The notes under the pieces: generated by a model
Seen by the model: the letters and a program-made list of their open reading frames with translations, nothing else
The model's database searches: none
Told to the model about the DNA's origin: nothing
Part shown: positions 1-64,000 of the stretch, one piece after another
Position numbering within the stretch: the stretch's first letter is position 1
Layout of the letters: every line of letters starts with the position of its first letter
Assembly (NCBI GenBank): GCA_027492205.1
Contig: JAOZFN010000007.1
Coordinates: 283,278-347,277, forward strand
DNA length: 64,000 bases
Direction: 5' to 3'
Source of the DNA: Thermoproteota archaeon
Lineage (GTDB): Archaea; Korarchaeota; Korarchaeia; Korarchaeales; Korarchaeaceae
Translations under genes and position numbers: made by a program

Positions 1-1300
1 CGCGCGGAAAGGTGGACAGGTAGTTCAGCGCGGCCCTCCAGGCCTCCTCGTAGGGGACCGCCCGGGCTATCTTGGAGGCGATCTGCCTGTCGTAGTCCTC
101 CGGCCTCTGGACCTGGTCTCCTATCTCGAAGTAGCCGTCCTCGGAGAGGTAGGCCACCTCGTCCCCCAGGGCCTCGAACCTGGGTCTCTCGGCCTCCTCC
201 GCCTCCAGCAGGGTCTTCTGCCTGGGCGACGTCGGCCTGGGCCTCCGCACCCTGCCGCCGGTCCTCTTCGCCCAGGCGTAGAATATCGCCCTGTTCAGGC
301 CGAAGGACTTGGCCCTCTCCAGGTCCCCCCTGAGGAGGTAGTACCTGGCCGCCTGGAGGAGCCCCATGACCTGGAACCTGCCGATCTTCCTGGCCCTCGT
401 CCCGGTCGATGGGGCGCTCGGCCTCCTGGCCGGGGTCCTGGCGAGGGGGGCGCCCACCCTGGTCCTGACCTCGCCAGAGGCCTTTGCGGTGAAGTACCCT
501 CCCACCTCCCCCAGCGCGCGCCTGGCCAGCTCGTCGGCCTCGCCCACCTCGTGCTCCCTCCAGTCTGGGTTGTGCCTGAACCCGTCGGGCCTCAGCCAGT
601 CCAAGTCGAAGTCGTCGATCTCGTCGGGCCTGAAGCAGACCGCGACGACGTCGAGCTCCCTGTGGAGCGAGAGCGGGACCGTGAAGACCCTCTTCATGTC
701 CATGTCGTTCTCCACGGCCAGAGCCCGCCGACCCCGAGGCGCCTCGCTGGCCAGCTCGGCCACGCGGTCCTCTATCCCCCTGATCACGTACTCCACCACC
801 GCGTAGGCCAGGTCGAGCGGGTGGTGCTCCGACCTCAGCTCCGGCGAGAACGCCTCCTCGTGGAGGTGGACGTGGCAGCCTCTGCCGGACCACTTGAGGT
901 AGACCGACTTCACGACGCCGGCCCGCTCGAGCTCCTCGACTATCAGCCTGGCGGCCTCGAGGGTCTGCTTCCAGCCCTCGAGCTCGTTGTCTATGTCCCA
1001 GACTGCCGTGGTCGCCGAGACGTTTTCGGGCTTGTCCACATCAAACCGGGAGGCCAGCCGAGAGTAGAGGTTGGCCGTAGCGTAGATGGCCCTGGGCCTG
1101 GCGAAGGCGAACCTCCTTATGACGGCCGGGACGTCGCCGGGAGAGCCTATGGCGAGGGGCTCATCGCCCCGGTACCTGAAGAACGTCCTCCTGCCGCCCC
1201 TGGCTCCGCCCTCGACCGCCACCCACCTGGAACGCGCGTAATCAGCGATCTCCGTCGAGACATCCTCGCGGGAGTAGTGGGTCAGGGGATCGGCCGCCAA
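1..1300 (-). CDS. Archaeo-eukaryotic primase (AEP)-superfamily protein with extra C-terminal domain; runs off the window edge
   Basis: Manual translation from TTG at 1300 (absent from the ORF track because it has no stop in the window): AEP motif I 'VWDIDN', motif II 'KWSGRGCHVHL', motif III-like 'RVFTVPLSLH'; C-terminal region 'GRFQVMGLLQAARYYLL...SFGLNRAIFYAWAK'. Confidence 0.8.
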   Translation of the reverse strand, partial: MAADPLTHYSREDVSTEIADYARSRWVAVEGGARGGRRTFFRYRGDEPLAIGSPGDVPAVIRRFAFARPRAIYATANLYSRLASRFDVDKPENVSATTAVWDIDNELEGWKQTLEAARLIVEELERAGVVKSVYLKWSGRGCHVHLHEEAFSPELRSEHHPLDLAYAVVEYVIRGIEDRVAELASEAPRGRRALAVENDMDMKRVFTVPLSLHRELDVVAVCFRPDEIDDFDLDWLRPDGFRHNPDWREHEVGEADELARRALGEVGGYFTAKASGEVRTRVGAPLARTPARRPSAPSTGTRARKIGRFQVMGLLQAARYYLLRGDLERAKSFGLNRAIFYAWAKRTGGRVRRPRPTSPRQKTLLEAEEAERPRFEALGDEVAYLSEDGYFEIGDQVQRPEDYDRQIASKIARAVPYEEAWRAALNYLSTFPR

Positions 1301-1830
1301 CCCTGCCGCCCTAAACTAACGGCCGTGACCTCTGGAAAAAGGTTCTGTGCTTTATATCTAGAGGGCGGGCCTGGGTCGGAGTTGCCTTATTGAGGATCAA
1401 TCTCGGCGAGGTTGTCTACGTGCGCTCCGAGGGGTTCTCCAGAGGGCGCAGCTCTTCGGCTTGAGAGTTCCATGCTCCAATGCCATGGTCTCGAAGAGGG
1501 TCTGGAGCGACGGCGATCCTCGCCGCGCCGGCGGGGTTGTTGGCGGATGAGTCGACTCGGCTCGTGAGGAGGGATCGCCGGAGTGGAGGGGCCTCGGGGG
1601 GAGGAATGGGCTGTTCGCCAAGACCCTCCACGCGAACTGCGTCGGAATAGAGGAGGGCCTCGGATCCTCAGATGTGGGGCTCGTGAGCGGCTCCCTGCCC
1701 CCTCCTGAGCGGGGCCCCGGGTATAGGCTAATCCGTCGCCTCCTCCATTGGGGCCGTGAGGGAGGAGCCCGACGCAGACTGAGGCCTCTGGGGCCGAAGG
1801 AATATTTGCAAGCCGCGAGGCGGGCTCGCG

Positions 1831-2394
1831 ATGACCTGGGACGAGGCCGTCTCCCTGGCGCTGTCGCCCACCACCTTCTCCGCGATCGTGGTGGCGGCGC
1901 TCTCTCTTAGACTCGAACTCCCACCCACAGAGGTCGCCGCAGCTTTCGCATTCCTAGTGCTGGGTCCGGTCGTTCCGGTCCTCGCCTTGGCCCGCTCCGG
2001 GGCAGCCGACATATTCGTCAGCGACCGCGCGACGAGGACGCCCCTTCTGGTCCTCGCGGTCGCGAGCTACGCGGCGGGATTCCTCTACTTCCGACATCTG
2101 GGTGTGAGGGAGGTCGAGTTCGCCTTCCTGGCCTACGCCCTCGTGACTTCGGGGATGACCCTCGTAAACGAGCTTCACACGAAGGGGAGCATACACGTCG
2201 CGGGCGTCGTGGGGCCGGGGCTCACCCTTCTCCTGCTGGGTGACTGGGTCGGCGCGGCGGTGCTCGCGACGGCCCCGGCGGTCGGGTGGGTCAGGCTGAG
2301 GATGGGCGCCCACAGCCCCTCTCAGGTGCTGATAGGCGCGCTGGCGGCGCTGATCCTCACCCCGGCAGCCTACGCAGTGCTCTGGCTCGCCTGA
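1831..2394 (+). CDS. PAP2-superfamily integral membrane protein
   Basis: Several TM segments; 'KGSIHVAG' and 'RLRMGAHSPSQV' resemble PAP2 C2/C3 motifs; TATA-like ATATTT about 25 nt upstream. Confidence 0.7.
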   Translation: MTWDEAVSLALSPTTFSAIVVAALSLRLELPPTEVAAAFAFLVLGPVVPVLALARSGAADIFVSDRATRTPLLVLAVASYAAGFLYFRHLGVREVEFAFLAYALVTSGMTLVNELHTKGSIHVAGVVGPGLTLLLLGDWVGAAVLATAPAVGWVRLRMGAHSPSQVLIGALAALILTPAAYAVLWLA

Positions 2395-2436
2395 GGCGGG
2401 CCGCGGCGCGGCGGATGCCGTCGCCCGCTGACTCCC

Positions 2437-3531
2437 TTAGGAGCTGATGAGGCGCTGGATTACTTCCTCCGCTCTCTGCGCCTCCCTACCGAAGATCCCG
2501 TCAACGGCCACGACCCTTCTGGCGCCGTCGCGCTCGGCCACGGCGTAGTAGTGCGGGAGGAAGATCATTCTGGGCCCGGTCGCCTCGACTCCCAGGAGCA
2601 GCTCTAGCCTCAGGGCCGCCTCACCCACGGACATCCTGGGCTCCAAGAGTCTCTCCCTAGGCCTGCCCCTCTTCGCCCCCACCCTGAGGAGGGAGATCGA
2701 CCCGTCCACCTTCGGGGGGCTGAACCCCAGGGACACTCTCTCGACCTCCGAGTCGTCCACGAGCTTTCTGCCAGCCAGGGTTCTGACGGTAGCGTCCACG
2801 GTATCGAAGTCGAGCCCCAACGAGGCCGCCAGATCCTCAATGAGGGCCGGACCAGCCCTGAGCCCAGAGAGGACCGTCAGCTCAGTGTCCGTCAGGTCCT
2901 CGGGCAGGACGAGCCTCTGAACCTCCCCCTCCCTGAAGATCAGGAGATCGCCGGTCAGGGCGTCAACCGCCGCGAAACCCTCGAGCGACCTTACCGAGAA
3001 CTCGTAGACCGGGAGGTAAATCAGCGCCACCCTCGAAGCCAGCTTCTCCTTCTTACCCACCAAGGGCCTCCTCAAGAGGCCCTGAATTCTCTCCACGGCC
3101 CTCGTGAGCCTGAGCCTCGGGGGTAGGTGGTAGATCCTCAACTCGTGAGGGTACACTCCCGCCCTCGGCAGATCCCTGGTGAGCTCCTCCACCTTTGGGC
3201 CGTCCCAGAGCAGGACCCTCTTTCCTGCGACCTCCATGGCCTCGGGTGTGAACCAGGACGCGGTGGCGAGCACGCCCTTGTCCAGCTCCAAGTCGTCCAG
3301 GATCTGGGTAAACTCATAGACCTCGTCGGCACCAACCGGCTCCCTCCTGTCGAGGCACATGACCGCAATCCGGGAGGTGTGGAGGGGCGCCCTGTACTCT
3401 GCGTAGGCGTGGATCGTGTGCGCGCGTCCTGACCTGCCCTCCATGGTCACGTCGGGGCGGACGCGGTAACCCCTAGACTTGAGGAGCCTGATTATTCTCT
3501 CCTTAAGTGGGAGTCGCCCGTCAGAGGGCAA
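2437..3531 (-). CDS. Mrr-like restriction-endonuclease-fold protein with a winged-helix region; catalytic residues look degenerate
   Basis: N-terminal 'GRSGRAHTIHAYAE...IAVMCLD...VGADEV...GVLATASWFTPEA' follows the Mrr_cat layout; HTH-like 'LIEDLAASLGLDFDTVDATVRTLAGRKLV'. Confidence 0.65.
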   Translation of the reverse strand: MPSDGRLPLKERIIRLLKSRGYRVRPDVTMEGRSGRAHTIHAYAEYRAPLHTSRIAVMCLDRREPVGADEVYEFTQILDDLELDKGVLATASWFTPEAMEVAGKRVLLWDGPKVEELTRDLPRAGVYPHELRIYHLPPRLRLTRAVERIQGLLRRPLVGKKEKLASRVALIYLPVYEFSVRSLEGFAAVDALTGDLLIFREGEVQRLVLPEDLTDTELTVLSGLRAGPALIEDLAASLGLDFDTVDATVRTLAGRKLVDDSEVERVSLGFSPPKVDGSISLLRVGAKRGRPRERLLEPRMSVGEAALRLELLLGVEATGPRMIFLPHYYAVAERDGARRVVAVDGIFGREAQRAEEVIQRLISS

Positions 3532-3863
3532 TTCGTGACCCTCTGAGCAGAATATGATAAAAGGGAGATCCGACCATCGCCGGTTCGGCTGTTGCCCGGG
3601 TGGAATCGTCTCCCCAAGATGCTTCTTGGTGTAGAGGATGCTTGTGGGAGCCTAAAGTCCTCCCCCCGGTAGCGTGACTCGGAGTACTGCGAAGTAAGCG
3701 GATTCTGCGTGGGCCTGATGCCCGTCGGGACCTCCGAGAGGCCGGGACATGATGGCGTGAAAGGGGGGATACGACGGTCATGCCGCAGATGGGAGCTACG
3801 GCCACATTGACATGTCTGATGGCACTGCCTTGATCTTCGCCCAGGCTGAGGCTCTGATCTACG

Positions 3864-5151
3864 ATGGGGATGAGGCGAGGAGGGTTTGTGAAGGCGGACG
3901 CCTACCTCTATCCCCTCACATTAGTGGGGGACTTCGAGTCTAGGTTCTCCGAGGATGTCGAGCACAGGGTCGCCATTGACGCCCTCAGGGAGGCTCCGAA
4001 GGGAGGTTACCCGCTGCTCGACGGCTCCGTCATAGCCAGACAGATCAACGCCGCCATCGGCTTCGAGAGGCATGGGGTGTTCGCGGCGCGCCATGCTATG
4101 AACCTCTACAGTCTGATAGAGGAGGCCAGGAGGAACTACAGGGTAGCAGCGGTGTCGAAGGGCAGCAAGACCAGGGTCTACACGACGGCCCTGATAGATA
4201 GGGCGGCCAAGGAGATAGAGCCCAGAGATGTGAGGGAGGAGGCGATAATCTCCAACCTCCTCGGGAGGAGGTACATGGGAGCCTACAAGTTGCTGGAGGG
4301 GATCAAGGAGGAGGGCAGGGCGGTCAGTCCCGAGCTGGAGAGGCTCGTGTACGAGGAGATGGGGGGGCTCACGGATGTGAGGCTGATAGCCAGCTCGGGC
4401 GTGATGCCGCCCGGCAGGACCGAGGTCCTGAAGGTCGGTCCATACGTCGCTACTGCCTACAAGATAATGGAGAGGCTCTCCGGGAATCCCAAGGCTGCAA
4501 AGGAGCAAGTGCTCGAATCAGGGGTAACCCACCTGGAGCTGTCTAGGGGGGTGATAAGCAGGGCTCAGGCGGAAGGCCTCGCCATATCTGGAACGGAGAC
4601 GCTGTTCAGGCTGCCGCCCTGTGCCCTGACCTACGTCTAGTTCAGGGGGGACGACGATCCCCTGAAGGTGGACGTCCCCCTCGAGGGACGCTGGGTGGAT
4701 GTGGGACAGGAGCTGGAGTTCATTGAGGACCCCGATTTCCTTCCCGGGGTTCTGGGGATCCTCCACTACGGACGCTGGGCCTAGAAACCACAGCGTCTGG
4801 CTGGAGGTCGTCGATGTGTACGAATCCACCATCGACAAGTCTTTTTTATATCGTCGATCTATTTATAAGGTAACGTCCCTCCAACTCATCGAGGGGATTG
4901 GGATAAGCGAGAGGGGCGGTAAGTCACACTCCTTAGAGCTCCCCGCGACCAAAACCATCGTTGGGAGGAGCGGGAAGGAGCTGGCAGAGGAGGCGAAGAG
5001 GTACGGAGTTAGTGTAGCTTGGATAGCCTCTAGCTTCAAGAGGAGGCCTGAGGAGGTTGACCACGTTGACGAGGATTCAGTCATCAGGTTAGAGGCCGAT
5101 AGCCTGTCGGACATAGTCAGGTTCCTCGAGGGGATAAGGGAGGATGGTTAG
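3864..5151 (+). pseudogene. Hypothetical protein, apparently split by an in-frame TAG (4638-4640) and a frameshift near 4770
   Basis: ORF 3864..4640 reads on past the TAG with protein-like codons for 47 more residues; the overlapping frame 4699..5151 then overlaps the start of the next gene. Confidence 0.45.
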
Positions 5152-6082
5152 CGTCTATGTCCTCTCCCTATTTTTCGGCAAGAGCGACCAGGAATCCCTG
5201 GTCCGCAACTTCCTGAGGGCCCTATCCGAGAGCATGCCAGACCACGTTAGTCAGGGAAAGCTGGACGTGAAGCTGGGCTTCTCAGGGGGCCCTCTTATGG
5301 GTGGGATCGTATTCGACTCCTGGGATCTCTCCAAGGAATACCCGACCATGGAGGTCGACAGGGTTTTGATCCCAGTGGAGACGCCAGTCAGGGTCCACAG
5401 GTCCCATAAGGGCGACGCGATAAGGTTCTGGCTGGACTGGTACAGGGAGTTCGGGGATAAGGACAGCGTCGCCATATACGTAGACGGCGAGGGCATATCG
5501 CCGAGGCAGGTCTGGAAGCACCTGGAGAGCCTACCTAGGGGAGGGGCGACCCTCTCCCTCAGGACCAATCCAGACTGGGGGATAGGGGAAGAGAGGAAGC
5601 TGGCGGAGATGTTCGAGCTCTGGCTAGTGGGGAGGATATTCGGGATAGATCCACCGCCTGACGGCCAGTGCGGCCTGTGGGCCCTTTCCTGGGAGGCAGT
5701 CCACGCCGTGAACCTGAGCTCCAGGACCTTCGAGGTGGAACTCGACCTGCTTACGGAGCTTCTCATAAACAGGGTGCCCCTGAGGTTCATAAGCGTTGAG
5801 GTGGAGCCATTAGGGGAGACCACGTTTAGAAAGAGGGATCACAGAAGGAAGCTCCTCTTCCTCGCGGCGAAGTTCAAGCTGAGCCCTGAAGCTTTAGTGG
5901 AGGAGCTCGAGTCGTTTAGGAGGGGCCTCGGTGGATCGTTAAGCGAAATCGAGGAAGCTGTAAGGGAGGTGTCATCTCTCATAAAGAAGGTTCCGAACTA
6001 TCGATCCATCTACAGGAGAGTTCCCCCTATCTACGAGGGGACGGCCAACATCCTGGGGGGTTGGAGGCCACCGCCCTCCTGA
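5144..6082 (+). CDS. Divergent GT-A/GT2-like glycosyltransferase
   Basis: 'AIYVDGEG' (DxD-like) and 'PDGQCGLWAL...TFEVELDLL' resemble DPM1/GT2 C-terminal motifs. Confidence 0.55.
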   Translation: MVSVYVLSLFFGKSDQESLVRNFLRALSESMPDHVSQGKLDVKLGFSGGPLMGGIVFDSWDLSKEYPTMEVDRVLIPVETPVRVHRSHKGDAIRFWLDWYREFGDKDSVAIYVDGEGISPRQVWKHLESLPRGGATLSLRTNPDWGIGEERKLAEMFELWLVGRIFGIDPPPDGQCGLWALSWEAVHAVNLSSRTFEVELDLLTELLINRVPLRFISVEVEPLGETTFRKRDHRRKLLFLAAKFKLSPEALVEELESFRRGLGGSLSEIEEAVREVSSLIKKVPNYRSIYRRVPPIYEGTANILGGWRPPPS

Positions 6083-6166
6083 CCTCCCAGCTCTCGTCCT
6101 CAGCGAGCTTAGCCAGCAACTCAGGGGGCGTGCTGGGGTTACTGGCAACTGCCTCCCTGACCGACC

Positions 6167-6312
6167 GGATGGGCTGCTACATAAGATGAAACAAATCGCG
6201 CGCGCCTCGGATGGGGGGTCCCGGAGATCATGTAGGCCAGGATGGGCTGCTACATAAGATGAAACAAATCGCGCGCGCCTCGGATGGGGGGTCCCGGAGA
6301 TCATGTAGGCCA
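6167..6312. repeat. Perfect 73-bp tandem duplication (2 copies)
   Basis: ggatgggctgctacataagatgaaacaaatcgcgcgcgcctcggatggggggtcccggagatcatgtaggcca at 6167-6239 and 6240-6312. Confidence 0.95.
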
Positions 6313-6656
6313 AGGCTATGCCCCCCTCGTCTTTCTCGGCCCTCTCCCCCCTGATTCTCCTGAACTCCCTGGCAATCGGGCTGCCCCTCCTGGTGAGGAC
6401 CAAGACCTGCAACCTCCTGAGTCGTCCGAGCGCCAGCCCTCCAACGGCTATTTCGTAGCGCCCCGTCGCGCGCGGCCGCCCGCAGCAGGTTCGGGTCCCG
6501 CTGGGAGGTCGGCTCCTGGCCGGAATCTCCGATCGGATCTCGGCAATGGGGTGAGGGAATCCCCTCCCGGGAAGTTGGTCATCGGAAGCTGGGGCCCTGC
6601 TCGCCCGAGCGGCCCAGGCGCGACTCATTCATTTATATTCTCTCTTTAATGCTACC

Positions 6657-7409
6657 TTGGATGGAGAGGTTCCCGTCTTGACCATTTCTCCCGTAAAGCT
6701 GATTGTCATTTTCCTGATAGTTGCGACATCGACCCTCTCCCCCTATGTCGTGTCGAGTCGGGCCGCTTCGGGTCGCCTCTGGCTCCCTCCTGGTGGATCG
6801 GGCCGGGCGGAGATTTTGGTAACTGGAACCGAAGATCTCGTTGGAGAGGTTATCCTGACCGTAGAGGCTCCGGAGTTCATCTCCTGCGGTCCCAGCCCCG
6901 AGGCCGTGTGGCTGACCCCGGGGGCCAGCGCCAGCGCTAACCTCACCGTCTCTGCGAAGGGTGACGCTCCGGTCGGGGAGTACGAGGTGGTCGTCCCCGC
7001 CTGCGCGGGGGAGACGTGCTCGCGGGCAGCCGTGCCCGTCGCTATCGGGGAGCTGAACGTGACCCTATCCCAGGTGGGCCCCCAGCTGAAGGTCGGAGAG
7101 GTGCAACGCTCAGAGCGTCAGTCGAGTCTGTGGGACCTTCCCCCGAGTTCGCCAGCGCCTCGTCAGCTCTCCCTGCGCCGACGTGACCCCCGACGCGGTG
7201 ACGGGGGCCCTCCCTTCAACGTCGAGCTTTCTGCCACGGCGGACCTGGCTGTAGAGTGCGTAGTTGAGGTCTCGGCCGCGGCTGGAGGCGCGGCCTGGTT
7301 CGCAGAACTCGCCGTTGAGTTCCTGCCCCTGGGAACGTTCAAACTCGTCGATGTGAGCCTCCCACCCTCGCTCCCGCTTGGAGACGACCTGGCCGTGAGG
7401 GGTCGGTGA
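6657..7409 (+). CDS. Secreted Ig-like/beta-sandwich protein, possibly truncated
   Basis: Signal-peptide-like N-terminus; 'LTPGASASANLTVSAKGDAPVGEYEVVV' typical of NEW3/CARDB-like domains; the middle looks frameshifted. Confidence 0.45.
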   Translation: MDGEVPVLTISPVKLIVIFLIVATSTLSPYVVSSRAASGRLWLPPGGSGRAEILVTGTEDLVGEVILTVEAPEFISCGPSPEAVWLTPGASASANLTVSAKGDAPVGEYEVVVPACAGETCSRAAVPVAIGELNVTLSQVGPQLKVGEVQRSERQSSLWDLPPSSPAPRQLSLRRRDPRRGDGGPPFNVELSATADLAVECVVEVSAAAGGAAWFAELAVEFLPLGTFKLVDVSLPPSLPLGDDLAVRGR

Positions 7410-7551
7410 CTCGCTCCCGAGCCCACAACGGCGCCCGCGGGCGCGATGAGTCCCCAGCCCGCTGCCCAGCCCTTCCCGATCGAGGAACCGCGGCGGGGGT
7501 CCTGGGAGAGTTCACGCGTTCGGCCTACGGCGGCGGGCCTGGAAATCGCCA

Positions 7552-8325
7552 TTGAAACCGCGGGGAAAGGCCCGCCCCACCGGCGAACGAAGTCGAGGCG
7601 GGCCGCGCATCGCGGGAGGCGGGACCGGCGCCCGGGGGCCGGCCGCGCGGCGGAGACTGGCCAAAGCGCCACTGGGCCGAGAGGGGGCGAACCTTTTTCC
7701 CCTTCCCCCGGTGTGGGGGCGGGGGTGCCGCGAGACGGGCGAGGAGGAGAAGGTTGGCGGGGAGAGGAGGATCAGGGTCTTGAAGATGGACGGGTCTCTG
7801 GAGGACTTCGACCCGTCCAAGATCGAGCGGTCCTGCGTAGCGGCCGGCGCCACGCCAGAGGCCGCCAGGGAGATCGCGGAGGAGGTCGCGTCGAGGGTGA
7901 CCGACGGGACGACCACCAGGGAGATTAGGTCCATGGTCTTGGAGGAGCTCGAGAGGAGGGACCCGCAGTGGGCGGACAACTGGAGGTTCTACGATCGCGT
8001 CGTTAAGGGCAGGATCACCTACGAGGGAGGCAAGTTCGTGGTCGTGGAGAAGGGACACCTCTACCTGGGAAGGGAGGTCCAGGACGTCGGGAAGCCCGGG
8101 CTGGACAGCGCGGAGGAGGTCGCCGGCATACTGAGGGAGCTGGAGGAGGACCTGGAGCACGGGGTCTCCAGGAGGACGATCAACGCCAGGACCAGGGTGC
8201 TGTTCCTGGCCGTGCTCAGGTCGAAGAAGATGAGCAGGGAGGAGAAGCTGAAGGCGATAGGGCTGATCAACGAGTTCAGAGAGAAGCTGGGCTGGAAGCC
8301 CTTCGAGCTGAAGAAGCCGATCTGA
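7552..8325 (+). CDS. ATP-cone domain protein (true start probably about 7710-7790)
   Basis: 'IRVLKMDGSLEDFDPSKIERSCVAAGA...TTTREIRSMVLEEL' is a typical ATP cone; C-terminal domain unrecognised. Confidence 0.8.
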   Translation: MKPRGKARPTGERSRGGPRIAGGGTGARGPAARRRLAKAPLGREGANLFPLPPVWGRGCRETGEEEKVGGERRIRVLKMDGSLEDFDPSKIERSCVAAGATPEAAREIAEEVASRVTDGTTTREIRSMVLEELERRDPQWADNWRFYDRVVKGRITYEGGKFVVVEKGHLYLGREVQDVGKPGLDSAEEVAGILRELEEDLEHGVSRRTINARTRVLFLAVLRSKKMSREEKLKAIGLINEFREKLGWKPFELKKPI

Positions 8326-8657
8326 CCCCCCAACCCGAGCCAGAAGAGGAGCCAATCCCCTATCTTCGACGGGAGGACCTCCCTGATCCCGGGCGTGATC
8401 TTGAGGCCGTGAGCCTCCCAGCGTACCTCGAGACCGCGTCGAGCGGGGCCTCCCTGGCATCGGCGGTGAGGTCGTCGCCACATAATGCACCCGGACTTGG
8501 GCATCGCGACCTCTCTGAACATGCGTTATATCAGGTTGTGCAGGGGGGTGGGGGCCTCTGTGCAGAAGGCATAAGTCCCGTAGACCAAGAAGCCCTAGAA
8601 GGCTTCGCACCCCCTCCGTTGCGAAGCCTCTTGAGACCTAAGACCTAACCCCCATTC

Positions 8658-8942
8658 ATGGGAGCTAATATTATATTTCCCACAAGTGGGTTGTTATTGA
8701 TGTCTACCCACATCGTGGAGATGGATGACAGGGGGAGGGTCCTCATCCCGAAGAGGCTGCGGAAGTCTATGAGGTCTAGGAGATTCCTCCTCACCGTTAG
8801 CGATAGGAGAATAGAGCTCATCCCATTGGATGATCCAAAGGAGGCCTTCAGGAAGTTGAAGGGGTCAAGGCAGCTGCCCTTTGGCTGGAAGGAGGCCAAG
8901 AGAATCGCCGAGAGCTTGGCGAGCGAGGAGGTCACCGATTGA
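8658..8942 (+). CDS. vapB: AbrB/MazE/SpoVT antitoxin (VapB); likely start ATG 8700
   Basis: 'VEMDDRGRVLIPKRLRK'; 4-bp overlap with the PIN gene. Confidence 0.85.
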   Translation: MGANIIFPTSGLLLMSTHIVEMDDRGRVLIPKRLRKSMRSRRFLLTVSDRRIELIPLDDPKEAFRKLKGSRQLPFGWKEAKRIAESLASEEVTD

Positions 8943-9352
8943 TGCCCTTAATCGAGCTGGACGTCCTCCTAGCCTTCATAAATAGATCCGACAAGCATCA
9001 CGAGGTCGCTTCACGCGTTATAGAGGCGTCAATCTCCGATGAGAGCTATTACCTCTCATCGGTAGCCTTGATTGAGATGTCCCTGATCTACAGATCGAGG
9101 TCCATGGAGCTGGAATTGGAGGAAGACCTGAGGCTCCTCCTCTCCCTCTTTGACGGGCGAACGACTCACCTCACCCCCTTGGAGGCGATGAGGGCTGTGT
9201 GGATCAGGAGGAAGTACGGCCTCTCCTTCTTCGACTCCCTGAACGCGGCATCGGCGATGAGTCTGGACTCCACAATCGTGTCGTTCGACGAGGCGTATGA
9301 CGACGTGGAGGGGTTGAGGAGGATCGACCCCGAGGATCTGAGAGCCAAGTGA
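8939..9352 (+). CDS. vapC: PIN-domain toxin VapC
   Basis: 'LIELDVLLA...E...LSFFDSLNAA...IVSFDEAYD'. Confidence 0.88.
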   Translation: MMPLIELDVLLAFINRSDKHHEVASRVIEASISDESYYLSSVALIEMSLIYRSRSMELELEEDLRLLLSLFDGRTTHLTPLEAMRAVWIRRKYGLSFFDSLNAASAMSLDSTIVSFDEAYDDVEGLRRIDPEDLRAK

Positions 9353-9815
9353 CCACCGTGGGGCTCATCCACGTCATACCCTCTCCTGCAATGCCAGTTC
9401 GCGGTCCCGCACAGATCTCACAGGTCTTACCGGATCGTTCAAGCGATCAACAGTCGGGTGTCTGGCTCACGGATCCCTATCCCTAGCCATCCTCCCCTCT
9501 GGCCTCACTTCGAAGCTCTCTGAGAGTCCTCGTCTGCCCCCCAATTATCCTAGCCTCGAGCGTTCCGTGGCTCTACTACCCACCCCCTTGGTATGGTGTC
9601 GCAGTAGCCCCAGCCAGCTCTGCGCAGGAGTTCAGCCCAGAGATACCATGGTCCCTCGATGGCCCCTTCAGCACGTGCGGGAGCGGCGCTAGGGGGAGAA
9701 GACCCGTCACTATTCTGAGTCCCGAGATCAGAGCCGTAATGCGACGAGAACCTGCCTCGTAAGCAAGGACGACATCCTCTTTTGCTCATCTCAACTCAGA
9801 AGGCTCAAAAATCGC

Positions 9816-10721
9816 CTAGAGGATCATGGGGGGGGTCGAGGATGGTGACTCAATCATCGAGATCACCATCTCTATGAAGTCCGACCTGGGCACATCCGGA
9901 CTGCCCAGAATCACGTAGCTGACCTTCCAGTCCCTAGAGAAGAAGAGCGCGTAGTGGGTGAAGAACGGCACGCTCCTGTCTTCAACTATCTTAATGTACA
10001 CCTCAGTCTCGTTTATATTTAGTATCATTTTATCGGATTTAGGTAACAAAATTCTAACATAACTCCCGTCCCTAAGCCAGAACTCATAGTACAGGGTGCC
10101 GTTCCTTTCAGCGAGTTCGACCTTCTCGATGTCGCTCGGGTCGATGGTCGGATCCCTCTTAAGCAGGAGATCAACCGGAGAGGCCTCAGCCCCAATGTAC
10201 TCTCGAAAGGCGTCTATGGTCTCTCTTCCACCTTCTCCACTTCCGTGGGGGGAGTATTTAGCTATGATGAGTACTCCGCCAGCCCCCATTACGTCCTCAA
10301 GGGTATACCCTTCGCCGAGTCTCCGGGGAGCATAAGTGAGATAGACCGCGACGCCGCTCTCCCCCTCCTCAAGTCTGACATCCACCAGCCTGAGGGAGTG
10401 GGGCACGCGTCTGGGCATCTGGAGTCCAGACGGCATTGAGGCCAGTGCCTCGTCTAGCGGCACACTTTTCCCGGGGACCGGCTCTGGGGGCGGGGCCCAT
10501 GCAACAAATGACCCACTTCCGGACCTGTGATTGCTGTCATTCGCCTGTTTACCCAAGTCCCGCGGATCTACCCCTAGCGGAGAGAATCCCAGGGCTTTAG
10601 CGGCTAAAATACAAAGGATTAGTGCGGCGGATGCGACGATCACTAATATCCAGGTTCTGCCTTCTGTTTTCAATTCTAACCACCGCATCGACTCTCCTCT
10701 GAAAGATAAATTCTGCATCAT
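9816..10721 (-). CDS. Membrane-anchored hypothetical protein
   Basis: 301-aa ORF with a single N-terminal TM helix; lower GC than its surroundings. Confidence 0.6.
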   Translation of the reverse strand: MMQNLSFRGESMRWLELKTEGRTWILVIVASAALILCILAAKALGFSPLGVDPRDLGKQANDSNHRSGSGSFVAWAPPPEPVPGKSVPLDEALASMPSGLQMPRRVPHSLRLVDVRLEEGESGVAVYLTYAPRRLGEGYTLEDVMGAGGVLIIAKYSPHGSGEGGRETIDAFREYIGAEASPVDLLLKRDPTIDPSDIEKVELAERNGTLYYEFWLRDGSYVRILLPKSDKMILNINETEVYIKIVEDRSVPFFTHYALFFSRDWKVSYVILGSPDVPRSDFIEMVISMIESPSSTPPMIL

Positions 10722-10936
10722 CTCAAGCCAGCAGATTAACGCGTACGGGGGCCTATACGTCGCTGCGTCCTCGCCTACCTCACGATAGTTCTCCGAACTC
10801 AGTCCAGACGCCAGGCCTCAGAGCGTCGCAGGGAAACTGGCGCCACTTGAGGAGTCGTTCACCCGTGCCGAGTGGGGGCAGCGCTCTGCGGCAAGCACAC
10901 GATTCACTCGAGCGTCGGGAGCGATCTCGGCAGCCG

Positions 10937-11731
10937 TCAGTCTATTGTCGTCCTCCCGAACACCGCTATCGAGACCGCCGTGAACGCGAGCGATAGCACC
11001 GCCAGCAGGGCCAGGTCCGTCCAGAGGCCAAGCTCCCCCACCCCTACCAGCGCGGCCCTGCACCCGTCCACGCCGTAGGTGAGCGGATCCACGTAGGCGA
11101 GGTAGCGCATCCAGTCGGGCATCGTCCTCAGGGGGTAGAAGGCCCCGCTCAGGAAGAGGAGGGGCATCGAGAGGAACGTGTTGATGAGCTGGAATCCCTC
11201 CATGCTCCTCATCCTAGAGCCCAGCACTATGCCCAGGGAGGTGAAGGTCAGGGAGACCATCAGCATGAACGCCACGGCCAGCGGGATCCCGGAGAGGCTC
11301 ACCTGGGGTGCGAGCAGGGAGGTCATGACCAGGATGATGAGCCCCTGTATCACGGCCGTCGTGGTGTCCCCGAGGGCCCTGCCCAGGATCGAGGCGGACC
11401 TGGGGACCGGCGCCACCAGCACCTCCTTGAGGAAGCCGAACTCCCTGTCCCAGATCACCGAGATGCCGGACATGAATGAGGTCATGAAGACGCTCATCAT
11501 GATCACGCCGGGCGCCATGAAGGACAGGTAGTCCAGCGAGGCCGAGCCCGGCCTGGCGGCGGCGAGCCTCATGGCCCCACCGAGCCCCATGCCGAAGAAC
11601 ACCAGCCACATCACAGGCTGGACCGCAGTGCCAACCACGCGGGACCTGGCCCTGAGGAACCTCCTGATCTGCCTGTACCACATGGTGGAGATCGTCCTGA
11701 AGTACGCCTCGGCGGTCGCCACCCGCATCAC
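10937..11731 (-). CDS. ABC-2 type transporter permease (DrrB-like)
   Basis: 'ISVIWDREFGFLKEVLVAPVPR', 'LFLSGAFYPL...PLTYGVD'. Confidence 0.92.
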   Translation of the reverse strand: MMRVATAEAYFRTISTMWYRQIRRFLRARSRVVGTAVQPVMWLVFFGMGLGGAMRLAAARPGSASLDYLSFMAPGVIMMSVFMTSFMSGISVIWDREFGFLKEVLVAPVPRSASILGRALGDTTTAVIQGLIILVMTSLLAPQVSLSGIPLAVAFMLMVSLTFTSLGIVLGSRMRSMEGFQLINTFLSMPLLFLSGAFYPLRTMPDWMRYLAYVDPLTYGVDGCRAALVGVGELGLWTDLALLAVLSLAFTAVSIAVFGRTTID

Positions 11732-12735
11732 CTCCCGGCCCTCCTCATCCTGGCCATCCGCCTCATGCGCACGTGGTCGAAGAAGCTGGCCTCCTCGTCC
11801 CTCAGGCTCCTGCCCGTGACGTGGAGGAACACGTCCTCGAGGTCGGGGGTCCTGTACCTCACCTCCCTGACCCCCACGCCGAGGGACGAGGCGAGCGAGA
11901 CCGCCGCAGGGATCGCCTGCGCGGCGTTCTCGGTGGATATGGAGACGGTGCCGTTCAGGGCCCTGACCTCAGATCCGAGTCCCTCCCGCCGGATGGCCTC
12001 GGCCAGCCTCTCCGCCTCTCCCGGGGGATCGACCGCGACGTACACGACCTCCCCGCCGACGATGGACCTGAGTTCGTCGACGGTCCCCACGGCGACTATC
12101 CTCCCGTGGTCGATTATCGCGACGCGGTCGCACAGCCTCTCGGCCTCGTCCATGTAGTGGGTGGTGAGGAAGATGGTCAGCCCCTCTCTACGAAGGGCCC
12201 TGATGTACTCCCAGATCCTGGCCCTGGTCTGCGGATCCAGGCCGACGGTGGGCTCGTCCAGGAAGATCACGTCAGCCTCGTAGAGCAGCGCCCGGGCTAT
12301 CTCGAGCCTGCGCATCATGCCCCCGCTGTACCTGTCCACCGTGACGTGCAGCCACCTCTCTATCTCCGTGAACCTGGCAGCTCTCTCTATCCTCTCCGCC
12401 AGCTCGTCCCTGGGGATGCCGTAGAGCCTCCCGTGTATCCACAGGTTCTCCCAGCCGGTCAGCCTCCTGTCCAGCGTGGGGTCCTGGAAGACCACGCTTA
12501 TCCTCTCCCTCACCCTGTCCGGCTCCGCCACGACGTCGTGGCCAGCTACCCTAGCGGTGCCCTCGGTGGGCCTCATCAGCGTGATCAGCATGTTGATGGT
12601 GGTGGTCTTGCCGGCGCCGTTCGGGCCGAGGAAGCCGAAGATCTCGCCCCCATCCACCCTGAAGGAGACGTGATCGACGGCCGTGAAGTCGCCGAACCTC
12701 TTGGTCAGGCCGTCCGCCTCTATCGCCGCGCCCAT
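11728..12735 (-). CDS. ABC transporter ATP-binding protein (DrrA-like)
   Basis: Walker A GPNGAGKT, signature YSGGM, Walker B IFLDEP, H-loop TTHYM. Confidence 0.95.
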   Translation of the reverse strand: MGAAIEADGLTKRFGDFTAVDHVSFRVDGGEIFGFLGPNGAGKTTTINMLITLMRPTEGTARVAGHDVVAEPDRVRERISVVFQDPTLDRRLTGWENLWIHGRLYGIPRDELAERIERAARFTEIERWLHVTVDRYSGGMMRRLEIARALLYEADVIFLDEPTVGLDPQTRARIWEYIRALRREGLTIFLTTHYMDEAERLCDRVAIIDHGRIVAVGTVDELRSIVGGEVVYVAVDPPGEAERLAEAIRREGLGSEVRALNGTVSISTENAAQAIPAAVSLASSLGVGVREVRYRTPDLEDVFLHVTGRSLRDEEASFFDHVRMRRMARMRRAGR

Positions 12736-13159
12736 GCTGGATCGCTAAAATGCTCGGGTCCGATATATTATACTTCTACCCGAAGTTGAGAGGGAGGGGA
12801 GAGTGCGGCGACAGGGTGGAAAACCATGCTCTCCCTCTTGACGCGCTCGAGGAGATTCGACATGTCAGGATAAAGGAGACGCTCATCCCCCTTGAGTGAT
12901 TTTGAGTAGGCTCTGGGCTGGGGCCTTCCGGTGGAGTACCCTGTCCCTCCCGCTTGACGCGCACGCACAGAGAGAGGGTTATGTACACAACTGGCTTGAG
13001 TCCAGGTAGAGACCCCTACATCATCTACGCCTTCGCCAGAATGCTCTTCAAGCGGCCAGTCTGGGCCAACATCAAACTCTGAAGACCGAGACCCGAGTAC
13101 GCGGACCCTTTCTTTGACCATGGTTATCAATATATATAACCTAGGTATACACAAGGGAG

Positions 13160-13813
13160 ATGGGTATCTACCGAAGGATACCTCTGGCCAAGATCCTCAA
13201 GGGCAGATTGCTGAGGATAGCAGAACTCCAAGATGTCCTGGTAATGGAACTCTCCAAGAGGTTCAACTTCATCCTGCACGGCGGCACGGCGGTGTGGAGG
13301 GTGTACGGGGGGAAGAGGTTCTCCATAGACGTAGACATCTATTGCGAGGAGCCAGGGGAGCTGGCGAGGGTGCTCAAGTCTCTCCCAATCTTCAGTGTGG
13401 TCAGGGCAAAGGTAACCCCCTCGGAGGTGCTCTACCTCAGGGTGAGAGACGAGTCGGGGGCCGAGGCAGAACTCAAGGCGTCTCCCCCGTCTGAGGAGGT
13501 CGAGACCACGGAGGCCGACTACTGGATGACAGACGGTGGTAGCCTAGTAGTCAAGACCCTGACGCCCTGCGGGCTCCTCCGGGAAAAGGTGAAGGCATTC
13601 GTGGGAAGGAGGAAGTCCAGGGACCTGTATGATGTATACTACCTGCTCGACCTATGTGAGGAACGCGACGCCAGAGCCAGCGTGAAGGCCCTTCTCACGC
13701 TCCTCGACAGCCCTCCCGAGGACTTCAACGGTCTTCGAGAACTCATATTGATGGGAAGACCCCCCAGCTTCGAGTCCATCGTTCGGAAGGTGAGGCTCTA
13801 CGCCCAGGCGTAA
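13160..13813 (+). CDS. AbiEii-family nucleotidyltransferase toxin (type IV TA)
   Basis: 'LHGGTAVWRVYGGKRFSIDVD', 'EKVKAF..R.KSRDLYDVY'. Confidence 0.88.
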   Translation: MGIYRRIPLAKILKGRLLRIAELQDVLVMELSKRFNFILHGGTAVWRVYGGKRFSIDVDIYCEEPGELARVLKSLPIFSVVRAKVTPSEVLYLRVRDESGAEAELKASPPSEEVETTEADYWMTDGGSLVVKTLTPCGLLREKVKAFVGRRKSRDLYDVYYLLDLCEERDARASVKALLTLLDSPPEDFNGLRELILMGRPPSFESIVRKVRLYAQA

Positions 13814-13817
13814 GTAC

Positions 13818-14417
13818 ATGGATCTCTTGGAGAAGCTGCGAAGCTCAAGCGTCTTCACCTTCAGGCTCGTCGAGGGGGTCGTCGGGCGGGCCTACGCCAA
13901 GGTCTTGATACACAACCTCCGCAGGAGGGGGGAGATCGTAGAACTCCTGAGGGGAGTCTACACATTCAAGAAGTCGCCGTACATGATGACCAAGGCCCTT
14001 CCGAAGTCGTACGTGGGCCTGGGCGCCGCGGCTTTCCTCCAGGGAGCTTGGAGCCAGGTCCCCGTGATGACGATCCTGTCGCCGCTGGTGCCGACCGCAG
14101 TGAGGGGGGGCGAGAGGAAGATCTGCAGGAGCGCGGTAATCCTCAGGAGGATCTCCCCAAAGATGTACTTCGGATACCATCTTGTGTGGGTGGACGAGCT
14201 GGGCGAGTGGGTGAGGGTCTCCAGCCGAGAGAAGACCCTGCTAGACGTGATATACATGAACTATCCGTTCGCAAGCGAGTTAATCCCAAATCTGTTGGAG
14301 GGGGTAGATGAAGAAAAGCTCACGAGATACCTCGGGGTGATGAGGGAGAGGCGAGTCAGGGGGTTTAAGAAGGTCTCATCGGAGCTGGAGAGGCTGGGTC
14401 TGGGGGTCAGGGCTTGA
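13818..14417 (+). CDS. AbiEi-like antitoxin/transcriptional regulator
   Basis: N-terminal wHTH 'LRRRGEIVELLRGVY'; 'SYVGLGAAAFLQG', 'VSSREKTLLDVI'. Confidence 0.8.
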   Translation: MDLLEKLRSSSVFTFRLVEGVVGRAYAKVLIHNLRRRGEIVELLRGVYTFKKSPYMMTKALPKSYVGLGAAAFLQGAWSQVPVMTILSPLVPTAVRGGERKICRSAVILRRISPKMYFGYHLVWVDELGEWVRVSSREKTLLDVIYMNYPFASELIPNLLEGVDEEKLTRYLGVMRERRVRGFKKVSSELERLGLGVRA

Positions 14418-14922
14418 CCCGCCCTCCAGCGGCCCGTGGATCTGACCGCTTCAGGGACTCTCGGTCAGGTCGACCCAGCGTGGGAGGGGGCCGTGAAATC
14501 CTCTCGATGGCGGCGAACAGGTTTAGGGAGACGTGCAGTACCACAGACGGCCACACAGAGTGGGGGGTGGAACAGCCCGAAGGCCAGAGCCGAGACCAGG
14601 GCCGCAGGCCATCCCCGATGATCGACGAGAGGTGAGAGATGAGGAGCCCCTGCAGGTGAACTCCCCGGCAGCCCTACGTAGTAGAGCTTGTTGGGCAGCT
14701 CTCTCGCCTCCTCCGCCAGGGGCCTCAGCCTCGGGGAGACCCTGCAGCGACCCATCCGGCACGAGATGATCGCGAGCGCCGTGTGGATCCCCAGGTCGAG
14801 GGGGTACGGGAGGGTCGCGAGGGCCAGCCCAAGCGCGGCTGCAGGGGCGAGCCACCATGTAACCCCCGAGGCTGTGGAGATTAGGATCGGAGCGACCCCG
14901 CAAGAGGTACGTGGCATGAACG

Positions 14923-15027
14923 GCCGCCCTGAGGCGCCTCCCCCTAGCCACCCAATCCTCCAGTCTGAGGGAGGGTCTGACGAATAGGACCAAGGCCGTT
15001 GGGACTGCCAGCGCGTAGATCGAGGCG
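14923..15027. repeat. 105-bp direct repeat, copy 1
   Basis: Matches 15991-16095 with 2 mismatches. Confidence 0.92.
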
Positions 15028-15162
15028 TTTTTGTTTTTACATAAACTCCGAAGTATCAGGGAAAAAAGGAAATCTTAAATACCCCATATGGCACGCTTGA
15101 CTGGCGCTTCAGGGGGTACGTGGGAAATCGATCCAGACTCTCGACCTCCGCGAGGTGGTTGA

Positions 15163-15441
15163 ATGGATGAAATAATAGACAAACTAGTTTCCATCTTGAA
15201 AAAGCATGGGGCCAAAAGAATTGAGATATTTGGCTCATACGCCAGAGGCGAAGCGGAACCCGGGAGCGATCTAGACGTCATCGTTGAATTTGAAGGAAGG
15301 AAGAGTCTACTCGAACTCGTGGGGATAGAACAGGAGTTGGAAGACGCCTTGGGCATAGAGGTAGATTTGCTCACTAGGGCGTCTATCAGCCCATACCTTA
15401 TAGAGAGAATTAAGAAGGAATCTAAGGTGATATACGGATGA
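15163..15441 (+). CDS. mntA: Minimal nucleotidyltransferase (MNT/MntA) antitoxin
   Basis: '[22 protein letters not shown]'; AT-rich compared with the flanks. Confidence 0.92.
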
Positions 15442-15788
15442 AAAAGAAGGACGATTCAGTATTTCTCAGACATATCCTAGATGCTATTAACCTAATAGAA
15501 GAGTATCTTAGAGGTAAAAGTTACGCGGATTTTAAAAGCAACCGCATGCTACAGGATGCTGTCATAAGAGAAATTGAGATAATCGGAGAAGCTGCTAAAA
15601 ATCTTTCAGCAGAATTTAGAAACAGACACTCGAATATACCATGGAGGCAAATAGCTGGGATGAGGGACAAGCTCATACACGGGTACTTCGGAGTAGATTT
15701 AGATGCTGTATGGGTTACGGTGACAAAAGACGTCCCGGCATTGAAAGAGAAATTGTTGGAGATAATAGGGGAGGAGGAAGAGGGGTGA
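15438..15788 (+). CDS. hepT: HEPN/DUF86 (HepT) RNase toxin
   Basis: 'IGEAAKNL...[21 protein letters not shown]' with the RxxxxH(xY) motif; 4-bp overlap with the MNT gene. Confidence 0.92.
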
Positions 15789-15990
15789 GCGATAGGGAGA
15801 TTCCCACCCATTATCCAGAAGGCCCAGCCAGACTTGACCAGCGCGACTATCGTCTAGACGGCTATCCTCGTGCCCTCGATCCTGACAGAGCTCCGAGGAC
15901 CCCCGGCGTCTTGACCACGGGCATCCAAGCCTCTAGGCTTGAAGGCAGGGAAAAGCAGCCTCCATCCCTATCGCGCGCGTAGCGTAAACT

Positions 15991-16095
15991 GCCGCCCTGA
16001 GGCGCCTCCCCCTAGCCACCCAATCCTCCAGTCTGAGGGAGGGTCTGACGAATAGGACCAAGGCCGTTGGGACTACCAGAGCGTAGATCGAGGCG
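15991..16095. repeat. 105-bp direct repeat, copy 2
   Basis: Matches 14923-15027. Confidence 0.92.
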
Positions 16096-16188
16096 GCCAG
16101 GGCCAGCAACGAGGACATGCAACTACGAGAGCTTCGGCAGATGGCTGCCAAATAAGGAACCCCTACTCGCCGGGCCCTGAGCCAGCGC

Positions 16189-16622
16189 TCAGGGGTCCAG
16201 CCCCCTCTCCTCGGCCCACTCCGAGATGGACAACGCGAGCCTCGCGATGTCCACGTACTTCCTCCCCCTGAGCACCTCCCCAACTAACCCGAGGTCGACC
16301 GCCGCGTACTGGTGCACGACGACGTTCCTGAAGCCGACTATCCTCCTGAATAGCCGGGCGTTGCTCTCGTCTAGTATTCCAGCCTCTCTCAGGTGGCGAG
16401 AGACCTCGGAGTAGCTGGCCGGCACAGCTATCCCGGCCTCGGAGATCACGTGGGAGGCCAGGTCTGGTCTATCAGGGCCTGGGAGGCGAGCTGGAGCGCG
16501 TGAGGGGCCGCCAGGAGGTAGAATCAATCCTCCAAGATCTTCTCTACGCCCTCAGACCCAATGCGAGCGTCTAAGAGTTCGAGGTTCTCCCTAATGATCT
16601 GCAGGAGCCTGTGCAGCCTCAT
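16189..16622 (-). pseudogene. HEPN/DUF86 toxin pseudogene
   Basis: ATG 16622 'MRLHRLLQIIRENLE', in-frame TGA at 16524-16526, frameshift at 'agaccagacc'; C-terminal 'GFRNVVVHQY' HEPN motif. Confidence 0.8.
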
Positions 16623-17086
16623 CCAACCACCTCGAGGGCGCCCTCCTCAGCCTCTCCCCGAGCTCCATCTTCCCCAGGAAGACCGCGAAGTCCAGGTACT
16701 GAGAGAGTACCCTGTCTCGGAGGTTCGCGCAGAGATCCCGGCTCTCGCAGAAGAGGGGGATCCCCCTGACGACGGCCCTGTAGAGGAGTGGGGGGATTCC
16801 ACCGAGTCGAGAAATAGGATGTCCACCCTGTCCTCGGTCACGCCCGGCGCCCCGGTCACCGACTCAAGCAGGTCGGACACCAGCTCGAGCCTGTCGATTC
16901 CTCCCTGGGGAGCACGGCCACATCCACGTCGCTCATGGGCCGGCCGCTCCCTCGGCCATGGAGCCGAACAGGGTCCCCAGCCTCAGTCTGTCCGAGAGCC
17001 GTGACAGCGCCCTCCTCAGCCTCTCCAAGTCGCCGGCGGATAGGCCCAAGCCGGGGCACCGCCTCAGCGGGTTCCGGAACGGACAT
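16619..17086 (-). pseudogene. MNT antitoxin pseudogene
   Basis: Fragments in different frames: 'ILFGSMAEG', 'SDVDVAVL', 'RVDILFLD'. Confidence 0.75.
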
Positions 17087-17268
17087 AAACTTGACCGAAG
17101 CAAACGCGGATCAGCCCTCGCGAGAGGACTCGCCGCAGGAGGACCCTCGACCCCCCGCTAGATCGATTGCCGAGGCGCCAGCGACCTCGTCATCGGGTAC
17201 CCGGAGTCCCGGACCCTGACGAGCCACTCCCGGGGTCGATCTCACCTCACTCTGGCCCGCGCGAGCGG

Positions 17269-17808
17269 TCAGCGACGCCCCTCTACAGACCTCTTCGCCG
17301 CCCTGAGCACCTCCAGGCCCACCGCCAAATATCTCGGCCTGTGCCGCCTCAGCCTCCTCACGTAGTATCTCTCGTCGAAGTCCCCGACCGCCAGCCGACT
17401 GGCGCACACCTTGACGGCCTTCTGCACGTCTCCCCTCTCCTCCCTCCCGGCCACCACGAACAGTATCACCAGGTCCTCCGGCGAGACTACAGGACAGGTC
17501 CCCCAGCCGGAGCCCAGCCTCACGAGCCTGCTCCTGGAGAAGACCTCCTCGGTCAGCTCGAACTCGGGCGGCCTGAACACGTCGAAGAAAGTGCCCCACC
17601 TCTCGTGGCGGAGCCTGTAGTGCCAGTGCCCCGGCTCGCTCGGCTCCGGCTTGAACCCCTCCTTCTCGGCCTCGACGATGAGGCTGGAAGAGGCAAGCTC
17701 GTCTAGGTCTGCTAGGAAGTCAACGTCGACGGTGAACTCGGGCTCCGCGTAGACCGCCAGGGCGACCCTGCCGGCCAGGGCGTACCTAAGCCCTGCGCGG
17801 CTCAGCAC
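17269..17808 (-). CDS. Nucleotidyltransferase (DUF6036/AbiEii-like); the start may be slightly further upstream
   Basis: 'YALAGRVALAVY...TVDVDFL...VVSPEDLV...REERGDV'. Confidence 0.7.
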   Translation of the reverse strand: MLSRAGLRYALAGRVALAVYAEPEFTVDVDFLADLDELASSSLIVEAEKEGFKPEPSEPGHWHYRLRHERWGTFFDVFRPPEFELTEEVFSRSRLVRLGSGWGTCPVVSPEDLVILFVVAGREERGDVQKAVKVCASRLAVGDFDERYYVRRLRRHRPRYLAVGLEVLRAAKRSVEGRR

Positions 17809-17857
17809 CCTCCTCGCCCTCCTGAAGGTCTCCCTGAGCGCCCACGGCTCCGGAACC

Positions 17858-18130
17858 CTACTCCCCGCCAGTCAGGGCACCCCCCATCGAGAGCAGGAGC
17901 TCGATCCACCTGGCCGGCTCCGCCGTCAGCCCGCTGTCGGGATCCACGTAGGTGCGCTCGTAGAGCCTCCACTCCTCCCCGGACCGTCTGACCCGCCTGA
18001 GGCGCTCGATCACCTCCGCGGCCCTCCTCCCACGCTCTCCCGCCCCGAGGTAGAGCCTCCTGACCCCTACTCCGGGGACGTAGGTGGTGTAGTAGGCGTA
18101 GCGGCCCCTCGCGTACCTCAGGCTACCCAT
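17858..18130 (-). CDS. Small basic hypothetical protein, probable antitoxin partner of the nucleotidyltransferase
   Basis: 'RYAYYTTY...VRRLYLG'; TATA and an inverted repeat directly upstream; adjacent to the NTase gene. Confidence 0.55.
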   Translation of the reverse strand: MGSLRYARGRYAYYTTYVPGVGVRRLYLGAGERGRRAAEVIERLRRVRRSGEEWRLYERTYVDPDSGLTAEPARWIELLLSMGGALTGGE

Positions 18131-18138
18131 CGTGGGTG

Positions 18139-18157
18139 TACTAACTTAATGTTAGTA
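18139..18157. promoter_or_regulatory. Inverted-repeat operator overlapping the TATA box of the 18130 operon
   Basis: tactaac-ttaat-gttagta, overlapping minus-strand TTTTATA. Confidence 0.6.
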
Positions 18158-18274
18158 TAAAACGCGCCTCCTCGGCGAGCGACGCGCGCCTCGCCCGTCC
18201 ATCTGAGAGCCTCCCTCACCCCGTAGAGTCGCCTAGTCAACCCGAGGTAACGGTTCTGTTACCCCCACGCGCGC

Positions 18275-18766
18275 TCAGAAGAGCACCAGCCACGCGGGGA
18301 CGTACACAGCGCCTCTCTCCTCGGAGACGCCCGGCCTCAGCGTCACGACGTACGTGACGTCGACCCCGAGTTCCTCGGCGGCCCTGGCCTGCCTCCTCGG
18401 CAGCCTCTTCCCGAGCCCGACCTCGAACGCCACCCTCCTCCCGGCGGCCTCGAGCACCAGGTCGACCTCCCCGTCGATCCACCCGTAGGCCAGCGAGGCC
18501 GCCCTCCTCGTCCCGACTATCCTGTGGAGCCGCGCGGCGACTGCCTCCTCCGGCAGGGTGTCGGACTCGAAGCTCGCCACCTCCACCAGGTCCCACCTGA
18601 CCACCCGGTCGAGGACCTCCACCACGATCTCGGCGGCGATCTCCCTGTTCCGAGCCCTCCGTTGTGCCATGTCGAACCCATTGGCCCCCTCCCTCATCGG
18701 CGGCGCCAAAACTCGAGCTCTGCGGTGGGGTCTCCGTCGGACCCGTGGGCCTCGCCTCGACCTCAC
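18275..18766 (-). pseudogene. C-terminal DUF4143-like fragment of an archaeal AAA+ ATPase
   Basis: 'EEAVAARL...GEVDLVLE...VAFEV...VYVPAWL'; no P-loop present. Confidence 0.55.
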
Positions 18767-19311
18767 TCTCCGTCCTTCAGCTCCGGGTACATCCTGAGCG
18801 CGCTCCTGGCGGCGGCCACTCCCAGCTCCGTCAGGTGGTACCGGCCGGCCGACTCGGTCACCAGGCCCAGCTCCAGCGCCCTCTCCAAGGCCGGCCCCGG
18901 GAGGAGCTTCACGGCTCCGTCGGGCGAGTCGGCCCCCAGACTAAGGAGCCGGACCAGGAGGACGTCCACCTCGTCGGGATTCGGGAAGTAGAGCTCCCTG
19001 ACCCTCCTGGCCACCTCCTCCGCTGGCAGGCCCTCGAACCTCCTCCTGAAGATTATCTTCCACTCCCTCCCGTCCCTCAGGACCTCTATGGCGAGGCCCC
19101 TCTCCCAGAGCCTCTCCTGAAGGCTGACCATGAGCTTGGCCGCCTTGAGGATCGTCTGCCAGCTGGCGTCGATCCCCAGAGACCTGATCGAGTGTGGCGT
19201 GAGCCCCTCTCCAGGTTTCACCTTGGACCCGAGTTCGGCGAGCTCCAGCGCCACCTGTGCCAGGCTCTTCCTCCCTCCTGCGGCGGTCCGGGCCTCGGCT
19301 CTGATCCCCAT
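18763..19311 (-). CDS. Hypothetical winged-helix protein
   Basis: C-terminal 'LERALELGLVTESAGRYHLTELG' wHTH wing. Confidence 0.6.
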   Translation of the reverse strand: MGIRAEARTAAGGRKSLAQVALELAELGSKVKPGEGLTPHSIRSLGIDASWQTILKAAKLMVSLQERLWERGLAIEVLRDGREWKIIFRRRFEGLPAEEVARRVRELYFPNPDEVDVLLVRLLSLGADSPDGAVKLLPGPALERALELGLVTESAGRYHLTELGVAAARSALRMYPELKDGE

Positions 19312-19347
19312 CTCCGGGCCGGAAGGGGTCTCGACGAGCTAAAATAC

Positions 19348-19368
19348 TTGTGTAAGTGAGTTACACAA
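19348..19368. promoter_or_regulatory. Palindromic operator between the divergent wHTH genes
   Basis: ttgtgtaa-gtgag-ttacacaa (8-bp perfect inverted repeat). Confidence 0.65.
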
Positions 19369-19661
19369 TTGTGGAATATGGGCTGGAGCCCCACGAGGAG
19401 GAGATCCTGGTCAGGATGCTGAGGGAGGGCTTCGTCGGAGGGGCCTACTCTTCCCTGGAGAGGGTTGCCAGGGCGATAGGGTGGGAGGAGGTGGCCCGGA
19501 GGTACGGCGTCAGGGCCAAGTTCAAGTCGGTCGCCAAGAGGCTCGTCTCCAGGGGGCTCCTGACCGACCACGGAAAGAGCATGAGGGTGCTCTCCCTCAC
19601 CAGGGACGGCGTGAGGGTCGCCATGGCGCTGATCGAGCTGAGGGAGGGCTCTGAGTCCTGA
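19356..19661 (+). CDS. Small winged-helix DNA-binding protein
   Basis: 'KSVAKRLVSRGLLTDHGKSMRVLSLTRDG'. Confidence 0.6.
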   Translation: MSYTIVEYGLEPHEEEILVRMLREGFVGGAYSSLERVARAIGWEEVARRYGVRAKFKSVAKRLVSRGLLTDHGKSMRVLSLTRDGVRVAMALIELREGSES

Positions 19662-20121
19662 CCCGGTCTGGCTACCCCCGCCTGGGCCGGCTTGACCTGC
19701 TGGATTTACCCGCCCTACCCCCGCCGGCTATAGTCCTCAGGTGTCTGGCGGCCTCGTAGGCGCCACCCTCCCGTCACCCAGCTCGGATTTTGACCTCCGG
19801 CGGGTGGAGGGGGGCGGCCCGGAAGGGAGGCCCGACCCCAGAGAGGACGCGGGAGGTAGGGAGAAGAGAGGGAGAGGAACGAAGGGAACTGGATGGAGAG
19901 ACGAGAGCCTGCGGGAGAGGTCAGAGGCGAAGGAACAAAAGAGGGGGAAGGGGAGAGGGCAGAGGCCGGCGAGGAGCCAGGCCACGAAGCGAGGGCGCGA
20001 GCATGGCCTAGACGGGGGTCTCCACCACATCCCGCCCCCTGAGGAATATCCGGCAAGCGTACGGCGAATGTTTCCGCCGGGCTGAGGCGTCGACCCAGCC
20101 GCAGAGCCAGGGCGCGGGGGG

Positions 20122-21387
20122 ATGAGGGTCGCCTCCCGGGCCGGGAGGCAGCTGATTTTGAGGAGTGCAAGGAGGATATCAAGCCTGGAGTCTTTCCTTT
20201 CCCCCGAGTTTTTTGAGGGGAGTTTAGGAGAAGTTTCCCCCACCGAGCGGGGCGAATGGAGGGCCGACGCGGCCGCAGAGGTCCCGGACGTGGCTGACTA
20301 CCCAGCCTTCGCCAGGCGACTCCACAGGCGGCTGAGGCCCAGGATCGGCTGGGGCCCCGAGGAGCTGGACGAACTCCTCTGGCCGGAGCCGACGCCGGAG
20401 CTGATGGCCAGGGCCAGGTTCCTGCTGGAGAGGGCCGGTCTAGATGAGAGTGGGGTCAGGAAGGCGGTCAGGGCGATGTTCGGGAGGAAGGGGGTCAGAG
20501 CGCTCGAGGCGGGGGCCAGGCTCAGGATCGGGTGGGTGGAGAAGGCCTTCCTCTACGAGAGGGCCTACGAGGTCACGCAGAGGGTGATGAGGGAGCACCC
20601 CGACTGGTGGGCCAAGAGGGTGAGGCGCGCGGTTAGCGAGGAACTCGGCATGGAGATGCCGCTGAGCACGGTCTACTGCTGGATGAAGAGGGGGAATCGA
20701 CCGAACGTGCTCCCGCTGAGGATGTGCCCCGCCCTGGGGACGGTGATGGGGATCGCGCTGAGCGACGGGGCCAAGACGGACAGCGCCAGGCTCAGGGTGA
20801 AGGACAGGGACTTCGCGGGGGCCTACGCGAGGGCCCTGGAGGAGGTGTCCGGTAGGAGGTTCGAGGTCAGGGGGCGCGGGGGGAGATACGAGGTGTTCCT
20901 CCGGGGCTCCCCGATACTCGAACTTATGAGGACGGGGCTGTGGAAGGTAGTGGCGTACCTGTATCCCTCTGAGTTCCTGGCGGCGCTGTTCAGTGGGGAC
21001 GGTTGGGTAACCCCGCAGCTGAACATCTGGGGTCTTCGACCCTCAATAGGGTTCGTGAACAGCAACCTGAGCCTCGTCGGCTTCACAGACTGGCTGCTGA
21101 GGAGGTTCTACGGGATAAGGATGGGATGGCTCCTTCAGGAGAGTGAGGGTGAGGTTCAGGTCATTCGAGGGCAGAGGGTCAGGGTGAGGGCCTCCTACAG
21201 GATCTACACATCAAACACGAGGTTCGTGGAAATCTACGCAGAGAGAATTGGCTTCGTGATAGAGAGGAAGCAGAGGATGCTGGAAGATCTGGTGGATATC
21301 TGGCGTCGCTTCGAGCCGAAGGATCGCCCTGAGGAGTTTAAGAGACGATACGAGAAAATCAACGGGAGGTGGGTTCGTAGGCATTGA
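20122..21387 (+). CDS. Free-standing LAGLIDADG homing-endonuclease-family protein with an N-terminal HTH
   Basis: Two LAGLIDADG-like helices 'VMGIALSDG' and 'FLAALFSGDGWV'; 'IGFVNSNLSLV', 'ERIGFVIERK'; HTH 'PLSTVYCWM'. Confidence 0.8.
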   Translation: MRVASRAGRQLILRSARRISSLESFLSPEFFEGSLGEVSPTERGEWRADAAAEVPDVADYPAFARRLHRRLRPRIGWGPEELDELLWPEPTPELMARARFLLERAGLDESGVRKAVRAMFGRKGVRALEAGARLRIGWVEKAFLYERAYEVTQRVMREHPDWWAKRVRRAVSEELGMEMPLSTVYCWMKRGNRPNVLPLRMCPALGTVMGIALSDGAKTDSARLRVKDRDFAGAYARALEEVSGRRFEVRGRGGRYEVFLRGSPILELMRTGLWKVVAYLYPSEFLAALFSGDGWVTPQLNIWGLRPSIGFVNSNLSLVGFTDWLLRRFYGIRMGWLLQESEGEVQVIRGQRVRVRASYRIYTSNTRFVEIYAERIGFVIERKQRMLEDLVDIWRRFEPKDRPEEFKRRYEKINGRWVRRH

Positions 21388-21420
21388 AACGAACGGAGAT
21401 GTCTCCGAACAAGGAGATAA

Positions 21421-21524
21421 TGGTGGACCGGGCGGGATTTGAACCCGCGAGCCTCCCGCAGATTAGGCCGGCCTAAAAGGCCAGCTTGCCAAGCGGGCGC
21501 TCTACCAGGCTGAGCTACCGGCCC
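21421..21524 (-). tRNA. tRNA-Ala(GGC) with a 26-nt canonical 37/38 intron (21461-21486) and encoded CCA
   Basis: GGGCCGG acceptor stem with G3:U70, anticodon arm CCCGC-UU-GGC-A, T-loop GGUUCAAAUCC; BHB helix UUGG/CUAA and intron hairpin GCUGGCC/GGCCGGC; TATA-like TTTAATT about 30 nt upstream. Confidence 0.96.
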
Positions 21525-21780
21525 ACGCAGGCAGGTAGAGGCCCGATGCGGTAATTAAACCTTACCTCCTCTCCCCTCCGCTCCACCCCCTCCCCGCTAC
21601 AGAAGGCCTCGCAACTCGGGCGGGTTTCTTCACGGTCTCCCCCACAGATCACTTTTTCTATAGCAGTCAACCCACGCCCTCCCTCCTTCCTTCTCTCTCC
21701 CGCCTTCCCGCCTTAACGCTGAAAACTATCCTCCGGCCAAACAACCGTTTTATTTCGTCTCGGCTTGAGATGAGGGGATC

Positions 21781-22209
21781 ATGAGGGACGGCCTCAGGCG
21801 CCTCCTCCTCTGGATAGTCCGCGAGTACGAGACCAGGTACCGCAGGGGCATCACCGTGACCAGGCTCATGAAGCTCCTCTACATGGTCGACCTGGAGCTG
21901 AGAAGGAGGGGGTTGCCCACCTCGGGCGTCAGGTGGGTCAGGTGGTACTACGGGCCCTTCTCCAGGGAGGTCATGAGCGGGATTAACGAGCTGATCGAGG
22001 AGGGGGAGCTGAGGAGGGAGGCCGTCGTCAGAGGGGACAAGATCATAGGGGTGCTCAGCTCGGAGAGCGGGGCCAGGCTGGAGCCGGAGGTCGAGGCGGT
22101 CGCCAGGAGAGTTGTTGGAGAGCTCGGAGGGCTGAAGTTCGAGAGGCTGCTGGACAGGGTCTACGCCACCTTCGACGAGGACAAGGACCTGGGGGACGAG
22201 GTGCCTTGA
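21781..22209 (+). CDS. SocA/Panacea (DUF4065)-like antitoxin
   Basis: 'TRLMKLLYMVD...RWYYGPFS'. Confidence 0.8.
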   Translation: MRDGLRRLLLWIVREYETRYRRGITVTRLMKLLYMVDLELRRRGLPTSGVRWVRWYYGPFSREVMSGINELIEEGELRREAVVRGDKIIGVLSSESGARLEPEVEAVARRVVGELGGLKFERLLDRVYATFDEDKDLGDEVP

Positions 22210-22607
22210 AGGCGCTGAGGCTCGTGAGGCTGGAGGGCCTGATCGGGAAGTTGGAGGAGCTGGTCAGGTCGGGGAGAGTGCCAGCATTCGAGGACACTGG
22301 GCCAGAGGACTACCCGGAGATGGACAGGGAGAGGCTCGAGGATCTCCTCGCGGAGGGCATCTACCACCTGGAGGAGGTCCCCGGGCGGATTCCGGCGCGG
22401 GCGGAGCTGGTGCTGAGGACCACGCTGGGGCTGCTGAGGTCTGCCAGAGAGGCCGACGACGAACTCCTGAGGAGGGCTCTGTTCATCTACGCGTTCTGCG
22501 AGGCCCTGGTCAGGGTCAGACCCAAGTCTAGCAAGCTGCTGAGGGCCTGCTGGGAGAGGATCGACTCAGAGGTGAGCAGAATTTCCGACGCCGTCTTCGC
22601 GCAGTGA
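22206..22607 (+). CDS. Hypothetical helical protein
   Basis: 4-bp overlap with the upstream gene; 4-nt gap to the PIN-like gene. Confidence 0.65.
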   Translation: MKALRLVRLEGLIGKLEELVRSGRVPAFEDTGPEDYPEMDRERLEDLLAEGIYHLEEVPGRIPARAELVLRTTLGLLRSAREADDELLRRALFIYAFCEALVRVRPKSSKLLRACWERIDSEVSRISDAVFAQ

Positions 22608-22611
22608 GGTC

Positions 22612-23307
22612 GTGGTGCTCGACACCTACTACTACTTCAGGCCCTGGTCACTGGTTGAGCTGAGGGGGCATCTTCGTGGAAGGAGGGTGATCCTTATAGC
22701 TCCTCATCAGCTACGCACGATTCTGAGCCATCTAAACACTAGGCGGGTGGAGATCATCAACAGGTGGGATAGGAGGATCGTGGAGCGAGGTAGGGGGAGG
22801 CCCAAGCCCTGGCGAAGTCTAGCCAGGAAGCTTAAGGATGCGGATCTACTGTGCGCACTCTACCTAGGGTGGGAGCTCTCAAGAGAGCCCTTAGGTAGGA
22901 TGCTCCGCATGAAGTCGGGGCTCAAGATAACGCGAGGAGATGTCGCTGACCTGAAGTATGGGCTGGACGAGTCTATAGAGGAGGAATCCCTGCGGGACTT
23001 TTTGAGGGAGCTGATTCGCGATCTCACCTCGGCTGATCTCGAGATCAGGAACGTAACGGTGAGTTCCAGGGAGGTCTCCCAGGTGAAGGCCAGGCTCATT
23101 GAAGAGCTGTGCGCCGCTCAGAATTGTCGTAAGAGCAAGCCCGACAGTGAAGATCTGATTCTCCTGCTGACCATTAACAAGCTGCGAGAGCGAGTGAGAG
23201 TGTATGCGATAGAGAGAGATAGGGGTGAGTGCTTCGCCTGCGCTCTGAGACATCTTCTCAAAACAGACCAAGCGTGGCGAGACAAGATTAGGATTGGACA
23301 GCTTTAG
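22612..23307 (+). CDS. Divergent PIN-domain protein
   Basis: N-terminal 'VLDTYY', C-terminal 'PDSEDLILL...AIERD'. Confidence 0.55.
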   Translation: MVLDTYYYFRPWSLVELRGHLRGRRVILIAPHQLRTILSHLNTRRVEIINRWDRRIVERGRGRPKPWRSLARKLKDADLLCALYLGWELSREPLGRMLRMKSGLKITRGDVADLKYGLDESIEEESLRDFLRELIRDLTSADLEIRNVTVSSREVSQVKARLIEELCAAQNCRKSKPDSEDLILLLTINKLRERVRVYAIERDRGECFACALRHLLKTDQAWRDKIRIGQL

Positions 23308-23738
23308 ATCCCAGCTTGCCTTACTATCTCCTCGTACCTCTTCTTCGTTAGCCTCTCTCCAGCTACGGTGACGAATCTTTTGGGCCTATACGGCTTTGAA
23401 TACCTCCTTAGGCCCCTCAGCGGTATGACTAGAAGCTTCTTTGCCCTGGGCTTTCCCCTCACGTAGGCCGCCAACTCCTCTCTGTTGAGCATCAGCCTCC
23501 TCCCGTACTTCTTCACCGCCTCTTCTGGCTCAAGCATCTCCACCGCCTCCGCCGTCCCCTCTCCCACTATAGCCCTCACGTCCCCAGAGGCGTAGAACAG
23601 GATCTTGGAGCCTGGCCGCAGGTCCTTGTAGACCGTTGGCACCTTCACGAATACCGTCCTACCTTCGTCGAATATCCTGGAGATCAGCTCGCCGGGGAGC
23701 GGGAATATGGCTCCCACGATCTCATCGTTAGATGACAT
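23304..23738 (-). CDS. DUF365 / ASCH-PUA-like protein
   Basis: 'FPLP...RIFDEGRTVFVK...LRPGSKILFYAS...IVGEG'. Confidence 0.8.
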   Translation of the reverse strand: MSSNDEIVGAIFPLPGELISRIFDEGRTVFVKVPTVYKDLRPGSKILFYASGDVRAIVGEGTAEAVEMLEPEEAVKKYGRRLMLNREELAAYVRGKPRAKKLLVIPLRGLRRYSKPYRPKRFVTVAGERLTKKRYEEIVRQAGI

Positions 23739-23788
23739 CGGGTTGTTGGTTTCAAGTGATTAGGATAAAGGCTTGCAGTTGAAGAGAG

Positions 23789-26700
23789 CTAGGCAGTTCC
23801 TTCGAATATTCTCAGAGTCTCTTCGAGGGCTTCCAGCTCTTCTGAAGTTAGGTCGTAGAGCTGGGCTACCAGTTCGTCAATCTCGTCCTCAACCTCTCGT
23901 AGGGCTTCGATATCGCCTTCAGCGGCTAGGTTGTGAGCTTTTTTAGATAATTCCGCAAGATTCAAGTGAAGTGGGTTCTCTGTATCGAATTTGGGTACTC
24001 TTACATGTTCTAATATGTGCGTGGAGATCGCCGTTTCTATCGTGTACCCCGCGACTATCGCCCTTACAGGCGCCGAGTTCAGGACTGCAGATACGTAATG
24101 TGCCTCCAACTCGTTATTGAATGGTATGTAGGTAAGCTTGTGGTCTGGTAAGACTGGCTTCCTTCCTAAGAGTGGGTGTTCAATCGGTCCGATTACGGCG
24201 GCCTGAAAGAGGCCTTTCCCCGAGATCCTGCCAGAAACTTCTCTCCAAGCAACTTTAAATGTACTTATTGCTGGTTCGGCATTAAATATCCAGTAAAATG
24301 GCGGTATTCCTTCAATATTTTCAAGCCGTCTATCCCTGTAAGGTCTCAGCTTGGATCGGTAAGGCTCAGTGTTTCTTCTAACGAGTTCGTCAAAAAACTC
24401 AATGAAATATGAATAAGTCAGGGGATATTTAGTCCTCATTTCGACGGATGGTACTACCCTACCATCTTTTGTGAGGGGGAGTATCATGTAAGTAGATGGG
24501 TAAGCAATCCATCTCTTGAGGTCTCTCCCTCTAACTAGAGGGTAAACCAGATCGGGCTCTACGACCGCTTCAACTGATTTTAGTTTCTTCTTGCTAATCT
24601 CTGACATGTTTCTGACTAGAATTCCTTCAGGCTGACTGGAAAGTAGTTGGACCCAGTACACGCCATTTAGCCCTGGATGAACCCCTACGTAAGCTTTGTA
24701 GCTAGACTTACCTAACAGCTTGTAAATGCCCATAGATGCCATCTTACTAGTCAAAATCCAGGGGGCGGCGGCATCATAGCTGGTATTGTCTTTCTGTATC
24801 GGTTCTAATATCATCTCAACGCGGTTTGAAAGACTGGCGACCTCTTCAATGTCGGCAGCGTTGGGATCGTATCCTTCTCCGGATTTTGACCAAACGATAC
24901 ACCTTACTGGAAAGTGAGATACGCCCTTTTTCAAGACTATTAGGGAGGTTCTGTTAGTAGCCCCCTCGAACGGACGCATTTCAACGAGGTCGTGTATAAC
25001 GATTAACTCACACTTAGTTGCGAGGAATCGTCTGAAGCTGGATCCAGCTTTAGTCTTGAATACCGTGAAGGGGATTAACATGCTGAGCCTACCATTTTCA
25101 TTCATGTATCTCTCGACGGAAGTAGTCACGAACAACATGGCGATATCTCTGTTAATTCTACCTATCCCCCTCCCCCCTCCCTCAAAGAGACCGAACTTTG
25201 CCCACAAGTCTCGGGTGACCTCCCTGTAGTCCTCAGGAAGGCTCTCCCAGTTGATCCACGGGGGGTTCCCCACAACGTAGTCGAACCTTCCGACGAAGAG
25301 AGGCGCAAAGGAGTTTGCGAGTATCCTGAGCCATATCCTATCCTTCCCCTCTTCCTCCAGCTCCCTCAGCCTGTTGAACAGCGCAGCCAGGGCATCCACC
25401 TCTTCGGATGTGCACTCTACCTCCCTGGCCAGAAGCTGCCTGAACTGCTCCTCAGGATACCTGTTCCTCACGCAGTGCTCCATCACCCTGAGCACGTTGG
25501 CCAGCTCGCCCCTCTCCACCACGCCGGTGGGGACCTCGAACTCCCCGACAACCGTCCTGAGCACGTACGAGGACTCCAGCAGCCTCGTCCTCTGCTCCAC
25601 CAGGATCGAGTCGCAGAGGTACACGGGTATCACTACCGGTTCCCTCCTCTCCCTGATCAGCGGTCCCAGGGTGAGTAGGTAGTTCGCCCTGGCCGCTATG
25701 ACGGCCAGTGGGTTGAGGTCGAAGCCCACTATGTTCTCCGTCACCTTCTCCAGCACTTCCGCGGGGTCTAGGAACTCCTCCTCCGCTCTCTCCCTGACCC
25801 TCTTCAGGGCTAGCACCAAGAATGTCCCGGAGCCGCACGCGGGGTCTAGGAGCCTCTTGCTCGGGTCGCCGTCGTAGCCGACCTCGTTCAGCACAAGCTC
25901 CGCTAGCCAGTCAGGAGTGTAGAACTCGCCGAGGTCGTGTCTTATCCTCCTCGGAACCAGGTTCTGGTAGAGTTCCTTGAAGAGGTCCCTCACCCTCTCG
26001 GGCTCCAGCTCGGCCGTCCCTACCTCGTAGTCTGACAGCCTCTGCACCACCCTGGCCAGGGCCCGCGCCAGCTCCCCGTCCCACTCGTTGAGGTACCACG
26101 AGAAGTAGTCTGCCTCCAGGAAGTTCAGTATTCCCAGCTGCCTGAAGACGCCCCCGTCCTCCAGCCTCGCCAGCTCGTCCCTCAGCCCCTCTGCGGAGGA
26201 GTAGTACGCGGACTCCAGCCTCCTCCAGTAGGACTGGATCAGCGAGTCGCCGTAGAGCGCCGCAACCTCGGCCGCTATCAGCTTCATCAGCAGGGCATAG
26301 TAGGTGTGGATGGCGAAGAGGAGCCTCTCCGGATCGGCGTCCCTCATCTCGTACTGCCTCTGGAGCCCCTCTATCTTCCTGCGGGAGTAGGCGCAGACCT
26401 GAGAAAAGACCCTCCTCCAGTCCTCGAACAGCACCTCTGTCCTGGGAGATTGCGGATTCGAGAGCCTCTGATAGAGCACCCTTATCGCGTGCCTGGCTAC
26501 GTCGCTCCTGGGGCCGAAGTCCGAGATGAGGAACTGAGCGTCCAGCGGTTTCCTCCTAAGTCCTCTTAAGGCCTCCACGAGCTTGGAGAGAGCCCTGGCG
26601 GAGACGGAGTAGGGACCGTCACTGAGCCACTGCTTGTCTCGAGAGCGGTACCTCACGAAGCCAATCTGCCGCCCGTCTAGTACGACGCCGAAGTACCTAC

Positions 26701-27034
26701 TGAACTCAGCCTCCCTCCCCTCAGCCAGGATGATGATGTAGCTCCTGACCTGCGCCGCGGCGCCGGTGAAGCCTGAGCTGCTCGAGAGCGTGCCAGGCCG
26801 CTTGTACTCAATGACGACCTTCCCGTACAATGCGTCGGGCCTGACGCCCTCTGCGAGCGTCCTCTCGTGGGCGGGCTCCCAATGCAGCTCCAGCGCCTCG
26901 AAGACCTCCTTTAAGACGGCCTCGACTCGCGTCCTGAGCTCGGCCTCGTTGCGCGACTCGTCCGCGGCCCTGAGTATGGAGGCGGCCACCTGATCTAGGT
27001 CTATGGGTTTAGCTGGCAAGGCCCTCGGGGGCAT
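23789..27034 (-). CDS. Type IIG restriction-modification enzyme (REase + N6-adenine MTase + TRD)
   Basis: N-terminal 'RPDALYGKVVIEYK' (PD..ExK); 'LGEFYTP', motif I 'LDPACGSGTF', motif IV 'GNPPW'; C-terminal TRD. Confidence 0.93.
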   Translation of the reverse strand: MPPRALPAKPIDLDQVAASILRAADESRNEAELRTRVEAVLKEVFEALELHWEPAHERTLAEGVRPDALYGKVVIEYKRPGTLSSSSGFTGAAAQVRSYIIILAEGREAEFSRYFGVVLDGRQIGFVRYRSRDKQWLSDGPYSVSARALSKLVEALRGLRRKPLDAQFLISDFGPRSDVARHAIRVLYQRLSNPQSPRTEVLFEDWRRVFSQVCAYSRRKIEGLQRQYEMRDADPERLLFAIHTYYALLMKLIAAEVAALYGDSLIQSYWRRLESAYYSSAEGLRDELARLEDGGVFRQLGILNFLEADYFSWYLNEWDGELARALARVVQRLSDYEVGTAELEPERVRDLFKELYQNLVPRRIRHDLGEFYTPDWLAELVLNEVGYDGDPSKRLLDPACGSGTFLVLALKRVRERAEEEFLDPAEVLEKVTENIVGFDLNPLAVIAARANYLLTLGPLIRERREPVVIPVYLCDSILVEQRTRLLESSYVLRTVVGEFEVPTGVVERGELANVLRVMEHCVRNRYPEEQFRQLLAREVECTSEEVDALAALFNRLRELEEEGKDRIWLRILANSFAPLFVGRFDYVVGNPPWINWESLPEDYREVTRDLWAKFGLFEGGGRGIGRINRDIAMLFVTTSVERYMNENGRLSMLIPFTVFKTKAGSSFRRFLATKCELIVIHDLVEMRPFEGATNRTSLIVLKKGVSHFPVRCIVWSKSGEGYDPNAADIEEVASLSNRVEMILEPIQKDNTSYDAAAPWILTSKMASMGIYKLLGKSSYKAYVGVHPGLNGVYWVQLLSSQPEGILVRNMSEISKKKLKSVEAVVEPDLVYPLVRGRDLKRWIAYPSTYMILPLTKDGRVVPSVEMRTKYPLTYSYFIEFFDELVRRNTEPYRSKLRPYRDRRLENIEGIPPFYWIFNAEPAISTFKVAWREVSGRISGKGLFQAAVIGPIEHPLLGRKPVLPDHKLTYIPFNNELEAHYVSAVLNSAPVRAIVAGYTIETAISTHILEHVRVPKFDTENPLHLNLAELSKKAHNLAAEGDIEALREVEDEIDELVAQLYDLTSEELEALEETLRIFEGTA

Positions 27035-27182
27035 TGTATCGCGCTCGGTACTTTAAATGCCTAGTTAAGGCTGTAGGAACATGGGAAAGATTTCCTATTC
27101 ACTGGCCGCAAGTCTCATGGGTAGAATTTCTTCCTGCACCTAAGCCACCTAGCTCGTCAGCTCTATTGGGCCAGCAAACGTT

Positions 27183-28292
27183 GTGGGCAGCAGATTCGGA
27201 CAAACAGGTATTCTGATACCCCGAACTGTTGAAAAGAGAAAATATAACTGTTCTAGGGCAACTTTTATAAGGAATATAGCTGGAAACAAGAGTGTTATGC
27301 AGGGGAACCCTTGGGCTAATCCAGGGATGGCCGTTAAAAAAGTACTCCTAAATACGGGTCTCTACCGGAAGGTCGAGGAGGAGTTCTTCGACCTGTTTGA
27401 CCTGAAGACCAGCGGCGCCGAAGCAGTGCTGCTGGCCGCATATGGAAGTCACAGGTCGTTCTACCTTGTCGATGAAGACAGGGTGGCCATACCTCCCCGG
27501 GAAGAGGACCTGGTGGTTTGTCCTCCGGTGCCGCTTAGAGAACTGAGCCCAAGAGACGTTGTAAAAAGCCCAATGCCGACGGCTTGGCCCACTCACGATT
27601 GGGAACTCCTGAGAAGACTCCTAACCGGCGAGAAGTACGTTTTGCTGCGAGATGTCCGAGATGTCAGGAGTCTCCTAGAAAGAGTCAAGTCCGCAGGGAT
27701 TGAACCTACTGACGTGCTCGTGGCTCCGGTTCTTTCAGATTTCAGGCCGGACTGGGAACCCGGCTTTCTAGTGTACCTTGCCGGATTGGCCTTGAGGTCC
27801 CGGGGTTACCTAGTGGCAGGGGAGGGTCCCGGTCCGCTGAGGTTCTTCGGTCCCGACCTGTGCGCCTTCAGAACCAGTCAATTCTGCGAGGGAGCCTTTC
27901 TACTGGAGCTTCTCCTAGGAAAGAAGTTGAAGAAAGGTTATTCAGAAGAGAGCGCTTGCGTTATAGAGGTGGAAGCTCAAAGGAGAATTTTAGACAGTAA
28001 GCACGGCGTGGCCCAGGCCCTGAAGTACGTTAACTGGAGTGAAGGCCGTCTGGGCAAGGCTTTTGTCGCTGGCGCATTTCTCGAGGCTTATCAAATAGAA
28101 GAGGCAGTAAGGCGAGGATGCGGCGTTATATCTCTATCACCAGATGGCGATATTGTGTTTATAGATGCCAGAGATCTCTCCATCCAAGAACTCCAGCACG
28201 AATTTCTACAGTACGTGAGTGATGTAATCTCTCAGCTTGAATTACGCGCTGAGAGGTGTCCATTCTTACCTCGAAGGGAAGAGGTATCCTAG
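27183..28292 (+). CDS. Hypothetical protein with a C-terminal PD-(D/E)xK-like nuclease domain (likely start ATG about 27328)
   Basis: 'LRSRGYLV...GPDLCAF...VIEVEA...GVAQALKY'. Confidence 0.55.
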   Translation: MGSRFGQTGILIPRTVEKRKYNCSRATFIRNIAGNKSVMQGNPWANPGMAVKKVLLNTGLYRKVEEEFFDLFDLKTSGAEAVLLAAYGSHRSFYLVDEDRVAIPPREEDLVVCPPVPLRELSPRDVVKSPMPTAWPTHDWELLRRLLTGEKYVLLRDVRDVRSLLERVKSAGIEPTDVLVAPVLSDFRPDWEPGFLVYLAGLALRSRGYLVAGEGPGPLRFFGPDLCAFRTSQFCEGAFLLELLLGKKLKKGYSEESACVIEVEAQRRILDSKHGVAQALKYVNWSEGRLGKAFVAGAFLEAYQIEEAVRRGCGVISLSPDGDIVFIDARDLSIQELQHEFLQYVSDVISQLELRAERCPFLPRREEVS

Positions 28293-28293
28293 A

Positions 28294-29338
28294 TCAGACA
28301 TCTACAAGTTGACGGTAGTCTCTAATTCCGGCGGCCCTATCCAAGGCAACTCCTACTATCCTCTTTACCTCTCTGAGGTTTCTCTCCAGCTGATCGAAAG
28401 CGCTCATCCAAGGATTCCCGGTCTTGCGTTCCTTGGTAAAGTAGAGGAGCGTGTACCCTTCACTTCCCGAGTACACCTCTAACTTCTTCACCCTCATTGA
28501 GCTTTCTCTCAAAGCCCTCACGTACGCATCGACGACCTTGTGGTAGGGGACTTCACCTAGCCTGAGGCGCTCCCTCCATAGAGCCTCATAGGCGGGCCCT
28601 AAGAACTTGGCACACTTGCTGGCCGGATCGGGTGGTCCTTTGAATTCTCTCCCTAGTGCCCTAGCTAGACCCACATGATTCAGCAGTACCATGACATCGG
28701 CTCCTCTGTCTACCAAGTCCATTAGGGTCTCATAGTAAACATTCGCTCCTTCGTTATCTGCGAACACTAATGCGTGCTCTCCTCTCTCCGGAGCGACTTC
28801 CTGCCAACCTTCGTTACAATCACCGTGACGAATATCCACGCGAGGTATCGCTTGCTCGCCATTAGTCTCGGAGCCTATGGGCGTCACAAGATCATTCTCA
28901 AACATCCACTGAACCCTGGCCCTCAGGGCGTCTGCTCTGGCCTCTTTGATCTCAAATCCAACTACCTCATCAAAGGGTCCGTTTAGCTTCCCGCTGAGAA
29001 TCAACGGGGTTGACCCTACTAGAAATTAGGGGCTCCCCGCTGGCCTCGAGTTTGTACAGCCTACAACCAGCTAGAAGATCAATGAACTTTATTTTCCTCG
29101 GCCAGATCGTTCTCCTTTGCTCTACACGTTTTCTCTGCTGGGACCTCATCACCCGTACATAGACATCGGCCATCCATGCCAGCGCGACGAGTTTTACGGC
29201 AGTTTTAGGCGAAGTTACCTCGTAGAACTCTTCTGAAACGCGGGATAGTTCTTTCCCTAACGTGATTATGTTCTCAAACTTAGAGGAAAGCCAGTCTAGG
29301 AGACTCGGATACCTGCTCCTTACTCTACGCAATTGCAC
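28294..29338 (-). pseudogene. tcmP: TcmP-like (three-Cys-motif partner) SAM-binding protein, split by a single frameshift near 29022
   Basis: 'TAVKLVAL...Y...KFIDLLAGC', then in the +1 frame 'LVGSTPLIL...GFEIK...HGDCNE...LVFADNEG'; one extra T in CTAATTTCTAGTA would explain the split. Confidence 0.7.
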
Positions 29339-30297
29339 CTGACCCCGCTCCACTCGGGATACGTGCCAGGCTCGGGCAGGAGATCTGAGAGCCTGCGCCA
29401 CATCTCCGGCGTCTCCTTACACAGGGCAACGTCGCCTGAGTAGCCTAGCCTCCTCAGCTCCTCCAAAACGTACCTGTACATCTCCTCCCTCAGGTCAGGC
29501 TTGATCTTCAGTCCCCATCCGGTTTTCTCCCCGCCTCTCAGGTATTCGTGCCAGCTTCTATCCTTGGCAAACTTAACGGTCTTCCACAGTCCCCTGAGCG
29601 TCCCCAGAGTGATCCTGCTTGGCTCAAGCTCGTACCTGTGCAGCGCGTCTTCCACCAGCTTCGAGTACTCCCCCCTCCACCCAGGGACCGGTATCATGGG
29701 GTCGAGCCTCAGCCTGAGCTCGAAGCCCTCTCTCTGCACGAGCCTGGCGGCGGCCATCCTGTCCTCCGGGCCAGGGGTCCCCCTCTCGTAGAGCCTGGCT
29801 GGCTTTGAAGCGTTGACCGAGAAGCTGACTACTATAGCCTCCCTTGGGCCGCTCCACTCCAGTAGAGGCTGCACGTGCCTCACGCCGCCCTTGGTAACCA
29901 TAAGGAACCTGTGGCCTGGGTGGGTCTCTAGGAGATCTGAGATCACCTCTAGGAGCAGGTGAGTCCACTCAGGAATGGCCAGGCTGTCGCTCAGCTCCCC
30001 TGTATTCAGGAGCAGCCTCTCGCCCCTGGAGTCGGCCCAGGACAGGAGGTCCTCTAGCTCCGCCTTCAGCCCCTCTAGGTCCTTGAGCCTAGGGGTCTTG
30101 TTACCGAAGAACGTGCCCTGGAGATAGCAGTAGGAGCAGCCAAACGGGCAGCCGTTCGCCCACTTCAACTCCCAGAAGTGGGGGCAGACGATGTCGGAGG
30201 GCGTCTTGGCGAAGTAGACCACGTAGCGGGAGTTCTGCCACTTGAGTAGTGGCGACATAGGTTTTAGCTCGATGAAGTCCTCCTCCGTTCTCCTCAC
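29320..30297 (-). CDS. Spore photoproduct lyase (SplB)-like radical SAM protein
   Basis: CxxxCxxC 'GCPFGCSYCYLQ', 'NTGELSDSL', 'VTK', 'SFSVN', 'RLDPMIP', 'LCKE'. Confidence 0.85.
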   Translation of the reverse strand: MRRTEEDFIELKPMSPLLKWQNSRYVVYFAKTPSDIVCPHFWELKWANGCPFGCSYCYLQGTFFGNKTPRLKDLEGLKAELEDLLSWADSRGERLLLNTGELSDSLAIPEWTHLLLEVISDLLETHPGHRFLMVTKGGVRHVQPLLEWSGPREAIVVSFSVNASKPARLYERGTPGPEDRMAAARLVQREGFELRLRLDPMIPVPGWRGEYSKLVEDALHRYELEPSRITLGTLRGLWKTVKFAKDRSWHEYLRGGEKTGWGLKIKPDLREEMYRYVLEELRRLGYSGDVALCKETPEMWRRLSDLLPEPGTYPEWSGVRCNCVE

Positions 30298-30332
30298 GGC
30301 CTCCTCTTCTGACTATAATGTGAGTGGATCGT

Positions 30333-32237
30333 TTAAGCGTTTGCAAGCCTAAGTAGGCAAAAGTATTCTCTGATCATCTCCAGCCGCTCTCTTGACTGAG
30401 GGGTCTCTATTAGGAAAGATTTGCCCGTCCCCCCAGAAGATAGGATAACGTCGCAGATCGTCTCTTCTATGAATCGCCTCCTATCAGAACTCTCGGAGAG
30501 TTCCTCCCAGGACTTCCTCTGCTCTTTAGAGAGGAGGAGTGACTTCCCGGTCTTAGACAGGGAGCCGAGACCCTCCCTTTCCAGAATCCTGAGCACCGCC
30601 ATGAACCTCCCCACCGGAACTTGGGGAGGTGTGAGTCCGCTAGAGGAGTACACGGCGTCGAGTCTCGAGATCAGTATCTTATAGAGGGTGGAAACGCGCT
30701 TGCTGCTCTTGTCTTTTACCTCTCTCCTGAGAGCCTCGAGGAAGCTGGAGACTGACGCTCGCAGCAGGACGCGACTTTTCTCTTCTTCCCCTCCCTCTGC
30801 GACTACCTCTTGGACGGCTTGGGGGGTCAGCAGGAAGGCCAGAACCTCTCTGAGATCCCTTTCAAATGCTCCATACTTATCCAGAAACTCTGACCTCCAC
30901 TCGCCCCTTAGGAGCAGGCTGAGCTTGAGCAGGAAGGGGTCCACCTCTATAATCCCAAGGGCATGGCCAGCCTTGGAGAACTCGGCCTCTAGTGCTGTCC
31001 GCTCATCTGGATACCATTCAGCAATGGAGAACAACAGAACTGGAACATTTCTAAGCATGTTCAAGAGCTGATCCCGGTCTCTCTGGGATCTCTGCCAGGA
31101 CCTCCCCGTCTTTATCTCCACAGCGATGCGTTGGACGAGTCTGTTGCCCTTCTCTCCGGCTTCCGGTTTGTAGGTCCAGACGAGGTATTGGGCATCGGTG
31201 ACGGCCCCTGGCAGCGACAGCCTGTCCCTCGAGAGAGTCGCCAAGTAGTCTAGCTTGGTCTCCCCGAGGCTCACAGTGACTGGAATAGCCCTGAGTTTCT
31301 TCCACATGAACTCCCTCCAGAGCTCTTCCACCTGCCTGCCGAGGTCAACGCTTGATCCCATCTCGGCTTCTGGATCAATATTATCCAGGATCTCCTGAAG
31401 CATTTCGGTGATGTACTTTATCACACCTCCTATCTCCCACATTAAAGCTCTGTCCTCGGCTTTCTTCCTCAGCAAGGGGTAGAGCACGCTGAAGTGTTTG
31501 TCCAGACTCACGCGATATGAATCCTTGTAGGCCCTGAAGAGGGCCATTACCTTGAGGGTTGCGTCCCGGGCGGCCTCAACTCTCTCGTCGTCAGGCATGC
31601 TCAGCCTGTACTCTCTAGACCTCGCAAGGAGTCTATTAGCAAGCGCCCGATCTTTCTCAAACTCGGCTCTGACTCGTTTTGACATCATTAGGATGGCTGA
31701 CCCTCTTGGCGGTCTATCCGACGAGCCCTCCGTTAGCCACCGAACTATATCTGCCAGATCCTCAAACCTCTTCCGGTCCCCCCTAGCCAAATCCCCAAGA
31801 AGCTGGTCCAATTCGTCCACTATCAGTACGACAGGCTTCTCTGCAGGTATAGAGACGATCTGTTGTAAAATCAATTCTCTTACGTCACACACCGGATCTA
31901 GGAAGACCCTCCTGACCTCGACTCCCCTCTTCTGAAGGAATTCCTTCAAGACAAAGCCCAGCTGAGACTTGCCGGATCCATACTCCCCGACAACCGAGAC
32001 TATAGCCCCACGCCAGTCTCTATCCTTGAGATAATTGAAGATAGCCCCATTTACTTGTCTGAGCCTTCTGACGTTTACGAAAAAGTCCTTGAGTTGATCT
32101 AGGGGGAACTCAATGGGCCTCCTATCAGACCACGACTCTAGTACCTTGCCTAGCGAGCTGGGGTTGTACTTGGAGTATGTTTTAGAGAGGTTATAGAACT
32201 CCTCCCGTGCCTTGGAGAGAGATTCAGGATGAATCAC
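30333..32237 (-). CDS. AAA+/P-loop ATPase fused to a PD-(D/E)xK-like domain (start GTG 32237, 4-bp overlap with the upstream gene)
   Basis: Walker A 'GEYGSGKS', Walker B 'VLIVDELD', Arg-finger-like 'ALANRL'; 'VTDAQY...IAVEIKTG'. Confidence 0.8.
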   Translation of the reverse strand: MIHPESLSKAREEFYNLSKTYSKYNPSSLGKVLESWSDRRPIEFPLDQLKDFFVNVRRLRQVNGAIFNYLKDRDWRGAIVSVVGEYGSGKSQLGFVLKEFLQKRGVEVRRVFLDPVCDVRELILQQIVSIPAEKPVVLIVDELDQLLGDLARGDRKRFEDLADIVRWLTEGSSDRPPRGSAILMMSKRVRAEFEKDRALANRLLARSREYRLSMPDDERVEAARDATLKVMALFRAYKDSYRVSLDKHFSVLYPLLRKKAEDRALMWEIGGVIKYITEMLQEILDNIDPEAEMGSSVDLGRQVEELWREFMWKKLRAIPVTVSLGETKLDYLATLSRDRLSLPGAVTDAQYLVWTYKPEAGEKGNRLVQRIAVEIKTGRSWQRSQRDRDQLLNMLRNVPVLLFSIAEWYPDERTALEAEFSKAGHALGIIEVDPFLLKLSLLLRGEWRSEFLDKYGAFERDLREVLAFLLTPQAVQEVVAEGGEEEKSRVLLRASVSSFLEALRREVKDKSSKRVSTLYKILISRLDAVYSSSGLTPPQVPVGRFMAVLRILEREGLGSLSKTGKSLLLSKEQRKSWEELSESSDRRRFIEETICDVILSSGGTGKSFLIETPQSRERLEMIREYFCLLRLANA

Positions 32238-32962
32238 AGCTCCCACCTCGCCGAGATCTTGGCCCTGCTGGGTATCACGAGCTCGCAGTAGGTCTCCCCG
32301 GTCACCCTGTCCTGCCACGTGGAGAACACCCTGCCCCCGAGACCGGGCGGTAACCTGTCTAGGTCCTCGGCGGACTCGAGGACGTCCCTGTAGGGCTCCA
32401 AGACCGGTATCCTCACGAGTCCCCGCTTCCAGAGCGACACTAGGATGTCCCGCACCCCGTCCCCGTACACCCTAGCCAGCGTGCCGTAAGTCACCGCACC
32501 CCTAGACCTCACGTCCTCGAGCACGGCCTCCTCCAGGGAGGTCGTGAGCACGGGAACCCTCCTCTCCCGGACGAGGTTGAGCTCAACCAGCCACCTGGCC
32601 AAGGCGCGGGCCTCCGTAGTCGTGACCTCGACTCCGAGTGAGGCGAGCGCCGCGGACAGAGAGCCCGGAGTGAGGGGGACGGAACTCCGGGTGAGCGCCC
32701 CTACGGCCTCGGCGAGCCTGAACTCCCTCATTATGGCGTTTGCTAGGGACTCTCGGAAGTCATCGAGGGACCTTAGGTCGTCGACTCTTTGGAGCACCCA
32801 CTCGAGGGTCTTGACGTACCGTGAGGCCGTCCTGGTGGACTTCACCCCGAGGATCTCGGCCGCGTCCTTCTCCCCCTTCAGCCTGCTTCTAGCGAGGGCA
32901 AGTCTGTAGAGTCCACTAATCCTGGTGGGATAGAAGCGGCTTGACCGGCGCATGATCCGCAC
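32234..32962 (-). CDS. Multi-HTH DNA-binding protein
   Basis: 'AAEILGVKSTRTASRYVKTLEW' HTH; further wHTH-like segments 'LARWLVELNLV' and 'LVSLWKRGLV'. Confidence 0.7.
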   Translation of the reverse strand: MRIMRRSSRFYPTRISGLYRLALARSRLKGEKDAAEILGVKSTRTASRYVKTLEWVLQRVDDLRSLDDFRESLANAIMREFRLAEAVGALTRSSVPLTPGSLSAALASLGVEVTTTEARALARWLVELNLVRERRVPVLTTSLEEAVLEDVRSRGAVTYGTLARVYGDGVRDILVSLWKRGLVRIPVLEPYRDVLESAEDLDRLPPGLGGRVFSTWQDRVTGETYCELVIPSRAKISARWEL

Positions 32963-33172
32963 CTCAGAGGGCCCCTAAATATTGGAAAAAGTTTGTGCAT
33001 CAGTCTGGGGATTGCCTATCTGGACTGAGCGGAGAGCGCGTGATCACGACATCGTCCCTCCGAAGGATGCGCAGAAGCCCAAGCCCGCTGAATCTGCCTT
33101 GGTTCAGGGGCGCTGGACGGCCGCTGCGTTCACGCGGGCCGCGCTCCCTGCCGAGCCAACCCAACTCTTTTT

Positions 33173-33186
33173 GTAGTACGTACTAC
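33173..33186. promoter_or_regulatory. Perfect palindrome upstream of vapB (likely autoregulatory operator)
   Basis: gtagtacgtactac followed by ctacccac repeats just before ATG 33199. Confidence 0.6.
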
Positions 33187-33198
33187 CCACTACCCACG

Positions 33199-33438
33199 AT
33201 GGGCGAGGTCGTCAGGGTCACGAGGAAGTTTCAGATGACGATCCCCAGGAGGGTAAGGGAGGCGCTGGGGATCAGGGTGGGCGATAGGCTGGAGGTGGAT
33301 GTCGAGGGAGATCGAATCGTCGTGAGGCCCCTGAGGCCCAGGGTAGAGGACCCGGTGGAGGCGCTCCTGTCGCTTGTGAGGGAGCCCGTGGACGTGGATG
33401 CGGTGAGGCTCGTAGAGGAGTCCTGGGGCGAGGACTGA
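33199..33438 (+). CDS. vapB: AbrB-family antitoxin
   Basis: 'VRVTRKFQMTIPRRVREALGIRVGDRL'. Confidence 0.9.
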   Translation: MGEVVRVTRKFQMTIPRRVREALGIRVGDRLEVDVEGDRIVVRPLRPRVEDPVEALLSLVREPVDVDAVRLVEESWGED

Positions 33439-33440
33439 TC

Positions 33441-33998
33441 TTGGGAGGCGCGGTCCGAGGGAGCCCGTGGAGGGCGGGGTCCGAGGGTGAGGGGGGGCGA
33501 GAACTAGTGGAGGCCTATGTGGACACGAACGTATACGTCTACGTGGCCCTCAGGCACCCGGAGTTCGGCGAACTCTGCGCGCGCATACTGAGGGCCGTTG
33601 TGTCCGGCGAGCTGAGGGCCGCCGGTTCCGACCTGGTGGCCATTGAGCTCCTCGGCTCCCTGGCCAGGGTGGGCCCCGAGGTGGCCAGGGGCGCGCTCGA
33701 GGCCTACCTGGCGATGCCCGTCAGGAGGCTCGAGGTCGACGAGAGGGTCCTCAGGGCGGCCGCCCTGATCAACGGGGTGGTGAACGTCGGTTACGACGCG
33801 ATCCACGCCGCGCTCATGCTCCTGAACGGGGTCGGAGCCGTCGTGACCAACGACCTGGGGGACTGGGTCAGGCTGGCCAAGAGGCTGACGGACGTGGCCT
33901 CAACAATCGAGGAGGGTGAAATCCAGGTGAGGTCCCGAGAGCTGGCGGTGATCAGCCCGAGGTCCTTCCCCCGGCCCGTGGAGGTCGGCTCGGCGTGA
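33441..33998 (+). CDS. vapC: PIN-domain toxin VapC
   Basis: 'YVDTNVYVY...E...YDAIHAA...VVTND'. Confidence 0.88.
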   Translation: MGGAVRGSPWRAGSEGEGGRELVEAYVDTNVYVYVALRHPEFGELCARILRAVVSGELRAAGSDLVAIELLGSLARVGPEVARGALEAYLAMPVRRLEVDERVLRAAALINGVVNVGYDAIHAALMLLNGVGAVVTNDLGDWVRLAKRLTDVASTIEEGEIQVRSRELAVISPRSFPRPVEVGSA

Positions 33999-34073
33999 GC
34001 CCGTGGGGGTTGGCGGCTTCATCCGAGAATTTATATCTCTCCGACAATAAAACCTCTTCTGAGGAATGCACAA

Positions 34074-34325
34074 ATGTCTGAGGTGGTGCTGAGGGTCGGG
34101 AAGAGGGGGGAGATCTACACGACCAGGGAGCTGAGGGAGCTGGCGGGCATCAGGGAGGGCGGGAGGGTCAGGGCCAGGGTCGAGCGGGGCAGGGTGATCA
34201 TCGAGCCCCTGCCCACCTTGGAGGAGCTCATCCGGGAGCCGGTGGTGGAGGTGAGCCCGGAGGAGGCCGAGAGGCTGAGCGAGGAGGCCCAGAGGGAGGT
34301 CGGCTCCCGCGATCTCGGGGGGTGA
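34074..34325 (+). CDS. vapB: AbrB-family antitoxin
   Basis: 'LRVGKRGEIYTTRELRELAGIREGG'. Confidence 0.85.
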   Translation: MSEVVLRVGKRGEIYTTRELRELAGIREGGRVRARVERGRVIIEPLPTLEELIREPVVEVSPEEAERLSEEAQREVGSRDLGG

Positions 34326-34939
34326 ACGCGCTGCCGGAGGTGAGGGCCGGGCCCGGGCTCACTCCGGGCGAGCCACCGGGTGCGGGTGAATCTGACTCTG
34401 TGGCCGGGGCCGGCGTCAGGTTTGGCGCCGAGGCCGAGGCTGGGAGCCGTGCAGAGGCGGGACCGGAGCTGATCCTGGACACCACGTACCTCCTCCCCAT
34501 ATTCGGCGTCGGCGTGGGGCTCCCGAGGTACGAGTCCCTGTTCCCCAGGCTCCTGGAGACGTTGAGCGTCGGGTACAACCCCGTCTCCCTCGTGGAGGCC
34601 AAGTGGATTTCTCTCGGCCTGGCCAGGGATCACCCGGACAGGCGCGACAGGCTCCTCTCGGCCTACCGCAGGGGCCTGGCCGCGATCCTGGCCGACGAGA
34701 GGATCTCGGCCACCGAGCTCACCGGCCCGGAGGTGGAGGCCGTTGCGGACCGGCTCCTCCTCGAGTTCGGGCTGGCGGACTACTTCGACAGGGTGATCTA
34801 CGCGACGGCCGTCGTCGGGAGCGCGGCCCTGCTGACGGAGGACGGGGAGCTCCTGAGGCTCGCCAGATCGCCGGAGGCCCCGAGGCCGAGGGAGGCGCTG
34901 AGGTGGGCCGACGTTCCCGGGAGGCTCCTCGGCGATTGA
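34322..34939 (+). CDS. vapC: PIN-domain toxin VapC with a low-complexity N-terminal extension
   Basis: 'LILDTTYLLP...SLVE...DYFDRVIYATA...LLTED'. Confidence 0.85.
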   Translation: MNALPEVRAGPGLTPGEPPGAGESDSVAGAGVRFGAEAEAGSRAEAGPELILDTTYLLPIFGVGVGLPRYESLFPRLLETLSVGYNPVSLVEAKWISLGLARDHPDRRDRLLSAYRRGLAAILADERISATELTGPEVEAVADRLLLEFGLADYFDRVIYATAVVGSAALLTEDGELLRLARSPEAPRPREALRWADVPGRLLGD

Positions 34940-34963
34940 ATCCGTGGGTCGTGAAACTTATCT

Positions 34964-35242
34964 GTGGCGACATTCCAAACTTTGTGGATAGATATGGGGA
35001 TCTATGGGGTGGAAGTAAGGAGGGTGGACAGGCAGGGCAGGCTCGTCCTGCCTCCGGACTGGCGGGAGTCTGAGCTCGGGGACTCCAGGGAGGTGCTCGT
35101 GATCAAGGGGAGGGGCTACCTGAAGCTTATACCGAGGAGGAGGCGTGACCTGACGAGGTTCTTTGACTCCGTGGATCTGGGCGTCGAGTCCATAGTCGAC
35201 TGGGCCGAGTTCGAGGCGGAGCTGCCTCGCGGCAGGGGGTGA
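34964..35242 (+). CDS. Orphan AbrB-family antitoxin (likely start ATG 34993)
   Basis: 'RRVDRQGRLVLPPDWRE'; no intact PIN gene follows. Confidence 0.8.
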   Translation: MATFQTLWIDMGIYGVEVRRVDRQGRLVLPPDWRESELGDSREVLVIKGRGYLKLIPRRRRDLTRFFDSVDLGVESIVDWAEFEAELPRGRG

Positions 35243-35339
35243 CTGAACTGGACCCAAGACCCGAGGTGGGCAAGGATCCGCGCGCGGGGGTAAGCCTCCA
35301 GAAGCGCCTCTATCCAGGGTCCTCGGGATCTCCCTAAAC

Positions 35340-35700
35340 TTGTCCGGAATACACCCAGCTAGGATCGTTGAGGTCGACTCAAACCTGATGAGACTAGCCT
35401 CCCTTCAGGGCTGAGTACGCCTGGGATGGGAGTTCCCAAATCGTTATGGGGCGTTCGAGAGGGACTTGGAGGAGGTTATGCCTATCCTGCTCGGCCCGAT
35501 CTTCCCCGCCCCTTTGGCGTCGAGACTGCCCTCCAGATACACCGCCGAGTCTGCTGGGGGCGCCTCACTACTCGAAGCCCGATCTAGCAAGGAAGTCGCT
35601 GCGATCAGGGGCGGCCATAGGTCTCTTAGCAGACGAGATAGCTCGGGGCGTAGACAGATCCAGCTGGAAGAGAATAGACAGCCGTTCTAGTTAGAGCTGG
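35340..35700 (+). pseudogene. Decayed paralog of the C-terminal part of the 30333-32237 ATPase
   Basis: 'IVEVDSNLMRLASLQG*VRLGWEFPNRYGAFERDLEEVMPILLGP' aligns with 'IIEVDPFLLKLSLLLRGEWRSEFLDKYGAFERDLREVLAFLLTP'. Confidence 0.75.
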
Positions 35701-35936
35701 TCGCTCAGCAGTCCGGTCTCGTTAAGTTCCTCCAATCCGCACTCAGCGAGATTCCACAAACCCGCTCAACTCTTTGAGGAGGTAACGATCGCTGCGCGAT
35801 TCCCCGCGCATGGGCGTCACGCGAGTGGGCAGGCCGTTTTTATTTGGAGAACTGTAGGGCTGCGCTGTGCACTTCATCACAGCAAAGCGAAAGGCGCGTT
35901 CACTTTTATTGTAACCTATGAGTTCTGACCGCCGAC

Positions 35937-37310
35937 GTGCGCGCAGTCAGCTACGCTGACGCAGCTCTGCTGGACGAGCTGACCCCCTTTCTCGCGCTTT
36001 CCAAGCGAATTAAGGGCTTCTACCGGAGAGTTGAGTGCTCTCTCCCGAGGTCTCTCGTGGAGGGACGATCGTACCTACCATACGTTGCTATGGTGCTCTC
36101 AGTGGTTATTCCGCTGTTCCTTGCTCAGATGGGCGGGTACATTTGGACTTATGGACTAAGTAGAACTATCTCGCTTCTAAAACAGAGTGAATACATCTAC
36201 TATGCCTCCCATCCTAGGGAGATACCGACAGGCATTGTTCCAGATGGTCTAGATATTTTCAGACGCATGCCGCCATTCCCTGATGTGATGATGTTCAGCT
36301 ACGTGGCCGGCTCCTACGCTGCCTATCACCTCGCCCGCTGGATAGTGGGTTACTCTAGGCTCCTTTCGAGCCTCGCCCCACACTCTCAAGACGATTCATC
36401 TTTAGGAGCTCGTCCGCGGGTCGGGAGGATGCCAGCCTTTTTCTTGAATCCTGGGGTTTGGGCGGTCAGCTGGGCGATTCTGATGGGTTCAGAGGCCCTC
36501 ATGAGCCACTACCAGCTTTGGGTTTTTAGGGGTGAGGGCGCCAAGGAGGTGGTCGTCCAGCTTATCTGGATGCTGGACGACATGTGGATTAACCTCGTGA
36601 CAGTTTCCGCGGCCTACTGCGCGTTAGCGGCCTCCCTCTGGTCTAAGATTCTAGTAAGCTTTCTCTTAGAGGATACATCCTCTTGGCGAGCCCAAGAAGC
36701 GGTCGAGACATACCTGATCAAGCTCAACGACGAACTCGCCAAGGCCTGGACCTCTCTCAGTGTGGGGTGGCTGATCCCTTGGGGGACCTACTCTAGCCTG
36801 TACGCGACTCTCGTGGAGGTTCTGGGGCTTGAGGCCAGGGGAATCACCGAAAGCCTCCTAGGTTTCGCCCGGCTCGGGAGGATCCTGCTTCCCCTATCTG
36901 CACTGGTATGGGGTATGCTGCGCCGCTCGGGGAAGGTGTGGTGTGACACGCTCCGTGTCATCATGCGGTCTGCTGAGGAGAATCAGAGGAGTCAGCCGCA
37001 AAGAGAGGCGATCTTCAAGACGGTGCACCGCGTCGTGGGGAGGCTGCTCGTTAGGTACTCCCCTATAGAATTTCTCTACGCCTGGCTGACAATTCCAGAG
37101 ATCGTAGAGGTCTTCTTAGAGATATTAGCCAGGTCAGTGGGGAGTAGTGTGTACTTCAGGCTAGCCGAAGCTCCGATCGGCCTCTTGACTGGGTTCTCTA
37201 TAGGAGATGCGGTGTTCTCTAGGTTCTCTCGCACCATAGAGGTGTATCCGGAGGTATTCGGACATGGTAGCCATTCTGTGCGATCCAAGCCTGGGCAGAT
37301 ATCGAGGTGA
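35937..37310 (+). CDS. Polytopic membrane protein of unknown function
   Basis: 457-aa ORF with several hydrophobic helices; overlaps the nucleoside hydrolase gene. Confidence 0.6.
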   Translation: MRAVSYADAALLDELTPFLALSKRIKGFYRRVECSLPRSLVEGRSYLPYVAMVLSVVIPLFLAQMGGYIWTYGLSRTISLLKQSEYIYYASHPREIPTGIVPDGLDIFRRMPPFPDVMMFSYVAGSYAAYHLARWIVGYSRLLSSLAPHSQDDSSLGARPRVGRMPAFFLNPGVWAVSWAILMGSEALMSHYQLWVFRGEGAKEVVVQLIWMLDDMWINLVTVSAAYCALAASLWSKILVSFLLEDTSSWRAQEAVETYLIKLNDELAKAWTSLSVGWLIPWGTYSSLYATLVEVLGLEARGITESLLGFARLGRILLPLSALVWGMLRRSGKVWCDTLRVIMRSAEENQRSQPQREAIFKTVHRVVGRLLVRYSPIEFLYAWLTIPEIVEVFLEILARSVGSSVYFRLAEAPIGLLTGFSIGDAVFSRFSRTIEVYPEVFGHGSHSVRSKPGQISR

Positions 37311-38142
37311 TGTAGACGATGTGCTGGCCCTCCTGTATCTGATCAGGAGGGGGGTAAGGATATCTGGTATAGCAGCCGTGGAAGGAAACGCAGACGCCAG
37401 GCACGCATATCAGGTAGCTGAGTCTGTGGCTCGGGCCAGCGGTGAGGACATACCCGTTTACCCTAGCCCAAAGGCGGTGCGAGGTGAGGAGACCGCGGTT
37501 GACTTCCTTAGGAGCGCCATCTCCGAGGGGGAGGATGTCATCGCCATGTCACCATTGACATATTTGGCGGAGGCCCTCAGGAAGGTGAACGGCCCCTTCT
37601 ACTCCAGAATCTTCATCATGGGTGGATCCATTCGCCAAAGGGCCCTGGCGGCCTTTCCGGAGTTCAACTTCTGGAAAGATGCTCTTGCCGCGAGGAGGGT
37701 TCTCGAGGCCCCGTGGAGAGAGGTTCATGTTATTCCCCTAGACTTCACGGCGACCGTGAAGTGGGACTGCGGGAGGCTGGTTCGTTCCCTCCGGGAGATC
37801 TCAATGGACTTGAACGATCCCCTGATTAAACTCGTTGCTGGAGGCATTGTCCCGTGGTGCAGAACCTCCACCACATTCTTCGGGGGGCTCGTCCCGCATG
37901 ATGTCTTGGCGGTCATATACTACGATCGGGCGGATCTTTTCAAGGTCTCGGAAAGGAGACTCACTGTGGAGGTCAAAGGCCTCTTCAAGAAGGGACGCCT
38001 GACAGAGTCTGAGGGCGCCAGGCCTCTGCGCCTAGTGAATGGACTGTCCGCCGGTTCGGAAAATCTGCTAGACCTCTTTCTCGCTGCCATCAGGGGAGGC
38101 AAATCTGTACCTACAAGGGCAGAAGGCCGTCCTTTGGTCTAG
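37264..38142 (+). CDS. Inosine/uridine-preferring nucleoside hydrolase family protein
   Basis: 'CDPSLG...DVDDVLAL', 'GNA', 'IMGG', 'EFNFWKD', 'PHDVLAV'. Confidence 0.85.
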   Translation: MVAILCDPSLGRYRGDVDDVLALLYLIRRGVRISGIAAVEGNADARHAYQVAESVARASGEDIPVYPSPKAVRGEETAVDFLRSAISEGEDVIAMSPLTYLAEALRKVNGPFYSRIFIMGGSIRQRALAAFPEFNFWKDALAARRVLEAPWREVHVIPLDFTATVKWDCGRLVRSLREISMDLNDPLIKLVAGGIVPWCRTSTTFFGGLVPHDVLAVIYYDRADLFKVSERRLTVEVKGLFKKGRLTESEGARPLRLVNGLSAGSENLLDLFLAAIRGGKSVPTRAEGRPLV

Positions 38143-38149
38143 TCGGATG

Positions 38150-38800
38150 CGCGGTGACCCACAGCTGCCTACAAGACCTGCGCTGGGAGGCCGTGGCAGG
38201 CCCGGATAATTTGCGGCGACGCTAAAGATGGCGCAAAGAATGGCAGTGCTCCAGCTTCTCCACCTATAGCGCGACTTGGGCCTGCCACGGCGCGCATCTC
38301 GGACGACCGCCCATGTACTCATCCTTGAGGGGGTGATTTGAGGATAAGAGGACCTCAAGGCGATGTCCCCAACCCCCTCGCAAGAGATCCTCACCTTATA
38401 TCCTCTGAATAGCCCTCATCTGCGCGCCATCTCGATCAAAAGTTCACTCCACTCTTGAGAGGCGTGCTCTCCTCTAAATTTCAGAAGGGCTGGCGTCCAG
38501 CTCAAGGTCCCTTGGCGACGGAAAGGGATGGGCTAGTGCGTACTCCCGGAGGTCGACCCTCTCTTGCTTCACCGTTATCCTGTTTATCATGTCAGACAGG
38601 GTCTTCCCCGTTTTTCTTCCGCTCGAATAGAACTCTCTCATCTCTAACTATAAGCCAGGAGAGCGAGATACTAGGTCCATGTCGATAGCCAATACTCTGC
38701 TGCCAGATTCCCTGGCAACCACGCAGTCAGGGCTGCGATCGTTGTCTTGCCCACACCACCTGGAGCCGAGAACAGCCCCAGTACTTTTCCGCCCTTAATT
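38150..38800 (-). pseudogene. ParA/MinD-family ATPase pseudogene (3' boundary approximate)
   Basis: 'GKVLGLFSAPGGVGKTTIAAL', then frameshifted 'RVLAIDMD'; multiple stops. Confidence 0.7.
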
Positions 38801-38848
38801 AGGTGAGCACCTTTATCTTTCTTTCGGACTTATCGACTAGAATTACCT

Positions 38849-39215
38849 TTAACCTATCGATGCGCAAATCCTACGGAGCGCCCTCTCCGTCCTCTCATCT
38901 ACATGCTGCGTGATGTGCAGAATTACGGCCTCCCTGCTGTAGAGTTCTCTTAGAGCTATGGCCTGATCGATTCCCGAGTAAAATCTCGAGTCAAGCTTTA
39001 CCTCCACCGACAACCTCCCGCCGCTCTCGGAGAGGTCTACCTCGACGTCCGGATACTGGCTCGATCTCAGGATGGCCCTTATCTCAAGCGGGAGACTGGC
39101 GGCCTTGGCTCTGGCCGCAATGACAGCTTGGATCCGTCTCTCGTCTCGGAGCGCGCATATGTCGTCGATTGAGGAATCGAACCTGCGTTAGCAATTCGAG
39201 TGGGGAGGGGGACAT
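38849..39215 (-). pseudogene. PD-(D/E)xK nuclease pseudogene
   Basis: ATG 39215, frameshift near 39170, then 'YPDVEVD...LSVEVKL...YSGIDQAIAL'. Confidence 0.6.
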
Positions 39216-39428
39216 CGTGCTAGTCTGTTCGGTCTATTTTGTGATTGAGTTGCGCTCTCCGGCGTCTCGCCCCGAGTCTCTCTGCATGAGTCCCTCTATT
39301 CCCCTTGAGGACGCTCGACTCACGTGGGTCTGCGGGTTGGCGGGGGAGTCGGTCAGATGAAGGGCTGGGTGGAAGGGACGCTCGGCTACGTGGGAACTTT
39401 TATTTGTGGGTAGTGGGAAAATCAATCT

Positions 39429-39716
39429 GTGGGAGAAATGGTTGAGATGCTGAGGGTGGACAGGAGGGGGCGTGTGCTCATACCCTCCAGGGTCAGGAGG
39501 GAGCTCGGGATAGGCAGGGCCGTCCTCATGAGAGTCCAGGGAGGCAAGATCGTGCTGGAACCCGTCAAGGATCCGGTGGACGACCTCCGCGAGCTCGTGA
39601 CAAGAGGGCCGGAGAGCGTGGCCTCCGAGCTGAGGGGGCTCAGGAGGGCCGCCGAGGAGGAGGGCCTGGGCGAGGTGAGGAGGAGGTGGGGCGGCGACTC
39701 GTCGAGGCGGACCTGA
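39429..39716 (+). CDS. vapB: AbrB-family antitoxin
   Basis: 'LRVDRRGRVLIPSRVRRELGI'. Confidence 0.9.
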   Translation: MGEMVEMLRVDRRGRVLIPSRVRRELGIGRAVLMRVQGGKIVLEPVKDPVDDLRELVTRGPESVASELRGLRRAAEEEGLGEVRRRWGGDSSRRT

Positions 39717-40108
39717 TACTCTCGGCGATACTGCCGGGGGACCCCCTGGGGGAGGTGTCCAGGGAGGCCCTGTACTCGCTCGGCGGGGCCGCCCTGTCCC
39801 CCTACGCGCTCGTCGAGCTCGACCTGCTGGTCAGGTCCGGGAGGCTGGGGGTCAGGGACGAGGGGGCCTTCTTCTCGGCGCTCGGGAACCTGCTGGGGCT
39901 GGCTGGCCTTCGACCGCTGCCCCCCGAGCCGCGGTACCACGCGAGGGCCGCCGGGCTCAGGTCCGAGTACCCTGAGCTGACGTTCTTCGACAGCCTTCAC
40001 GCCGCCGTGGCCGTGGAGGGGGGTTACAGGATAGTCAGCTACGACCGGGTGTACGACGCCGTAGATGGGTTGGAGAGGGTGGACCCCAGGTCTCTGGCGC
40101 GGGGGTGA
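39686..40108 (+). CDS. vapC: PIN-domain toxin VapC
   Basis: 'LVEADLIL...LTFFDSLHAA...IVSYDRVYD'. Confidence 0.88.
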   Translation: MGRRLVEADLILSAILPGDPLGEVSREALYSLGGAALSPYALVELDLLVRSGRLGVRDEGAFFSALGNLLGLAGLRPLPPEPRYHARAAGLRSEYPELTFFDSLHAAVAVEGGYRIVSYDRVYDAVDGLERVDPRSLARG

Positions 40109-40256
40109 GGGGCCCTCCTCCTCAGGGGCGGTCCGATGGATCCCGGCTTGAAGGACTCAAGAGGGGAGACGTCTCGAAGCCCGCCCCGCCCAGCTGCGGG
40201 GACGGGGAGCGCCCCGATGGACGGTCTCGAATTGGGCGGTCGGCCGTCCTCGTGGA

Positions 40257-41237
40257 TCAGTCGAGGTCCCTGTGCTCGAGGATCAGGAGTGAGAGCAGGA
40301 CGCTCAACACCAGGGTGAGGTGCATCGATAGGAAGGCGGTCTCCGGGCTTGGCCTGAAGCCCACCAGCTCGGCTCCTTGGGGGGAGCGGTTCAGCCAGTG
40401 GGTCAGCGCCAGCCTGGCGTCGTTCTCGAAGTTGAGGTAGAAGAGGCTCTCGGCCACCCTCCTGCCCATTCCGCCGGGGATGATCGTCGGCAGCAGGCTG
40501 GAGCCCATTGCAACGCCGAAGTAGTAGCCTAGAACGCCCAGTATGGGCAGGAAGCTCCTCTTGGTGAAGACCGATATGAGCAGGGTGACCCCGGCAACGA
40601 CCATGCAGTACTCCCACGTGACGAGCACCATCTTGGCCAGGTCGTCCGAGAGCAGCTGGAGGGCCTTGGCAACTCCGGAGGGCGACGGAAAGAAGGCCGC
40701 GGAGAACAGGGCGGCGATGCCGATGTAGGTGACCGCGACCAGGCCAAGGGTCGCGAGGGAGAAGACGAGGAGCTTGGATGCGACGACGACGCTCCTCAGG
40801 GTCGGCTTCGTGGCAATCACGTTGAGGGAGCCTGAGCTCCTACCTCCCGCTATGAACTCGCTCACGACAATCGCGACCACGACCAGGGAGGGGAGGCTGA
40901 GCCAGTAGCCGGAGGCGAGGTCCAGCAGCCCGCCTACGATCCCCCTCTCGAATCCCCTTCCCAGCAGGTCGACGATGTCCGACACGCTCCTGCCGGGGTA
41001 GGTCAGCCTCAGGAGCTCGGCGTTCTGGGGCGCGGCGGGGAGGAGGGAGAGCCCCGCGATGTAGACGACGATCCCCAGGGGTGTCAGCATTATCACCAGG
41101 TAGGCCGCGAACCTCCCGCTGGCGAGGGTGAGCCTGGCCTCCAGCGGGATCAGCCTCGCGAGCTTCACCAGCTCCTCCCTTGCCGAGCAGCCTCTGAACC
41201 TCTCCAAGAAGGGCGAGGTCAACTCAGCTCCCCTCAC
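40257..41237 (-). CDS. ABC transporter permease
   Basis: TM helices; 'IAGGRSSGSLNVIATKPTLRSVVVASK' ABC-2-like motif. Confidence 0.8.
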   Translation of the reverse strand: MRGAELTSPFLERFRGCSAREELVKLARLIPLEARLTLASGRFAAYLVIMLTPLGIVVYIAGLSLLPAAPQNAELLRLTYPGRSVSDIVDLLGRGFERGIVGGLLDLASGYWLSLPSLVVVAIVVSEFIAGGRSSGSLNVIATKPTLRSVVVASKLLVFSLATLGLVAVTYIGIAALFSAAFFPSPSGVAKALQLLSDDLAKMVLVTWEYCMVVAGVTLLISVFTKRSFLPILGVLGYYFGVAMGSSLLPTIIPGGMGRRVAESLFYLNFENDARLALTHWLNRSPQGAELVGFRPSPETAFLSMHLTLVLSVLLSLLILEHRDLD

Positions 41238-42138
41238 CCACGATCCTCACGAAGGCCTCCATCAGCCCGCCTCGTGTCGAGAACCGCCTGAGGACGAGTC
41301 CCTCGTCGAGCACGAACCTAAGTATCTCCCGCTGGACCTCCCTGGCTGCCTCGCGTTCGGGCCGGACGATCAGCCTGCTTCCGATCCTGCTGACCTCGAC
41401 GCCCAGTCTCTTGAGGTGGGCCTCCAGCGCATCCGACCTGTCGACGCTCACCTCGAACGTCGGCGTCTCGCCGGCGAGTTCGTCAACGGGCCCACAGCCC
41501 CTCACCCGGCCCTCGAGCATGATGGCGGCGTGGTCCACTATCAGCTCGGCCTCGCTGAGGACGTGCGTCGACACCAGGGTCGTTATCCCTTCCCCCCTCG
41601 AGAGCTCCCTGATCTTGTTCATCACCTCCAGCCTGCCCATGACGTCTAGGTTCTGCGTGGGCTCGTCGAGTACGACCACGTCGGGGCTTCCCATCAGGGC
41701 CTGGGCCACTCCGAGCCTGCGCTTCATCCCTGCCGAGAGGTTTCCGAACCTCTCGCGCTCCCAATCCTTGAGCCCTATCCACTCGAGCATCCTCGACGCC
41801 TCTTCCCTGGCCTCTTCCCTGCTCATCCCCCACAGCAGGCCCACGTACTCGAGGAAGTCCATCAGCCTCCACCTTCCGTCTATGGAGAAGTCCTCTGGGA
41901 GGTATCCTATGTGTCTCCTGGCCCCTATGCTGCCGGCCGGGTATCCCATCACCGTCACCGACCCCCTGCTCGGCTTTAGGAGCCCCACGATGACCTTTAT
42001 GGTCGTCGACTTCCCCGCCCCGTTTGGGCCGAATAGCCCGAACACGGATCCCCTGGGAACCTCAAAGGTCGCGTCTCTCACGGCGGGGAAGTCACCGTAG
42101 TACTTCGCGAGGCCCTTCACCTCTATTGCGGGCGTCAC
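41224..42138 (-). CDS. ABC transporter ATP-binding protein
   Basis: GPNGAGKS, LSAGM, VVLDEP, STH. Confidence 0.93.
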   Translation of the reverse strand: MTPAIEVKGLAKYYGDFPAVRDATFEVPRGSVFGLFGPNGAGKSTTIKVIVGLLKPSRGSVTVMGYPAGSIGARRHIGYLPEDFSIDGRWRLMDFLEYVGLLWGMSREEAREEASRMLEWIGLKDWERERFGNLSAGMKRRLGVAQALMGSPDVVVLDEPTQNLDVMGRLEVMNKIRELSRGEGITTLVSTHVLSEAELIVDHAAIMLEGRVRGCGPVDELAGETPTFEVSVDRSDALEAHLKRLGVEVSRIGSRLIVRPEREAAREVQREILRFVLDEGLVLRRFSTRGGLMEAFVRIVGEGS

Positions 42139-43430
42139 CTCTGTGACCTCCCTCCAGCACCCCCTCTCCTCGCCAGAAGGACGGTCAGGACCGTCGTCAG
42201 CGCGGGAAATGTGGAGAGGAAGGCGACGTAGTAGGGCCAGTATATGCTAACCTCCCGTCCGATCTCGCTCTTGAGGGAGACCACCCGGGCTCTCGTCGCG
42301 TTTGCCTCGGAGACGATCATCCTGTAGAGGATGCCGCTCACCGAATCATAATACGCCTTGATCCTGACATCCTCGCCTCGGCTGGAGAAGACCGCCGCCC
42401 TCCTGACGGCCCCCAGGAAGAAGTACCTTCCGTCACCGTCGCGTGCGAGCTGGCGCCCTGAGACGTTCAGTTCTTCCACCGAGGGGTCGATCCAGTAGGG
42501 AATTGGCTCTCCACCCTGAATCGCCAGTCCGATCCTGGGGTCCATTCTCAGCGTCTCCATCTCTACCTCGTTCCCCACCTCGAGCCTCCCAACCAGCAGG
42601 TGGTCTTCCTCCCTCCCCTCGAGCCACAGGTATGTCCTGCCGCTGGAGACCGGCCTGAGGGTCCGATTTCCCAGGTCCTCCATTGTGACCTCGTCGAACC
42701 TCATGAGGAAGGGTCCGCACTCGTCGGCTCGCCCGGAGTTCTCCGAGGCTAGTGCGTGGATCGCCAGCGAGGCGATCAGGAGGGCTGAGATCAGGGCGAC
42801 GATCAGGTGAGCCCTCCTCCTCCCCGAGGCGTACCTGATCAGTAAGTAGGAGAGAAGCGGCAGCAGTATCGTGGAGGCCAACGAGAGGATTGTCGATCTC
42901 ACCACCCCTCTCGGCAGGCTCGATTCCCCGGGCAGGACGAGCGTGTATCTGTCCTCGCCCTCGAAGCGCAGGTTTAGCGCTGGTCCCCCGCTCGCGTGGA
43001 CCACCACGCTGAGCGTGGGGGACACCCTGACGAGCTTGCCGCCGGCTCCCGGCTCGCCGAACACGAGTCCCTCCCAGTGGATCAGGCCTGGAGTCGACAG
43101 GTTCTGCTGGAGCTTGTCCCCCTGGAGGGTGGATCCGTTCACCTCCAGCGGGAGCCCGTCGTTCCCCCCAGCCAGCTCGACCAGCGATATCTGGCTCGGA
43201 TCGAATGTGACCTCCAGAAAGAGGAGGGCCATGGAGGGCTCGTAGTCGTCCTCGGAATATTCCAGGGGCGGCTCGACGATCATCCTGACCGTGACGTTTA
43301 CCCCTGCTCCGGAGAAGTTCTGGCTGGAGACAATGGGCTCATATCCGACCCCGGGGTGCGTCGTCGCCTGTATGGCTGTCAGGGCTGTGGCGATGGATAG
43401 TAGAACTAGAACAAATTTGGGAGACGTCAT
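42135..43430 (-). CDS. Membrane/secreted protein coupled to the ABC exporter
   Basis: Signal peptide plus internal and C-terminal TM helices; 4-bp overlap with the ATPase gene. Confidence 0.7.
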   Translation of the reverse strand: MTSPKFVLVLLSIATALTAIQATTHPGVGYEPIVSSQNFSGAGVNVTVRMIVEPPLEYSEDDYEPSMALLFLEVTFDPSQISLVELAGGNDGLPLEVNGSTLQGDKLQQNLSTPGLIHWEGLVFGEPGAGGKLVRVSPTLSVVVHASGGPALNLRFEGEDRYTLVLPGESSLPRGVVRSTILSLASTILLPLLSYLLIRYASGRRRAHLIVALISALLIASLAIHALASENSGRADECGPFLMRFDEVTMEDLGNRTLRPVSSGRTYLWLEGREEDHLLVGRLEVGNEVEMETLRMDPRIGLAIQGGEPIPYWIDPSVEELNVSGRQLARDGDGRYFFLGAVRRAAVFSSRGEDVRIKAYYDSVSGILYRMIVSEANATRARVVSLKSEIGREVSIYWPYYVAFLSTFPALTTVLTVLLARRGGAGGRSQR

Positions 43431-43542
43431 CGGGTTTCTCTACCGCCGAAGGGCCCTAATAAAAGTGGTTCTGGCGGGGAGATCGCTCGAAAGGCGGATT
43501 CTCCTGTAGAGTGCTGTCTCAACGCGCTCATCCGGTGAGGCG

Positions 43543-45675
43543 CTACAGCACTTCGAGGATCTCCGAGTAGAGTGGCTTCAGTCTGGCTCTGGCCTCTACT
43601 TCGTCTAGGTGAGTTCCAGAGGCCGCTGCAAGAGCCCTGAGCACGTCTAGGTCGTATTCAGGCCTTTTCCCCTCGCCCCTCCCCGCCTCTCGGTACTGCT
43701 CGGGCAGGGGGGGCCATGTCGCCTCGGCGTACTTCCGGAACACCGAGTCCAGTCGCTCCACCACCTCGGGGTCGCCGAGGTCGGGCACCCGCATCGCGCG
43801 GAGGTGCCACACGTAGATGTGGCCGAACGCCCCCTCCACCGTCGTGAACATCGCCCTCAACCAGGCGACGGCGAAGGTGCTGTTCAGCCAGGCGCAGAGC
43901 GCCCTCTCCCTCCGGGGGTCCAGCCTGACCATGTGCGCCCTCGAGGAGGCTATTACCCGGGGGCTCCAAGTCGCGACGAGCGGCGTCGAGTCGAACCTCA
44001 CGGCCTCGGGAACCAAGAGACGGCCACCTCTCTCCCTGTAGAACCTCTCGGCGTCTGCAGACTTTGGAGAGATCCTCTGGGCCAGGCGTGGGTCGAACTC
44101 GAGCCTGCCGAACGCCTCCCTGCCGGCGCTGCTCAAGATCATCAGCGCCCCCTCAGGGGAGTGGACGAACCTGGAGGAGAACTCGCGCCCCCTGAACCTC
44201 CTCGGGTTGGTCACCCTGAGGCCGGACGCGTCCGCGAGCCTCGTGAGCCTCGTCCTGAGGCCGGGCAGCCGCCCCCCGGTCATGCGCACGACGAGGCGCT
44301 CCACCATTTGGGGAAGCCCCAGGACGGGCGACAGGTTCCAGACGAACTCCTCCACCAGCCCGCGCCGAACGAGCCGGACCTCCGCCTCGGCGCGGCCGGC
44401 CCTCGTGATCCCCTGAGACCCCCTCCCGACGAGCCTCGCGACCTCGGCCGCGAGCAGGGCGCCCTCCAGGGGGGTCTCGGGCTGCCTCCTGAGGATCACC
44501 ACGGCCGTCGGCGGGGGCGCGCCGCCCGCGGCCCCACCCCCTGCCTCGCCTTCCCCGCCCCCCAGCTTCCTCGCCACCACCAGCACCTCGGAGAGCTGGG
44601 TGGACTGGCTGAGGCTCTCACCGCCTCTGGGCACCACGACGCACTCGAGGTGGTAGCCTGAGACCAGCGCGGCCCTCATCAGGAGGTACGCGGCCCCCTC
44701 GAGCGCCGCCCTGGGGAGGACCAGCGCCACCCTCCCGCCCGGCCTGAGGTGCCTGTCGGCCAGGAAGAAGAAGGGGAGCGCCGCCCCGGCCCTGAGTGGA
44801 TCCACGCTCCCCCTGGTGAAGGTGCGCCCCTCCCCGACGAGTGCCCCGTAGATCCGCCTAACCCCCTCCCTCTCCACGGCGGAGGTCTCGACGTCTCTGA
44901 CCAGGCGGGTGTACTCCGACCAGAGCCTCCGAAATCCCTGGGGGGTGGTCGCGTAGTCGAATATCCTGGGCCTTGATCCCCCCCTCCCCGGGGCGGTGGT
45001 CCGGGAGAACGGGGGGTTCATTATCACGAGGTCGAACCTGGGAACGCGAACCTCAGCGGGGGGGAGATCTCGCCCCTCGAGGCCTCCCCACCAGAGGTCC
45101 AGAGATCCCAGCGAGCCCGACTCGTCCACCGGGAGGTGTCGCAGGACGACCCGTGTGTCGGAGCCCTTCCCCCGCGAGGTCAGGAACTCCCTCGCCGCTC
45201 TCAGGGCGTCCGCAGAGGCGTCAAACCCCCACAGGCACCCGCCCGGTCTGCCCCCGCCGCCCTCTCGACTGGGGTGCGCCTCCCCACCCCGCGCCGGCCC
45301 CTCGCCGGCCAGCCGCGAGAGTGTCTCGAGGGCGGCGTGGGACGCCACCAGGAGCACCCCCTCGCCGCAGGCGAAGTCGCACACCCAGAGGCCCCCGTCG
45401 GGATTCTCCGGGGGCCAGCCGTCTCCTGGGGAGAAGATCGCCAGGAAGGCCAGGAGGTACGCTATCGGCTCCCTCGTGTAGAAGGCCGCGTAGCCCTTCC
45501 TGGCGATCTGGTCTCCCGGGGGTCGGCGCGGGCGGGGACCCCCTCGTTCCCCGGTCGTCCCTCCCCCGGCGGACCCGCGATTCCACCGGCTGGCGAGTTC
45601 CGCCAGCGCGTCTGCTGCCGCGGCGGAGGTTGGATCGCCGGGCGGGGCCTCACCCGGGGCGAGCTCAGGGGACAT
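43543..45675 (-). CDS. Solo N6-adenine DNA methyltransferase with a TRD-like C-terminus (type IIG-derived, no REase domain)
   Basis: Likely start ATG 45675; 'RKGYAAFYT', motif I 'CDFACGEG', motif IV 'IMNPPFS', 'WLNST'. Confidence 0.82.
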   Translation of the reverse strand: MSPELAPGEAPPGDPTSAAAADALAELASRWNRGSAGGGTTGERGGPRPRRPPGDQIARKGYAAFYTREPIAYLLAFLAIFSPGDGWPPENPDGGLWVCDFACGEGVLLVASHAALETLSRLAGEGPARGGEAHPSREGGGGRPGGCLWGFDASADALRAAREFLTSRGKGSDTRVVLRHLPVDESGSLGSLDLWWGGLEGRDLPPAEVRVPRFDLVIMNPPFSRTTAPGRGGSRPRIFDYATTPQGFRRLWSEYTRLVRDVETSAVEREGVRRIYGALVGEGRTFTRGSVDPLRAGAALPFFFLADRHLRPGGRVALVLPRAALEGAAYLLMRAALVSGYHLECVVVPRGGESLSQSTQLSEVLVVARKLGGGEGEAGGGAAGGAPPPTAVVILRRQPETPLEGALLAAEVARLVGRGSQGITRAGRAEAEVRLVRRGLVEEFVWNLSPVLGLPQMVERLVVRMTGGRLPGLRTRLTRLADASGLRVTNPRRFRGREFSSRFVHSPEGALMILSSAGREAFGRLEFDPRLAQRISPKSADAERFYRERGGRLLVPEAVRFDSTPLVATWSPRVIASSRAHMVRLDPRRERALCAWLNSTFAVAWLRAMFTTVEGAFGHIYVWHLRAMRVPDLGDPEVVERLDSVFRKYAEATWPPLPEQYREAGRGEGKRPEYDLDVLRALAAASGTHLDEVEARARLKPLYSEILEVL

Positions 45676-46213
45676 GGTGGACTCCCCCTCTGAGGGGGCG
45701 GCCGACGACCCGCCCCGGGGGACGCCCAGGCGGCGGATGGGTGACCTATGCGGGGCGAGCGGGGAGTTCAATGGGTCCCGCCTGACCCCGCGCGGGGATT
45801 GATAATAGCCTTCTCGGCGGCTGAAGTTCCCGCGGGCGCGAATCCCGGGAGTGGATCTCCTGCTCACTGCCTCAGGGGCTCCTCGATCTCTCGGAAGAAC
45901 CTCCTCTCCCTCCGCCGAAACTCCCACAGCGGGGCGGCGGAGAGCTGCGAGCGAATGACCTGTGGGACCTTCTTTACGTTGAATGATACTACCACATTTG
46001 ACATTTTCCTGTATAACCCATTGAACACAAAAAGCCTTGCTATTTAAGGATCGTGGTGAAAGATCCGACGCCTGCGCGCCCCTCTGGCCGCGCCCGGTCG
46101 CGTCCATCCCGTAGAGGTATATCTCCGTTTTCTTTGCTGTAGATTGCCAAGATTCGGGTCTTGGGGATCGCTTCACACCGCTGACGCCGGGGCCGCGACT
46201 TGCTTTATAACCT

Positions 46214-47083
46214 GTGGGCGGCCCGATTGCCGCATGCTGCAGGGAGGTGATCGCCTTTTCCGGTGGAGGGGAGAGGCACCCGCTGGCGTTCCCCAGGGTG
46301 TTCAAGGCGGGAGGCCGCAGGGTGCTAGAGGTATCGGTCCTCCTCGATAATCGGCCCGGCGCCATGGCCGGGGTCGCCAGCTATTTGGGGGAGAGGGGGG
46401 TGAACATCCTCTCGGGCGTCCACCACCATGTCGCTGAGGGCTGGGAGGACGAGGGGTGGTGGTGCTTCTTCGTGGAGTGCGACGAGGCCGAGGTCGACCG
46501 GGTTCGAGAGTGCCTGAGAGAGCTGGGACAGCTTGAGGGCGTGAGGCGCGTTCAGGTGTCGGAGGCGAACGTGGGGGGCCTGGCGGTGGACAGACACCAC
46601 TCGGTCCAGCTCATGGGCGTCGACAGGGTGGTGACCTTCAGGACTGGGTGGATAGACGGCATATTCCGCGAGATATACAGGAGGTGGGGAGACGACGGCC
46701 GCAGGATGATCTACCTCGAGGGATACTACGGGGGCAGAAAGAGCTATGGTTTCTGGAGGGAGGCGTTCGGCCTGGAGGGCAGAGAACTCGCGGAGGCCGC
46801 CCTGGAGCTGTGGGTCGTGCTGGGCTGGGCCGAGGACGTCCGGGTCGTGGAGTTCGATCGGGCGCGGGGCGAGGCGACCGTGAGGGTGTGGGGGTCCTTT
46901 GAGGCCATCCAGCCGTCAGAAGGCCTGGTCTGCCACTTCCTGCTCGGGGCCGTCTCGGGGTTCCTGTCGGAGATGTTCGGCAAGCCCCTGTTCGGGCAGG
47001 AGACCAAGTGTCAAGCCGCCGGGGACGAGTACTGCGAGTTCGTGATAAGGGAGAAACCGTTCGTATTTGGGAGCGTGTCCTAA
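46214..47083 (+). CDS. ACT-domain + V4R (4-vinyl reductase) sensory protein
   Basis: ACT 'LDNRPGAMAGVASYLGERGVNIL'; V4R 'CHFLLGAVSG...ETKCQAAGDEYCEF'. Confidence 0.85.
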   Translation: MGGPIAACCREVIAFSGGGERHPLAFPRVFKAGGRRVLEVSVLLDNRPGAMAGVASYLGERGVNILSGVHHHVAEGWEDEGWWCFFVECDEAEVDRVRECLRELGQLEGVRRVQVSEANVGGLAVDRHHSVQLMGVDRVVTFRTGWIDGIFREIYRRWGDDGRRMIYLEGYYGGRKSYGFWREAFGLEGRELAEAALELWVVLGWAEDVRVVEFDRARGEATVRVWGSFEAIQPSEGLVCHFLLGAVSGFLSEMFGKPLFGQETKCQAAGDEYCEFVIREKPFVFGSVS

Positions 47084-47299
47084 ACCGAGGGCTGCCGGAC
47101 GATTGCCAGCAGAGATGCTCTAGAGCTTGCTGAGCCGCTCCACAGCCGAAACGAGTTCCGATCGAGATCGCCGCCAGCGGCCGATCCGGTGCCTATGGCA
47201 AGAATCACAAATTTGTCAAAGTTCGCGCGCGAGCCAGTGAGCGGAGGCGCGGCCCCTCCCAGGATCGCCGGCTCTCCCGGGGATCGCCCGGTGGGATCT

Positions 47300-48280
47300 C
47301 GGCGCACCTTTCAGGTCGGGATGGAATCCTCCTCTCGCGCGTGGGGTATCCACAAGGCGGTATCGGCCGTCCGGCACGCTCTCAGGGCCGCTTCCAGCGG
47401 TGAGAGGGTCCTCTATGTCTCGGTCACGCGCGGCCCCCGGCGTATCAGGGAGGCCGCGGAGCGCCTCGGAGTGGGCCTTTGGGAATTTGAGGAGCGCGGA
47501 CTTCTGAGGCTCCTCCGCATCACGCCTGCCGCAAGGCAGGAGGGGGCCCAGCAAGCTCTGCTGGACTTCACAGAGGAGCTGAGGTCCTTCTCACCCGACC
47601 TGTCGTCATAGAAGGGCCGCGCTCTGTTCGCCAACCTGTGCCTCTACACGCTTTTTGGGCCCTTCGGGGAAGGGTTCTACGGTTGGCAGAGGAGGGCGAG
47701 CTCGCCGACGTGGTCATCGCGAACGAAGAAGGACTCGACCTCAACCCGGCTGCCAAGCAGTTCACCGTGGAGATGAGCAACGTGGTCGTCCGACTCGGCT
47801 GGGGGAAGATCGAGAACGTCCGAGTGAGGACCATGAACATCTGAAGCGTTGGACTCGAGGTGGCCAGGCCTTCTCGGGAGTTCGTAATCTCCAAGGAGCT
47901 TGGAGGGGCCCTGGTGCTGGCCATCACCCGCAGCCTGTACGACCTCCCCGGTCGGGGAATCCCATTAGCTTGTGGTGAAGAAGCTGAAGGAACTCCTCGG
48001 AGGCGAGATCCCACGTGGATCCGTGACCGCGATAGTCGGTGGAACCGGCGCGGGCAAGGGGGAGCTGGCCGACATCTCGGCCGAGGTGCGAAACGCGGTG
48101 GGAGGGTCCACGTGCTTAGCTTCGACCTGCCATGGTCCGACGTTGAGGCGCTCCCAAGGGGTCGAAGGGCGCGGTCATGCTGGTGGAGGGGGGTCCAGCC
48201 GTCCGGGGAGTTCGTCAAGAGCGCGGTGCGTCAAGCGACCACGCGCATTGCGAGAGCCTCGGCATCAGCTGGCTGAATCT
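47300..48280 (+). pseudogene. KaiC/RecA-like duplicated ATPase pseudogene (boundaries approximate)
   Basis: Fragments 'GERVLYVSV...FEERGLL' and 'LKELLGGEIPRGSVTAIVGGTGAGKG' in different frames. Confidence 0.7.
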
Positions 48281-48300
48281 CCATCGCGGGATATTGCGAA

Positions 48301-48386
48301 TGAGAACCCCCGAGGGTGGGAGTGCGATCTGGGCCTGGTTGCCCAAGACCAAACCGCATCCGCCTTGCGGGCGGAGTTGCCCTCCC
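48301..48386 (-). ncRNA. Candidate structured ncRNA, copy B (69-nt three-way-junction core 48318-48386)
   Basis: GGGAGGGC...GCACUCCC closing stem and two hairpins; TTTAAATA at 48409-48416; homologous to 51908-51976. Confidence 0.6.
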
Positions 48387-48525
48387 GATATCGATTGGAG
48401 GGCGGGAGTATTTAAAGTAAGGGGGTCAAGCTGCGGAGATAGAACGTAAGAGAAGCCTTTGAATCGCATTCCGGCCTGTCGAGCTCGCTTTAAGTGGAAA
48501 TGGGGTTACCTCCGAGACCTAGCCC

Positions 48526-48909
48526 TCAGCCCCTGGCCTTCACCAGCAGCCAGTTCTCCGACCCTCTCATCCTGATCAGGGCGTACTTGCCCCTCATCCT
48601 CCCTCCCCTGGCCACGAAGGTGATCTTGTCTGGGGTTCTCTCGAGGAGTTCGTACTCGCCCCGATCCCATATCCTGACCTCTCCTGCCCCGTAGTGCCCC
48701 TCGGGAATCACCCCCTCGAAGTCCGCATACTCCAGCGGGTGGTCCTCGGTCTGCACCGCCAGCCTCCTCACTCCCGGCTCCGTCGGGATCCCCTTCGGAA
48801 TGGCCCACGACTTGAGGACGCCGTCCATCTCCAGCCTCAGGTCCCAGTGCAGCCTCCTCGCGTGGTGCTCTTGGACGACGAATATGGGCATGCCCGGTCT
48901 GGTAGCCAA
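48526..48909 (-). CDS. Stand-alone LigD 3'-phosphoesterase domain protein (likely start ATG 48891)
   Basis: 'FVVQEHHARRLHWDLRLEMDGVLKSWAIPKG...RLAVQTEDHPLEYADFEGVIPEGHYGAG'. Confidence 0.93.
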   Translation of the reverse strand: MATRPGMPIFVVQEHHARRLHWDLRLEMDGVLKSWAIPKGIPTEPGVRRLAVQTEDHPLEYADFEGVIPEGHYGAGEVRIWDRGEYELLERTPDKITFVARGGRMRGKYALIRMRGSENWLLVKARG

Positions 48910-48964
48910 CGCCGCGGGCCCTTTTTAGTCACGCTCCTCATTTTCAGAGGAGCTCCCGTCGGAG

Positions 48965-50299
48965 GTGGGCTTATTACGCGGCCGGCGGCGGGCTCGGAGG
49001 GAAGCGCCCTTGCCCGGCATAGTGGTCGTTGGGATGCAGTTCGGGGATGAGAGCAAGGGGGCCGTCGTGGACTACCTGTCCAGGGATGCAGACCTCGTGG
49101 TGAGGTACAACGGCGGGGCCAACGCGGGCCACACAGTCGCCACCGGAGACCTGAGGCTCAAGTTCCGCCTCATGCCGTCCGGCGCCCTCTGGGGAAAGAG
49201 GCTCGTCATCGGAAATGGGGTCGTGGTGGATCCAAAGGTCCTGCTGGACGAGATTAAGGCTCTGAGGGAGGTGGGCGTGGAGCCGAACCTGCTGTTGAGC
49301 AGGAAGGCCCACGTGGTCATGCCCTACCACAAGGTCATAGACGCCGGCAAGATGGCCGGATCGCTGGGCACCACCAAGAGGGGGATAGGCCCGACCTACG
49401 CCGACAAGGCCAGGAGGACCGACGCGATCAGGGTGGACGATCTCGTGGGGCCGAGGTTCAGGGAGAGACTCGAGTCCGTGCTCAGGTTCAAGCTGGACGA
49501 ACTCGTCGCCTACGGCATCGTGAGGAGGGAGGAGGACCTTCCCAAGTACCTTGAGGAGGTCTACGGGGAGTACTCGGAGTACGGAAGGGAACTCAGGCCC
49601 TACGCGGGCGAGGCCTACCTCGAGGTGAACCGGGCCCTGGACGAGGGCAAGGTCGTCCTGTTCGAGGGGGCCCAGGGCACCCTGCTGGACTTGGACCACG
49701 GGACCTACCCCTACGTCACCTCCTCAAACCCCGTGGCCGGAGGGGCGTGCGTTGGAGTGGGGGTCGGGCCCACCAGGATAGACAGGGTGATAGGCGTGGC
49801 CAAGGCCTACACCACCAGGGTGGGCGCGGGTCCGTTCCCGACGGAGATCCACGACGAGCTCGGCGACAGGATCAGGGAGAGGGGAGGCGAGTACGGCACC
49901 GTGACGGGGAGGCCCAGGAGGTGCGGGTGGCTCGACCTGCCCATGCTCAGGTACTCGATCATGATCAACGGGATCACCGAGATCGCCCTCCGCAAGCTGG
50001 ACGTGCTGGGCGGGACAAGGCCCCTGAAGGTGGCCGTGGCGTACGAGATCGACGGCGAGGAGAGGGAGGTCATGACGCCCTTCGTCTCCGACCTGGAGAG
50101 GGTGAGGCCCGTCTACGAGGAGCTGGACGGGTGGGAAGAGCTCTCTCCGGGTGAGTGGGGGAGGGTTGCGAGGCGGGGGTACGACGCCCTCCCGAGGGGC
50201 GCGAGGGACTACGTGGAGTTCATCGAGGAGAGGCTCGGCGTGCCCGTGACGATGGTGGGCGTGGGTCCGAGGCGGGAGGACACCATCGAGAGGGTGTAA
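48965..50299 (+). CDS. purA: Adenylosuccinate synthetase (likely start TTG about 49010)
   Basis: 'QFGDESKG', 'GGANAGHT', 'GTTKRGIGPTY', 'EGAQG.LLDLDHGTYPYVTSS', 'TGRPRRCGW'. Confidence 0.97.
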   Translation: MGLLRGRRRARREAPLPGIVVVGMQFGDESKGAVVDYLSRDADLVVRYNGGANAGHTVATGDLRLKFRLMPSGALWGKRLVIGNGVVVDPKVLLDEIKALREVGVEPNLLLSRKAHVVMPYHKVIDAGKMAGSLGTTKRGIGPTYADKARRTDAIRVDDLVGPRFRERLESVLRFKLDELVAYGIVRREEDLPKYLEEVYGEYSEYGRELRPYAGEAYLEVNRALDEGKVVLFEGAQGTLLDLDHGTYPYVTSSNPVAGGACVGVGVGPTRIDRVIGVAKAYTTRVGAGPFPTEIHDELGDRIRERGGEYGTVTGRPRRCGWLDLPMLRYSIMINGITEIALRKLDVLGGTRPLKVAVAYEIDGEEREVMTPFVSDLERVRPVYEELDGWEELSPGEWGRVARRGYDALPRGARDYVEFIEERLGVPVTMVGVGPRREDTIERV

Positions 50300-50639
50300 C
50301 CTAGATCTCTGCCGAAGGGAGGCGCCTGGTGTCCAAGGGGATTACTATGGGGTCTGCTGTACCGCGCGGGGGAGCCTGGCGGTTCTGGCGGAGGTTATCT
50401 TTTCGTACCGGGTCTCCTGCCATCGACGGCCTTCGCAGTTTGTCTGGACGTACGAGGTTGCCGCGAGGGTGGAGGACCCAAGAGTGGCTCCATACCACGG
50501 GACCTGGACGCTGCAACCCGACACCGAGAGCACGTCAGCCCGTTTTTTCTACATACCCACAACCTTCGGGAGGTCCGAGGCGGGATGTCGGACCGGGGAG
50601 GCGCGAGCGATAAAATATGAGACCCAGGTTTAGCTCGCG

Positions 50640-51221
50640 GTGCGAGGAGCGTTGTTGGGAGGCCGCGGGCGATTGGCTCTCCTCTTGGCTGCAGGGTTTG
50701 CGGCCGCTGCCCTGGCGTACGCGGCCTTGAAAGGCCCGGAAAGGCCCCCCTCCGCGGCGCGGATCGAGCTCTCGAGTCCCGCCTTCGAGGGAGGAGGAGT
50801 CATCCCGAGGAGGTACACCTGCGACGGCGAGGACGTCTCCCCTCCGCTAGAGTGGGGCGATCTCCCGGAGGGAACCCTGTCCCTGGCGCTGATAGTTTTC
50901 GATCCAGACGCCCCGGGTGGCGAGTTCACACACTGGTTGATCTACGGGATCCCCGCCGACGTCGGGGGGCTTCCCGAGGGAGTTCCCGGTGAGGGGGTCG
51001 TCGCCGGCCTGGGAACCCAGGGCCGGAACGACTTCGGGAGGATAGGGTACGGCGGTCCGTGCCCACCCCCGGGCCCCGCGCATCGGTACGTCTTCAGGCT
51101 CTTCGCCCTCGACGCGGAGCTCGACCTGCCGCCCGGAATCACCAGGGGCGAGCTGGAGGCGGCCGTTGAGGGGCACGTCTTGGGCGTGGGGGAGCTGGTA
51201 GGCCTGTACTCAAGGCCGTGA
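50640..51221 (+). CDS. YbhB/YbcL (PEBP/Raf kinase inhibitor-like) protein with an N-terminal membrane anchor
   Basis: 'YTCDGEDVSPPL', 'DPDAP..FTHW', 'GYGGPCPP...HRYVF'. Confidence 0.93.
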   Translation: MRGALLGGRGRLALLLAAGFAAAALAYAALKGPERPPSAARIELSSPAFEGGGVIPRRYTCDGEDVSPPLEWGDLPEGTLSLALIVFDPDAPGGEFTHWLIYGIPADVGGLPEGVPGEGVVAGLGTQGRNDFGRIGYGGPCPPPGPAHRYVFRLFALDAELDLPPGITRGELEAAVEGHVLGVGELVGLYSRP

Positions 51222-51239
51222 GACTGGAGGCGCGCGGCC

Positions 51240-51800
51240 ATGGGCTACAGGGCCCACCTGCTGGCGGGGGGAGCGGTAGGGGTCGCCGCGGCCCTGACGC
51301 TCCGGGGCCTTGGCCTGAGTTCGGCGGGGGGCCTCTGCCCCGTGCTGGTCGTGGCATTCGCCCCCCTGGGCGCGCTGCTCCCCGACCTCGACGTGACCTC
51401 CTCGAAGGTCAGCAGACTGTCCGGGGCTCTGGCCGTCGGCTTCGTCGCCTGGGCTCTGATCTCTGAGGGGCCGCTGAGGTACTTCGCGCTCTGGTGGGTC
51501 GGGGTCGTCGTGGTAGGGTCGACGCTCGGCCCACTAGGCAGACACAGGTCGGCGTTCCACTGGGTCATCCCGGTCCTCCTGATCGTCCCCCTCCTCTTCT
51601 CTCACTGGGCGCTAGAAGGCGAGGTGTCGGGGCCGCTCGACTTAAGCGGCCTCCACCTCCTGTTGACGTCCCCTCTGGAGGAGTTCCGGGCGATCTGGGC
51701 CTCCTCTTGGCCCGGCGGCCCCCTGACCCCGGAGTTCTGCGCAACCGTAGGCGCGGTCCTCGGGGCCCTCTCTCACCTCTCTCTGGACCTGTACTTCTGA
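51240..51800 (+). CDS. Metal-dependent membrane hydrolase (YdjM-like)
   Basis: 'AH', 'GALLPDLD', 'HRSAFH', 'SHLSLD'. Confidence 0.85.
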   Translation: MGYRAHLLAGGAVGVAAALTLRGLGLSSAGGLCPVLVVAFAPLGALLPDLDVTSSKVSRLSGALAVGFVAWALISEGPLRYFALWWVGVVVVGSTLGPLGRHRSAFHWVIPVLLIVPLLFSHWALEGEVSGPLDLSGLHLLLTSPLEEFRAIWASSWPGGPLTPEFCATVGAVLGALSHLSLDLYF

Positions 51801-51888
51801 GTCCGGTGGTCGAGGGGTCTCGGCGCCTGATGCGGTCCCGTTAAGCTTGGAAGGGCCGCAAAGCCTGTTCAGGCGCAGAGTACATTGG

Positions 51889-51976
51889 AACGAGACCCCT
51901 TGAGGGTGGGAGAGCGATCCATTCCTCAGTTGCCCGAGGTGAGATCGCCTCCGCCTTTCGGCGGAGTTGCCCTCCC
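51889..51976 (-). ncRNA. Candidate structured ncRNA, copy A (69-nt three-way-junction core 51908-51976)
   Basis: 8-bp stem GGGAGGGC/GCUCUCCC, hairpins CUCCGCC-GAAA-GGCGGAG and CCUCGG-GCAA-CUGAGG; TTTAAATA at 51997-52004. Confidence 0.6.
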
Positions 51977-52319
51977 GAGCCACTTCCCGGCCCGGGTATT
52001 TAAACTAGGGGGCGCCGTCGCACGCGCGCGGAGGGCGGCCCGCGGGCCGGAGGGACATCGGTCTCGCCCTCCACTTCCGTTCGCTGGACCGATAGGTCTT
52101 CCACTCGTCTCGGGAGGATCGTTCACTTGTGGTCGCTGACCATAATGCGGCGGTCGCCGACCTTGAGACGCGTAAGGGCGTCCGTCGGAGGGATGAGAGG
52201 CGCCGCGCGCGTGCCGAGAGAGGTATAAAATGGCACGCGCCGCGAATGAGTAAGCTGTTGTTCCTTCGGTCTTCTCGGACGGTTAAACCTGGGGAGAGGG
52301 CTCACGGCTCCTCGATCCT

Positions 52320-53273
52320 CTACTCGGAGTTACCCAGGCTCCTCAGCACGAAGCTCTCGCCCCTATACTCCACCACCCTCACCTCGCCCCTGGCCACCAG
52401 CTCGCGGAGGGTCTCATCGGGGTCGAGCCCACCCCTCTCCAGCAGGGCCCTGGCGTACTCTACCCTCATGGGGTGGACCGATGTTATCGAGAGGAGCGAC
52501 TCTATCGGGTCTCCCAGGGAGGCGAAGTCTGGCCCCTCGTGCCCCGTGAGTAGCTCAACTCTGTCAGGCCCCAGTACGTCGGCGAAGATCTCGTGGGCCG
52601 CCGTCAGGGTCTCCTCGCTCGGCGGCCTTACGAAGCGCTCAGCAGGGGGCCTCGTGGGTATGGATACGTACGCCCTTGCCGGATCTAGTGAGGCCAAATA
52701 CTCCGCAATAGCTTTCAGCTCCTCCGGCGAATCGTTCACGCCCCTCACCAGCATGGTCTCTGTTATGAGGCGGCCTGAATACTCTCCTGCGAATGCCCTC
52801 AGCCCCTCTAGCCTCTCAAGGTGGGGGATGTCGGGATGCGGTCGATTGATCAGCTTCCAGACTCTCTCTGAGACGGCATCGACTTTGGCGGACACCAGAT
52901 CGGCCTTGGAGAGGTCCGACCTGACCTCTGGCAGGTGCACAAGGGAGGCGTTGGTTATCACCGCGACCCTGACGTTCACCCGGGCCTTGATCAGCCCGAC
53001 GGCCCTCCCGAGGTTCTCGTCGAGGGTGGGCTCGCCGTCGGGGACGAACGTCACGTAGTCCACCTCCCCCTCCAGCGAGTCGAGGGCCCTCTCCACCGAT
53101 TCTGCGATGAGGACCGGATCGTAGAACTCCCTCCTCCTCGCCTCCAGGTGGGGCGTCTTGCCCAGCTGGCAATACACGCAGGAGTAGGTGCAGTGCTTGG
53201 GTGGGATGTTGTTGACCCCCAGGGACCTGCCCAACCTCCTTGATGGGACCGGGCCGAACACTAACCTCGACAC
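52320..53273 (-). CDS. Radical SAM protein
   Basis: 'FGPVPSRRLGRSLGVN', CxxxCxxC 'CTYSCVYC', 'GEPTL'. Confidence 0.92.
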   Translation of the reverse strand: MSRLVFGPVPSRRLGRSLGVNNIPPKHCTYSCVYCQLGKTPHLEARRREFYDPVLIAESVERALDSLEGEVDYVTFVPDGEPTLDENLGRAVGLIKARVNVRVAVITNASLVHLPEVRSDLSKADLVSAKVDAVSERVWKLINRPHPDIPHLERLEGLRAFAGEYSGRLITETMLVRGVNDSPEELKAIAEYLASLDPARAYVSIPTRPPAERFVRPPSEETLTAAHEIFADVLGPDRVELLTGHEGPDFASLGDPIESLLSITSVHPMRVEYARALLERGGLDPDETLRELVARGEVRVVEYRGESFVLRSLGNSE

Positions 53274-53474
53274 GCCCCAGCCCCAGGCCAGGGGGATAAA
53301 TCCATTGCCGAGAATCTTCGGGCACGGAAAAACCTTCCCATAAGAGGAGGCAGCCTGAGATCGCCCAGTTGCCTCATCTTACGCGCGCCCGCTTGAGTTC
53401 GGGGGCGAAGTCCGCGGCCGAGGTGCCCTCCCCCGCAGCGCCATTTCAGGAGATCTCCCCCGCCAACGGTCGGA

Positions 53475-54386
53475 ATGCGGCCAGTGGCTACGTACTCGAT
53501 AGTGGCCCGCGACCCCGAGACTGGCCAGCTGGGGGTGGCCGTCCAGTCCCACTGGTTCTCGGTGGGAAGCGTGGTCCCCTGGGCCGAGGCGGGCGTCGGC
53601 GCGGTGGCAACCCAGTCGTTCGCGGAGCCCTCGTACGGCCCGCTGGGGCTCGCCCTGATGAGGGCCGGGAAGGACGCGGACGAGGCACTCAGGGCCCTGC
53701 TGGAGGTGGACCCCAAGAGAGAGTACAGGCAGGTAGCGTTCGTAGACTCCTCGGGCCGGGTGGCGGTTCACACCGGGGAGCTGTGCATACCGGAGGCCGG
53801 GCACGTCGTCGGAGATGGCTTCAGCGCCCAGGCCAACCTCATGAGCACGTCTGACGTCTGGCCGGCCATGGCGGAGGCGTACGAGTCTGCGGAGGGAAAC
53901 CTGGCCCACAGGCTCCTGGCGGCGCTGGAGGCGGCCGAGGAGGCGGGAGGAGACATCAGGGGGATGCAGTCGGCCGCCATCCTCGTCGTGTCGGGCAGGC
54001 TGAGCGGGAGGCCGTGGGGTGAGGTGCTCGTCGACCTGAGGGTCGAGGACCATCCGAGGCCTCTGGAGGAGCTCAGGAGGCTCCTCAGGCTTCACGAGGC
54101 CTACACTCACTCCAACAGGGGCGACGAGCTCATGGCCAAGGGTAAGATCGAGGAGGCCCTTGGCGAGTACGGGAGGGCGGCCGCGCTGGCCCCGGAGATC
54201 GTGGAGCTGCCGTTCTGGCAGGCGGTGACCCTCGCCAGCTCAGGGAGAATCGAGGAGTCCCTGCCAATATTCGAGAGGGTGTTCAAGGCCGAGAATAGGT
54301 GGGTGGAGGTCCTCAGGAGGCTCCCAAGGGTTGGAATGCTCGAGGAGGATGTGGTGAGGGGGATACTCAAGTCACTGGGCCGGTAG
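53475..54386 (+). CDS. DUF1028 (Ntn-hydrolase) protein with a C-terminal TPR
   Basis: 'TYSIVARDPETGQLGVAVQS..SVGSVVP', 'GGDIRG.QSAA', 'DLRVEDHPRPL'. Confidence 0.92.
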   Translation: MRPVATYSIVARDPETGQLGVAVQSHWFSVGSVVPWAEAGVGAVATQSFAEPSYGPLGLALMRAGKDADEALRALLEVDPKREYRQVAFVDSSGRVAVHTGELCIPEAGHVVGDGFSAQANLMSTSDVWPAMAEAYESAEGNLAHRLLAALEAAEEAGGDIRGMQSAAILVVSGRLSGRPWGEVLVDLRVEDHPRPLEELRRLLRLHEAYTHSNRGDELMAKGKIEEALGEYGRAAALAPEIVELPFWQAVTLASSGRIEESLPIFERVFKAENRWVEVLRRLPRVGMLEEDVVRGILKSLGR

Positions 54387-54418
54387 CGGGCAACGTCGGA
54401 GCGCCCACCTGGCTTCTC

Positions 54419-54934
54419 TCAGCTTTGAGACTCCCTCAACATCCTGGCCTTCTCCAGATACCTCCTCTCCTCCTCGGCCACCCACGACCTAGGATCTACC
54501 CTCCTCAGCTCGCCGTCGGAGGTCCTGATGACCACCGACGTTATCCCAGCGTTGATTATGGCCCTTCTACACCTCTCGCAGGGCATGGCCTCCGTGAGTT
54601 CGCCGGTCCTGGCATCCCTACCAGCGATGTAGAGGGTCCCGCCTACCAAGCTCACCCCGCTCCTGGCCGCATTGATTATGGCGTTTTCCTCGGCATGTAC
54701 GGCCGGGCAGAAGTCGTATCCGGTCCCCTTGGGCATGTTGGCCAATTCCTTCAGGCAAAATCCAAACTCGTCGCAGTGCTTCATCCCCCTGGCCGGGCCG
54801 TTGTAGCCCGTGGAGACTATTGTGTCCCCGACCACGATCACGGCCCCATATTTGCGGAGGAGGCACGTGGACCTCTCTAACACAACCTCGGCTATGCGGA
54901 GAAAGTACTCCTCCTTGGAGGGTCTGCCGGACAC
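54419..54934 (-). CDS. dCMP deaminase (ComEB-like)
   Basis: 'STGYNG', 'VHAEENAI', 'PCERC'. Confidence 0.92.
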   Translation of the reverse strand: MSGRPSKEEYFLRIAEVVLERSTCLLRKYGAVIVVGDTIVSTGYNGPARGMKHCDEFGFCLKELANMPKGTGYDFCPAVHAEENAIINAARSGVSLVGGTLYIAGRDARTGELTEAMPCERCRRAIINAGITSVVIRTSDGELRRVDPRSWVAEEERRYLEKARMLRESQS

Positions 54935-55028
54935 CGGCCTCTCGACGGGGCGTTGAATTTAACGCTCTCGCGATCCACTGGACTCGCCGACCAGATCAAC
55001 TCGGCCTGTCCTGCGCTGGTGACTCAGA

Positions 55029-56231
55029 TCAGTGGCCGAGGAGCTCGTCCAGCTCTGCCATGAACTTCCTCTCGATCCTCTTCTTGACCGCGTACGGGAA
55101 GCGGCCCAGCAGGGCAATCCTCTTCCCGTAGGCCAGGACGGCCCGGCCAGCTCCCAGCGAGACGAGGCACCTGGGAGACTGAACTGAGAACCTTATCTTG
55201 TGGATCCTGGGTGGCAGACCCCTCAGATCCCTCCAGATGTTCTCTGCTATGGTCTCCCCCTGAAACATGGCCTCCTCAGCCATCTTGGCGGCCCACTTCC
55301 CACCCACCTCGAGGTGCACGCAGTCCCCGGCCGCATAGGCGCCCTGGGCCCCGATAACCCTCATGTGCTCATCCACGGCCATGAATCGGCCCCTCTTGTA
55401 CTTCCTCGACAGGCGCTCGACCGGCTCGGGCGGCACGACTCCGGCGGTCCAGGCTGCGGCCTCGAACTCCAACTCCTCTCCACCCTCGAGGATTGCTTTA
55501 CCCTCCTCCACCCTCTCCACGCCCTTTCCGAGGATGAACCCAACGCCCCTAGACTCCAGGAAGGACTTGGCCAGCTCTCCCGCCCTCGCGTTCCCCATGC
55601 AGGGGGCGGCCCTCTCCAGCTTCTCCACTATCGTGACCCTGAAGTCTGCCCCCAGCCTCTCGCCCAGGTCCACGACCTCTCCCGCCACTTCGACACCCGT
55701 CAGGCCGGCGCCCACTACCAGTACCGTCCCTCCTGAGGCTTCGCTCAGGAGCTGGCGAAATCTCATCGTGTCGTCCACCCTGTAAGTGGTGGTAGCTGAG
55801 CTGGGGAGTCCGCCCGGAGGCGTCCAAGGCCTTGCCCCTATGCCGACCGCCAGGTAGTCGTAGTCCAGAATCTCACCCGTATCCAGCGTGACCTTCTTCT
55901 CCTCCAGCCGGAGCCCCGTCACCCTCGCCCTTATCAGGTCCGCGCCGTGGGACTTTAGGGCGGGGGAGACGTCCCGCCGTATCTCCTCTGGGTTCACCTT
56001 GTCGGACACAAGCTCCGGGGCGGATGGCAGGTACTCAAAGGAGCCGGAGGCCGATACGAAGATCACCTCCAGCCTGCCCAGGAGATCTCTATGTATCAGC
56101 CCCCTTAGAACGCCCAGGCCGGCGAATCCGGTTCCGAGGACGAGGAGTCTCGGGTTCCCGCCTGACATCCTGCGGCAATCGCTTACCTCACAAAAATCCT
56201 TTTGGAGGCCACTTAGCCGCTTTTGGGTCAT
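55029..56231 (-). CDS. FAD-dependent oxidoreductase (NDH-2/SQR family); likely start ATG 56168
   Basis: Two GxGxxG motifs 'LGTGFAG' and 'VGAGLTGVE'; 'YAAGDC'. Confidence 0.88.
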   Translation of the reverse strand: MTQKRLSGLQKDFCEVSDCRRMSGGNPRLLVLGTGFAGLGVLRGLIHRDLLGRLEVIFVSASGSFEYLPSAPELVSDKVNPEEIRRDVSPALKSHGADLIRARVTGLRLEEKKVTLDTGEILDYDYLAVGIGARPWTPPGGLPSSATTTYRVDDTMRFRQLLSEASGGTVLVVGAGLTGVEVAGEVVDLGERLGADFRVTIVEKLERAAPCMGNARAGELAKSFLESRGVGFILGKGVERVEEGKAILEGGEELEFEAAAWTAGVVPPEPVERLSRKYKRGRFMAVDEHMRVIGAQGAYAAGDCVHLEVGGKWAAKMAEEAMFQGETIAENIWRDLRGLPPRIHKIRFSVQSPRCLVSLGAGRAVLAYGKRIALLGRFPYAVKKRIERKFMAELDELLGH

Positions 56232-56294
56232 TGAGGTCTGGGCCGCGGCCAGCGCGCCGCAACCCGAGGGGCTCCCTCCGGACTAGGGCTTTTA

Positions 56295-57527
56295 TTGGCA
56301 ACCCCGCGTGGGCATCATCCGGTAGAGTTGGAGCTTCTAACGCTTGCCTTGGTCGGTCTGCTGGCTCTTATAGCTCCGCTGATCTCTAAGGTAACCGAGG
56401 TACCCTGCGTGGTCCTGGAGATCGCGCTGGGGATCGTTTTCGGGCAATCCGTGCTGGGCCTAGTCAGAGTGGAGGGCCCATGGACCACCTTTCTATTCGA
56501 CTTCGGGCTGATCTACCTCCTGTTCATGGCTGGACTTGAGGTCGAGGCCAGGTTTCTCCGACAGAACGCGGTCGACTCGATGGTAATAGGCGTGCTATCG
56601 ACGCTAGTGCCCCTCGCCATGGGATACTCCTTCGGCTGGGCGGTGGGGTTCTCGCCCGAGCTGACCGGCGTCATATTCTCTACGACCTCCGTCGGCGTGG
56701 TCCTGCCCGCCGCCAAGGAGCTGGAGCACCTCTTTCAGGGGCTAGCCGGACGTTCGGGTGAGGTCCCGTTCCACAAGCTGCTGATAGGGGCGACTGCCGT
56801 CTCAGACATGCTCAGCATGTTCATGCTCGCCTTCATGATAGAGAGGAGGGGCGCAAACATCCAGACCCTGGCGCTGATAGCGGCGGCCGGCGTCCTGCTC
56901 CTCCCGTTCTACCGAGCCCTCCAGGCCTACGGCAGGCTCGCCAACAGGATGATTGAGCTGGAGAGGAGGTACCACTTCACCACCCGGATGAGCATGGTAC
57001 TCATGATAGTGCTCGCCGCGGCGGCAGAGCTCATCGGCGTTCACGCGGTAGTGGGCTCTTTCTTCGCTGGGGTGCTCGTGTCAGTGCTCACGGAGGGGTA
57101 CGAGAGGCTGGGAGAGAGCCTGATATCCTTTGGCTACTCTCTCTTCCTCCCGGCGTTCTTCCTCCTGGCCGGGGCAAAGGTGAACCTGCCGGAGGTGGCT
57201 GCCGCCGGGGAGCTGTGGCTCCTGCCTGCCTTTCTCGCGCTTAGCTACGTCGGAAAGCTCGTTGGGGTGTACGTACCCGCCAGGCTACGCGGGCACAGCA
57301 AAGAGGTCTCCCTCACCATGGGGACGCTGATGTGGGCGAAGCTGAGCCTGGTCATCGCGGCATCGGAGGCGGCGCTGAGGCTCGGCTTGGTGGACGTTAG
57401 CGTCTACTCGACGGCGGTCCTGTTCGCCCTCTTCACCGTTCTGCTGGCTCCGCTCGCGGCCAAGATACTGGCGTCCAAGACGGCGGTAGACGTGGCCAAG
57501 GCCCAGAGGCTCGGAGAGGTGATCTAA
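56295..57527 (+). CDS. Cation:proton antiporter (CPA2/KefB-like)
   Basis: Many TM helices; 'LLFMAGLE', 'STTSVGVV', 'VGSFFAG', 'VGKLVG'. Confidence 0.9.
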   Translation: MATPRGHHPVELELLTLALVGLLALIAPLISKVTEVPCVVLEIALGIVFGQSVLGLVRVEGPWTTFLFDFGLIYLLFMAGLEVEARFLRQNAVDSMVIGVLSTLVPLAMGYSFGWAVGFSPELTGVIFSTTSVGVVLPAAKELEHLFQGLAGRSGEVPFHKLLIGATAVSDMLSMFMLAFMIERRGANIQTLALIAAAGVLLLPFYRALQAYGRLANRMIELERRYHFTTRMSMVLMIVLAAAAELIGVHAVVGSFFAGVLVSVLTEGYERLGESLISFGYSLFLPAFFLLAGAKVNLPEVAAAGELWLLPAFLALSYVGKLVGVYVPARLRGHSKEVSLTMGTLMWAKLSLVIAASEAALRLGLVDVSVYSTAVLFALFTVLLAPLAAKILASKTAVDVAKAQRLGEVI

Positions 57528-57575
57528 TCCCCGCGCCCCCATCTATTTCACTCAGGAAAGGCCCCGACCCTGAAG

Positions 57576-57725
57576 CTACCACTTGAGCGCCCTCTTGAGG
57601 ATCCAGTAGATCACCAGCGCCAAGAGAGCTATCAGGATGATCCTCACTAAGAGCCAGACTATCCTCCACAATAGGATCGCGAGAGCCAGGGCCACCAGCA
57701 GCAACAGCGCGTCCCTAACGCGCAT
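57576..57725 (-). CDS. 49-aa very hydrophobic membrane peptide (below the ORF-track cutoff)
   Basis: MRVRDALLLLVALALAILLWRIVWLLVRIILIALLALVIYWILKRALKW; TATA-like sequence about 25 nt upstream. Confidence 0.7.
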   Translation of the reverse strand: MRVRDALLLLVALALAILLWRIVWLLVRIILIALLALVIYWILKRALKW

Positions 57726-57749
57726 CCCAAGCATTCAGTCGGGGCGGGC

Positions 57750-58829
57750 CTATAAGCTTGGCCCGCCCTCCCTCCTGAGGAACTCCCTGACGCGCGGCGG
57801 GAGGTCCCCCTCGCCGACCCCCTCGAGGTGGGGGGTGAGGTCCACCGAGTTGAAGGTGTCCCAGAAGAGGAGCGGGCCCCTCGCCCCGGCAATGGCCTTG
57901 GCGAGGAGGGCCGCGAAGGCCTTCGCGGTGTACGTGAGGTCCAGCTCCACGCCGTCGGTCCCGAGCAGGAGTTCCCTGGCCTCCACGGCCTCCCGCGTGG
58001 GGGCGCCGTATCCGGGTCCGTAGAAGCCGTGGATCACCTCCAGGTCGGAGGGGCTGAATCTGAGGTCGGGGACCGAGTCCGACCGAGACCTGAGGAGCCT
58101 GACAACCCTGTTGGCCAGGTCGGCCACCCTCCTCGCGTTGCCTATCCTCTCTGGAGTGACCCTGACCCCGACCAGCCTCGAGTCCAGACCCGCGAGCCTC
58201 AGCCCGACCAGCAGGCCGGCCAGCGTTCCCCCGGTTCCGAGCGCGAGGTAGATCTCCCGGGGCTCGGGCAGCTCTCCGGAGTCGACCTGGCGAGCCAGCT
58301 CCAGCCCGGCGTCGACGAAGCCGAGGGCCCCCAGGGGGGAGGAGCCGCCGAGGGGGAGGGTGTAGATCCCTCTCCTGGTGAGCTTGATCCAAGCCACGAT
58401 CAGCGCCCTCTCCAGGGAGTTCCTGGCCAGGTGCACCTCGGCCCCAAACTTCACGTCCAGGAGGAGGTTCCTCCTCACGTGAGGGTTGATCGGCTGGGGG
58501 TGGAGGACCAGTATAGATCTGAGGCCGAGCCTGCGGGAGTGTATGGTCGTCGCCAGGCAGTGATTAGACCCGAGGCCGCCGAACGTGAGCACGTACCTCT
58601 TTCCTCGCCTCTTCGCGTCGGCCAGGGTGAACTCCAGCTTCCGAACCTTGTTACCCCCGTAGTGACTTGAGGAGCGGTCGTCTCTTTTGATCCAGATCTC
58701 GCAGAGCTCTTCAGACTCACACAGACCCTCTAGCCTGTGGACGGGGGTGGGAAGGTCCCCAAGGCTCGTCCAAGGGATTCTCCCCTCCAGCTCTGGATGC
58801 TCCTCGAAGAGCCAGGGGCGCGCCCTCAT
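57750..58829 (-). CDS. PLP-dependent D-cysteine desulfhydrase/ACC deaminase family protein
   Basis: 'IKRDD...GGNKVRKLEF', 'SNH', 'GTGGT', 'LDLTYTAKA'. Confidence 0.92.
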   Translation of the reverse strand: MRARPWLFEEHPELEGRIPWTSLGDLPTPVHRLEGLCESEELCEIWIKRDDRSSSHYGGNKVRKLEFTLADAKRRGKRYVLTFGGLGSNHCLATTIHSRRLGLRSILVLHPQPINPHVRRNLLLDVKFGAEVHLARNSLERALIVAWIKLTRRGIYTLPLGGSSPLGALGFVDAGLELARQVDSGELPEPREIYLALGTGGTLAGLLVGLRLAGLDSRLVGVRVTPERIGNARRVADLANRVVRLLRSRSDSVPDLRFSPSDLEVIHGFYGPGYGAPTREAVEARELLLGTDGVELDLTYTAKAFAALLAKAIAGARGPLLFWDTFNSVDLTPHLEGVGEGDLPPRVREFLRREGGPSL

Positions 58830-58910
58830 CGAGTCGACGCTCCAGCGCAGGATATAACCCCCCTGCGCCCACTCGGCCCCGCCTTTTATTCCGATAGACC
58901 ACGCGCCGCG

Positions 58911-59144
58911 ATGCGGATCCCTGGGAGGTTGATATCCTTTCCGCTCCGGCGCGGACCGAGCCTAGATGCCAGCAGGGAGAGGGTCAGGAGGCACCTCCGG
59001 GAGGTCATCGCGGAGGTCAGGGTCGTCAACCCCGCGGCCAGCGAGGCAGCCGAGGCGCTAGCGGCCCTCATGGTTGGGCTGCTGACGGCCAGCGAGGGGG
59101 AGGCTCGGGAGCTGGCCAGGCTGCTGGGGGTGGGTCGTGAGTGA
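58911..59144 (+). CDS. Small hypothetical protein, first gene of the pilin-like operon
   Basis: ATG 58911 with TTTTATT about 25 nt upstream; 4-bp overlap with the next gene. Confidence 0.55.
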   Translation: MRIPGRLISFPLRRGPSLDASRERVRRHLREVIAEVRVVNPAASEAAEALAALMVGLLTASEGEARELARLLGVGRE

Positions 59145-59563
59145 ACGAGACGCTAGCTTACGCCCTGATCGGTCTCGTCTCAGCGGCTGCGATGTTGGGC
59201 CTCGTCTCGGGGCCCATGAGGGAGGCTGCGGAGAGGGTGGACCGGAGGGTGACGGCGGCGAGCGAGTGGACCCTCGGCGGGGCCGTGAGCAACTGCGTGT
59301 CGGCCGTAATAGGAGGGGGGACCTGCAGAACTCGGGCGTTCGTTCCGGTGGAACTCGTGGTCGAGGTCAAGGGGGGTCGGGTCATAGTCTGGGACAACGA
59401 GAGCCTGGCCAAGTTCACGGTCGAGTTCCCGGTTGAGGTGAGGCTCCTGAACGGGCAGACGTACCCCTGGCACCCTGAGAACAAGGTCCGCGTGGTCAGG
59501 GGGTTCGTCTGGGTCGAGGCGGCCTGGGCCGACGGGACCGTGCTGCTGGAGGTGGGGGGGTAG
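59141..59563 (+). CDS. Pilin-like protein (N-terminal hydrophobic helix)
   Basis: 'ETLAYALIGLVSAAAMLGLV' followed by a beta-rich domain; coupled operon near Tad-like genes. Confidence 0.55.
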   Translation: MNETLAYALIGLVSAAAMLGLVSGPMREAAERVDRRVTAASEWTLGGAVSNCVSAVIGGGTCRTRAFVPVELVVEVKGGRVIVWDNESLAKFTVEFPVEVRLLNGQTYPWHPENKVRVVRGFVWVEAAWADGTVLLEVGG

Positions 59564-59832
59564 TGAGGAGGGTGCTCAGGGAGTCGCTCGGCATCGCGCT
59601 GAACGCCACCCTCCTGCTGAGCGCCCTGGCCATGGGCGCCCTCCTGCGCGGCCTGGGAGAGCTGGCCTCAAGCGCCCGGCTCAGGGAGGACCTCTCGAGG
59701 CTGAGGGAGAGGGCCGAGTCACTTCGCGTCGTCACCGTGGTCAGGTACCCGTGGGGGGCCGAGGTCCAGGTTCCGCCAGGAGCGGGCGGCTTCGGGGAGG
59801 GAGGTGGGCGGGTTGTCGGAGGAGGCGGCTGA
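59563..59832 (+). CDS. Small pilin-like membrane protein
   Basis: N-terminal TM helix; coupled to the upstream gene. Confidence 0.5.
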   Translation: MRRVLRESLGIALNATLLLSALAMGALLRGLGELASSARLREDLSRLRERAESLRVVTVVRYPWGAEVQVPPGAGGFGEGGGRVVGGGG

Positions 59833-59941
59833 CGCGATCGGGGACCTGCTCTGGCTCGCCCTGGTGATCGCCGCGCTCGTCGCGGCGACGCTGGCCGCGG
59901 CTCAGAGGCCGAGCCCGCTGCCGCTGGGGGTGATACCGTGA
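59804..59941 (+). CDS. 45-aa single-TM protein (below the ORF-track cutoff)
   Basis: MGGLSEEAADAIGDLLWLALVIAALVAATLAAAQRPSPLPLGVIP; GGAGG upstream; GTGA overlap with the next gene. Confidence 0.55.
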   Translation: MGGLSEEAADAIGDLLWLALVIAALVAATLAAAQRPSPLPLGVIP

Positions 59942-60213
59942 GGGTCCTGTGGCTGTCGGTGGGCGCGCTGACGGTGGTTGTGCTGGCCGGCTATGCCCTC
60001 CTGGGATACCAAGGCCCCGGGTGGGTGATCGCCTGCAGGGACTCACAGGCCGGCGGGCTCGTCGACGCGCTCAAAGAGGAGGGGGTGAGGCTCGTCTGGG
60101 AGGGCGTGGCAGAGGTGGACGGCAGGCTGAACCTCTCCTGCCCGCTGTCGGCGAGGGTGGTGATCCCGCTCCCTGAGGGGCTGAACCACACCGTTGAGGT
60201 GGGGGGAGGGTGA
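59938..60213 (+). CDS. Small pilin-like membrane protein
   Basis: N-terminal TM helix; coupled on both sides. Confidence 0.55.
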   Translation: MRVLWLSVGALTVVVLAGYALLGYQGPGWVIACRDSQAGGLVDALKEEGVRLVWEGVAEVDGRLNLSCPLSARVVIPLPEGLNHTVEVGGG

Positions 60214-61133
60214 GGGACCTCCTCGGGCTCGCCGCAGTGCTGGTGATCGCCCTCTCGGCGCTTGGGGGGCACAGGGCAAGTGAGCTCGATCCGCCCGCGG
60301 TCGACGCCGGACTCTCGCAGTCGGTGGCGTGGATGGAGGCCGAGACCGCCCTTCCTCGGCTCCTGATCTACATCCGCTGTGCGATCGACAGGTGGATGGT
60401 CGAGACAAACGGCGGGAGCCTCGAGAACATCGAACTTCCGCAGATAGATCTGAGGGAGTGGGAGGAGGTGATTGCCCGGGCGGCGCTCGTGGAGGCCGCA
60501 TCGGAGCTCAGGGCCTCAGCCGAGGTGGAGCTCAAGAGGAACCCCGGCCCCGGCGGGGTGGACGAGGATCTCAATTCCCTCTTCCTCGGTGGGGGCGACT
60601 CCGGGATGATAAGGGTCCGAGGCTCGCTCAACGTCTCGACTCTGGTTAGGAGGGGGCTGGCCCAGACGTCGGCGGTCAGGAACTACACATTCACGGTGGT
60701 CCACCCCCTGAGGTACTACTCGGTGGTTGAGGCCCACCGGGAGGCCGCGGAGGGAGTCAGCGAGATAGCTGGCCAGTCGATATTCTTTGTGGGGGTCGTC
60801 AACTCCACCGACGAACTCCTCGACGCCTCTGACGACGCGATACGGCAGGTGCTCGGAGAGATCGGGTCGCTGGAGAGGGAGCTGAGGGACAGGTACTCCA
60901 GGAGGGGATTGAGCGTCTCGTTTGACGTTGCTCTCAACGGATCAGAACTCGACCTGGTGGAGAGGGGCGAGTGGGTCGAGGTGACGCACCGTGCCACCAT
61001 CCTCATACGCGTCTGGGTGGAGGACCCCCAGGTCCGCTACTGGTGGGGCGGAGAGAAGATCGGGTGGGGGTGCTACTCGGAGGGCGAGATCACGGTCGTC
61101 ACCCGCGGGCTCCTGCGGAGGGGACCCACTTGA
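60210..61133 (+). CDS. Secreted or membrane-anchored protein (minor pilin-like)
   Basis: N-terminal hydrophobic helix; 307 aa; coupled on both sides. Confidence 0.6.
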   Translation: MRDLLGLAAVLVIALSALGGHRASELDPPAVDAGLSQSVAWMEAETALPRLLIYIRCAIDRWMVETNGGSLENIELPQIDLREWEEVIARAALVEAASELRASAEVELKRNPGPGGVDEDLNSLFLGGGDSGMIRVRGSLNVSTLVRRGLAQTSAVRNYTFTVVHPLRYYSVVEAHREAAEGVSEIAGQSIFFVGVVNSTDELLDASDDAIRQVLGEIGSLERELRDRYSRRGLSVSFDVALNGSELDLVERGEWVEVTHRATILIRVWVEDPQVRYWWGGEKIGWGCYSEGEITVVTRGLLRRGPT

Positions 61134-61375
61134 ACCCCTTCGAGAGAGAGCTTGAGGGGCTGCTCTGGGGGCTCTTGGAGGCCTTGAGGGAGGGCCTGCT
61201 GAGGGTGTCGGCCCTCGCCCGAGAGGCCGCGCCTCCGATAGGCCTCCTCCTAGTCCTCGCCTGGCTCCTGGAGGACCACCTGGATCTGGCGAGGGAGGTC
61301 CGGCGGGTGATGCTCTACCTGCTGGTGGCGGCGATCGCGCTGGCCTCGATCCCTAGAATCCTGGGCGCCCCCTGA
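61130..61375 (+). CDS. Small two-TM protein
   Basis: TTG 61130 overlapping the previous stop; two hydrophobic helices. Confidence 0.55.
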   Translation: MNPFERELEGLLWGLLEALREGLLRVSALAREAAPPIGLLLVLAWLLEDHLDLAREVRRVMLYLLVAAIALASIPRILGAP

Positions 61376-61434
61376 ACACCCGCGCTAGCGCGATACTTTC
61401 GTCAGGTGGGCGGAGGAAACCCGCAGCGGCCCAC

Positions 61435-62358
61435 TTGCAGCGCATGGTGGTCCAGGGAGACGCGCCCAGGTGCCCGATTGACGGATCTCGCCTCATCGTC
61501 GAGGGCGGCTGTCTGGTGTGTCCGACGTGCGGGAGGACGTGGGGCAGACTCTCGCGGCCCGAGAGCTGGCGGTCGGGAGTTCCAGCGAGGAGTTCCCGGG
61601 TGAGGATTATCCAGGACCTGGCTGAGGCTCTTGAGGTGCCTGATTCGGTCCGCTCGGCCGCCGAGGGGCTCTTGGGAATCTACCTCTCCAGGAGAGGGGG
61701 GAGGGCGTCCGCCGCCCTCGCCGCCGCCTGCCTCCTGGCCGCGGGTAGGAGGCTGGGGTATCCCCTGACGATCTCGGAGGTGCTGGATGCGCTCTCCCTC
61801 ACTCGGGTGAGGAGGGTCAGGCCAGGCGACGTCTTGAAGGGCTTGGAGGCAGTAAAATCGCTCTTAGGCGTCTCTTGCCGGGTCTCTCCGGAGTACTACG
61901 TCGGGGCGATAATCAGGGGGCTGGTCAGGTCCGGTCTGGACATGAGGGGAATGGAGGAGGTGATCAGGATCCGGGCCATCGCCATGCTGCGCCGGATCGA
62001 GGGGTCGGGTGGGTTCCTGAGGGGGAGGAACCCCCGGCACCTCGCGGCGGTCGCGGTCCTGCTGGCCATGGAGGAGGTCGGGTTCCCCACGAGGTTGAGG
62101 GGAGGGGCTCAGATTCCGTTCAAGGATCTGCTGCGGAGACTGGGGCTCGGGAAGAGCAGATGGAAGGAGACCGCCAGCCTGCTAGAGGAGCGCCGGGATC
62201 GCGAGGGCCGTCGTGAAGGCCGCCAGGTCGAGCGTGGAGAGCCTGCCGCCGCGAAGGTACCCGGCGACGCACGCGGCGGCGAGGGCCACCCACGGTATCG
62301 GCCCGCCCAAAGGGCACGTAGACAGGACGAGCTTCAAGTCTCCGCCCCCCAGGCCTAG
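61435..62358 (+). CDS. Transcription factor B (TFIIB)-like paralog
   Basis: Zn ribbon 'CPIDG...LVCPTCG'; cyclin repeats 'ALAAACLLAAGRRLGYPLTISEV' and 'LRGRNPRHLAAVAVLLA'. Confidence 0.75.
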   Translation: MQRMVVQGDAPRCPIDGSRLIVEGGCLVCPTCGRTWGRLSRPESWRSGVPARSSRVRIIQDLAEALEVPDSVRSAAEGLLGIYLSRRGGRASAALAAACLLAAGRRLGYPLTISEVLDALSLTRVRRVRPGDVLKGLEAVKSLLGVSCRVSPEYYVGAIIRGLVRSGLDMRGMEEVIRIRAIAMLRRIEGSGGFLRGRNPRHLAAVAVLLAMEEVGFPTRLRGGAQIPFKDLLRRLGLGKSRWKETASLLEERRDREGRREGRQVERGEPAAAKVPGDARGGEGHPRYRPAQRARRQDELQVSAPQA

Positions 62359-62568
62359 CCTGTGTAGGACCAGCGCGGCCGGGATGGACAGGGCGGACCA
62401 TATGAGGGCCGGCCTCCACCACCCCACAGAGCCGGCCACAGCCAGGTTTAGGATCAAGAAGGTGGCGTTGAGACGGTTCGGAACCCTACCTGAGCGGGAG
62501 TCAACGCAGGCCGCAACCCACACCTCCGAGAGGAGGAGGGCTGCGGGGGCGAGGCTGGACACGTTCAA
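62182..62568 (-). CDS. Prepilin peptidase (A24 family)
   Basis: 'AACVDSRSGRVPNRL' and 'GLGGGDLKL' carry the two catalytic Asp motifs; TTG start overlaps the upstream stop. Confidence 0.82.
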   Translation of the reverse strand: MNVSSLAPAALLLSEVWVAACVDSRSGRVPNRLNATFLILNLAVAGSVGWWRPALIWSALSIPAALVLHRLGLGGGDLKLVLSTCPLGGPIPWVALAAACVAGYLRGGRLSTLDLAAFTTALAIPALL

Positions 62569-63146
62569 ACTCCCATCGCCTCCAGCAGAGCTATAGCCAG
62601 CGCCGCCGAGGCGGCCGGCAGGGTCATCCAGGCGGGGCTGTCCCCAGCCTCGGACAGAAGGAGCGCTGAGAATCCCAGTCCAACAGCCACCATCGGACCC
62701 AGGGCCCCGGTTCCCTGGACGCCAGGGCTCAGGGACATTTGAGCCAGAAGCTCGGTCACCTTGCCCAAGACCGCCGTCGAGGCGGCTACGGACGCAGCTA
62801 GGATCCTGCACACCCGCCTGTGCCACCTCAGCAGCGACTCCCTCTCCTCCATGAGCTGTCCGATGGCGCGGGATGCCGAGGCGGCGTGGCGGAGGATCAT
62901 GGCCGCCCCCTCCGGGCTCAGGCCAGGGACCAGCGCCCTCACCAGGGGGGAGTCTTCGCCAAAGGCCTCGGCGGCAAGGGAGAGGGAGGCCAGGACGTCC
63001 CCCTCGACCTTCGCCCTGGCCGCCGCCCCCCGCAGATCGCTTCGAGAGCGCGCCAGGGTCTCAACGGCGGCCAGGGGAGGCATGCCGGCCTCCAGGAGGG
63101 AGGCCAGCCAGTCCATCAGGCTCGGGCCCTCCACAGCCGGACCCAC
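62565..63146 (-). CDS. TadC/T2SS-F-like membrane platform protein
   Basis: 'LASLLEAGMPPLAAVETLA' plus C-terminal TM helices. Confidence 0.65.
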   Translation of the reverse strand: MGPAVEGPSLMDWLASLLEAGMPPLAAVETLARSRSDLRGAAARAKVEGDVLASLSLAAEAFGEDSPLVRALVPGLSPEGAAMILRHAASASRAIGQLMEERESLLRWHRRVCRILAASVAASTAVLGKVTELLAQMSLSPGVQGTGALGPMVAVGLGFSALLLSEAGDSPAWMTLPAASAALAIALLEAMGV

Positions 63147-63637
63147 CTCCTCACCGACGCCGCCAGAAGAGACAGGGAGATCGCGGCGGCCGCCGGGGCG
63201 ATGAAGCTCGGTGGCGCGGAGCCCGCGACCACCGAGGCCGCCACCACGGTGATGGCGGAGAAGGCGGCCGTCGTCCGGATCCCCAACCTGAGCGACATCT
63301 CCCGAGACTCGGCCTCGATCTCAGACTCAACGTAGCGCCTGAGAACGTCGAGAGAGACCCCCGGGTTTCCTCCCCTGACAAGCGCGGTGACCGCCTCCCT
63401 CAGAGGGGCCCAGTCTACTGTTGAGAGCGACCTCTCGAGCGCCGCTTCGATGGACGTGCCCTCGACGGCCGCCTCAGCCAGGGCGCTCCTGAAGGCCCGC
63501 GCGACCTCCTCAGGCGCCGCCTCGGCGGCAACCCTCAGGGCGGCGGGCACGCCGGCTGGCAGGGCGGCGCAGAGCGCGTAGACGGCCCGCAGCCTGTCGC
63601 GGGACCTTCCTCCTCCAAACAGGCTGGCGACGCTCAA
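63116..63637 (-). CDS. TadB/T2SS-F-like membrane platform protein
   Basis: 'ALPAGVPAALRVAA...GTSIEAALER' plus TM helices; TTG start overlaps the ATPase stop. Confidence 0.65.
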   Translation of the reverse strand: MSVASLFGGGRSRDRLRAVYALCAALPAGVPAALRVAAEAAPEEVARAFRSALAEAAVEGTSIEAALERSLSTVDWAPLREAVTALVRGGNPGVSLDVLRRYVESEIEAESREMSLRLGIRTTAAFSAITVVAASVVAGSAPPSFIAPAAAAISLSLLAASVRRWVRLWRARA

Positions 63638-64000
63638 GCCGGAATCACCCTGCCAACGGCGGCCGCGACCTCGAAGTTCGTCCGCATGCCCCTGAGCGAC
63701 CGGACGAGGTCGAGCCAGGCGCCGCTCGGCTCGGGGTCGACCTCCTCCCAGGCGCCTCCAATCACCGTGCCGACGCGCTCCACCCTCTTGTCTCTCATGA
63801 ACGCGATCAGCGCGCCCTCGAGGGCCTGGGAGAGCCCCCAGGAGGACCACTTCCGCAGCAGCCCCCGCCAGTCCGAGGCGTGCGTGGTGGCCAGCACCCT
63901 GAAGCCAGAGTCGAAGGCGAACTCAAACGCCTTCGCGTGCTCTGAACTCAATATCTCCCCCAAGAAGACGACGTCTGGGTTCCTGTGGAGCAGGGCCATG
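63634..64000 (-). CDS. Type II/IV secretion ATPase (TadA/VirB11-like), C-terminal part
   Basis: 'LLHRNPDVVFLGEI' (Walker B) and 'GFRVLATTHA' (His box); begins outside the window. Confidence 0.85.
   Translation of the reverse strand, partial: MALLHRNPDVVFLGEILSSEHAKAFEFAFDSGFRVLATTHASDWRGLLRKWSSWGLSQALEGALIAFMRDKRVERVGTVIGGAWEEVDPEPSGAWLDLVRSLRGMRTNFEVAAAVGRVIPA

Follow-up and report, generated by a model that had tools for sequence, protein, structure and literature searches.

Gene layout of the island

The DNA analysed here, referred to as the window, is a 64,000-nt stretch of the Korarchaeaceae assembly GCA_027492205.1 (contig JAOZFN010000007.1, positions 283,278-347,277 of the forward strand). 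Four co-oriented genes lie close together on its minus strand, as the first-pass annotation had described. In the order of reading, they encode a 242-aa protein (32234-32962), an ATPase (30333-32318 as the longest ORF of 661 aa), a radical SAM enzyme of 325 aa (29320-30297), whose gene appears intact, and a TcmP-like protein whose gene falls into the ORFs 28970-29401 and 28294-29004. The GTGA overlap of the first two genes at 32234-32237 holds if the ATPase starts at the GTG at 32237. This start gives a protein of 634 aa and fits both a database protein call of that length (P0122) and the low confidence of residues 1-30 in the 661-aa model. The 35 nt that separate the stop of the ATPase gene from the start of the radical SAM gene were confirmed. 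So was the 19-nt overlap at 29320-29338, between the 3' end of the radical SAM gene and a GTG at 29338 in the TcmP frame, which is likely the start of the TcmP-like gene.

The four genes reside in a variable island whose GC content is lower than that of its surroundings in the GC profile of the window. A tRNA-Lys (UUU) gene (21425-21511, minus strand) marks its left edge. Same-genus genomes match the window DNA up to this tRNA and then again from about 33167, and the island is missing from three of the four same-genus genomes. Near the left edge, a SocA/Panacea-domain antitoxin-like gene (21781-22209, plus strand; PF13274, E 5e-7) is followed by a 133-aa ORF (22206-22607). The right edge carries a MazE/AbrB-type antitoxin and PIN-domain toxin pair (32995-33998, plus strand; PF04014, E 1.2e-14; PF01850, E 3.7e-9).

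Two further assignments made earlier inside the island hold. The DUF365 protein (144 aa, 23304-23738, minus strand) matched PF04033 with an E-value of 1.4e-16 and also gave weak PDC-M11A/B matches in PADLOC. The type IIG restriction-modification (RM) enzyme of the Eco57I/MmeI type (1081 aa, 23789-27034, minus strand; Pfam Eco57I and N6_Mtase) was matched by PADLOC at full length as REase_MTase_IIG (PDLC03630, 1090.9 bits), with residues 15-1079 aligned to model positions 10-1100 of 1100. The same PADLOC check left the radical SAM enzyme without a match. A 369-aa ORF (27183-28292, plus strand) stands tail to tail with the TcmP-like gene. It had been called nuclease-like, but the Pfam, NCBIfam and PADLOC searches gave no family match for it and we leave its family unassigned; a homologue with 43% identity adjoins TcmP in locus L018. 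Taken together, a defence island is supported as the setting of the four genes.

The radical SAM enzyme and its TcmP partner

The radical SAM enzyme had been described as SPL-like, and this was borne out. It matched PF20903, the broad SPL family of Pfam, with an E-value of 4.2e-13 (49.4 bits, above the gathering cut-off of 27) and PF04055 with an E-value of 7.9e-8. It was aligned with the SPL structures 4fhc, 4fhe and 4fhg from the PDB, and the profile match to the solved structures has an E-value of 1.9e-20 over SPL residues 112-284. The CxxxCxxC-Y motif is present as C50, C54, C57 and Y58 of CPFGCSYCYLQ, which aligns to CMGHCHYCYLQ of 4fhc. Glu101 occupies the position of the SPL cysteine that was mutated in 4fhe and 4fhg (A and S variants). 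We take this cysteine to be the donor of the hydrogen atom back to the repaired thymine. Glu101 is invariant in 27 of 27 sequences in one alignment (A1) and in 21 of 21 in another (A6), and the family has four extra conserved cysteines (C38, C293, C321 and C323). The enzyme scores 59.3 bits with TIGR04070, far below the equivalog cut-off of 400, and 32.2 bits with TIGR03886 (cut-off 437.55). Because of the invariant glutamate at the catalytic cysteine position and the low TIGR04070 score, its sequence places it in the SPL family but not among ordinary SplB enzymes.

These features also bear on whether the enzyme could serve housekeeping repair of DNA lesions as a thermophile analogue of SPL, with TcmP as an accessory DNA-binding subunit and no defence role. 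The SPL Pfam membership, the profile match to the SPL structures and the retained tyrosine after CxxxCxxC would agree with such a role. It is nevertheless very unlikely in our view, given the glutamate at the presumed H-donor position, scores far under the SPL equivalog cut-offs, and the location of the gene in a lower-GC island that most same-genus genomes lack. In addition, just 4 of the 43 genomes from the phylum carry the gene, and RM, EVE and ParB_N genes recur as its neighbours (see below).

A +1 frameshift, located between 29026 and 28970, breaks the TcmP-like gene in two. The N-terminal fragment in frame A (28970-29338, minus strand) contains N-terminal helices and a degenerate DxFAGxG motif (FIDLLAGCR). 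The C-terminal fragment in frame B (28294-29025, minus strand) contains GSTPLIL, GDCN and FADNEG, the last of which stands at the family consensus FIDPxG. The homology to TcmP claimed earlier was upheld, but the window protein itself does not match TIGR04474 (cut-off 53 bits): neither the fragments nor the read-through protein P0001 gave a match to this model, even at an E-value of 10. All ten tested relatives from related loci passed the cut-off with 63-117 bits. The N-terminal fragment matched the TcmP genes of loci L025, L021 and L004 by BLAST, and an HMM built from 21 partner proteins, with the window left out, found the C-terminal fragment with an E-value of 2.3e-16. These matches mark the window protein as a clear but divergent homologue that falls below the level of the TIGR04474 model.

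The frameshift could be an assembly error. Six of the seven listed differences between the N-terminal fragment and the contig of a related strain are synonymous, therefore the reading frame was under selection until recently. In the window protein, the second glycine of the loop, which is invariant in alignment A4, is replaced by arginine, and the proline of D-P (at least 90% conserved) is replaced by asparagine. The +1 frameshift and the two lost motif residues mean that the window copy probably lacks activity or was inactivated recently. The TcmP model (mean pLDDT 90.7) has a class I SAM-methyltransferase fold of RlmJ-like form; among PDB entries, RlmJ and DUF519 match it best, with an E-value of 1.9e-8 and TM scores of 0.43-0.53.

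Of 37 genome loci, 27 have TcmP next to the radical SAM gene. In four of the ten loci without TcmP, the contig stops within the radical SAM gene or directly next to it, and six informative loci have the radical SAM gene and no clear TcmP (L007, L014, L028, L029, L031 and L039). Among metagenome loci with at least 34% identity (L088-L099), TcmP is adjacent in 10 of 12, and the two exceptions are contigs with lengths of 1452 and 1546 nt; of the weaker matches (L100-L125), L102 alone has TcmP. The two genes may be convergent or stand in either order on one strand. Their hosts are MAGs of Bathyarchaeia, Methanomethylicota, Asgard and Thermoplasmatales, and also Dehalococcoidia, Chloroflexia and Ignavibacteria. 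Between the two proteins, pairwise identities are correlated (r = 0.72), and none of 2000 permutations gave a value as high. The pairing proposed in the first-pass annotation thus stands, and these sequence comparisons support a true functional pair. In the phylum, TIGR04474 is found in 3 of the 43 genomes and the TcmP-type radical SAM enzyme in the 4 mentioned above.

Several gene families recur beside the pair. Eight genome loci and about eight metagenome loci have a ParB_N gene upstream, and in P0113 and L094 ParB_N and the radical SAM enzyme form a fusion. An EVE gene is nearby in L013, L015, L017 and L088, a ResIII helicase in L007, L013 and L014, and a type IIG or Eco57I-type enzyme in the window, L004, L013, L014 and L018. 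An SMC/Rad50-like ATPase lies between the two genes in L009 and L011, and a ParA-like ATPase stands beside them in L012. A PLD nuclease gene is among the neighbours too. The recurrent ParB_N, EVE, ResIII, SMC-like and type IIG neighbours point to DNA modification or defence, and the best reading of the neighbourhoods is that the pair probably acts in one of these.

From these contexts we infer that the pair would work on DNA. TcmP would bind SAM and engage the target base, which it may methylate. A 5'-deoxyadenosyl radical formed on the radical SAM enzyme would then take a hydrogen atom away from the base or sugar, after which the enzyme would install or process a covalent mark. The variable accessory genes (ParB_N protein, EVE reader, ResIII helicase, SMC/Rad50-like ATPase and type IIG RM enzyme) may bring the pair onto DNA, recognise the mark or attack DNA that lacks it. 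As a tentative extension, which we put forward as a possibility rather than an expectation, the pair with ParB_N or EVE as loader or reader may form a widespread archaeal and Chloroflexi immune module. Its radical chemistry would write or erase a new covalent DNA base mark, with thymine and N6-methyladenine as candidate targets, and the RM enzyme, helicase or SMC-like ATPase would use the mark to tell self from invader. If this holds, prokaryotic immunity would have a second route that uses radical SAM enzymes, next to viperins, and enzymes for DNA hypermodification would gain a new source.

The same pair might instead modify rRNA or tRNA, in which case TcmP would be an N6-adenine methyltransferase of the RlmJ type and the radical SAM enzyme would process the base further. 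By structure and by profile, TcmP is indeed matched best by the 23S rRNA m6A2030 methyltransferase RlmJ and by DUF519, and EVE domains also bind modified RNA bases. However, presence in 3-4 of 43 genomes is very patchy for a translation function, and the ParB_N, ResIII helicase, type IIG RM and PLD nuclease neighbours fit it poorly. Among enzymes, the closest relative of the radical SAM protein has DNA as its substrate. Moreover, the PADLOC candidates that pair TcmP with DUF5131 were drawn from genes that lie inside BREX, DISARM or type I RM systems (10.1101/2024.01.29.577857). We consider an RNA target improbable.

Another explanation is that the pair is cargo of mobile elements and serves the element, either by self-protective DNA modification against host restriction or as an addiction module, and not host immunity. 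Gordonia phage Easley carries a DUF5131-TcmP pair (gp38 and gp39) between its immunity repressor and integrase, the phyletic spread of the pair is patchy and crosses domains, and toxin-antitoxin genes flank it in the window. On the other hand, prophage genes between repressor and integrase are often defence genes too. A search of 2.9 million viral contigs with two peptide patterns found no relative of the SPL-type enzyme, and neither an integrase nor an att repeat was seen in the window island. On balance we judge the cargo explanation unlikely, and DNA modification or defence remains our preferred role for the pair.

The ATPase and its 242-aa partner

The first-pass annotation as a P-loop ATPase agrees with the Walker A (GEYGSGKS) and Walker B (VLIVDELD) motifs in alignment A3, and no Pfam family reaches its cut-off for this protein. 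The best Foldseek matches of its AlphaFold model (mean pLDDT 83.4) are ORC4, Cdc6 and Aeropyrum ORC2 (probability 1.00, E 5e-6 to 4e-4). At the fold level the model therefore resembles ORC/Cdc6-like AAA+ proteins, which does not imply an initiator role, and its C-terminus is modelled as winged-helix-like. A C-terminal PD-(D/E)xK motif had also been proposed. In the 661-aa numbering, all 12 aligned sequences have D375, E401-x-K403 and Q417, and residues ~344-432 are modelled in the order strand-strand-strand-strand-helix-strand. The motif and strand order are consistent with the proposal, while a domain-specific fold or profile match was not obtained; the atlas leads to PD-(D/E)xK families are weak (Mrr_cat and PDDEXK_3 at 0.78-0.81). 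On the motifs and strand order, we regard residues ~344-432 as a putative PD-(D/E)xK-like domain. Archaeal AAA+ ATPases fused to restriction-endonuclease-fold domains are known from Pfam Arch_ATPase and DUF234.

The 242-aa protein had been read as a multi-HTH protein, which found no backing in Pfam, NCBIfam or PDB matches. Its winged-helix atlas leads score at most 0.86, and it is possibly a winged-helix protein. Its gene precedes the ATPase gene in all relatives examined (10 of 10 sister-genus loci and L074). The ATPase family comprises 16 proteins among 5.8 billion, all from close relatives, and the pair is restricted to the lineage of this genome. Motifs and models suggest that the two genes encode an NTP-driven DNA-binding nuclease.

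The ATPase is present in 19 of 43 genomes of the phylum. Of 21 genomes of the sister genus, 17 have the ATPase and none has the radical SAM enzyme, and the HTH-like and ATPase genes stand there among housekeeping genes for an MFS transporter, encapsulin and SDR proteins. In our reading, the ATPase and its partner work without the radical SAM and TcmP genes. The four genes had originally been taken as a single new DNA modification and restriction system, in which an HTH regulator and an ATPase-nuclease restricting unmarked DNA would join radical SAM and TcmP modification enzymes. The tight, co-oriented packing with its two overlaps and short gap speaks for such a system, as does the NTPase found alongside the pair at other loci (the ParA-like, SMC-like and helicase genes listed above). 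However, the HTH-like and ATPase genes occur in none of 75 external radical SAM loci (37 genome and 38 metagenome), and radical SAM plus TcmP in none of the 10 fetched HTH-ATPase loci. Within the phylum, ATPase and radical SAM stand side by side only in this genome. A same-genus genome has a 90% identical radical SAM gene preceded by other genes, namely a 139-aa ORF and a ParA-like ATPase. Together with the sister-genus distribution, these data make one four-gene system a very doubtful proposition. The first-pass annotation had itself named a lack of co-occurrence in other genomes as grounds for refuting the single system, and this lack was observed.

We rather favor, as somewhat the better bet, that this stretch is the junction of two independent two-gene cassettes in a variable defence and toxin-antitoxin island of a korarchaeal-type genome. 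Cassette 1 comprises the radical SAM gene (29320-30297) and the TcmP-like gene (28294-29338), and cassette 2 the 242-aa gene (32234-32962) and the ATPase gene (30333-32237). Of the earlier description, the gene layout and part of the domain claims survive; of its interpretation, the single system was given up, and the pairing, the kinship with SPL rather than SplB and the island setting were kept. The 35-nt gap and the co-orientation still leave room for co-transcription and some local functional coupling of the ATPase and the radical SAM enzyme. It is conceivable that an "NTPase slot" beside the pair is filled here by the AAA+ protein.

Comparison with known systems

The window ATPase resembles Orc1/Cdc6-type AAA+ proteins in its Walker A and B motifs and its winged-helix-like tail, but the inserted domain with D375, E401-x-K403 and Q417 and the position after a 242-aa partner gene are its own. 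A small DNA-binding-type protein ahead of a large P-loop ATPase, with a PglX-like type IIG methyltransferase close by, recalls BrxA and BrxC-PglY of BREX. However, the large methyltransferase of the window is a full-length type IIG enzyme and not PglX. Membership in BREX was rejected, since the matches are sub-threshold and lie in the Walker A region only (BrxA, E 0.012; BrxC_BrxD, 12.3 bits vs. 22.2; BrxD, E 4e-5 in a relative).

SplB (TIGR04070; PDB 4FHC) and the window enzyme both belong to PF20903 and have a radical SAM core in which Tyr-Leu-Gln comes directly after CxxxCxxC. They differ in their N- and C-terminal regions, and the window-type enzyme is paired with TcmP in most loci and is found in non-sporulating archaea. 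The closest fold matches of the TcmP model are RlmJ and DUF519 (PDB 4BLV, 7P9I and 2OO3), and its sequence profile has the DxxAGxG and GSPLIA motifs in common with RlmJ. Nevertheless, the identity is 13-15% and the profile E-value only about 0.1. TcmP has an extra conserved N-terminal helical region and a D-P-x-G motif and typically adjoins a radical SAM gene, and the likeness in fold does not imply a role on rRNA.

The closest counterparts of cassette 1 are the PADLOC candidates PDC-M30 and PDC-M41, untested "guilt-by-embedding" pairs of TcmP and DUF5131/PF07505 (10.1101/2024.01.29.577857). The combination had earlier not been recognised as a named system, but its TcmP half is already included in these candidates. 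TcmP relatives match PDC-M41A and PDC-M30A with E-values of 1e-20 to 1e-12, and the window C-terminal fragment matches PDC-M41A weakly (E 0.0019, 16 bits). A DUF5131 protein matches PDC-M41B (368.8 bits) and PDC-M30B, whereas the SPL-type enzyme was without a PADLOC match in all three proteins tested (window and two relatives). Both modules consist of two genes, TcmP and a three-Cys radical-SAM-type enzyme, in or near RM systems. They differ in component B, which is here the SPL-type enzyme of ~325-360 aa with its four extra cysteines and not DUF5131 of ~250 aa. The likeness between these two enzymes is at the motif level only (hhalign E 0.05, probability 1%); RadicalSAM.org groups DUF5131 and SPL in one Megacluster-5. 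The extra partners ParB_N, EVE, SMC-like ATPase and ResIII belong to the SPL-type pair, whose hosts are mainly archaea and Chloroflexi. We therefore regard cassette 1 as the archaeal and Chloroflexi counterpart of the TcmP and DUF5131 pair, with the SPL-type enzyme in place of DUF5131.

A lower-GC island with two gene cassettes

The GC content of the window is about 63-70%, with a segment of lower GC (52-58%) at about 22 to 32 kb. Genomes of the same genus match the DNA up to tRNA-Lys (21425-21511) and again from about 33.2 kb, with little matching between. The left edge of this island carries a SocA/Panacea-domain antitoxin-like gene (142 aa) and an overlapping 133-aa ORF of no known family (21781-22607, plus strand), possibly a toxin-antitoxin pair. 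They are followed by a 231-aa ORF, a DUF365 gene, a type IIG restriction-modification (RM) enzyme, a 369-aa ORF, two cassettes, a MazE-PIN pair and a second PIN gene. The type IIG assignment of the first-pass annotation is borne out by a full-length match (1090.9 bits), and the DUF365 gene was confirmed. Searches of the island for an integrase or att-like repeats were negative, and none of the direct repeats around it forms an att-like pair associated with the tRNA. A 421-aa ORF just before tRNA-Lys (20122-21387, plus strand) weakly matches LAGLIDADG_3 (E 0.0054, below the cut-off).

The first-pass annotation read an HTH protein, an ATPase/nuclease, a SplB-like radical SAM enzyme and a TcmP-like protein as one candidate four-gene DNA-modification/defence operon. 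Co-oriented ORFs are indeed present on the minus strand: a 242-aa HTH-like ORF (32234-32962), an ATPase ORF (longest form 30333-32318, 661 aa), a 325-aa radical SAM ORF (29320-30297) and two ORFs (28970-29401 and 28294-29004) that form one TcmP-like gene with a +1 frameshift. The reported GTGA overlap of the first two genes is obtained when the ATPase starts at GTG 32237. This probable start, giving 634 aa, is supported by a recorded 634-aa ATPase (P0122) and by the low confidence of residues 1-30 in the structural model. The radical SAM gene starts 35 nt downstream from the ATPase stop, and the TcmP-like gene overlaps it by 19 nt given its likely GTG start at 29338.

What was observed is largely right, but its interpretation as a single system is wrong, because the two cassettes do not co-occur in the other loci examined. 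No homologue of the HTH-like gene or the ATPase was found in 75 external radical SAM loci (37 from genomes and 38 from metagenomes). In all ten sister-genus loci examined, the ATPase gene comes immediately after the 242-aa gene, and neither a radical SAM nor a TcmP gene occurs up to about 8 kb away. The ATPase is present in 19 of 43 genomes examined in the phylum, among them 17 of 21 genomes of the sister genus and none of the four other genomes of the window's own genus; its family amounts to 16 clusters in a collection of 5.8 billion proteins. Clustering and alignment also detected the 242-aa/ATPase pair in a more distant genome (G037, locus L074). In several relatives the pair neighbours an MFS transporter, an encapsulin-ferritin fusion and an SDR. 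Of the 43 phylum genomes, 4 carry the TcmP-type radical SAM gene, as do 0 of 21 in the sister genus; TIGR04474, the TcmP family, occurs in 3 of 43. One same-genus genome (G009, contig C166; L012:1177-2450) has a 90% identical radical SAM gene next to the same MazE-PIN genes. Between the two, upstream of the radical SAM gene and in the slot of the HTH-ATPase cassette, lie a 139-aa ORF that belongs to no known family and an ATPase resembling ParA/MinD (AAA_31, CbiA). The absence of co-occurrence, together with the different genes in the closest relative, indicates that the four-gene "operon" is a local juxtaposition. The adjoining AAA+/nuclease-like cassette is unrelated to the radical SAM-TcmP pair and lineage-restricted. 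Tight co-oriented packing within a defence island should not be equated with an operon-level system.

Matches of the ATPase to AAA_22, AAA_16 and BrxC_BrxD are sub-threshold and lie around the Walker A motif. Its model (mean pLDDT 83.4) matches the AAA+ proteins ORC4, Cdc6 and archaeal ORC2. Residues 344-432 are modelled as four strands, a helix and a strand, with invariant D375, E401-x-K403 and Q417, and the atlas links this domain weakly to clusters of Mrr_cat and PDDEXK_3. The modelled segment is compatible with a PD-(D/E)xK core, and the C-terminal end resembles a winged helix. For the 242-aa protein, no match was found in Pfam, NCBIfam, PADLOC or the PDB, and its atlas leads, to winged helices, are weak (at most 0.86). 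A reasonable guess is that the cassette encodes a putative NTP-driven DNA-binding nuclease.

A widespread radical SAM-TcmP module

The radical SAM and TcmP-like genes of the window are a broken copy of an uncharacterised, widespread module. Scanning one genome per species gave 37 loci with a radical SAM relative (33-90% identity). BLAST and clustering found a homologue of the window's broken gene in 27 of them, nearly always adjacent. An HMM built from 21 partners, with the window protein excluded, recovered the same 27 loci plus a marginal one (L031), and matched the C-terminal fragment of the window gene at E 2.3e-16. Four of the ten loci lacking TcmP (L006, L012, L038 and L040) are contigs ending inside or right beside the radical SAM gene. 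Among the metagenome contigs with at least 34% identity over most of the protein (L088-L099, n = 12), TcmP is adjacent in ten, and the two exceptions are contigs 1452 and 1546 nt long. Of the weaker hits (L100-L125), L102 alone has it. The presence of TcmP near strong matches and its rarity near weaker ones indicate that the partnership marks one clade of the spore photoproduct lyase (SPL) family.

The order and orientation of the pair vary: the genes may be convergent, as in L004, or either may come first. Hosts include several archaeal phyla, Chloroflexi, Ignavibacteria and one Syntrophaceae MAG. Across 21 loci, the pairwise identities of the radical SAM and TcmP proteins correlate with r = 0.72, a value reached by none of 2000 permutations; this fits inheritance as a pair, although related hosts inflate the measure. 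Complex prediction for the closest full pair (L004, 67% identity; alignments A6 and A4) returned a score of 0.00, "no answer", which is neutral on binding. In two Chloroflexia MAG loci (L036, L037), each gene is spread over several frames, which suggests assembly frameshift errors rather than real breaks. A sister-genus genome (G021, contig C70, 31882-32400) has a TIGR04474 match of 72 bits and no SPL-type radical SAM match at E 1e-30; its TcmP may partner another three-Cys protein.

The radical SAM protein matches PF20903 (SPL, E 4.2e-13) and PF04055 in Pfam, and its profile matches solved SPL structures across the radical SAM core (E 1.9e-20). Against TIGR04070, the SplB equivalog model with a cut-off of 400 bits, it reaches only 59 bits. 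The Cys that differs among PDB entries 4fhc, 4fhe and 4fhg, the H-atom donor of SPL, aligns to an invariant Glu of this family. The low TIGR04070 score and the Glu in place of Cys argue that the enzyme, earlier called SplB-like, is SPL-like but not SplB. Near-length homologues number 892 at E <=0.001, and the best 120 are mostly from archaeal metagenomes. The alignment shows CxxxCxxC-Y-L-Q kept across the family, with further conserved Cys at C38, C293, C321 and C323. A scan of viral_contigs with radical SAM alignment A1, limited to two peptide patterns, found no relative.

Other SPL-family radical SAM paralogues were also observed. Contig C4 of genome G000 has two more, at 131421-131900 and 74228-74821 (L002 and L003), with 33% and 31% identity to the window protein and no TcmP within flanks of about 1.3 kb. 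Two SPL-type paralogues lie side by side in L005:1651-4997, L006:643-2717, L093:341-3627 and L029:3281-5138; these loci have a single TcmP gene, except L029, which has none.

The window TcmP-like protein has no TIGR04474 or Pfam match, either as fragments or read through, and PADLOC gave it only a weak PDC-M41A match. All ten partners tested in related loci pass the TIGR04474 cut-off (63-117 bits). Because these are its homologues, the window gene is TcmP by transitive homology, as had been proposed. The PDB structures closest to the model of the L004 partner (mean pLDDT 90.7) are RlmJ, which is the 23S rRNA m6A methyltransferase, and a member of DUF519 (E 1.9e-8, TM 0.43-0.53), followed by other class I methyltransferases. 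The TcmP sequence profile also reaches RlmJ weakly (E about 0.1) through common D-x-x-A-G-x-G and G-S-P-L-I-A motifs. The family is invariant at Asp and at each Gly of DxFAGxG, at Ser of GSP and at Asp of a D-P motif.

The window copy departs from this pattern: Arg replaces the second Gly, Asn replaces Pro, and the +1 frameshift falls between 29026 and 28970. Reading through with a four-letter step yields a 340-residue protein (P0001). A 239-nt contig from a related strain spans the N-terminal fragment, and six of the seven listed differences are synonymous third-position changes (chance 0.007), which indicates that purifying selection maintained the frame until recently. Either the break is young or it is an error of the assembly; the public contigs aligned here do not span 28830-29030. 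Three public runs hold small shares (0.07-0.15) of a 2-kb stretch, and no RNA run was listed. Because its TcmP gene is broken, the window copy is a poor experimental choice; the module is worth experiments as a family.

Recurrent neighbours of the pair

In eight genome loci and about eight metagenome loci, the gene immediately upstream of radical SAM encodes a ParB_N protein (E 3e-34); in P0113 and L094 the two proteins are fused. A gene for an EVE-domain protein comes before TcmP in L013, L015 and L017, and before the radical SAM gene in L088. A ResIII/DEAD helicase adjoins in L007, L013 and L014. The order in L013 is EVE, TcmP, two small ORFs, type IIG enzyme, radical SAM and helicase, and that in L014 is type IIG, radical SAM and helicase. 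In two Bathyarchaeia loci (L009:4516-8930 and L011:4491-8930), an SMC/Rad50-like ATPase and a 137-aa ORF lie between TcmP and radical SAM, all four genes sharing one strand. This ATPase (645-652 aa) carries GPNGTGKT at its N-terminal end, a signature region at its C-terminal end and a CPLC hook; the arrangement looks like a four-gene subtype. One side of the L004 pair has a PLD-nuclease protein together with an Eco57I-type methylase, the other an HSDR_N protein.

The 369-aa ORF of the window (27183-28292, plus strand) has no match in Pfam, NCBIfam, PADLOC or the PDB. A homologue with 43% identity over 192 residues lies beside TcmP in L018 (5627-6657, minus strand); it is in two pieces, and the recurrence spans two distant archaea.

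The recurrent neighbours all handle DNA or modified bases. From this gene context, we infer that the pair is a DNA-modification or defence module. The comparison defines subtypes: ParB_N - radical SAM - TcmP, as in L021 and L089; EVE - TcmP - radical SAM, as in L017; TcmP - SMC-like - 137 aa - radical SAM; and type IIG - radical SAM - helicase. Were the pair to modify DNA, the repertoire of DNA modification and restriction would gain a chemistry based on radical SAM. TcmP and the related DUF5131 pair, which are both frequent in prophages and RM islands, would then have a first function.

Comparison with catalogued systems

No paper on the function of TcmP was found in the open-access literature and bioRxiv searched, where the name appeared in gene tables only; in one such table, TcmP and the Sinorhizobium meliloti defence gene Hna are two locus tags apart. 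The same sources gave no paper on an SPL-type radical SAM enzyme with TcmP, or on its ParB_N and EVE associations.

Relatives of the window TcmP match PDC-M41A and PDC-M30A, components of PADLOC candidate pairs. In Gordonia phage Easley (L086, record 29182-31049), a TcmP-like "methyltransferase" (gp39) is convergent with a PF07505/DUF5131 protein (gp38), and the two are bounded by the immunity repressor on one side and the integrase on the other. This interval is a frequent site of prophage-borne defence genes. The Easley DUF5131 protein matches PDC-M41B (E 1e-111) and PDC-M30B (E 1e-106). Since TcmP matches component A and DUF5131 matches component B, the PADLOC model matches suggest that PDC-M30 and PDC-M41 each consist of TcmP plus DUF5131. 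The preprint behind these candidates (10.1101/2024.01.29.577857) presents 145 of them, all untested, drawn from genes that lie inside BREX, DISARM and type I RM systems.

The SPL-type enzyme differs from these pairs. PADLOC gives it no match, and its likeness to DUF5131 is at motif level only (hhalign against one DUF5131 protein, E 0.05, probability 1%). RadicalSAM.org places DUF5131 and SPL as subgroups of the same megacluster. The radical SAM-TcmP module is a new variant of a catalogued, untested candidate defence pair.

Follow-up and report, generated by a model that had tools for sequence, protein, structure and literature searches.

Two RNA gene copies in the window

The 64-kb window (the whole stretch of DNA analyzed) was found to carry two copies, designated A and B, of a compact structured element, each preceded by its own TATA-type box. 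We interpret them as two paralogous, independently transcribed genes of a new structured small RNA that acts in trans and is probably bound by a protein; taken as a whole, with transcription and function deduced from the DNA, this reading has in our judgment about an even chance of being right. The initial annotation had seen in the two copies a stand-alone archaeal non-coding RNA (ncRNA) family, and this view is supported by the results presented below.

Both cores are 69 nt long and lie on the minus strand (copy A, 51976 to 51908; copy B, 48386 to 48318), with sequences exactly as first quoted. As had been described, a perfect TTTAAATA is located upstream of each copy, 20 nt (A) or 22 nt (B) before the first G, the spacers between the box and this G are unrelated in the two copies, and a short ACCCUC..GGGGU hairpin continues from both. 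The individual elements are as follows.

51997..52004, minus strand: TATA box of copy A (TTTAAATA), 20 nt before the first G
51908..51976, minus strand: copy A core, 69 nt, scoring 83.6 bits with model R1
51972-51976 paired with 51908-51912, minus strand: P1 of copy A
51966-51971, minus strand: junction strand GGCAAC of copy A
51950-51965, minus strand: P2 hairpin of copy A, with a GAAA loop
51914-51948, minus strand: P3 hairpin of copy A, with an internal loop and a GCAA loop
51895..51907, minus strand: short 3' hairpin of copy A (ACCCUC..GGGGU), then a U-containing tail; likely 3' end region
51800..51894, listed on the minus strand: long conserved hairpin lying between copy A and the convergent YdjM-like gene, on the stop-codon side of the latter
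48409..48416, minus strand: TATA box of copy B (TTTAAATA), 22 nt before the first G
48318..48386, minus strand: copy B core, 69 nt, scoring 76.3 bits with model R1; three-way junction as in copy A, P2 loop CGCAA, P3 a near-continuous helix with a GCAA loop
48306..48317, minus strand: short 3' hairpin of copy B (ACCCUC..GGGGU)

The sequence TTTAAATA occurs twice in the 64-kb window, against 0.06 occurrences expected, and both occurrences are the TATA boxes of the two copies; a count of two was reached in none of 100 shuffles. Genome-wide, there are 16 occurrences. When copy A was compared with its own 1.94-Mb genome by blastn, copy B was matched (E = 1.1e-12) and no further full-length copy was found. 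The duplicated unit shared by copies A and B comprises the promoter and the RNA only, and 3' of the core the two are unrelated in sequence. The long hairpin at 51800..51894 may either extend RNA A or form an element of its own, on either strand; none of its 28 predicted pairs is changed on both sides in three close relatives.

Secondary structure and covariation

A three-way junction, as initially proposed, was predicted for both copies, with a fold energy of −42.6 kcal/mol (z −6.6) for copy A and −39.2 kcal/mol (z −4.0) for copy B. The same junction was obtained for every copy folded (10 foldings representing 8 loci, z −1.6 to −6.6). The closing helix (P1) exists, but it is 5 bp long by comparison; the 8-bp version originally described is found only in the minimum-energy fold of copy A. 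The comparative data define a 5-bp P1 (GGGMG/CKCCC) and a 6-nt junction strand, GGYAAC, and assign the GC to the base of P3.

Pair statistics were calculated from 19 aligned copies, representing 14 distinct sequences, over 22 pairs. Across the resulting 308 pair cells, 97.4% contain standard pairs, and changes on both sides are present in 8 of the 22 pairs. Neither the observed pairing nor the covariation score was reached by any of 500 shuffles, and when the partners were slid out of register, pairing fell to 38–52%.

Sequence invariance is centered on P1, GGYAAC and P2. The junction strand is invariant across the members, and P2, a 6-bp hairpin with a GNRA-type loop, is almost invariant in sequence. 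P3 is long and freely co-varying, having diverged with compensation; a GNRA-type loop is present in most copies, and internal loops are found in most members without being conserved, copy B having almost none. In each of the 14 distinct sequences, P2 and P3 are connected by one nucleotide, which varies (G, A or U). Because only seven genomes from two sister genera are represented, shallow divergence could account for some of the sequence invariance. The longest conserved unpaired stretch is 6 nt and therefore too short for a typical seed. The cores are 67, 69, 70, 71, 72, 82 or 83 nt long and thus vary out of frame; a protein-coding ORF is argued against by these lengths, which do not differ in multiples of three, together with the compensatory substitutions in the stems.

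Distribution of homologues

Homologues were identified in 7 of the 151 archaeal genomes searched, all of them belonging to two sister genera within a single small phylum. Four genomes carry two copies and three carry one, and more copies were found on metagenome contigs. Both paralogues are kept in all four RNA-carrying genomes of the window's genus, as well as on two metagenome contigs. The initial annotation had named further homologues and covariation as a check on the proposed family; more homologues were found, and they show compensatory changes. It had also considered a MITE end, which can be discounted given that there are at most two copies per genome, at positions conserved among species. 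No stretch in the viral contigs was matched.

Borderline model matches (E 0.2–3) were dropped, as they lack a TATA box and are situated in DNA of coding appearance. Nine bacterial stretches obtained in a pattern scan were rejected (eight with scores of no more than 31 bits, one without a match), as was one metagenome stretch scoring 24 bits.

Transcription unit and neighboring genes

A TATA-type box (TTTAAATA, TTTATATA or TTTTTATA) is located 20–22 nt upstream in all 16 instances tabulated, with unrelated spacers. A U-rich tract lies 3' of the RNA; a short 3' hairpin is present in 9 of the 16 instances, and the other seven lead straight into U tracts. In the GC-rich genus, the U tracts that follow the 3' hairpin are weak. 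Each copy is predicted to be transcribed from its own strong archaeal TATA promoter, beginning at the first G or an adjacent nucleotide; the transcript would end either at the U-rich tract that directly follows P1 or downstream of the short 3' hairpin. The predicted start and end give an RNA of approximately 75–95 nt.

The claim that no same-strand gene lies downstream holds for both copies in the window, but not for some relatives, which do have one. Both copies in the window are directed toward the 3' ends of genes on the opposite strand, a YdjM-like gene for copy A and a KaiC remnant for copy B. The downstream gene is not conserved, and at least four different arrangements were found among the relatives. 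In all three genomes of the second genus, the RNA is located 71–78 nt upstream of a same-strand gene for a KaiC/GvpD-like ATPase, with a U tract and a separately, fully conserved promoter-like box between the RNA and this gene. On one metagenome contig, an EamA transporter gene follows copy A at a distance of 185 nt. A tandem arrangement of the RNA with its neighbor is seen in the second genus and on a single metagenome contig, and a divergent one on other contigs. A V4R/ACT protein and a PEBP-like protein are also encoded in the neighborhood. The KaiC-like ATPase was considered as an obligate partner of the RNA and rejected: the neighbors in the two genera are non-orthologous (24% identity; not each other's matches), and the gene is fragmentary in the window's genome and absent beside copy B in another genome.

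Comparison with known RNA families

The two copies had been proposed to represent an unannotated family, and no Rfam match at threshold was obtained in a scan of the window or in E-value scans of the region and two relatives. The gathering-threshold scan of the window identified only a tRNA (21424–21524), while the E-value scans returned sub-threshold noise only, with none of the 4227 families of Rfam 15 showing homology. In saying that the RNA has not been described before, we refer to Rfam 15 and to a literature search, in which no paper on this RNA or on SRP-less archaea came up.

The resemblance to c-di-GMP-I, called superficial at the outset, is confined to the P2 hairpin, with 18.6 bits against a gathering score of 59. 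In the comparison with c-di-GMP-I-GGC (RF03167)/RF01051, this score (E = 0.55) was reached by copy A over model positions 12–35 of 80; a relative scored 10.6 bits (gathering score 59), and a second-genus member gave no match. The RNA is like GEMM-I in being a three-helix junction with a purine-rich strand (here GGYAAC) before a GNRA-capped P2, and in having a longer P3 that could pack alongside. GEMM-I has a long conserved segment between P2 and P3, with ligand-contacting bases. The corresponding strand of the RNA described here is a single variable nucleotide, and P3 contains no conserved receptor. It also differs from GEMM-I in that its hosts are archaea and that it is not placed in a 5' UTR in the window's genus; in the second genus a gene does follow the RNA, but U tracts and a promoter-like box belonging to that gene lie in between.

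Other classes were examined and rejected. A tRNA or tRNA-like element was dismissed, as the copies lie outside the sole tRNA match, form a three-way rather than a four-way junction and have no T-loop. No C/D-box or H/ACA guide sRNA model match overlaps the elements; weak matches to sR53, sR28 and PyrR208 lie away from them (E ≥ 1.6). RNase P RNA is encoded elsewhere in the genome. A likeness in kind exists to orphan structured small RNAs known from comparative genomics, such as the motifs of unknown function classified in Rfam as "Gene; sRNA", which share the own promoter, the compact covarying fold and the narrow taxonomic range; unlike such motifs of prokaryotes, the RNA is archaeal and has no homology to Rfam 15 families. 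No known family or functional class could be assigned to it.

SRP components in the RNA-carrying clade

The clade that carries the RNA was found to be without SRP RNA, SRP19, SRP54 and FtsY by every search run. The SRP RNA models RF01857 and RF00169 gave no match anywhere in the genome, PF02978, PF00448 and PF01922 are absent from the window's genome, and tblastn with the SRP proteins of relatives returned P-loop-sized matches only (E 0.004 or worse). A third SRP-less genus has no copy of the RNA; a weak SRP match in this genus (14–22 bits) lies in coding-like DNA and was rejected. SRP is generally regarded as universal; should its absence be borne out by closed genomes, this would be a remarkable loss.

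The S domain of SRP RNA is a three-way junction composed of a closing helix and a short and a long hairpin, both tetraloop-capped. The RNA resembles the archaeal S domain (RF01857) in its closing helix, its short tetraloop hairpin and its long tetraloop hairpin with internal loops. It differs from this domain in that there is no model match, the lengths of the junction strands are different and the P3 loops are not conserved, and from SRP RNA as a whole in its different locus, its two copies and the absence of SRP19 and SRP54. Synteny gave no indication of an SRP relic: the proteins flanking the RNA were unmatched in 13 SRP-RNA loci, and the locus syntenic with the SRP RNA of relatives holds nothing SRP-like.

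Proposed function and alternative explanations

We propose that the RNA would act in trans as a folded molecule, whose conserved face (the top of P1, GGYAAC and P2) would be recognized by a partner molecule, a protein being the most probable candidate. Neither a role as the leader of a downstream gene nor base pairing with mRNAs is envisaged. A cis-acting, riboswitch-like leader, in which the junction binds a small molecule and controls downstream read-through or translation, and which would be ancestral in the KaiC-like operon of the second genus, could account for several of the observations: the architecture is that of junction-type aptamers, with invariant junction nucleotides and two arms, both with GNRA caps, that could pack against each other, P2 gives a weak partial match to c-di-GMP-I-GGC, and same-strand genes follow at 71–78 nt (KaiC/GvpD-like, three of three second-genus genomes) or at 185 nt (EamA transporter, copy A on one metagenome contig). 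We nevertheless consider a leader unlikely, because the downstream gene is not conserved in the window's genus, both copies face opposite-strand genes, and no conserved alternative-pairing expression platform is present. Even in the second genus, the gene is set apart from the RNA by U tracts and the fully conserved promoter-like box, and the KaiC-like genes to be controlled are non-orthologous between the two genera (24% identity), fragmentary in the window's genome and absent beside copy B in another. A bolder suggestion is that of a free-standing ligand-sensing aptamer acting in trans. The orientation of both copies toward the 3' ends of the opposite-strand YdjM-like gene (A) and KaiC remnant (B), the weak U tracts after the 3' hairpin in the GC-rich genus and the conserved hairpin that continues downstream of copy A would also suit the stable structured 5' end of longer transcripts, running antisense into the convergent neighbors and regulating them. 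This appears improbable given that the arrangement varies (tandem in the second genus and on a single metagenome contig, divergent on other contigs), and that the sequences downstream of the core are unrelated between copies A and B.

That the RNA is tied to the SRP loss, either as a re-used remnant of the S-domain junction or as the RNA subunit of whatever replaced SRP, seems to us very unlikely, and we give no more weight to the narrower idea that the RNA is a remnant of, or stands in for, the S domain and was retained in a new role by a clade that has lost the SRP proteins. The RNA does occur only inside a clade from which canonical SRP RNA, SRP19 and both SRP54-type GTPases are missing, and the 5'-to-3' order of its helices agrees with that of the S domain, GNRA caps and internal loops included. 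However, no SRP model was matched even at E 10 (121–131 nt and 3,951 nt searched), P3 has no conserved internal loops, copy B being almost devoid of them, and the two paralogues are not at the syntenic SRP RNA locus. The third SRP-less genus has no copy, and where two traits co-occur within one clade, each counts as one event only. The small size, the conserved junction core and the lack of a gene partner would fit a new class of small RNA with self-cleaving or other catalytic activity; the chances of this reading are equally slight, as no known ribozyme family matches, only two copies are present per genome, these are associated neither with repeats nor with mobile elements, and the viral contigs gave no matches.

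To our knowledge, few structured ncRNA families of unknown function have been described in archaea. With its clear gene structure, its well-supported fold and an invariant junction that resembles a binding site, the trans-acting RNA proposed here is ready for bench work. The RNA and the loss of SRP may be unrelated, but together they make this lineage worth study.

Two putative RNA genes in the window

Both 69-nt RNA sequences quoted in the initial annotation are present in the window, each preceded by the same TATA box:

51976->51908, minus strand: copy A, 69 nt, with TTTAAATA 20 nt before the first G
48386->48318, minus strand: copy B, 69 nt, with TTTAAATA 22 nt before the first G

The spacing of 20-22 nt between box and RNA was thus as described, comparison of the two copies confirmed that the spacers are unrelated, and the ACCCUC..GGGGU hairpin said to follow the core was found 3' of both. 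The similarity between copies A and B begins just 5' of the TATA box and is gone ∼25 nt past the core. A blastn search of the organism's own 1.94-Mb genome with copy A identified copy B (E 1.1e-12) and no other full-length match. The 64-kb window has two occurrences of TTTAAATA, precisely those of the two copies (0.06 occurrences expected), a number reached in none of 100 shuffles; the whole genome (63% GC) contains 16 occurrences, one of them 33 nt before a tRNA gene. A chance origin of the paired copies is excluded.

All 16 instances of the RNA that were tabulated carry TTTAAATA, TTTATATA or TTTTTATA at 20-22 nt upstream, and U-rich sequence follows the RNA either immediately or beyond a short hairpin. 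The core varies in length between 67 and 83 nt, with differences that are out of frame, which excludes a coding function. Judged from its sequence, this arrangement of box, core and U-rich tail corresponds to that of an independent archaeal RNA gene.

A long hairpin can be drawn on either strand at positions 51800-51894, in the stretch that separates copy A from the YdjM-like gene's stop codon. Three close relatives keep it, with none of its 28 predicted pairs changed on both sides. The hairpin could prolong RNA A, belong to a separate RNA, or form the 3' structure of the gene on the plus strand.

Secondary structure and its conservation

The predicted folds of copy A (-42.6 kcal/mol, z -6.6) and copy B (-39.2 kcal/mol, z -4.0) lie far below those of shuffled controls. 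The three-way junction proposed for these two copies was recovered in all copies folded, with the following elements:

P1 (closing helix): 5 bp, GGGMG/CKCCC
Junction strand: GGYAAC
P2 (short hairpin): 6 bp, loop GAAA, GAGA, GCAA or CGCAA
P2-P3 linker: one variable nucleotide
P3 (long hairpin): 34-50 nt, GNRA-type loop in most copies, variable internal loops
Between P3 and the 3' strand of P1: one nucleotide, U or A

Pairing was first tested on an initial set of ten copies and then in a model-guided alignment of 19 copies (14 distinct), in which standard pairs made up 97.4% of 308 pair cells. Eight of the 22 pairs, spread over all four helices, were changed on both sides. Neither the observed pairing nor the covariation score was matched in any of 500 shuffles, and displacing the 3' partners by 1-3 columns lowered the pairing to 38-52%. 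The alignment was fitted to the covariance model of the RNA (R1), which favours the structure; independent single-sequence folds agree with it. Invariant sequence is concentrated in P1, GGYAAC and P2, while P3 has diverged freely.

In one lineage, the P3 arms of the two paralogues (L060:3584-3654 and L060:10600-10669) are nearly identical, with about three differences counted by eye, and the two RNAs are unlike in P1, in the loop of P2 and in their tails. The P3 arms of window copies A and B, unlike this pair, are very different. This pattern suggests gene conversion or repeated duplication.

Relationship to known RNA families

The Rfam scan proposed with the initial annotation gave no strong match, and Rfam 15 contains no family for this RNA. 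The suggested likeness to c-di-GMP-I is indeed limited to P2: the c-di-GMP-I-GGC model scored 18.6 bits (cut-off 59), covering only P2 and its flanks. The tRNA, guide-RNA, ribozyme and SRP models did not match. RNase P RNA was ruled out, as it is encoded elsewhere in the genome, and so was a mobile repeat, because there are two copies per genome at conserved positions. With homologues in two genera and a shared fold, the view of the RNA as an unannotated archaeal non-coding family was borne out; the family is real and has good support, and neither Rfam 15 nor the literature searches gave an earlier description of it.

Distribution of the RNA

Relatives of the RNA in the window's genus (62% GC) and diverged copies in a sister genus of low GC content (∼42%) were identified with blastn. 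The suggested covariance-model search for further homologues was performed with R1, built from ten copies. It gave matches of 66-87 bits in seven genomes, corresponding to 7/36 of the family, 7/43 of the phylum and 7/151 of all archaeal genomes searched (108 from outside the phylum). Four of the five genomes of the window's genus carry two copies each, and three of the five sister-genus genomes carry one; in the remaining three genomes of these genera, completeness is 71-75%. The phylum's other 33 genomes gave no match, which, as the searches scored only part of the first-look candidates, does not equate to absence.

The adenylosuccinate synthetases of the two carrier genera share 71-73% identity (79% on one partial match), against 50-59% with those of two further families and of the family's other genera with a full-length match; the carrier genera are therefore each other's closest relatives. 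The RNA looks as if it had arisen once, within this clade.

A strict pattern scan of one genome per GTDB species recovered the same six archaeal MAGs and, in addition, nine stretches from bacteria, which were rejected (R1 ≤31 bits in eight, no match in one). Metagenomes yielded ten true copies on nine contigs, some of them duplicates of MAG contigs; two of the metagenome contigs carry both paralogues, 7 kb apart. None was found in the viral contigs scanned.

Genetic neighbourhood

The genes surrounding the two copies in the window are, in order:

plus strand: V4R/ACT protein
47189-48276, plus strand: fragmentary KaiC-like ATPase
minus strand: copy B
48526-48909, minus strand: LigD-type 3'-phosphoesterase (127 aa; PF13298, E 2.5e-41)
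plus strand: adenylosuccinate synthetase
plus strand: PEBP-like protein
plus strand: YdjM-like membrane protein
minus strand: copy A
minus strand: radical-SAM protein

In relatives, both RNAs stay a few kilobases from these genes, in differing arrangements. One lineage has copy B divergent from a PEBP-KaiC pair and another has it convergent with KaiC; where KaiC is absent, copy B converges directly on the V4R gene. Since the arrangements vary, neither a conserved gene downstream nor an obligatory neighbour exists. The claim that no same-strand gene lies downstream holds in the window but not in every relative: on one contig an EamA transporter gene begins 185 nt downstream of copy A, and in all three sister-genus carriers a KaiC/GvpD-like ATPase gene follows the single copy on the same strand after 71-78 nt. 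Between the RNA and that gene lie U tracts and a promoter-like box that is fully conserved. The KaiC-like genes of the two genera are 24% identical and are not each other's matches.

The promoter-like box, AATATTTTATTAGA, is identical in the three sister-genus loci (L038, L037 and L012), which also share a conserved AT-rich box 5' of the RNA's TATA box; both boxes may be regulator sites. The window's KaiC-like gene appears broken: it has a 140-aa ORF, its Pfam match spans only profile positions 32-102 of 231, and alignment with the 433-aa gene of the closest relative requires 13 gap positions, with ∼450 nt missing. An assembly error may be an alternative cause. The LigD-type gene, which lies immediately 5' of copy B and shares its strand, encodes a stand-alone domain protein; it also lies beside copy B in two close relatives but is not at this position in the other lineages. 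Elsewhere, a tRNA gene of the window (21424-21524, minus strand) and one on another contig of the same genome (L144:3583-3696, contig C12) have insertions of 28 and 41 nt, respectively, in the anticodon-loop region that look like archaeal tRNA introns.

SRP components in the carrier clade

The window organism's genome matched neither the archaeal nor the small SRP RNA model, nor a profile made from the SRP RNAs of 13 relatives, nor a helix-8 motif, and at the position where, judged by synteny, relatives have their SRP RNA it contains nothing SRP-like. The SRP54 M domain was not found in it, and tblastn with the relatives' SRP54 and SRP19 gave only P-loop-sized matches. In the clade of three genera (g1, g2 and g4; 11 genomes, 71-97% complete), SRP54, FtsY and SRP19 were not detected and no trustworthy SRP RNA was found.

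SRP components detected in the phylum
SRP RNA above cut-off: 31/43 phylum genomes; g1 0/5, g2 1/5, g4 0/1
SRP19: 31/43 phylum genomes; g1, g2 and g4 together 0/11
SRP54-type GTPases: 32/43 phylum genomes, usually two each; g1, g2 and g4 together 0/11

The other 32 genomes have SRP54-type GTPases (32/32), SRP19 (31/32) and SRP RNA above the cut-off (30/32). The single SRP RNA of the sister genus (L116, G015:C15:1816-2090) lies on a 3,073-bp contig that is probably mis-binned, although its GC content (42%) fits that genus. The ORF of this contig is 44-45% identical to its best matches in four sister-genus genomes, while other genes are 64-92% identical among members, and its SRP RNA has no homologue in those four.

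Possible mode of action

The evidence fits a stand-alone, stable and compactly folded RNA. The junction strand and P2 would form its conserved face and the variable P3 a structural arm, which, from the junction geometry, may pack against P2 through tetraloops. We favour, at roughly even chances, an action in trans in which a partner, most probably a protein, recognises the RNA. Base pairing with mRNAs is unlikely because conserved unpaired sequence is limited to a single stretch of 6 nt.

A riboswitch-like leader would suit the sister genus, with its KaiC/GvpD-like gene close downstream, but a classical leader is unlikely in the window's genus, where no downstream gene is conserved; overall we consider this explanation improbable. 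Both window RNAs are directed at the 3' ends of opposite-strand genes; that they are the 5' structure of antisense transcripts is somewhat less probable still. The RNA occurs only inside the SRP-less clade, a co-occurrence that is not statistical evidence, because it comes down to a single clade with a single event of each kind. Descent from SRP RNA has sequence, synteny and copy number against it, so that such a relic is very unlikely, and a ribozyme, for which no model matches, is equally hard to credit.

The RNA family is of interest in itself, and its unusual carrier lineage adds somewhat to this: if the loss of SRP holds in closed genomes, the clade would represent an SRP-less archaeal lineage.
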